Shown here piece by piece: positions 1 to 37,849 of a stretch of 37,849 nt of DNA. The notes below the pieces were generated by a model, which saw only the letters and a program-made list of their open reading frames with translations, ran no database searches and was not told the origin of the DNA. The stretch covers positions 1-37,849 of IMG/VR virus record IMGVR_UViG_3300031519_007812; one strand, given 5' to 3'. Each line of letters opens with the position of its first letter. Within the stretch, counting starts at the first letter, position 1. A program made the translations under genes and the position numbers. Origin of the DNA: a virus (taxonomy: Duplodnaviria > Caudoviricetes).

Positions 1-170
1 TCATTGAAGCATTTCAAAAGAAAACCAAAATACAGCATAGTCAAGATGGATAAAAAGAGCATACCAATGCCAAACTTAAAGAGTTTAATAGTTTAAATGC
101 CAAATATAAGTTATTGCGCGAATTCTCGGTCAATCTTATGGTGAGACTTGTTTCCCATATTTTAAAAAAT

Positions 171-204
171 AAAAAAGGGGAGCGGCAAATATATGCCGCC
201 CCCC
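171..204 (-). terminator. Rho-independent terminator after rIIB
   Basis: Minus strand reads GGGGGGCGGCA-loop-TGCCGCTCCCC followed by T6, just past the rIIB stop. Confidence 0.8.
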
Positions 205-217
205 AAGTTGTTAGCTA

Positions 218-1237
218 TTATCGGCAGAACCTTCCTTTACTATCCCGCTTGACATTTGATGGATTCATATCCGCATACAATGGAAAAAGCTTCATGGCAG
301 CCTCGTATCCATCAGAATAGGCTGTCGCAGCAGCATCATCTTCGTCCATAACAGGGCTATTGGCTTGATTATCGGGAGAATCGACATACTCTTCGTCGCG
401 TTCTCCTTCTAAGATTGCTAAGACTACTTTGTCTACTTCTTTTTTCCATTCGTCTTGATCGGTTGGTTTTGTAAATATTGGGTTCATATCCAAGTCTCCA
501 TACTGATCATTGTAGCAGTCTTCCAGAGGCTTGCGCTCCTCAAGTTCGTTCACGACCTCATAGCGGCACGTACGAAGCTTCTGGCACTCACAGTCATTGG
601 GAACGCTAACAACGTCAGCAGGATCAATTTTAACGAGCATCAAACGCCCCCCACGACCGCAATAACTATCGGCATACTCGTAACTGCCAGCGTGAAACCC
701 AGCAGAGCATCCAACATTAGCATCGTCATCAACCTTGTTGCGAGTCATTTCGAGAACTTTACCAACGCTATTGTCGAACTTGCGGGAGTATTTGTCCAGA
801 TAGTTAAGGCCAACACCTTTGTAGGCGAGAAAATGTCCATCGGGAGTAATCGGCATGTTCTTGTGTTCCAAAAACTGATAAAGCTCATTGACTGCTCGCT
901 TGGAAGGATTGGCCTGCAAACGGTCAAAGAAATTCAAAAGGGCTTTATAGGGTTTGTCTTCCTTCATAAAGGCGATTGCCCGATCAATACAGTAATTGTT
1001 GATTTCTTCGTTTTTGTAATAAGCAACGCCATCTTTAACAACAATGTTGCCTTCGCTCAGGTCTTGGATTGCAGAACCAACATTAAAAAGTTTTTTAATA
1101 TCTTGCTCTGTTGTATTTTGATCGTCCAATGATGCCATAACAACATCAAAATTAGGATGATCTTGATTCATTGTAAGTGCTTTGCCTTCGACAATGACGG
1201 TGACGGATTTGTCAGTAATAATGTATGGGATATTCAT
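218..1237 (-). CDS. rIIB: rIIB-like protein
   Basis: Motifs FLAYKGV, MTRNKVDDD, CSAGFHAGS, LVKIDPADVVSVP and KLRTCRYEV are typical of phage rIIB. It lies downstream of an rIIA-like gene. Confidence 0.85.
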   Translation of the reverse strand: MNIPYIITDKSVTVIVEGKALTMNQDHPNFDVVMASLDDQNTTEQDIKKLFNVGSAIQDLSEGNIVVKDGVAYYKNEEINNYCIDRAIAFMKEDKPYKALLNFFDRLQANPSKRAVNELYQFLEHKNMPITPDGHFLAYKGVGLNYLDKYSRKFDNSVGKVLEMTRNKVDDDANVGCSAGFHAGSYEYADSYCGRGGRLMLVKIDPADVVSVPNDCECQKLRTCRYEVVNELEERKPLEDCYNDQYGDLDMNPIFTKPTDQDEWKKEVDKVVLAILEGERDEEYVDSPDNQANSPVMDEDDAAATAYSDGYEAAMKLFPLYADMNPSNVKRDSKGRFCR

Positions 1238-1267
1238 ATTGGTAGTAGTTTAAGTTAAGTTTTGTGT

Positions 1268-1543
1268 TCAGTCAATAACAGAGACAATATTGTTTCTTCC
1301 AAAATGCTTGATTTCAGTAATAATCATGTCTCCATGACTTTCTTTGTATGTTTCGTAATACTGAATAGCTTCTGACAAAGTATCTACTGTAACTAAGCTA
1401 TGTCCCCAGTTTTCTCCACCTAGACTCACAGTGTATTCAACTCTGTCTGGAGTACGTTCGTAGTATGTTGTGTCCTGTTCTGGTGCAGTTTTACATCCAG
1501 TGATTGCAATCGCAGCGGCGATAATAAAATATTTTTTAATCAT
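1268..1543 (-). CDS. Putative lipoprotein
   Basis: N-terminus MIKKYFIIAAAIAITGC has a basic start, a hydrophobic core and a lipobox Cys. Confidence 0.65.
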   Translation of the reverse strand: MIKKYFIIAAAIAITGCKTAPEQDTTYYERTPDRVEYTVSLGGENWGHSLVTVDTLSEAIQYYETYKESHGDMIITEIKHFGRNNIVSVID

Positions 1544-1548
1544 TTTAA

Positions 1549-1785
1549 TTAGAGGTCGAGATTCATTTGATTTTTAGCGTCAGTGTATGCTTGGTCACGT
1601 TCAAAGAGTCGGTGAAGATCTTCAAGAGTAGAAGCGGCACTGGTCAGTTCATCCAATGCTTCTTCATGGTTTTCTTCATCGTCAAACCACTTGTCGGCAA
1701 TAACTTGTTGTTGCATTTCGTCAATTTGAGAGACGATTTTGTTGATTTGGTTTGTGTAACTACTAAAATCATAATACTTTTTCAT
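1549..1785 (-). CDS. Hypothetical acidic helical protein
   Basis: 78-aa ORF directly downstream of a sigma70-type promoter. Confidence 0.7.
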   Translation of the reverse strand: MKKYYDFSSYTNQINKIVSQIDEMQQQVIADKWFDDEENHEEALDELTSAASTLEDLHRLFERDQAYTDAKNQMNLDL

Positions 1786-1794
1786 GTTGGATAT

Positions 1795-1823
1795 ATCTTA
1801 GGTAAAATTTTGAATTGTGTCAA
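1795..1823 (-). promoter_or_regulatory. sigma70-type promoter
   Basis: TTGACA-17nt-TAAGAT, ending 9 nt before the ATG at 1785. Confidence 0.75.
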
Positions 1824-1847
1824 TAGTTTTTGAGCCTAGATCTGGAC

Positions 1848-1877
1848 AAAATAAACCCGCTTACCTTAAAAAGCGGG
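1848..1877 (-). terminator. Rho-independent terminator after rIIA
   Basis: CCCGCTT/AAGCGGG stem followed by TTTATTTT on the minus strand. Confidence 0.65.
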
Positions 1878-1914
1878 AGGCAAGCTACTACCCTTGCCCC
1901 CCGCACTGTTCATC

Positions 1915-4176
1915 TTACTTTGCTACCGTCAAATCGACCATATTGATGTAGTCAACAAGTTTTTGTTTAAAACTAGTACCTTTCAAACTATAAGCTCGAC
2001 GACTGTCAACAGCCATTTCGTATATTGGATACTTGCTTCGGACAACCCGCCATTCATCACTCAAATCGTGAGTAGGCTTACAGCTTGTTGTCATCTCAAT
2101 CTTTGTCCATTGCTGAATTCTGTCAATAGTTTCCTTGGTTTTGTCAAATGATTCATGCCGCATCTCGCTCATGTGTTTGCCCAAGATAGCCATTTCTTTG
2201 GATTGATCAGCAATATCATCAGACAGGCGACGAACAAGATTGAAACACTTATCGTCATAGCCTTCAACTTTATTGTACTCTTTTTGATCGGAGTACTTTT
2301 GTTCAATTTTATTATCAACAATATATTTTTCAGTATTCTCCGCTACCCACTTTTTGACAGTCTTCCATTTGTCGGACATTTTGAATTTGTGAGAGTCTTT
2401 GATTTTAACAGCCACAACTTTTTCATGGTCAAGTCCAAGGAATTTGCAAGAACGTTGAATTGAGCTAATATAATCATACGTTGAATCGTAGCGATCTCCA
2501 GCGTCAGTTGGCGAAAAACGATCAATTTCAAACCAAACACCTCCAGCTTCAAAATCGACTTGTGCAGATTTAAAATATTCGCTCTTTATAGATCTATATC
2601 GAGAATCAAATACCACCCCGAATACCTTCTCAGAATGCTTGCTATTGACTGTAGAGCCTCCAACATAATTGCTTTTGACGTATCCAAGATCTTTGAGGGA
2701 GACCTTGGGCAAATCAGACAGTTTGATGGTTGGGGCATCGAACCTAACGTCTTTAGCCCACTGATCGTATTCTGGTCCCGACTCGATTAAATAAACTTTT
2801 TTAAATATTTTGCCAAGATGATTATCCTCCATTTCGCAAAGCGGGGCAATGCGATTTATAATCGCAGACTTCATATCTTTGATTACATAAGCGGTATCTT
2901 CAGCAGCACTGATAAAAGTATCTGGATAACCTTTTACTTTTGCTGTTTGATTTCCGCGGTTAACTCTAGTTTTTCGGTAAACTGAAACTTTGGCATAATT
3001 TTCTCCTCCTGCTGAATTGGGATTCGTAAGTTTCCACGTTCCAGAAGTTAAAGGTTTGCCAGCAAACTTGAGACTATCTTTATTGATAATGTTTCCCAAA
3101 AAACTCAAAGAATAATTACTATTATAATCAAAAATTCTATGATAAATTTTCTTAGCCTCAAACATGCTTTTGCCATTGACAAGTTCGGAATGAACTTTCG
3201 CAAGACATTCGTCTTTGACTTGTTGAGCTTTGGCAATAATGTTTTGTTGAGTATGATTACTGTAATCAAGACTTTCACGGGAAGTAGAAGTTTCTAATTC
3301 TCCAAGATTGAATTCAAGGAAAATTGATTTGCCATCCAAAACCCGCCTCAAACTGGTATCGTCACAAGAATCATTGGAATCCCCCCAATTTATCGCATCG
3401 ACATCAATCGGATAAGAAATGTTGCCCATGATTGCTCTCGGAACAGCGGGTTGTGTTTGGTGGAGGATCTTGAGATGATGGGGATATGAACCGTCATTGA
3501 TTTCAACAAATTTAAAATTACTTCCCTCGAAAACAGTCTTGATAGTGGGCAGTTTGTATTGGCTGTTACCTTTGACAATCGGGGCGATTTTAAAATATTT
3601 AAAAATAGACTCAGCCTTGTCTTTAAATTGCTGAACGTCACGCTCATTGACAGGAATTTCAATCTCGATACCGTTTTCTTCAGTGGTAGCTTCAGAGTGA
3701 AGCTTCGCAATTTGACCAACCTGAGATGGATCAATAAAAGCATTGTAAAGAGCAACAGTGCCGTTTTGAAACGAACGAATCAAAAAATTGTCACCATAAG
3801 CAAATCCTGACTTGCTGCCAAGACCCTTCTCACCAATGGCAAGATTGGTTTTGCGCTTTGTGGATTTACCATACTTGCTATAAATAGTCTGAATGTCCTC
3901 TTCAGACAGTCCAGTGCCATAATCGCGGACCTTGAAGGCAGGACTCAAAGGGTTTGGAAGAGTAACAGAAATCGGACGATCTCCATTACCAGCTTCGACT
4001 TGTGCGTCAAGAGCATTGGCAGTATATTCTCGAATCACCGCAAGAATTTTGTCTGAATAAATGTTGCTGCGAAGCAATTTGCAAATATGAGACATATCTT
4101 CTTGGTCGATTCCAAAAGAAACGGAGTCGAAACGCTGAGACTGTTTGAGGGTAGTAGTAGTAGTAGGAGCAATCAT
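1915..4176 (-). CDS. rIIA: rIIA-like protein with N-terminal GHKL ATPase domain
   Basis: IYSDKILAVIREYTANALDA, VRDYGTGLS, YGKSTKR and GEKGLGSKS are GHKL motifs. Length is 753 aa and rIIB is nearby. Confidence 0.85.
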   Translation of the reverse strand: MIAPTTTTTLKQSQRFDSVSFGIDQEDMSHICKLLRSNIYSDKILAVIREYTANALDAQVEAGNGDRPISVTLPNPLSPAFKVRDYGTGLSEEDIQTIYSKYGKSTKRKTNLAIGEKGLGSKSGFAYGDNFLIRSFQNGTVALYNAFIDPSQVGQIAKLHSEATTEENGIEIEIPVNERDVQQFKDKAESIFKYFKIAPIVKGNSQYKLPTIKTVFEGSNFKFVEINDGSYPHHLKILHQTQPAVPRAIMGNISYPIDVDAINWGDSNDSCDDTSLRRVLDGKSIFLEFNLGELETSTSRESLDYSNHTQQNIIAKAQQVKDECLAKVHSELVNGKSMFEAKKIYHRIFDYNSNYSLSFLGNIINKDSLKFAGKPLTSGTWKLTNPNSAGGENYAKVSVYRKTRVNRGNQTAKVKGYPDTFISAAEDTAYVIKDMKSAIINRIAPLCEMEDNHLGKIFKKVYLIESGPEYDQWAKDVRFDAPTIKLSDLPKVSLKDLGYVKSNYVGGSTVNSKHSEKVFGVVFDSRYRSIKSEYFKSAQVDFEAGGVWFEIDRFSPTDAGDRYDSTYDYISSIQRSCKFLGLDHEKVVAVKIKDSHKFKMSDKWKTVKKWVAENTEKYIVDNKIEQKYSDQKEYNKVEGYDDKCFNLVRRLSDDIADQSKEMAILGKHMSEMRHESFDKTKETIDRIQQWTKIEMTTSCKPTHDLSDEWRVVRSKYPIYEMAVDSRRAYSLKGTSFKQKLVDYINMVDLTVAK

Positions 4177-4212
4177 TGTAGTAGTTTGTTAAGTTTGTTT
4201 GACGTTGAATAC

Positions 4213-4241
4213 AGACTAAATCATATTTTGGGTCGAGTCAA
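4213..4241 (-). promoter_or_regulatory. sigma70-type promoter for rIIA
   Basis: TTGACT-17nt-TAGTCT in the intergenic gap. Confidence 0.6.
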
Positions 4242-4292
4242 CAATTTTTCTGCATTTTCAATAAGTTTTATCGGCATGATTTTTTATTTTTT

Positions 4293-4664
4293 TTAAAACT
4301 CTAGTTCTCCTAATTCTTTTATACTCCAATTGAAGAGACATTCTAATTGCTGAATTGTAGGCATGTTTTCAAATATGGCTATCTCTTTAACCCCTCTTAG
4401 TGCGTTCATTTCCCTATCAGAACATCCTATATACAAAGAGTATATATTTGTTTTAAATATTTTCGATCTTAACTCTTCTTTTTGCACAGATAAAAAAAGA
4501 TATTTGCCATCTTCTGTTTCACCTTTGAAAGCATAACGATCTTCTTTTACAACGCTTTGATTTAAATACTCTAAAGTTATATCAGAGTATGAAGTTACTA
4601 AAGCTTTGCTCGCATTAAGAGGTTTAACTGCCGAAGAGTTGTGCTGTTTCATAATATCCTGCAT
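4293..4664 (-). CDS. Hypothetical protein
   Basis: 123-aa ORF co-oriented with its neighbours. The start is uncertain. Confidence 0.6.
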   Translation of the reverse strand: MQDIMKQHNSSAVKPLNASKALVTSYSDITLEYLNQSVVKEDRYAFKGETEDGKYLFLSVQKEELRSKIFKTNIYSLYIGCSDREMNALRGVKEIAIFENMPTIQQLECLFNWSIKELGELEF

Positions 4665-4902
4665 TTATCAAAACTTCTTTTGTTCTTAGAAATTCAAAGT
4701 TATTTGATTCTGATTTATGACACATGATTATGTCGGAAACTTTTAAATGTTTATTACCTTGATCATGCTTTTTAAATTCAGACCATTTTTCAATGACTTT
4801 GGTCGCCGCCTCCATGCAGCATTCTGAATATTTGTCGAACAGGCTTTCGTCTATCTCTACTTCCCTTTTCCAGTTTGACCCAATTATAGTATATTTTGTC
4901 AT
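4624..4902 (-). CDS. Hypothetical protein
   Basis: 92-aa ORF with AT-rich codon use like its neighbours. Confidence 0.65.
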   Translation of the reverse strand: MTKYTIIGSNWKREVEIDESLFDKYSECCMEAATKVIEKWSEFKKHDQGNKHLKVSDIIMCHKSESNNFEFLRTKEVLINAGYYETAQLFGS

Positions 4903-4978
4903 TATAATAAGAGTTTAAATTTAACCTTTTAGCAAGTAGCATGGATGAAAGGGGGGGCGAAGTTCGTAAGTTTTATTT

Positions 4979-5188
4979 TTAATTTTCATTTTTATTTGCG
5001 ATAATATGGATTGCGTTATCAATTGATGCGTTCCAGCCATGTTCAAAATCACCTTTTGGGTCTTCAACTTTTTGTGTTTTCAAAAAAAACGATTCTGGAT
5101 CGGTATTGCAAGTTAGACATGGGGTTTTACATCCAGTGACCATACATACAGTTAGGATAATTATATTAATGGTAAGTGGTTTCTTCAT
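4979..5188 (-). CDS. Putative small lipoprotein
   Basis: MKKPLTINIIILTVCMVTGC reads as a signal peptide with a lipobox. Confidence 0.55.
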   Translation of the reverse strand: MKKPLTINIIILTVCMVTGCKTPCLTCNTDPESFFLKTQKVEDPKGDFEHGWNASIDNAIHIIANKNEN

Positions 5189-5306
5189 CGTGCTATTACT
5201 TTAAAGGATTATTTGACTGGTAAAAAGTTAAAAGTTTTTCAAATTTAGAATTGAATTTATACAGGTGTTTAACATATCTCTATTAAAAGGGTTTATTGAC
5301 TGTTAG

Positions 5307-5939
5307 TTAAGCCTTTGGATAAGATTCTTCTTTATATCGAACTTCGGCCTGCATTTTTTTTCTCCATCGCGCTTTTCCATGAACGAAGATGTATCTATGC
5401 TTTCTTGGTCTTGGTTTCAAATAAAAGTCGTCGCCGTATTTGTCGCGCATTGCTTGTGCGCGATTCTTTACTCCGCGAAATTCGTCAGTTAATGTTAGTT
5501 GGTGCAAGTGTTCTTTGCCCTTGACTCTCCAATCCGTTCTTTTGGCACTCAGCCCATGATACGAAAAGCTACATGCCTGATACACGATTCCAGCGTGTCC
5601 TTGAGATGAATCAGCAAAACTAATAATTACTTTACCCTTCGGAAGCTTCTTAATGCTTCTCGCCACAAGTCTACTTGCTTCGTTCCTTAGATTGTTACGA
5701 AGGCATAGCCTGTTTAGCTCCAAAATACACGATGCGTTCTCTTTGCCGACTATTCCATTTCTAAGAGTTGGGCTTGGCGGCGTTCCATACGTTACGCATC
5801 CAACGTTCACTCCGTCTCGGAATAGTCCAAACGCATAAGAAATACTTGGCCACCGCTTTGCGTAATGAATCTCCAATATGTATGGAGCGCATTCTGCACG
5901 GGTTATCTCTCTTACTTCGTATAAAGGTTTATCTTCCAT
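5307..5939 (-). CDS. mom: Mom-like GNAT-fold DNA adenine modification enzyme
   Basis: HY, AFGLF, GCVTYG.P, LELNRL, ISFADSSQGHAGIVYQA..F.Y.G and a C-terminal K.RY match the Mu Mom family pattern. Confidence 0.75.
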   Translation of the reverse strand: MEDKPLYEVREITRAECAPYILEIHYAKRWPSISYAFGLFRDGVNVGCVTYGTPPSPTLRNGIVGKENASCILELNRLCLRNNLRNEASRLVARSIKKLPKGKVIISFADSSQGHAGIVYQACSFSYHGLSAKRTDWRVKGKEHLHQLTLTDEFRGVKNRAQAMRDKYGDDFYLKPRPRKHRYIFVHGKARWRKKMQAEVRYKEESYPKA

Positions 5940-5945
5940 TATTAA

Positions 5946-6218
5946 TTATTTTTTATTATTAATTAAAGAAAACTCTTGGTCTTGGTCTTTTGGGTCGTCA
6001 GTTGCTGCTGCAATTTTATTTAATTTAAACTTCTCCCCGTAAGCAGTAAGTTCTTCAAGATTTTTACTATCCTCCGAGAACTTGATTGTAGCCCTCGCAT
6101 GCTCTGTGCGTTGTCGAGACCTCTTATTACCTACAGAGGTGACGTATGCCGGTTCCCTGTCTTTCAAAAGGTATTCGTAGGCCCATTCGTATAGTTCTTT
6201 TTGTGTTGGTTTGCTCAT
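5946..6218 (-). CDS. Hypothetical protein
   Basis: 90-aa ORF in the operon. Confidence 0.6.
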   Translation of the reverse strand: MSKPTQKELYEWAYEYLLKDREPAYVTSVGNKRSRQRTEHARATIKFSEDSKNLEELTAYGEKFKLNKIAAATDDPKDQDQEFSLINNKK

Positions 6219-6250
6219 TTTACTTGAAGTAGTAGGTTTTGTTTTGATTA

Positions 6251-6598
6251 TTAGCTTCTACCATAATTATCCTCAAGTCTAACTATGTCATCTTCTCCAA
6301 AATATTCTCCTAGCTGAACCTCAATAAACACTAAGTCTTCGGCTCCATCGTTTGTTATTTGATGTGCCTGTTCTTTTTCTACGTTAATTACGTGTCCATA
6401 TTTAACTCTAGTTATATTTCCATCGAGCTTTAGTTTTCCAGAACCTTTGACAACTACCCATATCTCACTTCTTTTAAAATGGTATTGGTAGCTTGGTGAC
6501 TGTCCAGCTTTTACAGTGATCTTTTTGACTTTGCAGTTTTTGGACTCTAGGATGTTTTCAAACTCTCCCCACGGCCTATTCTCTTTATAATTTGACAT
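6251..6598 (-). CDS. Cupin protein, mannose-6-phosphate isomerase type II C-terminal-like
   Basis: RPWGEF, SYQYHFKRSEIW and IEVQLGEYFGEDDIVRLEDNYGR. Confidence 0.9.
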   Translation of the reverse strand: MSNYKENRPWGEFENILESKNCKVKKITVKAGQSPSYQYHFKRSEIWVVVKGSGKLKLDGNITRVKYGHVINVEKEQAHQITNDGAEDLVFIEVQLGEYFGEDDIVRLEDNYGRS

Positions 6599-6659
6599 TC
6601 TTTATAATATTAATTAAAATTGCGGCTAACATAAAAGCATCCACTAAGATGAAATTAAT

Positions 6660-7292
6660 TTAAAGGATTATTTCCCTTGAGTCAATCAAATTTTTACATT
6701 TTCTTTTAAGAGCTTTTCTTGAATAAAAAATTCTGCTCATTACTGTCCCTTTGGGTATATTCAACTCCTTTGCGATTTCTTCGTGTCCTTTGCCCTGCAA
6801 GGTTAGTTCTAAAATTCTTCTTTCTCGGTCTTTAAGTAGCGAAATAGCTTCTTTAATTATTGATAGCTTTATACTATCTGGCTCCTTTTCTTCAAGAATT
6901 TTAAATGGGTCATTATAATCCACTGCAATCCCAGCAACCGTGTAGTAAGCGTCGTTTTCTTCCTCAAGACCTTCTAAGCTTAATTTATTTGATTGATATT
7001 TATTATTGCAATGCCGTATAAAACTAACGTATTCGTTTTTTAACGCTCTTGCCATCCAATGATTTATCTTTTTGGGGTTGGACATGGCTTTTATATTTTT
7101 GTAAATTTTAGCAAATATAATCTGTACGATGTCTTGTGCGTCATGCAAAGGTACTTGTTTTCTTCTTAGCCTGCTTATAAAAATAGGAAGGTTCGCTTTG
7201 AACAGTTCGTTAAAAGCATCTTCATCTCCAGCTTTGTGTTTCTCGCAAAGTTCTATATTTTTTGATTCGTAATCTTCTTTATTAAACTGCAT
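6660..7292 (-). CDS. RNA polymerase sigma factor, ECF-like
   Basis: Region 2: GDEDAFNEL, DAQDIVQ, W...ALKN. Region 4: EEIAKELNIPKGTVMSRIFYSRKAL. Confidence 0.85.
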   Translation of the reverse strand: MQFNKEDYESKNIELCEKHKAGDEDAFNELFKANLPIFISRLRRKQVPLHDAQDIVQIIFAKIYKNIKAMSNPKKINHWMARALKNEYVSFIRHCNNKYQSNKLSLEGLEEENDAYYTVAGIAVDYNDPFKILEEKEPDSIKLSIIKEAISLLKDRERRILELTLQGKGHEEIAKELNIPKGTVMSRIFYSRKALKRKCKNLIDSREIIL

Positions 7293-7314
7293 AATAAAAA
7301 TATATATTAAATAA

Positions 7315-8232
7315 TTAGCTTTTCAATGTTAAAAACTCAAGCTCTCTAATTGCGAGGTCTTTAGACTTCAGCTCTACTTCCCAATCTACATCGTATGACT
7401 TGGTTTCGCAAGCGGAAACATAATGAGTATCAAACTGAGTCGGCATATCTGCGTGACTACGGGGGTTGGGTTTGTCAGGGTGAGATTCGGAGTAATGAAA
7501 CAAAGGCTTATGATCACCCCATGTAGCAATACAATCGTAAATGCCAGAGTCACTTGGGTTACACTTGTCATGCAAATTGTCATAAGTTACGGGAATGCCA
7601 TGACGCTTGTAAAAATATTTGACTAAGCGTTCGGCGGTCCAAATGCTCTTGTCCTCGTTTTCCACGACAAGACGACTACGAACACTCTTGGTAAGAGTAT
7701 CAAGGTTGGCGGCAAAGCGGTCAGCGATCTCCCAAAGCTCACCATCAGAGCAGTTGACATGAATATTGATGGGGTTTTGGTAACTGCGCTCGCAACCTAA
7801 AAGGTCCATCATCCAGCCTTGATGTTTAAGCTCATTCTTGGTTTTAGCGAGACTAGACTCATTGCGAGACGCAAGCACATTGAATTGATCAGGATGACAA
7901 GATAAGCGGACAGGATAGTTGGCTTGGCGAATGGCAGCAAACTCCTGCATGATAGCGTCGTAATCTGGAGCGTCTTCTAATGAATAAGTAAAGTCTGGAT
8001 GGGTGAGGACGGGGAACAAAGAAGAAGACACGCGATAATTCCAACCATTGTCAGCACAATGCTGAATTATTCGATGGGTTACTTTGATATTGTTGAGCCA
8101 GCGAGCAGATAACTCTTTAAGAGCTGTCTTAGGGCAATCCCTAGAACTAAGATCGTTGAAGCGTTTCCAAGTCATGGTTTTAAATGAATGACTTGGTTTG
8201 AGTTCGTTGGAAATGCAGCAAAGTGAATGCAT
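7315..8232 (-). CDS. uvsE: UV-damage endonuclease
   Basis: YRVSSSLFP, RLSCHPDQFNVLAS, INIH, RLVVENED, YDNLH, PLFHYSE, HAD and ELKSKDLA. Confidence 0.9.
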   Translation of the reverse strand: MHSLCCISNELKPSHSFKTMTWKRFNDLSSRDCPKTALKELSARWLNNIKVTHRIIQHCADNGWNYRVSSSLFPVLTHPDFTYSLEDAPDYDAIMQEFAAIRQANYPVRLSCHPDQFNVLASRNESSLAKTKNELKHQGWMMDLLGCERSYQNPINIHVNCSDGELWEIADRFAANLDTLTKSVRSRLVVENEDKSIWTAERLVKYFYKRHGIPVTYDNLHDKCNPSDSGIYDCIATWGDHKPLFHYSESHPDKPNPRSHADMPTQFDTHYVSACETKSYDVDWEVELKSKDLAIRELEFLTLKS

Positions 8233-8238
8233 GCAACC

Positions 8239-8267
8239 ACTCTATTATATGTTTGCCATTGTGTCAA
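8239..8267 (-). promoter_or_regulatory. sigma70-type promoter for uvsE, leaderless geometry
   Basis: TTGACA-17nt-TAGAGT, ending 6 nt before the ATG at 8232. Confidence 0.7.
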
Positions 8268-8268
8268 C

Positions 8269-8301
8269 AAAAAAAAATGTCAGACATAAATGCCTGACAT
8301 T
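8269..8301 (-). terminator. Rho-independent terminator
   Basis: AATGTCAG/CTGACATT stem followed by a long T run on the minus strand, abutting the uvsE -35. Confidence 0.7.
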
Positions 8302-8321
8302 CTAAAAGTATTTTTTTATTT

Positions 8322-8480
8322 TTAATTTAGAGGCTTTTTTAAAAGTCCAGATTGCTTTTTCCAAAATCTGATTGTTTCAGCGAGATTTCGGACATCTATA
8401 TGAACTTCTTCGTTTTTAAAAAGCTTGTTTTCTTCATATTTTTTTATTAACCTTTTAATTTCTGACTCATATAGCATCAT
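8322..8480 (-). CDS. Small hypothetical protein (52 aa, not in the ORF track)
   Basis: MMLYESEIKRLIKKYEENKLF...KKPLN. Its ATG overlaps the sigma factor TGA (ATGA). Confidence 0.55.
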   Translation of the reverse strand: MMLYESEIKRLIKKYEENKLFKNEEVHIDVRNLAETIRFWKKQSGLLKKPLN

Positions 8481-9289
8481 AAGATATCCTTTATTTTATT
8501 TTCTTTAAATAATTTTTCAATTTTTGATAGAGCAATATTCCTAAGTTGTCTTACTCTTTCTCTTGTAATTTTGTATTTTTTTCCAATCTTAGCTAGGTTG
8601 AGCCTATCTTCACCAAAAAGTCCGTAATTCTTTACAATTATATCTTTTTCTCTTTCGGACAAGATTTCCAAACATTCTTTAATTATTTTTAACTTGTCTT
8701 TTGTGTCTGCCAATTCAAAAGTTTGCTCCTGATCTACGTTAAAAATTTCAAGCCTTTCTTCTCCAGAATCAAGCTCTTTATTTAGACTTTCCGGTATTCT
8801 CATTCTAGTTTTATAAGCAAGCAGCATATCGCTTGTGATGCCTAAAGCCTTTTTAATTGTTGATTCTTTTGGGAGGCGACCGAATTTTTCTTTGAATTCT
8901 TGTTTGTATGATTTGATTTTTTCAAAAACTTTTCTAGTACTACAGCTAAAATGAAACTGATTTAAATTGCTGGTTGTATACTTATTGCAAGCATTCACCA
9001 TCGCAATTCCCGCATAGCTATAAAACTTTACATTGTGTTTAACTTCAAAAGTTTCTGTAGCTTTTACAAGGGCATCGCAGCAAACAGAAAAGAAGTCTTG
9101 CAGGGTCAAAGAGCTATTTCTAAACTTGAACGCATATTTATTTGCAAAGGAATAAGCAAATTTCAAATTGTTGAGAACTAACTGCTCTCTATATTTGTCG
9201 TCTGGAAGCTCGTTTTTTAACTCTTTTTCTTGCTCAAGAGTCAGTACTTTGTGGTCTAGTGCTTGTTGCAAAAATTCTGGTTCACTCAT
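8477..9289 (-). CDS. RNA polymerase sigma factor, RpoD/RpoS-like (regions 1.2-4)
   Basis: LTLEQEKEL, EQLVLNNLKFA, KFYSYA, SLN, LSEREKDII..YGL and IGKKYKITRERVRQL. Start moved to the ATG at 9289 on promoter geometry. Confidence 0.88.
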   Translation of the reverse strand: MSEPEFLQQALDHKVLTLEQEKELKNELPDDKYREQLVLNNLKFAYSFANKYAFKFRNSSLTLQDFFSVCCDALVKATETFEVKHNVKFYSYAGIAMVNACNKYTTSNLNQFHFSCSTRKVFEKIKSYKQEFKEKFGRLPKESTIKKALGITSDMLLAYKTRMRIPESLNKELDSGEERLEIFNVDQEQTFELADTKDKLKIIKECLEILSEREKDIIVKNYGLFGEDRLNLAKIGKKYKITRERVRQLRNIALSKIEKLFKENKIKDIL

Positions 9290-9297
9290 GTGACGAT

Positions 9298-9326
9298 ACA
9301 TTAAATGGTTATTTGATGCGTGTCAA
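9298..9326 (-). promoter_or_regulatory. sigma70-type promoter for the sigma factor gene
   Basis: TTGACA-17nt-TAATGT, ending 8 nt before the ATG at 9289. Confidence 0.7.
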
Positions 9327-9517
9327 CAAAAAAACCACAACTCAACAACCTTTTGTCGAACATGCAACTTATTGGCATGCAGCCACCCTACTAAGAAATA
9401 TTCATCGCTTTTTGAATCCCACTGTTTTGTTACGATTACTGGCGTTCTGCCCATGTCAACGCCTCGGTTCAAATCCCGTCTAGGAGCGTCAAATTTGGTT
9501 AAATTAAATATTTTTAA

Positions 9518-9805
9518 TTAAAATTGCTCGTCTTCATCTTCGTCTTCATCTTCACCATTAAATTCGTCATCAACTTCCCCCGTAAATTCATAAACACCTA
9601 ACGAAGCTTGTCTTTGTTGTTTTAGCCAAATGTCTAATTGCCCAAGTCTTGCATAATAGTTTCCAAATCCGCAATCAAAATGTAAAGTTCCGTTTTGTGA
9701 GGCTTCGTGCCTTGTGGCAAGAATTTGAACAGTATCAAAATGCTCCCTTAAAATATCAAGAGCTTTATCTAAAAATTGCTCGTCTGGTGATTGTTGATTG
9801 TCCAC
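9518..9805 (-). CDS. Hypothetical protein with acidic tail
   Basis: 95-aa ORF with a GTG start, core EHFDTVQILAT...GFGNYYARLG and an EDEDEDE tail. Confidence 0.7.
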   Translation of the reverse strand: MDNQQSPDEQFLDKALDILREHFDTVQILATRHEASQNGTLHFDCGFGNYYARLGQLDIWLKQQRQASLGVYEFTGEVDDEFNGEDEDEDEDEQF

Positions 9806-9813
9806 GCTATATA

Positions 9814-10056
9814 TTACCCATCTTTGTCTTCCGAATCCAAATTTTCTTCTTCAGGCTGCTCTATTTCAATAAATGTTTGAAGTATCTGAACGTCAACAAA
9901 AAAGATAATCGACGTTAATACTGAACCAAATAAGCAAATAACAGCCCACTCGAAACTCATAACTTCAAGATGGTAAAGCTCTGCAATTAGCAGAAAAACT
10001 CCGATTGGGTGCGCTCTACTTATCGTTCTTTTTACTTTTCCTAAAGATGGTATCAT
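9814..10056 (-). CDS. Small membrane protein
   Basis: Hydrophobic segments followed by an acidic C-terminus. Confidence 0.55.
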   Translation of the reverse strand: MIPSLGKVKRTISRAHPIGVFLLIAELYHLEVMSFEWAVICLFGSVLTSIIFFVDVQILQTFIEIEQPEEENLDSEDKDG

Positions 10057-10141
10057 AATTTTCTTTATATTTCTTGCTGAAACAATTTCTTGGGCTATCG
10101 CCTTTACCGTTATTTGAGCTTTTTAAAGTCTCCTTTTTCAT
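10016..10141 (-). CDS. Small basic phage protein (41 aa, not in the ORF track)
   Basis: MKKETLKSSNNGKGDSPRNCFSKKYKENYDTIFRKSKKNDK. The GKG..PR...NYD.IF pattern is one I recall from small phage proteins. Confidence 0.6.
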   Translation of the reverse strand: MKKETLKSSNNGKGDSPRNCFSKKYKENYDTIFRKSKKNDK

Positions 10142-10173
10142 TTGTGAAATGTTTTGAAAGTTCTACATACTTT

Positions 10174-10329
10174 TTAAGACTCTTCGTATTCATCGGAATT
10201 TGGATTAAAAAAAAGAATCTCTTCTTCGGCCTTCACTAAGGCTTCCAAAAGGAATTCGCCTTTGAATTCACCTTTCTTTTTGCCCTTTTCGTAAACTACT
10301 ATCCTCCAGTTTTTTCTTGGACGAGCCAT
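10174..10329 (-). CDS. Small hypothetical protein (51 aa, not in the ORF track)
   Basis: MARPRKNWRIVVYEKGKKKGEF...EYEES, with an A-rich upstream context. Confidence 0.55.
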   Translation of the reverse strand: MARPRKNWRIVVYEKGKKKGEFKGEFLLEALVKAEEEILFFNPNSDEYEES

Positions 10330-10540
10330 TTTTTTTATATTTTAAATAAACAATTACCATTATAGTTGAACTCAGGCAACCAAAAACATAGTTAGCTAAA
10401 AAAAGCTTCTTGCAGCCAGTAAAATATCGCAGCAAATAAAAAAGATAAAATAGTTAAAGTCAAGATGTCGGTTACTAATGTTGTTATTTGTCTTTTCTTC
10501 ATTTTTTATTTTTAATTGAGAACCTGAGACTGTTGTGAAG

Positions 10541-10617
10541 TGGTACCCCCGGCAGGACTCTAACCTGCAACCTAGAAATTAGAAATTTCTTGCTCTATAC
10601 AGTTGAGCTACGGGAGC
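10541..10617 (-). tRNA. tRNA-Arg(UCU) with encoded CCA
   Basis: GCTCCCG-TA-GCTC-AACTGTATA-GAGC-A-AGAAA-TTTCTAA-TTTCT-AGGTT-GCAGG-TTAGAGT-CCTGC-CGGGGGT-A-CCA forms a full cloverleaf with anticodon TCT and the A20 Arg identity element. Confidence 0.93.
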
Positions 10618-10698
10618 ATAAATCCGCTATGATTGCATTTGCTCACCAATGTGTAAACTTAAACCCATAGATACGTAAATAGTGCGTTTACGAGTAGT

Positions 10699-10727
10699 AA
10701 GATGCCTGTTGCTTTGTTATTTGTCAA
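10699..10727 (-). promoter_or_regulatory. Putative promoter for the tRNA
   Basis: TTGACA-17nt-CATCTT upstream of the tRNA. Confidence 0.5.
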
Positions 10728-10760
10728 ATAATTTCTTGTAAAAATGTGTAATTTATTTGT

Positions 10761-11489
10761 ATGGCCCTTATAGAGTTCAAAAGAGAGCAGTCTATTGATG
10801 AAGCTTTTCGTAAGTTTGGATACAATTCAGACATTGATACAAACACTGATCCTGAAGATATTTGGGATTATGGTGGCTTGTATACTTTTGGTTCAGACAG
10901 TGGTGAAACTATTAGGATTTCTTCAGACAATACTGGGGACACTGGCTCATTTATAGTTCAGGGATTGGATGAAAATTTTTTAAATAAAAGCGTTACTTTA
11001 AATTTGTCAGGCCAAACTCCGGTAACACTAGGAACTTTTTCAAGAGTATTTAGAGGTTTCAATGCTGGATCTACTGATTTAAATGGAAATGTTTACAGTT
11101 ATGGAACTGGAGCTGTAGCAACTGGAACTCCTCAATCTGCTAGTATGATAAGGTCGATGGTGAAACCTATTTATCAGCAGACACAGATGGCTATTTATAC
11201 TGTTCCAGCTAATCATACTGCTTATATTTGCGATGTTACTTGCTCTTCTCCAAGGCTCGCAAACCAAACAATTGCTGTTGAAATGCGTCTAGACGTAAGG
11301 CAATTTGGAAAAGTATTTAGAAACCAACTAGTGTTTGGAGTAAATGACTCTCTTTATCAAGATGTTTTATTTGCCCCAATCAAAGTTCCCGCCAAATCAG
11401 ACATTAGATTAAGAGCGCAAAAGGTTTACGCAAATAATACTCCTGTTGCGGCGAGTTTCGATTTGATTTTAAAAAGAGACTTAACCTGA
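10761..11489 (+). CDS. Beta-rich hypothetical protein, possibly virion-associated
   Basis: 242 aa, G/T/S-rich, with KFGYN, QGLDENF and QTQMAIYTVPA. It is the only plus-strand gene in the minus-strand block. Confidence 0.75.
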   Translation: MALIEFKREQSIDEAFRKFGYNSDIDTNTDPEDIWDYGGLYTFGSDSGETIRISSDNTGDTGSFIVQGLDENFLNKSVTLNLSGQTPVTLGTFSRVFRGFNAGSTDLNGNVYSYGTGAVATGTPQSASMIRSMVKPIYQQTQMAIYTVPANHTAYICDVTCSSPRLANQTIAVEMRLDVRQFGKVFRNQLVFGVNDSLYQDVLFAPIKVPAKSDIRLRAQKVYANNTPVAASFDLILKRDLT

Positions 11490-11660
11490 AAACTTGTCGT
11501 CTTCGAAGTTTAAAGTTTTAGGCATTTCGCTTCTTATTTCTTGCTGCGTGGCTAATCTCAGCTTTCTATAGCCTATTTTCTTTTTGTCTGCCATAATGGG
11601 TCGCCAAACCCACCAATAACCATCAGACATTGAAAACTGTACAAAGTCGTGTGTATTCAT
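11481..11660 (-). CDS. Small hypothetical protein
   Basis: MNTHDFVQFSMSDGYWWVWRP..., starting just after the thyX stop. Confidence 0.55.
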   Translation of the reverse strand: MNTHDFVQFSMSDGYWWVWRPIMADKKKIGYRKLRLATQQEIRSEMPKTLNFEDDKFSG

Positions 11661-11667
11661 TTTTTGT

Positions 11668-12291
11668 TCACAGTTCGAAGGCAGAGATAGTATGTTCAAA
11701 AGGACTGCCTTCAATATTCTTTACTGAGTGGAGCATCATCTCAGCAATGTCACGAATCTCTTTCTGAGCTTCAGGCTTGTTCCTCAGTCCCTGAAAATGA
11801 TAGAATGATCGCCAGTTGAACATCACGTCCGCAGTGATCTTACTATTGTACGTCTTGAAGAATCGAGCAGATTCCTTGGCACGTTTACGACCAAGAACAG
11901 GTTCAAGATCGGCAACGCATTGATGGTAAAGCTCATTCCCCCGCCGAGTATAGTGAGCAAGCGTCTCCCGCCATTCTTTAGACCAATCATCCGGCACGAT
12001 ATACTTGTCTTCTTTTAGTTCCTTGTAACGGGCAGATTCGGCATTGATTGAAACTCCGATACGATGTTTAAGCAGGTGAATGTGAGAAGCAATATCGCAA
12101 TCAACCAGAAAGTGCAGAGAAGATTTTTCGAAAGGAGTGTGATGACCTTCTCTAGCGAGGAAACTGAGTAGTTTCGGTATTCTGTTTCGTTTTTCATCTG
12201 TGATTTCTCGACTGGTCGAAGTCCATGCGCTACAGGCATGAATCTCGTCTGATCCGTAGTGTCCGATAAGTTTGACTGAGTTTTTATTCAT
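11668..12291 (-). CDS. thyX: Flavin-dependent thymidylate synthase
   Basis: GHHTPFE, the ThyX motif variant KHRIGVSINAESARY, KESARF, NWRS..HF..LR and AQKEIR. Confidence 0.92.
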   Translation of the reverse strand: MNKNSVKLIGHYGSDEIHACSAWTSTSREITDEKRNRIPKLLSFLAREGHHTPFEKSSLHFLVDCDIASHIHLLKHRIGVSINAESARYKELKEDKYIVPDDWSKEWRETLAHYTRRGNELYHQCVADLEPVLGRKRAKESARFFKTYNSKITADVMFNWRSFYHFQGLRNKPEAQKEIRDIAEMMLHSVKNIEGSPFEHTISAFEL

Positions 12292-12310
12292 TCATTCATT
12301 AAACATCTTT

Positions 12311-12748
12311 CTAAGCACCAGAAGAACCAAAACCACCCATACCACGATGAGTGCCATTAAAGAATTCAGCAACTACCTCAAGCTCAAATGGGTCAACTCT
12401 CTCGAAAATGATTTGAGCAATACGGTCGCCCTTCTTAAATTCAAATGGGTCTTCACCAGCATTCAACAGAACAACGCTAATCTCATCTCGATATCCAGAG
12501 TCAACCACTCCAGCAAGAATATCAATACCATTCTTGACGGCAAGACCAGAACGTGGAGCGATTCGACCATAGTATCCTCGCGGAATTGCCATTGCGATTC
12601 CAGTTTTTACGATACATCGAAATCCAGAAAAGACCTTGCCATCTTCTTGGGCGTAAAGATCCCATCCAGCGTCATCTTCGTGAGCTTTGGCTGGTAGAAG
12701 CGCGTCATCAGACAGCTTTTTTACAGATACTTTTGGTTCAAAGCCCAT
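12311..12748 (-). CDS. dut: Trimeric dUTPase
   Basis: AGWDL, PRSGLA, GVVDSGYR, GDRIAQ and RGMGGFGSSG (five motifs). Confidence 0.97.
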   Translation of the reverse strand: MGFEPKVSVKKLSDDALLPAKAHEDDAGWDLYAQEDGKVFSGFRCIVKTGIAMAIPRGYYGRIAPRSGLAVKNGIDILAGVVDSGYRDEISVVLLNAGEDPFEFKKGDRIAQIIFERVDPFELEVVAEFFNGTHRGMGGFGSSGA

Positions 12749-12750
12749 AG

Positions 12751-13164
12751 TTATATTTTAATCATTGTAATTTTGAAAAGCTTGGCGATTTCGTAAGAAG
12801 TTTCCGCTGGGTAATTTTCAAGAAACTGCCCAAAAAAAACTCTAGAGACTTTTTTGATTGAAATTGTTTTTAGGCAAGAAGGGCAGGGGATATGGGTGCA
12901 GGCAAGAAATTCTACCTCTCCCGGCTGGCAATAATTCAATACATTTTCTTCTGCATGAACTACTTTTGCTCTTCTCTGGTCGCGATCTGACCAGTCTATT
13001 TCGACGCCAGAAGGTGCGCCATTGTACCCGACAATCAGGCTGTTGTCATATTTTTTAGCTACTGCGCCTACTTGAACATAAGGGTCTTCAGATCGATCTT
13101 CGGCAATTGAATACGCTAAATTTAAAGCTGTTACGGGCCAAATTTTTCTTTGTCTTGAAAGCAT
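12751..13164 (-). CDS. dCMP deaminase
   Basis: RSEDP..QVGA, GYNG, and HAEEN with PCPSC as zinc-binding motifs. Confidence 0.9.
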   Translation of the reverse strand: MLSRQRKIWPVTALNLAYSIAEDRSEDPYVQVGAVAKKYDNSLIVGYNGAPSGVEIDWSDRDQRRAKVVHAEENVLNYCQPGEVEFLACTHIPCPSCLKTISIKKVSRVFFGQFLENYPAETSYEIAKLFKITMIKI

Positions 13165-13334
13165 TATTTACCAGTAAGAAAGATTTTTTTGATATATCTA
13201 ATCTTACCTAAGACATAGCTTGCGTCAACATCTTTTTTGCCAAACTCTAGCAAAGACTCCAACTCTTTTTCCAAGCCTCTAATTTTAGAATAAGCTTCTA
13301 CAGGCTTTTCTCTTTCAAAGTTGCTAGTATTCAT
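13164..13334 (-). CDS. Small hypothetical protein (56 aa, not in the ORF track)
   Basis: MNTSNFEREKPVEAYSKIRG...FLTGK. It has a TAATG overlap with the deaminase start. Confidence 0.55.
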   Translation of the reverse strand: MNTSNFEREKPVEAYSKIRGLEKELESLLEFGKKDVDASYVLGKIRYIKKIFLTGK

Positions 13335-13587
13335 TTTCGTCTATGATTATTTTTTTATTTTTTACGTTTATTATTATCTTTTCTTTTTCGTCGGAGGTTT
13401 TTAAATTTTTTATAAACTCAACGAAGCAAAAATTGCAAAAAACTCCATACTCTTTACTGTAAAAGAAGCCTAATTTATCAGCAGCTTTTAATATTTTGTA
13501 TTCTCTGCCAGTGTATGACATTTCACAACAAGAACAAACTGTTAGTTCTTGAAGATCGTCGCTAGGATATAAAGCTTCACAAATCAC
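13324..13587 (-). CDS. Small Cys-rich (CxxC...CxxC) protein
   Basis: CSCC and CNFC, with a GTG start. Confidence 0.6.
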   Translation of the reverse strand: MICEALYPSDDLQELTVCSCCEMSYTGREYKILKAADKLGFFYSKEYGVFCNFCFVEFIKNLKTSDEKEKIIINVKNKKIIIDENEY

Positions 13588-13595
13588 AAACTATA

Positions 13596-13763
13596 TTACA
13601 CAGTTAAGCTTGTAAAACCTTGTCGATATAATTTTGATGACATCGTCCTATAATTTGTGTAGCAGAATCTCTTCCTTCCCATCCTATCACTTCAGTCTTC
13701 TCCGTTGGAACGCTGCATGCGGCCTACAAGATAAGTTCTTGTGCTATGCAGTGTGTTGCTCAT
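13596..13763 (-). pseudogene. Possible gene remnant with in-frame TGA
   Basis: The ATG at 13763 overlaps the upstream TGA. The frame reads MSNTLHSTRTYLVGRMQRSNGED*SDR..., with the stop at 13692-13694. Confidence 0.35.
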
Positions 13764-13921
13764 TTTTCAATAATTTTGAAAGACTTTTTCTGCCTTCTTT
13801 CTATTTGCTTGAGATACTTTTGAGCTTTTGAAAAGCCTTCTTCTGTGTGTTCAAATGCACCGTGACAAAAGTTTTTTTCTTTATCTACGATTATATATGA
13901 CTTTTTAATCTTCTTGGGCAT
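13760..13921 (-). CDS. Small hypothetical protein (53 aa, not in the ORF track)
   Basis: MPKKIKKSYIIVDKEKNFCHGAFEHTEEG...IIEK. It overlaps its neighbours in operon fashion. Confidence 0.6.
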   Translation of the reverse strand: MPKKIKKSYIIVDKEKNFCHGAFEHTEEGFSKAQKYLKQIERRQKKSFKIIEK

Positions 13922-14177
13922 CTTTATCTATGTATCCTTTGTACTTGTCGTAGAAGTCATCGCAAATTTGCAGTTCTCTACTGGCTCTAGCCAGTAAAAC
14001 TTTTAGATTAGAAATGGCTCCATTAAGCTTTTGTAAATTTTCTGGAGTTGGAGCTTTTGAGTATTCTTGCTGTAAAGAGTCTAGTTTTGTTATCGCTTCT
14101 GTTGTGTTTTTAACGAGCCAGTTTGCTGAGTCATCTAAAACTTTAAACTCATCTGAAATTTGTCCTGAAATGTTCAT
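13905..14177 (-). CDS. Hypothetical helical protein
   Basis: 90-aa ORF in the operon. Confidence 0.65.
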   Translation of the reverse strand: MNISGQISDEFKVLDDSANWLVKNTTEAITKLDSLQQEYSKAPTPENLQKLNGAISNLKVLLARASRELQICDDFYDKYKGYIDKDAQED

Positions 14178-14313
14178 CTATTAACTTTTCTAAAAATTCC
14201 AAATGGAAAACCATAAAGCTTTTTCCATTTTTATATCGGTTATGTCTGTCGTCAAACATAGCTTTCTCTTTTATTTGTGTCAATAAATTTCTTATTTCTG
14301 ACTCTTTATTCAT
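14149..14313 (-). CDS. Small hypothetical protein (54 aa, not in the ORF track)
   Basis: MNKESEIRNLLTQIKEKAM...FMVFHLEFLEKLI... Confidence 0.5.
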   Translation of the reverse strand: MNKESEIRNLLTQIKEKAMFDDRHNRYKNGKSFMVFHLEFLEKLIDEHFRTNFR

Positions 14314-14377
14314 CTCTGATGATGTCTAATATAATTTTTTCCATTTTCATTAAAGACGGAAGCGTTACACAGTCTAT

Positions 14378-14743
14378 TTATTGAATATTGATTTGTATTG
14401 GCTTTTGTGGTTCAAGTTTTGGTAGTGTCACTTTGGCAATTCCATCTTTCATAGAAACGGTACATTTTGACACTTCTGTGCCTTTGGGTAAAGGCCATTT
14501 TTGGTGGTATTTATATTCGTCGCTTTCGCCTTGGGCGGTGAGAATAGACTCTTGGATGGTAAATTTAGCGTCTTTTTTGTCAATTCCCGGCATTTTTAAT
14601 GTTAATTTGTAGTTTCCGTCTTCGTCTTCTGACCAATTACTTCCATATACTACTTCGTAAGTGGGCCATTTGTCCATATTACCTTGTAGTTCTTGTAAAA
14701 GGCTTTTTGTAAGCGAGCTTGAGTCAATAGATAGAGTGTTCAT
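14378..14743 (-). CDS. Small heat shock protein (Hsp20/alpha-crystallin)
   Basis: YKLTLKMPGIDKKD, LP, MKDGIAKVTLPK and a C-terminal IxI motif. Start placed at the ATG at 14743. Confidence 0.88.
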   Translation of the reverse strand: MNTLSIDSSSLTKSLLQELQGNMDKWPTYEVVYGSNWSEDEDGNYKLTLKMPGIDKKDAKFTIQESILTAQGESDEYKYHQKWPLPKGTEVSKCTVSMKDGIAKVTLPKLEPQKPIQINIQ

Positions 14744-14756
14744 ACGAACTTGTTTT

Positions 14757-14772
14757 AGCATTTCTCATGCCA
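14757..14772 (-). promoter_or_regulatory. Putative sigma54 (-24/-12) promoter for hsp20
   Basis: TGGCATGAGAAATGCT gives GG-N10-GC, against the consensus TGGCAC-N5-TTGCW. Confidence 0.55.
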
Positions 14773-14777
14773 ACTTT

Positions 14778-15275
14778 CTAAAAAATATAAATTATTCTAT
14801 CTTGTCCATCTTCACATTTTATTATTTTTGAAAATTCTGGCTTTTGATTATTTGTCCATTTAGATATTTGGTCATAATTTATTTGGTGGTGAATTGGGTC
14901 TTTTGGACACTCCCACATAAATGGAAAACTTAAAACTGTATTTTTACTTACTCTTCTTAGCTCCGAAAAAGCAATACTTTGTGACCCTTCTAAATGTTCC
15001 CAAACCTGTAGAGCAATTGTAAGGTCGAAAGACCTATCTAAAAATGGAACTTTACTTTCAAAATTTAAAAGCATATTTACCCTTCCCCAAGCAACCATGT
15101 CAGTTTTAAAAGACTCTTTGGATACAGGGCAGTTGCCAGCTCCTATTTCCCAACAGTTTTCTGGATTTAATTGTCGTGCAATTTTACTTACTTCAGATAT
15201 ATATGACCATCGACCTTTCCAGTAGTCGTGGCCCGAAGTATTTTCATCGAAGTCCTCTTTTGATATAAAATTCAT
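14778..15275 (-). CDS. Class I SAM-dependent methyltransferase-like protein
   Basis: EIGAG, PFLDRSFDLTIALQVWEHL and AFSELRRV. Confidence 0.75.
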   Translation of the reverse strand: MNFISKEDFDENTSGHDYWKGRWSYISEVSKIARQLNPENCWEIGAGNCPVSKESFKTDMVAWGRVNMLLNFESKVPFLDRSFDLTIALQVWEHLEGSQSIAFSELRRVSKNTVLSFPFMWECPKDPIHHQINYDQISKWTNNQKPEFSKIIKCEDGQDRIIYIF

Positions 15276-17053
15276 TTGAGTTGCTCAATCTCTTTTAAAA
15301 TCCAGTTATGCTTTTCACACTTCTTTAAGCAATCTAAGACAAAGTTTCTGAAATTTATCCAGTGTCCTTCTTTTTCGTTTAGAAATATGTGAACATGAAA
15401 GCTGTTAGCTTTTTCGCCATTTATAAAAATGTCTTCGTCAATTTCGATTTTTAAAGCTTTTTGAATTGACTCTTTGTTGGCGTCGGAATTGTAGGCTCTC
15501 CAAAATCCAATGTTGTGAGTTTGGTCAAATTCTTTTATAGAAAAAAACGTTTTAGCGTTATTTATACATTGCTGGTCTGTGAATCTACTTTCTTGATAAA
15601 TTGAATCTTTCCACCATTGAGGAAAATACTTGTCTCTTGCGAAGATGAGGCCAGTATTATATTTGCCAAACATCTGATTGTAATTTAGCTCTTCTTTTCG
15701 CCTGTAGTGAGGAGTTATAGCTACATCCCCACGAACTTGATCTTCAAAAGGTTGCAAAAATATGAAATCAGAATCTACAAAAAGAGTGTTGTCGTAAACC
15801 TCAAGAGCTTTTTCTATCGGTAAATATTTAAGAGTTAAAGGTTTGAAATTATGATAAGATATATCTGCCCAATAGGGCCGCTTCACCTCTTCTAAGTGTA
15901 TTTTGTAAAATTCACAATTTTGAATATTGTACTTTTCGATTATGTATCTGATGAATTCATCTCCGCACACAATGAGGGGTTCATTGTGATGCTTCCTTAG
16001 AGTCTTGGCCATCAAGACAAATTCGTTCCAGCAATCTTTAGTTGCTATAGTGCAAAAGCTTTTTACTTTTTCCTCTTTAAACAGGTTACTTAGTAAGTCT
16101 TGAAATCTAAACCAATTCTTTTCTCTTTTGTTTTGGTCGAGGCTTATTGATACAGATCCTTTTCTTAAAAAATGTCTGTATACTGGTTTTGTATTTTTGC
16201 AAATTATGTTTTTTTTGTTGAAGAGCATTCTTGCGTAAAACATTGCGTCTTCATGGCATGGGTACTCTGACCTGAAACAGAGTCCATCATTTGGAACGCA
16301 CTTTAAATTTATGATGGACGCCCAAGTTCCGAAACAAAATTTATAATCATAAAAATTGTTGGCATTTGCTACTCTGCTTTTTCCGTCCAAATCTATAATT
16401 TCATGAGATCCTATGACACAGTCGGCATCGCTTTCTCTTATCTCGTTATAAAGATCTAAAATGGCAGGAAGAGCTTCGTCATCTGCGTCCACCATGTAAG
16501 CATAAGGATATTCGTCTTGTATGGTTTTAGCTATTTGCAAAAGTTTATTTTTTACATGGCTCACATTGCAAGATGGTGATTCATTTTTAATATGAATTCT
16601 TTTAGAGCAGGAAGATTGATGTTCCTTTAGAATTATACTTGTTGCATCTTCTGAGAAGTCATTCAAAGTGATAAATGCCCATTTGTCTACATTTTTAAAA
16701 ACTCTTTCGATAGAGTCGAGCATTTTGGGAAGATACTTCTCCGCATTTTTAGCCCCCATCAATACTTGGATACCTTTTTCTTTTGAGCCTGAAGGGTTTA
16801 CGGTCTGATCGTCTTCTTGAGAAGAAGCTTGGGTAGGTATCTTTTTATTTAACTTTAGAGAGCTAGCGAATTGCTGCCTAAACAAATAGCTTTTAGTTTT
16901 TAAAAAGTCTTGAAGCTTTTCTAATTTAAATTCCGAACTTAGAGACGAAGAGTTTTCGAAAAAAGAGTTTAAATCTTCATCAGAAACAGAAACTTGTTGA
17001 AGTTTTTCTTTTCCTTCCTTGTATCCTGCTGCCACTAAAAAACTATACGTCAT
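15272..17053 (-). CDS. Two-domain glycosyltransferase (GT2-like plus a second GT-A domain)
   Basis: First domain: N.EKYLPKMLDSI, NDFSED, VDADD, HED. Second domain: LFVDSD, YNTG, DQ..IN. Confidence 0.8.
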   Translation of the reverse strand: MTYSFLVAAGYKEGKEKLQQVSVSDEDLNSFFENSSSLSSEFKLEKLQDFLKTKSYLFRQQFASSLKLNKKIPTQASSQEDDQTVNPSGSKEKGIQVLMGAKNAEKYLPKMLDSIERVFKNVDKWAFITLNDFSEDATSIILKEHQSSCSKRIHIKNESPSCNVSHVKNKLLQIAKTIQDEYPYAYMVDADDEALPAILDLYNEIRESDADCVIGSHEIIDLDGKSRVANANNFYDYKFCFGTWASIINLKCVPNDGLCFRSEYPCHEDAMFYARMLFNKKNIICKNTKPVYRHFLRKGSVSISLDQNKREKNWFRFQDLLSNLFKEEKVKSFCTIATKDCWNEFVLMAKTLRKHHNEPLIVCGDEFIRYIIEKYNIQNCEFYKIHLEEVKRPYWADISYHNFKPLTLKYLPIEKALEVYDNTLFVDSDFIFLQPFEDQVRGDVAITPHYRRKEELNYNQMFGKYNTGLIFARDKYFPQWWKDSIYQESRFTDQQCINNAKTFFSIKEFDQTHNIGFWRAYNSDANKESIQKALKIEIDEDIFINGEKANSFHVHIFLNEKEGHWINFRNFVLDCLKKCEKHNWILKEIEQLK

Positions 17054-17270
17054 TAAAAAAATCTTCCATTTCCTGCCAAACTTCTAAAGGTGTCGTACTT
17101 TTTAAAGCTTGGAATCTATCTTCTATTAGTTTTTCCTTCTGCTTTCTTTTGCAATTGCACCCCGTACTCAAAGTAGCTTTAACGAAATCCAAAAAAGGAG
17201 CCACAAAGTTATAATCAGTTTTAACTTCGGGCCTTTTGTTTACTTTGTTTAAAAAATCCTTGCTATTCAT
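17043..17270 (-). CDS. Hypothetical protein (GCNC motif)
   Basis: Short ORF overlapping both neighbours. Confidence 0.6.
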   Translation of the reverse strand: MNSKDFLNKVNKRPEVKTDYNFVAPFLDFVKATLSTGCNCKRKQKEKLIEDRFQALKSTTPLEVWQEMEDFFNDV

Positions 17271-17601
17271 CAATAAACCTCCAGCTCAAAATAAAAGCAC
17301 TATAAATTAAAAGAAGATGTTCTAAGTTTTTTTGTGCAATGCAAGAGACTAAATACAGCCAAAAAGAAAAACAGTATGGACAAGAGAATAGTTTGCTTAA
17401 AAAAGACTGGCTTTTAAAATTCCAATACTCTAAATAATTTGAGCAGTTTAAAGCGTTTCGTTCTTTTTCATAGCCTGAAGCGTCAATTCCAAAAAGCTTC
17501 ACGTAATAAGAGAGGAGTTCTGTCTTGTAAACTATAAATAAAATAGAAAAAACGCTACTCCAAGTTAATAATAAATCAAATGACAGTTCAAGAAGCTTCA
17601 T
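17263..17601 (-). CDS. Membrane protein with CPYC..FW motif (DUF1360-like)
   Basis: Hydrophobic segments and KLFSCPYCFSFW. Confidence 0.65.
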   Translation of the reverse strand: MKLLELSFDLLLTWSSVFSILFIVYKTELLSYYVKLFGIDASGYEKERNALNCSNYLEYWNFKSQSFLSKLFSCPYCFSFWLYLVSCIAQKNLEHLLLIYSAFILSWRFIDE

Positions 17602-17999
17602 GCATTTTAATTGAGTGGTTTAAAGATAATGATTATTTCGACTTAGAATATAATTATAATAGCGTTGTAAGAGGGAAAAATCTACACAAAGATGCAAAAT
17701 TAGTTAGATCATCGCTTTTAGCTGCCCTAGAGAATATAGAGGAAGCTGGAATTGTCAAGTCTACTGTTCCAGCTACAAATTATCAAAAAATTTGGGTTCT
17801 CCAAAAAAAGCTTTGTGATCTTGACCAGACGGTTAAACTTTCTGGCAATATTTGTCGTGGAATCTACGATTTTCTGAGTGAATGTGCAAAAAATTTAGAC
17901 ATGGACTGCACTACAGACCCTTTGAATATCTCACAGGAAGACGTTGAGTCTCTGTTGTGGGCTTTGAATCTTCTGAAAGAGGATAAAAAAAATGATTGA
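17580..17999 (+). CDS. Hypothetical protein
   Basis: 139-aa ORF, the first gene of the plus-strand block. Confidence 0.7.
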   Translation: MTVQEASCILIEWFKDNDYFDLEYNYNSVVRGKNLHKDAKLVRSSLLAALENIEEAGIVKSTVPATNYQKIWVLQKKLCDLDQTVKLSGNICRGIYDFLSECAKNLDMDCTTDPLNISQEDVESLLWALNLLKEDKKND

Positions 18000-18024
18000 C
18001 AAAATCAAAATTACCAACCATAAA
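17996..18024 (+). promoter_or_regulatory. Putative promoter for the structured RNA
   Basis: Perfect TTGACA overlapping the upstream stop, then 17 nt, then CATAAA(T), which is a weak -10. Confidence 0.5.
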
Positions 18025-18029
18025 TACAA

Positions 18030-18450
18030 ACAGCCACCTGAGAAATCAGGCGTGATGAGCTACGGAGACCTGAAAAATCGGCCCGACTCCTTGGCGGGAG
18101 ACGCATGAATTTAGCTCTACAAATAAAAAATCGTATGGTATTGGGCAAACTGTAACTCGGACCATACGGCCAATCTGAGAGTAATTTTAGAAAGGTGTCC
18201 CAGACAAGCGTGAGAATGTTTTTCTACTAAGGGAAGGGAATTGATCCTTCTTAGCGAACGGGACAGAGACTTGGGTTCCTGAACGGTATCAGGATGAGGT
18301 AGGCGTAAGTTTTAGACGCACACCAAAAAGACCTTGTAGCGAAAGCTAGGTGTCAAACTCACAGGATAGAGTTAAGAGTACACTTTCTTCTAGTGCCATA
18401 ATTAGTTTTTTTAAACGTTATGAGCATTAGGAGAGGTGTATCCTCAAGGA
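18030..18450 (+). ncRNA. Candidate large structured ncRNA of unknown family
   Basis: The region is ORF-free and more GC-rich than its flanks. It forms many helices, two of them closed by GAAA tetraloops, and G-U pairs favour the plus strand. Confidence 0.7.
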
Positions 18451-18511
18451 TAGAATCAAGGCTTAGGGAGTTTATGGTTTACTTTATGAAGTTGCTGAGT
18501 ATATTAAGTTT

Positions 18512-19105
18512 ATGAAATTTATAGGTATTTGTGGTTATGCTAACTCAGGTAAAGATCTTCTTTGTAGTGTTTTGGAAGATTACTACAGTGGCGCAAGAGT
18601 TGCTTTGGGAGACTTCTTAAAACAACAATGTAAATCTGAGTGTATTAAAAAATTTGGAATCGATCCTACTGATTGTTCAAGAGAGGATAAAGATAAAGTA
18701 AGAGACTTTCTTGTTTCTTATGCAGAATCTTTAAGGACAATAAGTTCTGGTACCCACTTTACAAGCCTAGCAGACAACTGTATTAAAAACTTAAGTAAAT
18801 ATTACGATGTTTTTATTATTCCAGACATTAGGTTCGACTATTATCCCAAAGATGAAGCTAATTGGCTTTTATCGAAACCTAAATCTATTTTGATTCATAT
18901 TGAAAGAGAAGGAGTTTCTGCGCCAAACCACACTGAAAAAATAAACACGCCTAAAGTTGTTAAAAAGGCACACTTGAATGTAATGCCCCCTAATTTCGTT
19001 GATGAAAAAAACAAGAATAAAGATTTTTTAGATTTTTTAATTTCTTCTGGCACTATAGACACTATTAATGAAAGACTTAGAATTAGCTCAACAAGTGAAA
19101 AATGA
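18512..19105 (+). CDS. Deoxynucleoside monophosphate kinase
   Basis: IGICGYANSGKD P-loop and IIPDIRF..E. Confidence 0.8.
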   Translation: MKFIGICGYANSGKDLLCSVLEDYYSGARVALGDFLKQQCKSECIKKFGIDPTDCSREDKDKVRDFLVSYAESLRTISSGTHFTSLADNCIKNLSKYYDVFIIPDIRFDYYPKDEANWLLSKPKSILIHIEREGVSAPNHTEKINTPKVVKKAHLNVMPPNFVDEKNKNKDFLDFLISSGTIDTINERLRISSTSEK

Positions 19106-19628
19106 TGAAGATCAGGCTGCTCTTCAGGAACTGATTGAAAAGCACCAAGGAATTTTTTACACAATTGTTCACAAGTATTCTACGGTTTTCAAACAGTCAG
19201 GAGTTTATAAGAATGATATTCTTGACGATAGAGATTACATTATTTATAAAACCGCCAAGTCTTTTCAATCTGACAAAAACGCTAAATTTTCAACTTGGTT
19301 AGGCAACTGTACAAGATACGAATGCTTGAATAGAATTTCACAGAAAGCCAAATACGTTTACTCCGAAGAACTCGGAAACCAAAAACCTTGCGCCACAATA
19401 CAGGAATCCGACTCTTGCAATGAAGAAAAGGTCCGATTCTACTTCGATGAAGTAAAAAAGCTCAGTGACGAAAGGATGTTAAAAATTTTTAAATTAAGGT
19501 ACTTGAACGGGACAAGAAAAGTCATGCCTTGGAATCAAATAGGCAAAAAATTAAAAATCTCTACACAAACCGCACTGAATATTCACAACAAAGCAATTGA
19601 AAGAATAAAAAGTAAAACTTTTGTTTGA
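19068..19628 (+). CDS. RNA polymerase sigma-70 family factor (regions 2 and 4)
   Basis: ALQELIEKH, KFSTWLGN..RY and IFKLRY...W.QIGKKLKISTQ...H.KA. Confidence 0.8.
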   Translation: MKDLELAQQVKNDEDQAALQELIEKHQGIFYTIVHKYSTVFKQSGVYKNDILDDRDYIIYKTAKSFQSDKNAKFSTWLGNCTRYECLNRISQKAKYVYSEELGNQKPCATIQESDSCNEEKVRFYFDEVKKLSDERMLKIFKLRYLNGTRKVMPWNQIGKKLKISTQTALNIHNKAIERIKSKTFV

Positions 19629-19653
19629 CAAATACGAAAACCAAAAGTATCTT
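19625..19653 (+). promoter_or_regulatory. sigma70-type promoter, leaderless geometry
   Basis: TTGACA-17nt-TATCTT, ending 6 nt before the ATG at 19660. Confidence 0.75.
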
Positions 19654-19659
19654 AATCGA

Positions 19660-19998
19660 ATGAGTGAACCCTCTCAAAAAGAAAAAATGGTAGAAATCGC
19701 AGCTTTTTGGCGACGAACTTCTAAAAACGGCAAGAGATATCTTGCAGGAACAATGAAGACCGAAGATATTCCTGAAACTTTTGGTGAAAAAGTGAAGGTA
19801 ATTATGTTCGACAACAAGTCCAAGGAAAAGGAAAACCAACCAGACTTTTATCTTTATCTGTCCAACAACAACCAGCTCCAAGCAGCAAAAGTCGCTGGAG
19901 ATTCCCTCAGTGAAGAAGAGGGTCAAAATACAGAACAGAGTCAGGATAGAGAGACTGCAACTTCTAATCACTCTCAAAGCTCAGAAGACATTCTATGA
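19660..19998 (+). CDS. DUF736-like protein with acidic tail, possibly ssDNA-binding
   Basis: EIAAFWRRTSKNGKRYLAG...NK.K..NQPDF and a disordered acidic C-terminus. Confidence 0.6.
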   Translation: MSEPSQKEKMVEIAAFWRRTSKNGKRYLAGTMKTEDIPETFGEKVKVIMFDNKSKEKENQPDFYLYLSNNNQLQAAKVAGDSLSEEEGQNTEQSQDRETATSNHSQSSEDIL

Positions 19999-21077
19999 GT
20001 CTAACCCTCAATGTTCCCGTTAACAGTGTCTCATTTGGGCAGCTATCAACTGCCCTCTTGAGGCATTGTTACTCTAACAATATCGACGTTAATCTTTTTC
20101 CTATTGGAAATGTCGATGTTTCTACTCAAGAGCCGGATGAAGGATTCAATAAATTCTTAAAGAATAGTATTGATTCTGCTCATGAAACTCATGACAGGCA
20201 ATGTCCAGCTTTCAAGCTTTGGCACCTCAATGGTTCTTATGAGTCTGTTTCTGAGAAACAGGTTCTTCTGTCTTTTTATGAGCTTGACCAGCCAACAAAA
20301 TTTGAACTTAATGTAGCTCGAAACAATCATACTCTTTTTTCTTGTGAAGAAACTTGTGAGCTTTTTAATTCCAAGGGGGTAGGAACAGATTATCTTCCTT
20401 TGTTTTTCGATTCTCATAATTTTAAAAAGACAGACAAGCAATATTTTACTGATGGCAGAATTGTTTTCAACTTGGCTGGCAAGTTTGAAAAAAGAAAGCA
20501 TCACGAAAAAGTCATTCGTGCTTGGGTCAAGAAGTTTGGAAATGACCGTAGATATGTATTGCAAACCAGCGTATTTAATCCGTTTCTTTCTCAAGAGCAA
20601 AATGAAACTGTTCTCAAGAACGCTTTAGACAACAAGCCTTACTTTAATTTAAATGCTATGGGTTATATGCAGAAGAATAGCATTTATAATGACTATTTAA
20701 ATTCTGCCTCTATCATAATTGGTATGAGCGGTGGCGAAGGATGGGGTCTGCCAGAGTTCCAAAGCGTTTGTATGGGCAAGCATTCCGTTGTCCTAAACGC
20801 TTCTGCTTACAAGCAGTGGGCTAACGCAGAAAATAGCGTTTTGGTTGAACCTAGCGGTAAAATTCCAGCTTATGATGGCCATTTCTTTAAAGAAGGAGCA
20901 GATCAAAATCAAGGATCTATTTATGACTTTGATGAAGATGCTTTTATTGCTGGATGCGAGGAAGCTATCAAAAGAGTTGAGTCAAATCCAACCAACGAAG
21001 CCGGAATGAAGCTTCAGCAGAAATTTACTGTTGAAAAAACATTCAATAAAATTCAAGAGTATTTGAAAAATGCCTGA
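19995..21077 (+). CDS. GT4-family (GT-B) glycosyltransferase
   Basis: GKFEKRK and the SGGEGWGLPEFQ E-x7 motif. Confidence 0.85.
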   Translation: MSLTLNVPVNSVSFGQLSTALLRHCYSNNIDVNLFPIGNVDVSTQEPDEGFNKFLKNSIDSAHETHDRQCPAFKLWHLNGSYESVSEKQVLLSFYELDQPTKFELNVARNNHTLFSCEETCELFNSKGVGTDYLPLFFDSHNFKKTDKQYFTDGRIVFNLAGKFEKRKHHEKVIRAWVKKFGNDRRYVLQTSVFNPFLSQEQNETVLKNALDNKPYFNLNAMGYMQKNSIYNDYLNSASIIIGMSGGEGWGLPEFQSVCMGKHSVVLNASAYKQWANAENSVLVEPSGKIPAYDGHFFKEGADQNQGSIYDFDEDAFIAGCEEAIKRVESNPTNEAGMKLQQKFTVEKTFNKIQEYLKNA

Positions 21078-21405
21078 GTATCTTTTTAGAAACCCAGAAA
21101 CTGATGAATATATTAGCGTTATCCAAGGCGTTAATGAAGATCATTCTTATTCTGAAAATGGAGTACAGTTTGAAAGGATTTTTACTGTACCAAACGCTTC
21201 TATCGGTTCAAAGCAGGATGGAAGCTATGAATCATTTAAAAAGGCTACTACAAATAAAAAAATTACTTTAGGAGATGCTTGGAGCATATCCAGAGAATCT
21301 TCAGAGAAAAGGCAGCAAGACCAAGGCAGAGACAAAGTTAAAAAGTCCTACTTTGAAGACTACTCCAAAGACAGACAAAATAAAAAGCACATCAAAGACA
21401 AGTAG
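21070..21405 (+). CDS. FmdB-like protein lacking the zinc-ligand cysteines
   Basis: MPEYLF..P start and FERIFTVP. Confidence 0.5.
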   Translation: MPEYLFRNPETDEYISVIQGVNEDHSYSENGVQFERIFTVPNASIGSKQDGSYESFKKATTNKKITLGDAWSISRESSEKRQQDQGRDKVKKSYFEDYSKDRQNKKHIKDK

Positions 21406-21485
21406 TTGTGCAGCTTAAAACAAGGTTTGATAATTCTTGGGATAACCGCATTCGTGGCTCTCTTAGAAAGCCAAAAAGCAATAAC

Positions 21486-21514
21486 TTGACACTCCTATTC
21501 TTTTAGCGTAATAT
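21486..21514 (+). promoter_or_regulatory. sigma70-type promoter for nrdJ, leaderless geometry
   Basis: TTGACA-17nt-TAATAT, ending 8 nt before the ATG at 21523. Confidence 0.75.
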
Positions 21515-21522
21515 ACAACGGC

Positions 21523-23487
21523 ATGAGCGAAACTATTTCTAATGAATTTATTAAAGGTTATCAAGGCAAGCACCCTAATTGGGGTTTCAATGGTTTAGGC
21601 TACATTGTATACAAAAGAACTTATTCTAGATTAAAAGAGGACGGTAAAACTGAGGAATGGCCTGAGACAATTCAAAGATGTATCAACGGCGCACAACAAA
21701 TTGGAGCCAATTACACAAAAGAAGAAGCTGAAAAGCTTTTTGACTTGATTTTCAACCTCAAGTGCAACTTCGCCGGAAGAATGCTTTGGCAGCTTGGCAC
21801 GCCGACTGTCGAACGTTTCGGGGCAAATTCACTACTCAATTGTTGGTTCACTCAAATGAACGAGCCAAAGTCCTTCACATTCTTGTTTGAGAATCTTATG
21901 CTTGGTGGAGGTGTTGGATTTAGCGTTCGTCGTGAGGACGTCCACGAACTTCCAAGAATTAAAACTGGTGTGAACATTTGGCATGATGAAAACCCAGAAG
22001 GAGTAGCAACAAGAGATGCAGATTTTATTGTGCCTGATTCCCGTGAAGGATGGGTGCAATTACTCGGCAAAGTTTTAAAAGCTTTCTTCTCTACAGGTAA
22101 AAGTTTTTCTTATTCTAGCGTTCTTATTCGTGGTGCTGGCGAATTGATTAGAGGATTTGGCGGTACTGCTTCTGGACCTTATATTTTGATCAATGGAATC
22201 ACTAAAATTTGCGAAGTACTCAAATCCCGTGAAGGTAAAAAGCTTCGTTCAATTGATGTTCTTGATATCAATAATGTCATTGGAAGTATTGTAGTTGCTG
22301 GTAATGTTCGCCGTTCTGCTGAAATTGCTATTGGAGATCCTGACGACTTCCTTTTTCTAAGAGCCAAGCGATGGGATCTTGGAGGCATCCCAAACCATCG
22401 TGCAATGTCCAACAACACTATCTACTGCGATAGCTATGAACACACCTCAGACGCCCTCTGGGAAGGCTACAATGGCAATGGAGAGCCTTATGGTCTATTC
22501 AACTTGCCCTTGTCTGAGAAGTATGGCAGGAAGCGAGACGGGGTAATGAAGAAAAGCGACCTTTATCCAGAAAACAAGGATAATGTCGTTGGAACAAATC
22601 CATGCGGTGAAATCAGTCTTGGAAACTACGAATGTTGCAACCTTAGCGAATTGTATCTAAACAATATTGAGTCTAAAGAAGAAATGTTTGAATGCGCCAA
22701 ACTACTTTACAAGACTCAAAAGGCTATTTGCGCTCTTCCATTCATTCACGAAGAGACAAATAAAATTGTTCACAAAAATATGCGAATCGGTCTTGGAGTG
22801 ACCGGAATTTGCCAAAGTAAGGGCAAATTGGATTGGCTAGATTATACCTACACAAAACTTCGCGCATTTGACAAGGACTATTCAAAGAAAAATGGATACA
22901 ATCAATCCATCAAGCTAACCACCGTAAAACCAAGCGGAACATTGAGTCTTCTTGCTGGATCTACTCCCGGTGTGCATCCAGCTTTTTCTCATTACTTTAT
23001 TCGTCGTATCCGCATGGCTGCTAGCGACTCTCTCGTAGTCACTTGCAGAGACCTTGGATATCACACAGAGTTCGCCAAGAACTTTGATGGAACCGAAAAT
23101 CATGACACTTTTGTTGTTGAGTTTCCGTGTGAGTTTGACGAAAAGGCGGTTGTAGCAAAGGACATGAGTGCCATTGATCAGCTTGAGCTTATAAAAGTCC
23201 TTCAGTCAGATTGGGCCGACAATGCTGTATCATGCACCGTCTACTATAAAAACGAAGAACTTTTAGAAATCAAACAGTGGCTTTCTAAAAATTACAAGAA
23301 CAATATCAAGAGTGTTTCTTTTCTTCTTCATTCTGATCATGGATTCGTTCAAGCTCCTTATGAAGAAATCGACCAAGATCAATATGAAAAAATAATAAAG
23401 AGGGTCAGGCCAATTAAATCTATTCAAACTTCAAACGAAATGATTGAAGGAATTGAGTGTGAAGGTGGAGCATGTCCGATCAGGTAA
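21523..23487 (+). CDS. nrdJ: Class II (adenosylcobalamin-dependent) ribonucleotide reductase, monomeric RTPR type
   Basis: VYKRTYSR, SLLNC, GGGVG, DSREGW, VAGNVRRSA, TNPCGEI, TTVKPSGT and C-terminal CEGGACPIR. Confidence 0.95.
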   Translation: MSETISNEFIKGYQGKHPNWGFNGLGYIVYKRTYSRLKEDGKTEEWPETIQRCINGAQQIGANYTKEEAEKLFDLIFNLKCNFAGRMLWQLGTPTVERFGANSLLNCWFTQMNEPKSFTFLFENLMLGGGVGFSVRREDVHELPRIKTGVNIWHDENPEGVATRDADFIVPDSREGWVQLLGKVLKAFFSTGKSFSYSSVLIRGAGELIRGFGGTASGPYILINGITKICEVLKSREGKKLRSIDVLDINNVIGSIVVAGNVRRSAEIAIGDPDDFLFLRAKRWDLGGIPNHRAMSNNTIYCDSYEHTSDALWEGYNGNGEPYGLFNLPLSEKYGRKRDGVMKKSDLYPENKDNVVGTNPCGEISLGNYECCNLSELYLNNIESKEEMFECAKLLYKTQKAICALPFIHEETNKIVHKNMRIGLGVTGICQSKGKLDWLDYTYTKLRAFDKDYSKKNGYNQSIKLTTVKPSGTLSLLAGSTPGVHPAFSHYFIRRIRMAASDSLVVTCRDLGYHTEFAKNFDGTENHDTFVVEFPCEFDEKAVVAKDMSAIDQLELIKVLQSDWADNAVSCTVYYKNEELLEIKQWLSKNYKNNIKSVSFLLHSDHGFVQAPYEEIDQDQYEKIIKRVRPIKSIQTSNEMIEGIECEGGACPIR

Positions 23488-24275
23488 TCACAAAAGAAGA
23501 TATCTCAATTGTCATACAGGGGCCAATTGAGGAAGGAACTGATGAAGCATTAAATTCTTTTGAAGGGTTTTCTGATATAGTTTTGTCTACTTGGGAAAAT
23601 GAAGACCTTTCTCTTTTGAAAGATGTTAAAGTAGACTATAGGTTAGTTACTTCAAAATATCAAGATTGTGGCGATACATTTCTAGAGAGACTTAACAAAG
23701 CTACTGGAAAGCCATACTGTTACTGGATGTATCAGACTAACTATAATGGAGTTGCTAACGCTAAAAATAAATTCTCTTTAAAATGTAGAACAGACGAACT
23801 TTATCCTGATCTTTCTATTTTTCTGGACAACTTTTTTAAATACCCAGAAAGGATTCATACAACCAACAACGGTTTTTGGAAGCATATCCCAGCTATGCTT
23901 TCTAACCATTTTTTCTTGGGAGAAACAGAAAAATTAAAAAACTGCTTTTCTAATATAAAAAAGTTCCTTTCCAAAGAATCCTTTACAGAAAAAAAGTTTG
24001 ATAATCTTTTATATTCAGAGCAGATATTTGGATACTTTTACATGCTCGAAAACTCACTCGATATTTTAGATACTGACTGGATTGATGCTTTTAAAAAGAA
24101 TGTATTCATAACCCCAATGTCAGATCTTCCAAATCACCTACATTCAGGAGCAAGCGATACTTCAAGTCAAGTAAAAAGAGTCGCAAATTTTCCAAATGGT
24201 AGACCAGATATGGAGCCAGTTTCCAGAACCATGTTTAATGATATAAATGAAATACCTTGGAGATATCAATTATAA
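23472..24275 (+). CDS. WavE-like polysaccharide synthesis protein
   Basis: EDISIVIQGP, IVLSTW, QT..GV and K.RTD. Confidence 0.65.
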   Translation: MSDQVITKEDISIVIQGPIEEGTDEALNSFEGFSDIVLSTWENEDLSLLKDVKVDYRLVTSKYQDCGDTFLERLNKATGKPYCYWMYQTNYNGVANAKNKFSLKCRTDELYPDLSIFLDNFFKYPERIHTTNNGFWKHIPAMLSNHFFLGETEKLKNCFSNIKKFLSKESFTEKKFDNLLYSEQIFGYFYMLENSLDILDTDWIDAFKKNVFITPMSDLPNHLHSGASDTSSQVKRVANFPNGRPDMEPVSRTMFNDINEIPWRYQL

Positions 24276-24981
24276 TAAGCTTTTTGTAGTTGGCCCATCT
24301 TTTGATCTTCAGCTTCTTGACTTGGAGACACTTCAAGCAAAAAGAAGTCACGGCTATAAAATATTTTCGTACGGAGACTCAATAAAAAGATTCTTCGAAC
24401 TCGATTTTGAGCCAGACTACTGGACTTTTGTAGACCCAAACACTGTATTCCACTTTCAAGACGAAATAAGGTCTGGCAAATTTAATAATATAGAATTGCT
24501 TGTTCCAGATCTTTACAGTGATAATTGTAAAAATTTTTATAATTGCGGTTATAGCTCTATAAATTTAGAAAGAAATAAAAATTTGTTTTTTGAATTAGAG
24601 CAAGGCTTCGATCAAGCTTTTAGAAAATACACCAAATTAGATTTTGAACCAATAAAAGGAATTGGAGATAAAACTAACTATAAACAAAAGCTTTACGTCC
24701 ACCTAAGAAAAGACCTTATAGATTTTTTGAATCCTTGTAAATTTTCGTACAATTTACTTCCTTTGATTTTCTTTGTATTCAAAGACTATAAAAAATTTAA
24801 ATTTTTAGCGTTTGGTCAGTACAATCTTCCAAGGTATTTTAATAAATCTTCTGGCGATTACATTTTTTATGCAAAATGCTACGAACAAATCAAGCCTAAG
24901 TTTATCAACTACATTAAAGACAACCAATTAAACTTGACATTTGTAGGTAGCGAAAGCTATTTTAAAGAACTAGAAGCATGA
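24247..24981 (+). CDS. Putative Maf/DUF115- or GT42-like nonulosonate transferase
   Basis: LFVVGPS and FEPDYWTFVD resemble the GPS and PD..VD motifs of those families. It lies immediately upstream of pseB. Confidence 0.5.
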   Translation: MKYLGDINYNKLFVVGPSFDLQLLDLETLQAKRSHGYKIFSYGDSIKRFFELDFEPDYWTFVDPNTVFHFQDEIRSGKFNNIELLVPDLYSDNCKNFYNCGYSSINLERNKNLFFELEQGFDQAFRKYTKLDFEPIKGIGDKTNYKQKLYVHLRKDLIDFLNPCKFSYNLLPLIFFVFKDYKKFKFLAFGQYNLPRYFNKSSGDYIFYAKCYEQIKPKFINYIKDNQLNLTFVGSESYFKELEA

Positions 24982-25967
24982 CACCATTACATCTCTCAAA
25001 AAAGAAAGTTCTAATTACGGGCGGCACAGGCTCACTTGGTAAAAGCTTGGTAAACAGGCTAAAGCGTTATGGAGCTTTTCCTATAGTTTACAGTAGAGAC
25101 GAAGGCAAGCAAGCATTGTCTTTCGGTCAAGACGAAGCTGTAAAAACCGTTATTGGAGATGTCCGCGATTTTGAAAAGTTAAACGTTACCCTCAAAAGAC
25201 ACAAGCCAGACTACATTATTCACGCAGCAGCACTCAAAAGAATTGATGACATGGAGTTTTATCCAGACGAGTGCATCAAGACCAATATAAACGGATCTGA
25301 AAATGTAGCCAGAGCAGCACTTCAAAACGATATCAAGAAGTGTATCTTGGTTTCTACAGACAAAGCTTGCCAACCAGTAAACGTATACGGATCTTCAAAG
25401 TTCATAGCCGAAAGAATTTTTACTAACTATGATTACAATTCAGATTCAACAATTTTTTCTTCTGTAAGATACGGCAATGTCATTGCTTCAAGAGGATCTT
25501 TCATACCACTGTTTATGGAGAAGATCGAGAAAGGTGAGACAATTAAAATCACTTCAAATGAAATGACTCGCTTTTTGTTTACTCTAGAAGATGCCGTAGA
25601 CTCTGTTTTAAGAGCTTTGGAAAACTCAACTGGTGGAGAAGTATTTGTTCCACAGATAAACTCTTATACTCTTCCTTGTTGCGTTTCTGCTATATCAAAA
25701 TTGGCTGAGATAAGTGCAAAAACTGAAGAAGTCGGACTAAGGCCGGGAGAAAAGCTACATGAAGATATGCTTGCAGAAACTGAACTTCCATTCACCTATA
25801 AAGTAGACGACATAAACTTGCTTCAAGTAAGGCCTCAGTACACAAATAAATCCTATCAAGACTTCAAAAAATACGATGGTCCGCATTTTAACTCAAAGCT
25901 TTGGGTTAAAGATGATGTTGATCATTTGATGGGTCTAATTAAAAGAGGGTCTGAGGGACGCTTGTGA
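24978..25967 (+). CDS. pseB: UDP-GlcNAc 4,6-dehydratase (PseB/FlaA1/CapD family)
   Basis: GGTGSLG, SRDEGKQ, GDVRD, HAAALK, STDKA..P.N.YG.SK, VRYGNV..SRGS and RPGEKLHE. Confidence 0.85.
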   Translation: MTPLHLSKKKVLITGGTGSLGKSLVNRLKRYGAFPIVYSRDEGKQALSFGQDEAVKTVIGDVRDFEKLNVTLKRHKPDYIIHAAALKRIDDMEFYPDECIKTNINGSENVARAALQNDIKKCILVSTDKACQPVNVYGSSKFIAERIFTNYDYNSDSTIFSSVRYGNVIASRGSFIPLFMEKIEKGETIKITSNEMTRFLFTLEDAVDSVLRALENSTGGEVFVPQINSYTLPCCVSAISKLAEISAKTEEVGLRPGEKLHEDMLAETELPFTYKVDDINLLQVRPQYTNKSYQDFKKYDGPHFNSKLWVKDDVDHLMGLIKRGSEGRL

Positions 25968-26938
25968 GGATTTTTCAAAACGAGTTTTTTAATAAAGAAC
26001 TAATAGATATAGTTCAGGTATTTGATACTTGCGAGCTTGGTTTTGGAAAAAATGTTCCTTTGTTAGAGGATAAGTTTGAGTCATTTTCAAATAAAAAATA
26101 TAATGTAGCTACGAACTCTGCAAGTGCCGCAGCTTTTGTTCTTTTTTCATACTTGAAAGAAGTTTATGGAGAATGTGATGTATATGTACCGTCTTTAACG
26201 TTTAACTCTCCAGTTTGGGCTGCTCAACATCACGGTCACAATATAATTTTCGTAGATGTTCAAGATGATGCCAACTTTTCTTTTCAAGATTATCTTTCAG
26301 TAAGACGGTCTAATGGATCATTATGCAAACCTGTTGTAATGCCAACGCTTTATAGCGGAGTTTCTACTATACAAAATATTGACTTGGTTGGAGATGAAAT
26401 TTTAGTAGTTGACTCTGCCCACTGCATTACTCCGACGATAAAGTGCGATTTTATCTTTTTTTCTTTTCATCCCCAAAAACCGATTTGTTCCTCTGATGGT
26501 GGCATGTTATCATGCGATAATGAGTCTGCCTACCATTACTTTAATAGTTATAGAGATTTTGGTAGACAAAATTCATCTTCTAGCTACGACATAAATCAAA
26601 ATGGCTTCAAGTTTTATATGAACAACTTGAACGCTACCATAGCTTTATCGCAATTAAACAAACAGGCTTCCAAAATTAAAGAAAGGAAAGCTAGATATGA
26701 GAAGCTAAAAATTGATTTCGGACAACAGCTAAGTATTCACGACAATAACTCTTCTTATTATTTTGCGACCTTGATTTCTGAAAAATCAAAAGAGATTAAC
26801 AAGATCAATAAACTTCAAAAGCTTTATCCGCCCCTACATAATACTTCTTTTTATAAGAGATTTAAGATCAGAGAATTGCCAAATACAGAAAGAATTTACG
26901 AAAAGCTTTGTAACATTCCTTTGTCTCATTCGTTATGA
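25964..26938 (+). CDS. DegT/DnrJ/PseC-family PLP-dependent sugar aminotransferase
   Basis: NSAS, PSLTF, DSAH and SFHPQKPI...DGGM (PLP lysine). Confidence 0.88.
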   Translation: MRIFQNEFFNKELIDIVQVFDTCELGFGKNVPLLEDKFESFSNKKYNVATNSASAAAFVLFSYLKEVYGECDVYVPSLTFNSPVWAAQHHGHNIIFVDVQDDANFSFQDYLSVRRSNGSLCKPVVMPTLYSGVSTIQNIDLVGDEILVVDSAHCITPTIKCDFIFFSFHPQKPICSSDGGMLSCDNESAYHYFNSYRDFGRQNSSSSYDINQNGFKFYMNNLNATIALSQLNKQASKIKERKARYEKLKIDFGQQLSIHDNNSSYYFATLISEKSKEINKINKLQKLYPPLHNTSFYKRFKIRELPNTERIYEKLCNIPLSHSL

Positions 26939-27921
26939 AAACATTTGTTATAGCAGAAGCTGGAGCTAACCATGACAGAAGCTTTGATCAAGCTATCAAA
27001 TTAATTAATCTAGCTAAAGAGGTCGGATCAACCGCTGTCAAGTTTCAGACTTATTCTTCCGAGACTCTTTATTGCAAAAATACTTCAGACTTTGCTGGGT
27101 ACAAAAACGTAAACAAATTAATTAAAGACATTGAGCTTCCTAGAGAGTGGCAAAAAGATTTAAAAAAATATTGCGACGATCAAAATATAGAGTTTATGTC
27201 TACCCCCTTTGATGAAAAGGCTGTAGAAGAGCTTGTAGATATTGGAGTTAAAAGACTTAAAATATCTGGATTTGAATCGACAGACTTTAGGTTTGTTGAA
27301 ATGGTAGCTTCAGCAAAGCTACCATTAATTGTTTCCGTTGGAATAGGCTTTAGAGACGAGTATCTTACTAAACTTTTAGATATTTGCACAAAGCACACAG
27401 AAGACATTACTTTACTGCACTGTAATAACGCTTACCCAACCCCAATCGACCAATCAAACATCAATAATATTCCTTGGCTCAGAAGATCTTCCGCTCACAA
27501 AGGAGCTAAAGTGGGCTTCTCTGATCATACTTTGTCAACGCTAACTCCAGCTTTTGCCGTAGTGAAAGGGGCAACAACGATTGAAAAACACTTTACCTTA
27601 GACAGATCATTGAAAGGTCCAGATCACCCATTTGCAGTTGAACCCGAAGAACTTCGGCAAATGGTTTTAAACATTTTAGAGGCAGAAAAGGCTCTTACCA
27701 ATTTATCTGCAAATAAACTTTCCAAATCTGAAGAATCTTTTCAATTCGCAAGAAGATCTGTGGTTGCTAAAACCAAGATAAAAAAAGGAGAAGTTTTAAC
27801 AGAGAATAATATTACCACAAAAAGACCTTATGATCCTGTTTTGTCTATTGCAGCGTCAGAGTTTGAAAATGTTTTAAATAGAACTTCTGCAAGAGATTAC
27901 GAGCAAGACGAAATGATATGA
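26935..27921 (+). CDS. neuB: Nonulosonate synthase (NeuB/PseI family) with SAF domain
   Basis: IAEAGANH, VKFQ, STPFD, HC..AYP, GFSDHT, EKHFTL..GPDH and RRS. Confidence 0.92.
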   Translation: MKTFVIAEAGANHDRSFDQAIKLINLAKEVGSTAVKFQTYSSETLYCKNTSDFAGYKNVNKLIKDIELPREWQKDLKKYCDDQNIEFMSTPFDEKAVEELVDIGVKRLKISGFESTDFRFVEMVASAKLPLIVSVGIGFRDEYLTKLLDICTKHTEDITLLHCNNAYPTPIDQSNINNIPWLRRSSAHKGAKVGFSDHTLSTLTPAFAVVKGATTIEKHFTLDRSLKGPDHPFAVEPEELRQMVLNILEAEKALTNLSANKLSKSEESFQFARRSVVAKTKIKKGEVLTENNITTKRPYDPVLSIAASEFENVLNRTSARDYEQDEMI

Positions 27922-28544
27922 AAATCCTACGTCTTGTCTCTGAAAAATATAATATTTTAACTTTTTTAAAGCAGTACGGATTGGCAGCGATTGAACGAAT
28001 GAAGAATCCCACAGTTTCTAAAAAAATACATCTAAAAAGAGTAGAAAAAAAAGATTTAGAGCAGTTAAGGCTCTGGAGAAATGAACCCGATCTTAGAAAA
28101 TACTTTAGAGAGCATAAGGATATCACCGAGACAGATCAGCTAAACTGGTACGAATCTAAAGTTTTAAACGATCCAAATCAATACAACTTTTCTATTTTTG
28201 CTAAAGACAAGCTTATAGGGCATTGTGGGCTGTATTATATTAATTGGATCAATAGGTCAGCGGAGTTTGGCATATATATTGGCGACAGAGATTATAGAAA
28301 TGGTGGATATGGCTCAGAATCTTTAAGAGCTTTGATAAAGTTTGGGTTCGAAGACTTAAACTTAAATAAAATTTGGTGCGAAGTTTATAGCAATAATAAG
28401 TCGATTCGCGTTTATAAACATTTAGGATTCGTATACGAAGGGACTTTGAGAGACACCTATTTTAATGAAGGTAGGTATTGGGATTCTGACATGTTGAGTT
28501 TGTTAAAAAAAGAGTATGAAATGTTGCAAACAAATCAAGCCTAA
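27918..28544 (+). CDS. PseH-like GNAT N-acetyltransferase
   Basis: LRLWRN, AEFGIYIG, R.GGYG, LNLNKI..EV...N and Y..LGF..EG. The start may be the later MKNPT. Confidence 0.8.
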   Translation: MKILRLVSEKYNILTFLKQYGLAAIERMKNPTVSKKIHLKRVEKKDLEQLRLWRNEPDLRKYFREHKDITETDQLNWYESKVLNDPNQYNFSIFAKDKLIGHCGLYYINWINRSAEFGIYIGDRDYRNGGYGSESLRALIKFGFEDLNLNKIWCEVYSNNKSIRVYKHLGFVYEGTLRDTYFNEGRYWDSDMLSLLKKEYEMLQTNQA

Positions 28545-29250
28545 GTCTATCAACCACAAGAACTTGAATGAAATTTGTTTAATTGTTCAGGCTAGGCTTG
28601 GCTCACAAAGAGTTCCTCGCAAAATGATTAAACCGTTCGCTGGAACCACTTTGGTAGATATACTTTTTAAAAAGCTTAAAAGTTTAAAAAATATTCCCAC
28701 CAAAAATATTTATTTTTCTGCTTATGAAGACGAGCTAAAACAAATAGCTGAAAACCATCACATAAATATCTTTCACAGATCAGAGCAGTCTGCGAAATCC
28801 GAAGGAGACCCTTTATCAGAGATATATGAGTGGTATAACAAGCTTCCTTTCAAATACGTAGTCCTTGTAAGTGCCTGCAACCCGCTCTTAAAAGCTGAAA
28901 CGATAGACGACTTTATAGACAATTACGCAAAATCAGACAAGAATGGGGGCTTCGCAGTTTTCGAGAAAAAGACTTACTATTGGGACAAAAACTCAAAACC
29001 GATCTCTGACTGGAAAGGCAGAACAACAATGAACACTAAATTCGCTGAGCCAACCTACGAAGCAGCACATTGTTTGTATGCAAGCGAAATGAGTGGTATC
29101 GAAAATGGAGTTTGGATGGATGATAAATCTCCACCGCAACCAGAGCTTTTCGTAATGAACGAGCTGGAAGCTTTTGATATTGATTATCAATGGCAATTTG
29201 ATACAGCAGAAGCAATTTACAAAAACAAAGAGAACAATAATTTAATATGA
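28516..29250 (+). CDS. CMP-nonulosonate synthetase (NeuA/PseF/SpsF-like cytidylyltransferase)
   Basis: QARLGSQRVPRK and EAFDID...F..AE. Confidence 0.85.
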   Translation: MKCCKQIKPKSINHKNLNEICLIVQARLGSQRVPRKMIKPFAGTTLVDILFKKLKSLKNIPTKNIYFSAYEDELKQIAENHHINIFHRSEQSAKSEGDPLSEIYEWYNKLPFKYVVLVSACNPLLKAETIDDFIDNYAKSDKNGGFAVFEKKTYYWDKNSKPISDWKGRTTMNTKFAEPTYEAAHCLYASEMSGIENGVWMDDKSPPQPELFVMNELEAFDIDYQWQFDTAEAIYKNKENNNLI

Positions 29251-30290
29251 AGAAAATAATCATCACAGGAATTTTAGGGCAAGACGGGGCTAATATGGCA
29301 GAGTATCTTCTGTCTTTGTACGACGAATTATGCGAAGAATACGATTATGAAATTTATGGTATGATGCGTAGATCTGCCAATCCAAACTTCAAAAACATTG
29401 AAAAAATTAAAAATCATCCAAGATTCAACTTACAATTCCTTGATCTTGGTGATACGGCGAGCATTGATTCAACAGTAAAAGAAGTCGAACCAGATTACTT
29501 TATTAATTTCGCCGCGAACAGCTTCGTTGGTATTAGCTGGAAAATGCCAGAACAAGTTATGGACGCGAATACTCTTGGCGTTTTGCGTTGTCTTGAGGCT
29601 GTTCGTAAATTCAAACCAGACTGTCGATTCTATAGCGCAGGGTCTAGCGAGGAATGGGGTGACGTTGATTACAGTCCTCAAGACATCGACCATCCAATTA
29701 AACCTCGCAGTCCGTACGGAGCTTCAAAAGCAGCGGCAAGGCATCTCGTAAAGGTTTACAGAGAATCTTATGATATGTATGCTATTCACGGTATTCTTTT
29801 TAATCATGAAGGAACGAAGCGTGGAGAAGAGTTCGTAACTAGGAAGATCTCAAAAGGAGTAGCTAGAATCAAATACGAAGGAGAGGCTTCAGATCCCATT
29901 GAGCTTGGAAATATTAACGCCAAAAGAGACTGGTCAGATTCCAGAGACTTTGTAGAAGGCATTTGGTTGATGATTAACCAAGACTCTCCAAAAGATTATA
30001 TTCTTTCTAGTGGAGAAACTCATAGCATCAGAGAGTTTGTTGAAAAAGCTTTTGCTGTCGCAGGAATTAACGGATCTTGGCATGGACAAGGTCTTGACGA
30101 GGTTTTTGTAGATGGAGACCAAGTCTTGGTGAGAATAAATCCAGAATTTTATAGGCCAGCAGAAGTTGATCTTCTTTTAGGAGACTCTACTCCAATTCGT
30201 GAAGAACTTGGGTGGAAACCAAAAATTTCATTTGACAAATTGGTAGAGTCTATGGTACAGTATGACATAGATGAAGCCAGACGCAACTAA
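29247..30290 (+). CDS. gmd: GDP-mannose 4,6-dehydratase
   Basis: TGILGQDG, PRSPYGASK, GILFNHE..RGEEFVTRKI, RDW and YRPAEVDLLLGD. Confidence 0.96.
   Translation: MKKIIITGILGQDGANMAEYLLSLYDELCEEYDYEIYGMMRRSANPNFKNIEKIKNHPRFNLQFLDLGDTASIDSTVKEVEPDYFINFAANSFVGISWKMPEQVMDANTLGVLRCLEAVRKFKPDCRFYSAGSSEEWGDVDYSPQDIDHPIKPRSPYGASKAAARHLVKVYRESYDMYAIHGILFNHEGTKRGEEFVTRKISKGVARIKYEGEASDPIELGNINAKRDWSDSRDFVEGIWLMINQDSPKDYILSSGETHSIREFVEKAFAVAGINGSWHGQGLDEVFVDGDQVLVRINPEFYRPAEVDLLLGDSTPIREELGWKPKISFDKLVESMVQYDIDEARRN
30232..30261 (+). promoter_or_regulatory. Putative promoter inside the gmd 3' end
   Basis: TTGACA-18nt-TACAGT with an extended -10 TG, ending 9 nt before the ATG at 30271. Confidence 0.5.
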
Positions 30291-30615
30291 ATGTCAACTT
30301 TTAGTTGAATCAATGTTGGAGGGTCAAAAGATTATTTGGCCCGTCCAAATCCCCGTAGCGCAAAAGCTTATTAGTTTTTGCGATGACTTATCTTTTTGGC
30401 TAAAAGTCAAAAACGATCTGGATATTCGAATATATTCTCTCAAGCTTTTTCTTTCTGTCCCAATGAAGAAAAAGCTTAAAGAGGAGAAGAGAAAGTTTTT
30501 TCTTGACAAAAAGCCAAAGGAGGAGCATACTCTACAGCAAGACAAAATAGGCGAAGACGCAGAGAAAAAGAAAAAGAAAATTAAAACTTTAAAGGATTTT
30601 TTAAAAAATGGGTAG
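30271..30615 (+). CDS. Hypothetical basic protein
   Basis: 114-aa ORF overlapping gmd and recA. Confidence 0.7.
   Translation: MKPDATKCQLLVESMLEGQKIIWPVQIPVAQKLISFCDDLSFWLKVKNDLDIRIYSLKLFLSVPMKKKLKEEKRKFFLDKKPKEEHTLQQDKIGEDAEKKKKKIKTLKDFLKNG
30503..30531 (+). promoter_or_regulatory. Putative promoter for the recA block
   Basis: TTGACA-17nt-CATACT inside the upstream gene. Confidence 0.5.
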
Positions 30616-31705
30616 AAAAAAGAAAGAAACTCAGGAAGGTGGGCTTACTACAATAGGTCAACTCGAAGCCTATCTAAAAGAAACTAAGGATGATCATTAC
30701 AACTATTCCGAAAATGTGAGCTATAAAGTTAAAAGCGGAAGTCTGATTTTAGACGTAGCAACAGGTGGGGGAATTGGTCCCGGCTTGGTTAGAGCGACAG
30801 GGGTAAGCGGTGGTGGTAAAACTAGCTGTGGCCTTGCTGTTGCTAGAAATTTTCAGCAAACTGTAGAAAATTCCATGATCATCTACATCAAAGCTGAAGG
30901 TCGCCTATCTGACGACATGATTGCTAGAGCAGGGATTGACACAAGCCCAGAAAAGTGGTTTGTATACAAGTCAAATATCTTTGAGCCTGTTATGCATTTG
31001 ATCAGTATTCTTATCAAGAACAATCTAGAAAATAAAAAGTATTTTTTTGTTATTGATTCTATGGATGGACTTATTCGTAAAAGAGAAATGGCTAAGTCTT
31101 ACGATGAATCTCAGCAAGTTGGCGGAGGAGCAACAATTACTTCGACCTTCTTGAAAAAGATGAACTTAGCGATCACAGAAGGTGGACATATTTGTTGGAT
31201 GATTAGTCAGGTGAGAGCAACTATCAAAGCTGACCCAAGGCAAAGGCTGGATCATAGACTAACTAACGCTTCAGGAGGTAATGCAGCTACTCACTTTGCC
31301 AACTGGATCTTTGAGTTTCAGCCGACTTACAAAGATGATAAAATCATAAGGAAAATAAAGGGAGAAGATAAAATTGTGGGACATTGGGCAAAGATTGCCT
31401 TCCAAAAAACAGAAAATGAAACAGCAGGAGAAGTTGTTAAGTATCCAATCTGTCATGGCAGAACCCACGGTGAAAGCATATGGGTTGAATACGAAGTCTT
31501 TGATTTGCTTTTGGCTTGGGATATGCTGAAAAAGGCTGGAGCTTGGTTTTCTCCAACTCAGCCTTTGACAGAGTTGATGCAGGAGCATAGTTTAGAGTTC
31601 CCAGAGACGCTTCAAGGAGAAGCAACAGTTCTTTCTTATCTGCAAGAAAATAAGAATGTAACAAGTGTTCTAGCCGAGCATTTTAAAGAAATTCTTTTAC
31701 CGTGA
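30608..31705 (+). CDS. recA: RecA/UvsX recombinase
   Basis: SGSLILD...GGG, Walker A GVSGGGKTS, VIDS, SQVR, SGGNA and KAGAWF. Confidence 0.9.
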   Translation: MGRKKKETQEGGLTTIGQLEAYLKETKDDHYNYSENVSYKVKSGSLILDVATGGGIGPGLVRATGVSGGGKTSCGLAVARNFQQTVENSMIIYIKAEGRLSDDMIARAGIDTSPEKWFVYKSNIFEPVMHLISILIKNNLENKKYFFVIDSMDGLIRKREMAKSYDESQQVGGGATITSTFLKKMNLAITEGGHICWMISQVRATIKADPRQRLDHRLTNASGGNAATHFANWIFEFQPTYKDDKIIRKIKGEDKIVGHWAKIAFQKTENETAGEVVKYPICHGRTHGESIWVEYEVFDLLLAWDMLKKAGAWFSPTQPLTELMQEHSLEFPETLQGEATVLSYLQENKNVTSVLAEHFKEILLP

Positions 31706-32121
31706 GATTAAAAAATATATATGGCCGCTATGTAAATAAAAATGTTGAAAAATACAGAATAGATTGGGAAAAGAAATCAAGAAGTAAAGTCCAATTTAAG
31801 ACCAAGGAATTCCTCAAGCAGTACTGGCAGAATGATATTGTTTATGAGGAATTTCCAGTTTACGGCACTAGAATGAAGGTCGATATTGTTAATATGACCA
31901 AAAAGATTGCCATTGAAGTTCAAGGTAATCAACACTACAGTTTCAATAAACATTTTCATAAAAATTCCCGATTAAAATACTTGGCTTCTCTCAAAAGGGA
32001 TGTTAAAAAGCTTGAGTGGTTAGAGCTAAATGATTTCATAGTAGCTGAAATTACAGAAGACGAAACCAAAAACCTCTCACGTAAACTGTTTGAAGAAAGC
32101 TTCGGTATAAACCTTTATTAA
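31702..32121 (+). CDS. Vsr/DUF559-like PD-(D/E)XK endonuclease
   Basis: VYEEFP, VD.....IAIEVQG.QH and RD..K. Confidence 0.75.
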   Translation: MRLKNIYGRYVNKNVEKYRIDWEKKSRSKVQFKTKEFLKQYWQNDIVYEEFPVYGTRMKVDIVNMTKKIAIEVQGNQHYSFNKHFHKNSRLKYLASLKRDVKKLEWLELNDFIVAEITEDETKNLSRKLFEESFGINLY

Positions 32122-32122
32122 G

Positions 32123-33598
32123 ATGATTTATTCTCTAGAGATAGAAAGACATGTTTTGGGTGGCATTTTAAAGCATCCAGATATCTTTCCAGAAATTGAA
32201 AGATTTGTAACTCTAAACGATTTTTATAATGAAATAAATTCTGCCATTTTTTCCGTTCTACGCAATCTTATTCTCTCTGATAAGTATGTTGATAAGATTA
32301 TTGTAGCTCAAGCTATTAAGAATCTTGGAATTCATTTTAATGAAGATATCAACATCTTCGACTACATAGAGTCAATATCCTTCACCCAAATCAACAGAAA
32401 AGGAGCCGTAGAGGCTTCTAAAGAGTTGGTCAAATTTAGAATCAGAAGAGAAATCTACGAGGTAGCAAAAGAAGTAGGGCAATACGTAAAAAAGACTGAC
32501 GAAAAAGACGTTGATAAAATTATTTCTCATACTGATGCAGTTTATAATTCAAAAATCCGTTCTTATGATTTTGAAGACGAGCCAGTAGACGCTTTTGAAG
32601 GTCTTTGTGACATGGTCGAAGAAAGAGGGGACAATCCTCAAGAAGACACAGGGATTGAAACTCCATTCCGACATTTTAATGAAATGTTTGGAGGTTTGAG
32701 GCCGAAGAATATTTATGCAGTAGTAGCAAGGCCGGGGCAAGGCAAAAGTACATTTCTTTCTTGCATGGGATACGGTGTTGCTCAAAAGAACAACGTCAAG
32801 TGCGTGTATCTAGACACTGAAATGTCAACTGAAGAACAGCAGTTCAGGCTTGCTGCAAGTATAACTGGAGTACCCCTGTGGCATATTGAGACTGGCAACT
32901 GGAGAAGAAATCCAGAATTTGTAGAAAAAATAAGAGACGGACTTTCTTCTATCAAAGACTCTGGGTTTTATCATCTCCATGTTGGAAATAAAAATATTGA
33001 CCAGCTTTGTTCGCTGGTTCGTCGCTGGTATTATAAAAATGTAAAGCGTGGAAACAAATGCTGCATTTTTTATGATTATGTAAAGCTAACTGGAGAAAAT
33101 GTAGGTCAAAATTGGGCAGAGCATCAGGCTATTGGCGAAAAGATAGATAAATTAAAAAAACTTTCCGAAGAACTAGATTGCCCGATCTTCACTGCCATGC
33201 AGATGAATCGTTCTGGAGAAAACCAGAACAGGTCCACAGGTCAATTCTCAGACGACTCTTCGGCTATTGCACTATCTGATCGTCTACAGTGGTTTGCGAG
33301 CTTTGTAGCCATCTTCAGGCGCAAAACACTAGAAGAAATGGACGAGGATGGTGATTTCGGCACCCATAAGCTGATCCCAATCAAAACAAGGTGGCAAGGC
33401 AGGGGGGCTGCTGGTCACCATGACCGTATCAGAAGAACTTTCCAAGACGGAACTCAACAATGGGTAAGCAATTATCTTAGCTACGACGTTAGAAACTTCG
33501 ATGTCGAAGAAAGGGGATCTTTAGAAGACGTTATCAGCGCACAAGAGGAGCATCACAACATAGATGATCAAAGCTCAAACGATGGAGATATACTTTAA
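32123..33598 (+). CDS. dnaB: Replicative DNA helicase
   Basis: E..VLG.I N-terminus, GGLRP, ARPGQGKST, EM, DY and QMNR. Confidence 0.95.
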   Translation: MIYSLEIERHVLGGILKHPDIFPEIERFVTLNDFYNEINSAIFSVLRNLILSDKYVDKIIVAQAIKNLGIHFNEDINIFDYIESISFTQINRKGAVEASKELVKFRIRREIYEVAKEVGQYVKKTDEKDVDKIISHTDAVYNSKIRSYDFEDEPVDAFEGLCDMVEERGDNPQEDTGIETPFRHFNEMFGGLRPKNIYAVVARPGQGKSTFLSCMGYGVAQKNNVKCVYLDTEMSTEEQQFRLAASITGVPLWHIETGNWRRNPEFVEKIRDGLSSIKDSGFYHLHVGNKNIDQLCSLVRRWYYKNVKRGNKCCIFYDYVKLTGENVGQNWAEHQAIGEKIDKLKKLSEELDCPIFTAMQMNRSGENQNRSTGQFSDDSSAIALSDRLQWFASFVAIFRRKTLEEMDEDGDFGTHKLIPIKTRWQGRGAAGHHDRIRRTFQDGTQQWVSNYLSYDVRNFDVEERGSLEDVISAQEEHHNIDDQSSNDGDIL

Positions 33599-34485
33599 TG
33601 GATCTCAAAGAAGTCTTAGTTGAATTGGGTTATTGCAATATTACCGACAACGGTAAAGAGTATAGAATGCGTCCGATTTATAGAGACAGCAACAATAATA
33701 CTAGTCTTTGTGTAAAAAAAGATACGGGCAGATTCTTCGATTTTAGTGCGGGTGTAACTGGTAAATTTGAAGAGCTAGTTAAAATAAGTTTAAATTTGTC
33801 AAGCATTCAAGAGGCTGAGAAGCATCTACAAGACAAAGATTTTTCAACTAAGAGTTTGGTTTGTAAGCCAAAAATCAAGCAGCCTAAGAAGCTAGACCAG
33901 TCTATTCTCTCCGAAATCGAGTCTGATCATACATATTGGATAAATAGGGGGATTTCAGAAGAAACTTTAAAAGTGTTTAATGGTGGCGTAATTAAAAGTG
34001 GAAGAATGAAAAACAGATACGTTTTTCCTATTTTTAATTCCAAAAACCAACTTGTTGGACTAAGCGGAAGATCTCTTGATAAAAATCCTAAAATTAAATG
34101 GAAACATTGGGGAACCAAAGATGAATGGAAGTATCCTGCCTATTTTAACGCCCAACATTTAGAAAATGCAGAATCATGCTATTTAGTAGAAAGCGTAGGA
34201 GATATGTTAAAACTTTGGGATGCCGGATACAAAAGCTCTATAGTTTTGTTTGGTCTCAATCTGTCTACTTCGGTATTAAACACCCTAATCAAGTGCAATC
34301 CAAAAAAGATTCTAATTTGCACCAACAACGACTCTCATAAAGATGTGAATTCAGGCTCAGAGTCCGCTTCTAAAATTCAAAACAAGCTTTTAAAATTCTT
34401 CAACAAAAAAAGAGTAGAAATCAAATTGCCTCCAAAAAATGACTTTGGAGAAATGACGGTTTCTGATATAAAATCATTTTTATAA
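33598..34485 (+). CDS. dnaG: DNA primase (Toprim)
   Basis: Y...RGI, R.VFPI.....VG.SGR, LVES..D, NND and P..NDF. It follows dnaB. Confidence 0.85.
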   Translation: MDLKEVLVELGYCNITDNGKEYRMRPIYRDSNNNTSLCVKKDTGRFFDFSAGVTGKFEELVKISLNLSSIQEAEKHLQDKDFSTKSLVCKPKIKQPKKLDQSILSEIESDHTYWINRGISEETLKVFNGGVIKSGRMKNRYVFPIFNSKNQLVGLSGRSLDKNPKIKWKHWGTKDEWKYPAYFNAQHLENAESCYLVESVGDMLKLWDAGYKSSIVLFGLNLSTSVLNTLIKCNPKKILICTNNDSHKDVNSGSESASKIQNKLLKFFNKKRVEIKLPPKNDFGEMTVSDIKSFL

Positions 34486-35495
34486 TGTCAGATAAAAAAT
34501 ATCTATCAGCCTCTAGAATCAAAACCTTAGAAGGCTGTTCTTGGCTTTATTGGTGCAATTACCATTTAAAGGTTCATCAAGAATCCAACTCTGGAGCGCA
34601 ACGTGGAACTATTGTCCATCTTGTGCTTGAAGTGCTTTTAAATCCAAGAAGAAAAAAGTATGTTACAAAATTAAAGAAAAAAAATACTATTGAATCTATT
34701 CCTAGTATAGAAAAGCTTGTTAGAAAACATGTTGATAAAGAGGGACTGACGGAAGAAGATTATACAATGTGCGACGAAATGATACTTGTTGGTTTGAACA
34801 ATGAGTTTTTCGGTAAAAGAGGCGCAAAGCAAGTAGACCCAGAACTTGAATTCAATTTTAAAAATGAATCCCCACGTTATAACATTCGTGGTTTCATTGA
34901 CAAGTTTATTGAGTATAAGAGCAAGTTTGAGATTCACGACTATAAAAGTAGCAAGCAAAAATTCAAAGGAGAGGAGCTTGACTCAAATATTCAGGCAATG
35001 ATGTACTCTCTTGTGGCTAAAAAAATGAAGCCAGAGCTAGACGCCTTGGTTAAATTCATTTTTCTTAGATTTCCAAAGCAGCCAATTCAAGAAGTTCAAT
35101 TTGATGAAGAAACTTTGGAGGGGTTTGAGTACTATCTAGAGCATTTGAACAATGTGATTGATAATTTTTCTGAAGACGATGCAGGTTCAGATTTCGCAGC
35201 AGATAAAAACATGCCAAAGAAAGGTTTTAGTGGTCCGTTACTGTGTGGGTTCGCTAAAAAACCGGGACAATTAAAAAAGGATGGAACCCTAATGTGGCAC
35301 TGTCCTTACAAGTTTGCTTTTGATTACTATGAAAAATTAGACGATCAAGGCAATATAATAGGCACTTCCAAAAATGAACCCAAAGGTAAATTTAATAAAA
35401 AATCTTATTCTGGATGCCCGAGACATGCACAAACAAAAAGCGAAGATCCTTTCAACTTCGCTTGCAAGAAAGACAAAGACCCTTTTGATTTATGA
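34485..35495 (+). CDS. PD-(D/E)XK exonuclease, Cas4/AddB/RecB-like
   Basis: LSASRI...C, GT.VH..LE, RGFID, DYKSS, Q..MY and C-terminal cysteines. Confidence 0.85.
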   Translation: MSDKKYLSASRIKTLEGCSWLYWCNYHLKVHQESNSGAQRGTIVHLVLEVLLNPRRKKYVTKLKKKNTIESIPSIEKLVRKHVDKEGLTEEDYTMCDEMILVGLNNEFFGKRGAKQVDPELEFNFKNESPRYNIRGFIDKFIEYKSKFEIHDYKSSKQKFKGEELDSNIQAMMYSLVAKKMKPELDALVKFIFLRFPKQPIQEVQFDEETLEGFEYYLEHLNNVIDNFSEDDAGSDFAADKNMPKKGFSGPLLCGFAKKPGQLKKDGTLMWHCPYKFAFDYYEKLDDQGNIIGTSKNEPKGKFNKKSYSGCPRHAQTKSEDPFNFACKKDKDPFDL

Positions 35496-36451
35496 ACGCT
35501 CTTTTAATGCCACACGCTTATGACGATCATGTTAAAAAAGCTGAAGTAGGAAAAAACTGGCAAAATAGATTTCAGTATCTTGTAGACGGACTGTTGGCCA
35601 ATGGCATAAATACTTATAAGCATCCCTTGTTTAAATGCGATTTAAATAACGCTTTAGATTTTTGCGAAGATGTCAAGTACGACATAACTATTTATAATCA
35701 TGCAGACGAGTCTTATAATTACGCAGAAAAAGGAAAATACAATTGGTACTTTAAACCAACAATACCCACAGAAGATCATGCAACTTTAGACCCAATGGGT
35801 TACGGAAGCTACACAGTCGCAACCTACTCCAAGCCTCCATTTTTACAATGTAAATTAAAAGATGCTCAGAACTTTATAGACACTAAAGTCAAAAGCTGGA
35901 TTGATTCTGGAGATTCAAAATGGGGAAAAGTCTTACCTGTAATTGATACGGAAGAAAAAGATTACGTCTTAGTTTTAGCTCAGTGTGAGGCTGATTACTC
36001 AGTAAAGAGGCATGATTTTGGAGATTACACTACTCGCATAAACGCAATTGTTGATGAAATACTTTCTTGCTCAAATAAAAAAATAATCGTTAAAGGTCAT
36101 CCATATTGTAGAGTGTCAATTTTTAATGATGACCCAAGAGTCCAAGTAGTTCGTGGAAAATACTCCTCGCATGAACTAATTAAATACAGTTACTGCGTTG
36201 TTCTTGCTAATAGCGGTGCTGGTTTTGAAGCTCTTTTTCATGACAAACCAGTAATCTGCTGGGGTTATCCAGAATACCATTGGGTAAGTTACGATCTTCG
36301 ACACTTGTGCGATATGAAAAGGGCTTTAAAATTAGATTGGTACAATTCAGGATTCGTAAAGCTTTTTCTTTATTGGTACTTTGAACATTATTGTTTCTTT
36401 GACTCTGCATCAGCGACAAAAAGAGTAAGAAAACTGCTTGACAAAAGTTAA
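35492..36451 (+). CDS. KpsS/KpsC-like capsule polysaccharide biosynthesis protein (putative ulosonate transferase)
   Basis: VLAQ...D, IIVKGHP and NSGAGFEAL..KPV...G..Y. Confidence 0.7.
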   Translation: MNALLMPHAYDDHVKKAEVGKNWQNRFQYLVDGLLANGINTYKHPLFKCDLNNALDFCEDVKYDITIYNHADESYNYAEKGKYNWYFKPTIPTEDHATLDPMGYGSYTVATYSKPPFLQCKLKDAQNFIDTKVKSWIDSGDSKWGKVLPVIDTEEKDYVLVLAQCEADYSVKRHDFGDYTTRINAIVDEILSCSNKKIIVKGHPYCRVSIFNDDPRVQVVRGKYSSHELIKYSYCVVLANSGAGFEALFHDKPVICWGYPEYHWVSYDLRHLCDMKRALKLDWYNSGFVKLFLYWYFEHYCFFDSASATKRVRKLLDKS

Positions 36452-36466
36452 TATCAGCAGTAAGGT
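36438..36466 (+). promoter_or_regulatory. sigma70-type promoter, leaderless geometry
   Basis: TTGACA-17nt-TAAGGT, ending 6 nt before the ATG at 36473. Confidence 0.7.
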
Positions 36467-36472
36467 TTACGC

Positions 36473-37246
36473 ATGGTTCCGCTTTTTAAAAGTCATTACA
36501 GTGTCGGGAAAAGTATCCTAACACTGAAGTCTTCTACCCTTTTATCTGGTAGAGACGATAGTCGGCCAGACTCTATAGTAGATATTGCTGTAGATCATGG
36601 ATTTAAAGAGGTTTTCTTGGTGGAGGATAATATGTCTGGACTTCTTGAGGCATATACTAATCTTTCCGAGCATAATATCAATCTTAACTTTGGTCTTAGG
36701 CTAACAGTATGTGGAGATATTAATGACAAATCTCCAGAAAGCCTTTCGACTGAACATAAAATTGTAATCTTTGCCCCAAATCAGAAGTGTTATAGACAGC
36801 TCATCAAGATCAATGACATCGCCACAAAGCAAGGATTTTATTATGTTCCAAGAATTGACTTGAATCACTTGAGGGAGGCTTATGAAAATTGTCAAGAATT
36901 GATTTTTTGCATTCCATTCTACGATTCATTTATCCACGGCAACGTTCTTCAAAATAAAAAATGTATTCCAGAGTTTGGGAATATTAATCCGATCTTTATG
37001 CTTGAAGAGGGTGATCTTCCGTTTGACGAAATCATTGCAGAAAAAGTATTAGAGTATGATCTAAATGATGCGCCAAAGGACTTAGTAAGAGTCAAGACTT
37101 GCTACTACAAGGATCGTAAAGACTTTGAGTCTTACATGACGTTTAGGGCCATTAACAAAAGAACTTCTCTAGAAAAGCCTAACCTTGAGCATATGTGCAG
37201 CGACGAGTTTTGCTTTGAGTCGTGGAAAGAGCAAAATGAAAATTAA
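36473..37246 (+). CDS. Stand-alone PHP domain of a split DNA polymerase III alpha (DnaE-like)
   Basis: PLFKSHYS..S, GL.L, Y..L.KI...A...GFYYVPRID. It ends at 257 aa with TAA. Confidence 0.8.
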   Translation: MVPLFKSHYSVGKSILTLKSSTLLSGRDDSRPDSIVDIAVDHGFKEVFLVEDNMSGLLEAYTNLSEHNINLNFGLRLTVCGDINDKSPESLSTEHKIVIFAPNQKCYRQLIKINDIATKQGFYYVPRIDLNHLREAYENCQELIFCIPFYDSFIHGNVLQNKKCIPEFGNINPIFMLEEGDLPFDEIIAEKVLEYDLNDAPKDLVRVKTCYYKDRKDFESYMTFRAINKRTSLEKPNLEHMCSDEFCFESWKEQNEN

Positions 37247-37730
37247 AATTACAGACGCTGAGTACTTAATGCTGGCGACTTTAGGCGGGATGAGGTCGCT
37301 TACAGCTAGAAATAATGGCGTTAAAGACGCTAAGATGGGGTCTCAGAGTGGCCTTGAAGCGGATATTGACGGTCTAATAGGCGAGTATGCGTTTTGTAAA
37401 TGGAAAAATATATTTCCAGATTTGGTCCCCGCCCCAAGAAGCGGGAGTGCAGATTGCTTTTATGAAAATCTAAGAATAGATATCAAGACTACAAGGTACA
37501 AAAATGGAAAACTTTTGTCTACATTGAAAAATAATGATGATGTAGATATTTACGCTCTTGCAATTTTAACCGACAGAACTGTAGATTTCAAAGGGTGGAT
37601 AAAAAAGTCAGAGTTAAGACAGGAACAGAACATAAGAGATTTGGGACACGGCAAGGGTTATTGTTTAGATCAGGACAAGCTAAAGCCATTTAAAAAACAC
37701 GTAGTTGCACGTTACGACATTATAAGATGA
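37236..37730 (+). CDS. Hypothetical protein with restriction-endonuclease-like (PD-(D/E)XK) pattern
   Basis: G.IGEYAF, D......IDIKT and GW. Start placed at MKIKIT. Confidence 0.55.
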   Translation: MKIKITDAEYLMLATLGGMRSLTARNNGVKDAKMGSQSGLEADIDGLIGEYAFCKWKNIFPDLVPAPRSGSADCFYENLRIDIKTTRYKNGKLLSTLKNNDDVDIYALAILTDRTVDFKGWIKKSELRQEQNIRDLGHGKGYCLDQDKLKPFKKHVVARYDIIR

Positions 37731-37849
37731 GTGATTTACTAAGATACGACGAATCAAAAGTTCTTACTTTTATTGACTGTGAGACTTTTAATCTCAACCT
37801 AAGCTTTACTTGCAATCGCCCTTGGCAGATTTCTATGATCAAAACTGTC
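37727..37849 (+). CDS. DEDD 3'-5' exonuclease (DnaQ-like), truncated by the window end
   Basis: MSDLLRYDESKVLTFIDCETFNLN...PWQIS contains the ExoI motif DxET. It has an ATGA overlap with the previous gene. Confidence 0.75.
   Translation, partial: MSDLLRYDESKVLTFIDCETFNLNLSFTCNRPWQISMIKTV

Follow-up and report, generated by a model that had tools for sequence, protein, structure and literature searches.

A candidate RNA gene of a large tailed phage contains an imperfect copy of the sequence behind its own 3' hairpin

The analysis of a non-coding gap in a large tailed phage revealed a structured element of about 425 nt (type A) that is conserved in related phages, folds into several domains and belongs to a family absent from Rfam. 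The first-pass annotation, made from the letters alone, had proposed a functional and possibly new multi-domain non-coding RNA at this place, and homologs, covariation and the Rfam search all support this proposal; the element at 18032-18460 is very likely an RNA gene. One copy of an imperfect direct repeat lies inside it and the other follows its 3' hairpin, and repeats of the same layout are found in two unrelated families (types B and C) that occupy the same genomic slot. With a probability of roughly 0.4, we favour a cis-acting RNA whose internal copy would hybridize to the template strand past the gene, forming an R-loop in a manner reminiscent of ColE1 RNA II.

Genomic context of the gap

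The window, i.e. the whole stretch of 37,849 nt analysed here (IMGVR_UViG_3300031519_007812), is a linear virus record with a CheckV completeness of 17%; complete relatives measure 172-178 kb. Its gene content is that of a large tailed phage, with rIIA/rIIB, three sigma-70-family factors, ThyX, dUTPase, a class II ribonucleotide reductase and DnaB. The three sigma-70-family factors differ from each other and are found within 13 kb (6660-7292, 8477-9301 and 19068-19628). The window also encodes a Mom-like DNA modification protein (5307-5939), a UvdE UV-damage endonuclease (7315-8232) and, flanked by ribonucleotide reductase and DnaB, a sugar-modification cluster (23472-31705) with WavE-like, epimerase/dehydratase, DegT aminotransferase and NeuB genes. 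A tRNA-Arg(TCT) is located on the minus strand inside another gap of 431 nt (10330-10760).

The gap of interest (18000-18511) lies between the genes of a 139-aa protein (named U139) and of a dNMP kinase, at the junction where leftward genes end and a long rightward operon begins. The announced ORF-free interval of about 510 nt was borne out, since these 512 nt contain no ORF of at least 50 aa and their longest stop-free runs reach 37 codons on the plus strand and 70 on the minus strand. Its higher GC content was likewise confirmed, with 44% over 18032-18455 versus 37% for the window. Neither the type-A RNA, nor type B, nor three neighbouring proteins had a match in annotated phages and plasmids, and single-protein scans of viral contigs gave no matches. 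A 12-mer spacing scan of the window and of the related records G038 and G035 revealed no CRISPR-like array. The features discussed below are collected in Table 1.

Table 1. Features of the gap, its flanking genes and the alternative occupants of the slot (window positions unless a locus is named).
Feature	Position	Strand	Evidence or remark
U139, 139-aa gene	17580..17999	+	Constant neighbour of slot RNAs; stop codon inside the -35 box of the RNA
Candidate sigma-70-type promoter of the RNA, TTGACA-17-CATAAA	17996..18024	+	Sequence; putative start near 18032
Type-A structured RNA, about 425 nt	18032..18460	+	Folding z, homologs, 12 compensatory pairs; both ends putative
5' GAAA-tetraloop hairpin	18037..18050	+	Compensatory change in 1/5 pairs
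Domain 1: closing helix, inner UGAAA-capped hairpin, variable hairpin	18057..18117	+	2 plus 1 compensatory pairs
9-bp helix enclosing conserved GGGCnAACUGUAACnCGG loop	18131..18169	+	3 compensatory pairs; loop conservation
Conserved core	18196..18351	+	2 plus 2 compensatory pairs; remaining helices invariant
Copy 1, inside the RNA; candidate DNA-pairing segment	18349..18376	+	Core CTCA-C-AGGATAGAG-TTAAG, 18358-76
Long 3' hairpin, U-rich tip; would put copy 1 beside copy 2	18375..18445	+	Folds, covariation
Copy 2; candidate DNA target	18435..18460	+	Core CTCA-AGGATAGAA-TCAAG, 18443-60; single copy in window
Candidate leaderless promoter of dNMP kinase operon, TTTACT-16-TATATT	18478..18505	+	Scanner; 6 nt before ATG
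dNMP kinase and sigma-70-family factor genes	18512..19628	+	PHROG 139, PF04542; first genes of rightward DNA-metabolism operon; outside the RNA
Type-B RNA, about 310-380 nt	L006:1185-1570; L118, L097, L178 and about 25 more loci		Conserved CCCCGGCGTG core
Type-C element	L106:2530-2895; L109:2405-2825		GCGGTG/CACCGC closes first domain
Type-D 495-nt non-coding gap	L117:2322-2817		Complete 172-kb record; no homolog, folding signal or significant repeat

Structure and conservation of the type-A RNA

The segment 18032-18460 folds at -133.1 kcal/mol, with z-scores of -5.54 on the plus strand and -3.21 on the minus strand, and passes the proposed comparison with shuffles, none of 100 folding as well on either strand. 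A scan of metagenome contigs with a kinase alignment yielded 26 loci, among which the RNA occupies the same place in the window record, in an identical fragment (L002) and in three relatives. Two of them (L004 and L005) are 91% identical to the window RNA; the third (L007) is 68% identical over 431 columns and its kinase is 51% identical. For the four type-A sequences, RNAalifold predicted 118 pairs, 18 of which show a double change. A model of 68 pairs, all of them paired in every sequence (100%), contains 12 compensatory pairs distributed over 7 of its 11 helices, more than in any of 500 shuffles and in all slid controls. This model was drawn from the same four sequences on which it was tested, and every one of the 12 double changes stems from L007, so that the evidence amounts to one lineage. 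The helices of the first-pass annotation, written before any homolog had been seen, offer a fairer test and account for 10 of the 12 compensatory pairs. Covariation in syntenic relatives, which it had named as a check, is present, with this single divergent homolog as its source.

At the level of individual helices, seven had been proposed with usable coordinates: five show compensatory changes, TGTCCC/GGGACA is invariant and one long-range pairing fails. The latter, between CTGAGAGT and ACTCACAG, contains an internal mismatch, is broken in L007 and shows no compensatory change; the stretch folds instead as a local GTAA-capped hairpin. In domain 1, proposed as GAGCTA/TAGCTC enclosing CTCCT/GGGAG, the closing helix covaries and the inner CTCCT/GGGAG hairpin is lost in L007; the domain has an inner hairpin with a UGAAA cap that is, we assume, T-loop-like. 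The conserved core combines TGTCCC/GGGACA with an optional 38-nt insert (absent from L007), a TCCTGA/TCAGGA hairpin, a GGT-GCG/CGC-ACC hairpin and a GAAA-capped hairpin. Finally, the G-U pairs of the 3' stem had been described as working on the plus strand only, in agreement with three one-sided G-C/G-U changes that keep the pairing on this strand alone.

No further type-A member was recovered. Three pattern scans of viral sequences (11, 0 and 33 loci) and one of genomes (1 locus) yielded nothing that a profile or model confirmed as a true member. The covariance model R2 produced one AT-rich match of 15.9 bits in 41 related records, judged to be due to chance, and no new member in 92 sources.

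Comparison with known RNA families

The type-A RNA belongs to none of the families tested. Rfam 15, whose library presumably includes GOLLD, ROOL, OLE, MISL, HEARO and ARRPOF, matched only the tRNA in the window; over 17950-18550 the best E value was 0.6, with scores far under the gathering thresholds. The search suggested as a test of novelty therefore returned no family for this RNA, and neither L006, L007 nor 15 loci of types B, C and D had a match at threshold. Both ARAGORN and Rfam were negative for tmRNA in the window. The earlier statement that signatures of RNase P, tmRNA and introns are missing agrees with these results: no long-range helix of the RNase P P4 type occurs among the helices valid in all four type-A sequences, the candidate strands of a group I P7 are not complementary, and the element is intergenic. 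Resemblances to group I introns, RNase P and cobalamin riboswitches were dropped for wrong order or lack of pairing. In the literature searched (subscription journals and bioRxiv supplements excepted), we found no description of these RNAs or of the repeat, and six motif strings were absent from the 6 supplementary files of PMC10690425 to which the search extended.

A diverged ribozyme with a group I intron-like or RNase P-like core is highly improbable. It would draw on AGAGRCU and UAGGCG in the conserved core, which we take to resemble the group I R and S elements, and on the GGACTG and GCAGTC segments of type C, which are able to pair. However, Rfam is silent, neither sequence shows complementarity between the presumed P7 strands, the presumed 5' strand of P3 sits in a local hairpin supported by a compensatory change, and no host gene is interrupted.

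A free-standing ornate RNA, i.e. an abundant scaffold or self-assembling cage in the manner of GOLLD and ROOL, with a role directed at host or phage, for which the repeat would be incidental to 3' end formation, comes closer to the data, and we still consider it unlikely. The type-A RNA shares with these molecules a large multi-junction structure with covariation (from one divergent homolog), nested junctions, GNRA loops and a patchy occurrence in phages (PMC5737381 and PMC12286853), and it has a size of 400 nt and its own candidate promoter. PMC12286853 describes GOLLD and ROOL as cage-forming phage RNAs of unknown function. Nevertheless, the type-A RNA is shorter (425 nt versus about 580 and over 800), gives no covariance-model match to either family and lies outside a tRNA island, the nearest tRNA being the tRNA-Arg found by ARAGORN 7.4 kb away. 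Among the helices valid in all four sequences there is no covarying kissing-loop pair. The self-matching repeat and a slot common to unrelated RNAs also set it apart, and an ornate scaffold would leave the concerted repeats of three unrelated scaffolds unexplained.

Candidate promoters

The promoter TTGACA-17-CATAAA announced ahead of the RNA is present (boxes at 17996-18001 and 18019-24) and its placement and spacing are kept in relatives: in loci of types A, B and C alike, a TTGAC-16/17-TAnnn motif coincides with the stop codon of U139. The window promoter has a weak -10 box, and a consensus promoter scanner did not include it among its sites. Of 75 distinct sequences upstream of the kinase, 35 have a sigma-70-like site 4-9 nt ahead of the ATG, those of the window, L004 and L006 among them. 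It is absent where the kinase abuts its upstream gene, and also in L007 (under a strict rule), L097, L105, L106, L109 and L118. With a -10 box 6-8 nt before the ATG, the kinase transcript appears leaderless in much of the family. Since the kinase has a promoter candidate of its own, the type-A RNA is probably a separate gene, although both promoters are candidates read from sequence.

Exchange of RNA types at one slot

Two aspects had been overlooked in the first-pass annotation, namely that the slot is common to unrelated RNA families and that the sequence immediately past the 3' hairpin has a copy inside the RNA. From a scan with the sigma factor, 197 relatives were found and 80 kept; U139 is encoded in 12 of these, 7 of which display a non-coding gap of 400-500 nt before the kinase. 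Alignment z-scores of the gaps range from 5 to 40 within types and do not exceed 2.1 between A, B, C and D, which are unrelated in sequence. Type B folds with z-scores of -2.6 to -3.5 and shows double changes in 25 of 50 predicted pairs; its many diverse members make it much better suited than type A to an R-scape analysis. Neither type C (2 loci) nor type D (1 locus) folds better than its shuffles. Type C is conserved between its two loci (L106 and L109), and type D is unsupported as an RNA.

The occupant of the slot has been exchanged, as seen in L006, which has a 70%-identical kinase: its slot holds type B, yet it nests inside the type-A clade, between L007 and the window, with 99/99 support on the sigma-factor tree. 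A quick kinase tree of 30 chosen loci gives the same nesting with a support of 99.

A type-B motif scan recovered 35 loci; the 22 that are true by profile all have U139 at a distance of at most 2.5 kb, and both orientations occur. In 41 related records, a type-B DNA query matched strongly in 5 and U139 was present in 10, so most relatives, including the complete G039, have no recognisable copy. Eight of the ten U139-bearing records contain a known RNA gap, and the other two are fragments without one nearby. A tRNA occurs inside the fetched flank of 2 of 27 type-B loci. At five type-B loci the RNA is directed into the leftward operon. In L162, L165, L170, L171, L178 and L185, the type-B RNA and the kinase are separated by at least one gene on the opposite strand, and the 3' hairpin thus faces a convergent gene.

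U139 itself has no Pfam match, no consistent PHROG match and no usable protein-atlas match, and its family comprises 147 cluster representatives at 50% identity. Its AlphaFold model (pLDDT 94) predicts an N-terminal winged helix followed by a helical C-terminal part; structure matches to the winged helix (residues 1-83) are generic, with Z of 7-9. The would-be recognition helix is acidic. U139 also occurs without an RNA nearby in L124, L210 and L211. Besides U139, no effector candidate emerged among the genes common to G038 and G035 and absent from G039 and G020, which look like tail-region genes or small unlabelled ones.

A direct repeat spanning the 3' hairpin

The type-A repeat is direct, imperfect and 28 nt long, with copies 82-86 nt apart in all four sequences and shuffle p values of 0.015 (window), 0.04 (L004) and <0.005 (L007). 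In L007 the cores read CTCA-C-GGGATTGAG-CAAAG (copy 1) and CTCA-GGGATTGAT-CAAAG (copy 2); both copies thus differ from those of the window in the same way, with no compensating change in the tail that separates hairpin and copy 2. Copy 1 forms a small hairpin that covaries (a pair change in the comparison with L007). Types A, B and C all carry such an internal copy of 15-25 nt of the sequence past the 3' hairpin. The type-C repeat (13-15 nt) differs between its two loci (p of 0.005 and <0.005), with copies 185-200 nt apart and a GGACTG able to pair with the repeated AGTC; the type-D repeat, known from L117 only, is not significant (p 0.2).

In type B, copy 1 lies just before a C-run/G-run 3' hairpin, is itself preceded by a pseudoknot-like pairing, and matches the downstream stretch of its own locus. 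The repeat statistics come mostly from this type (22 loci, after removing 8 duplicates or near-duplicates), type A consisting of four sequences with one divergent homolog. Scores averaged 27.3 against the own-locus copy versus 16.1 against other loci, a difference attained in 0 of 10,000 permutations; in this 22-locus comparison, L080 and L105 were not best because the scored stretch clipped their copy. After similar copies had been collapsed to one locus per cluster, the own copy came first in 12 of 14 clusters. One extra base near position 4-5 of copy 1 is usual in both A and B. The copies are purine-rich, and many are short palindromes. In the complete record G038, there is one exact target, and two other sites at 3 mismatches versus one in a reversed control.

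The mismatches between copies are themselves informative. Transitions with G in copy 1 and A in copy 2, or T in copy 1 and C in copy 2, outnumber the opposite ones by 22 to 6, an asymmetry that is borderline (13 versus 4) for the 14 collapsed clusters, and both mismatches of the window are of this G-T/U-G wobble-compatible kind. In the full set, where the alignment ends are loose, 63 of 91 mismatches are transversions. Because the transitions lean as G-T and U-G wobbles allow, they support pairing of copy 1 with the complement of copy 2, the explanation of the copy likeness that we favour, pairing with the tail coming next.

This second explanation corresponds to a co-transcriptional folding switch, in which the pyrimidine-rich tail would pair initially with copy 1 and switch to copy 2 once this has been transcribed, setting termination, read-through or the final fold, as in a leader or attenuator. 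Displacement of a wobble-paired early partner by a perfect late one would generate the same mismatch asymmetry; predicted folds often pair the tail with either copy, the type-A TATCCT (18439-44) is able to do so, copy 2 of L106 extends to the kinase start, and copy 1 has a slight pairing preference for its own tail over those of other loci (p 0.03). However, of the 356 identical positions, just 131 pair with the tail in both copies, no such preference is seen for copy 2 (p 0.64), the concerted changes between window and L007 leave the tail uncompensated, and the kinase has its own promoter candidate; on balance, a switch of this type seems improbable. A third partner in the RNA body that would co-vary with the repeat was not found (p 0.74).

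The copies might also be two sites for one protein such as U139, a DNA operator or iteron on the one side and a site or decoy in the RNA gene on the other, which would drift together. The predicted winged helix, the proximity of U139 to all 22 type-B pattern loci and the palindromic nature of many copies fit with this idea, as does the observation that repeat similarity goes with the similarity of U139 more than with that of the scaffold (partial r 0.28). Nevertheless, the signal resides in the C-terminal part of U139 and not in its winged helix (partial r 0.21 versus 0.08), and the repeat follows the kinase nearly as closely as it follows U139 (0.24 versus 0.27), which points to kinship. Considering in addition the loci where U139 has no RNA nearby and the fixed one-base indel, which is odd for two sites of one protein, we judge this scenario to be very unlikely.

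A possible R-loop mechanism and related systems

In the R-loop reading, the RNA would be transcribed from the candidate promoter at the U139 stop codon, and the long hairpin would loop out the spacer and bring copy 1 beside copy 2 as the polymerase passes. Copy 1 could then invade behind the polymerase and pair with the template strand at copy 2, holding the duplex open; wobbles (G-T and U-G) and a single bulged base would be tolerated in this pairing. Purine-rich RNA favours RNA-DNA hybrids. Being co-transcriptional, such an R-loop would need no effector of the TnpB, Cas or reverse transcriptase type. TnpB/Cas12f (PF07282) and reverse transcriptase (PF00078) were absent from 5 records, three of them complete, and from the 29 window proteins scanned in this 17%-complete record. 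No match to the RNase H family was obtained in 5 records, three of them complete, and RNase H could come from the host. Besides this, several observations weigh against the R-loop reading, namely the lack of a recognisable copy in most relatives, the five type-B loci whose RNA is directed into the leftward operon, the majority of transversions among the mismatches and the non-significant repeat of type D.

The R-loop might prime or open a phage replication origin, or control the promoter located 20-60 nt downstream. Of the two, origin priming is the likelier purpose, although it is the most speculative part of the R-loop reading and, taken overall, rather unlikely; promoter control is weaker still. 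The cumulative GC skew reaches its minimum within 0.4-10 kb of the slot in the window (17300) and in all four long records, two of which have no RNA found. Given that GC skew at fourfold sites mostly follows the gene strand, this minimum does not count as separate evidence for an origin; an origin at the slot is plausible.

The G-rich stretch of ColE1 RNA II pairs with a downstream C-rich stretch of the template. According to PMC5043065, RNA II measures 550 nt, stays in a persistent hybrid and acts as the replication primer, and PMC6317783 states that its G-rich stretch is required. The likeness consists in a long folded transcript of the host polymerase with a proposed template-strand hybrid near its own 3' end. 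In contrast to RNA II, the phage match is a bulged mixed sequence of 15-25 nt that varies between phages, a terminator-like hairpin separates the copies, no counterpart of the antisense RNA I was seen, and the type-A RNA has no sequence match in plasmids or Rfam. Structured plasmid motifs of 223-349 nt tied to replication regions (ARRPOF, GEBRO and PAGEV) are described in PMC5737381; unlike these, the element is found in a phage, and it matches none of them in Rfam.

A second parallel is offered by the guide RNAs of TnpB and Cas12f, including TldR and dCas12f-sigma-E, in which a scaffold precedes a 3'-proximal segment that equals a DNA site upstream of a gene. A 3'-proximal segment matching a DNA site does exist here, in a bulged form and in cis, with the pseudoknot-like pairing immediately ahead of it in type B. 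The phage slot and dCas12f loci (PMC12259090) both have an HTH gene and a sigma factor nearby. In contrast to these guides, the match is not contiguous, there is one target, adjacent in cis, PF07282 is missing from the 5 records mentioned above, and relatives that lack the RNA still have the sigma gene. As a tentative and somewhat unlikely generalization of the R-loop reading, at least three non-homologous, swappable RNAs of 300-450 nt may function as programmable cis DNA-targeting devices with a bulged guide of 15-25 nt, presented by the folded scaffold to the template strand directly past the RNA gene, and without TnpB, Cas protein or reverse transcriptase; their role would be to open an origin or switch a promoter.

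Significance

The structures of GOLLD and ROOL have been solved and their function is lacking; the type-A family brings a built-in clue that co-varies with the DNA behind the gene, and this clue recurs in three unrelated scaffolds that take each other's place in a single genomic slot. Were the RNA to pair with this DNA, it would represent either a phage counterpart of the ColE1 primer RNA or a new form of RNA-guided DNA recognition. Should the programmable-device reading be true, it would define a new class of RNA-guided DNA recognition that is protein-free or relies on an unknown effector. At the very least, this work would add three RNA families that Rfam lacks.
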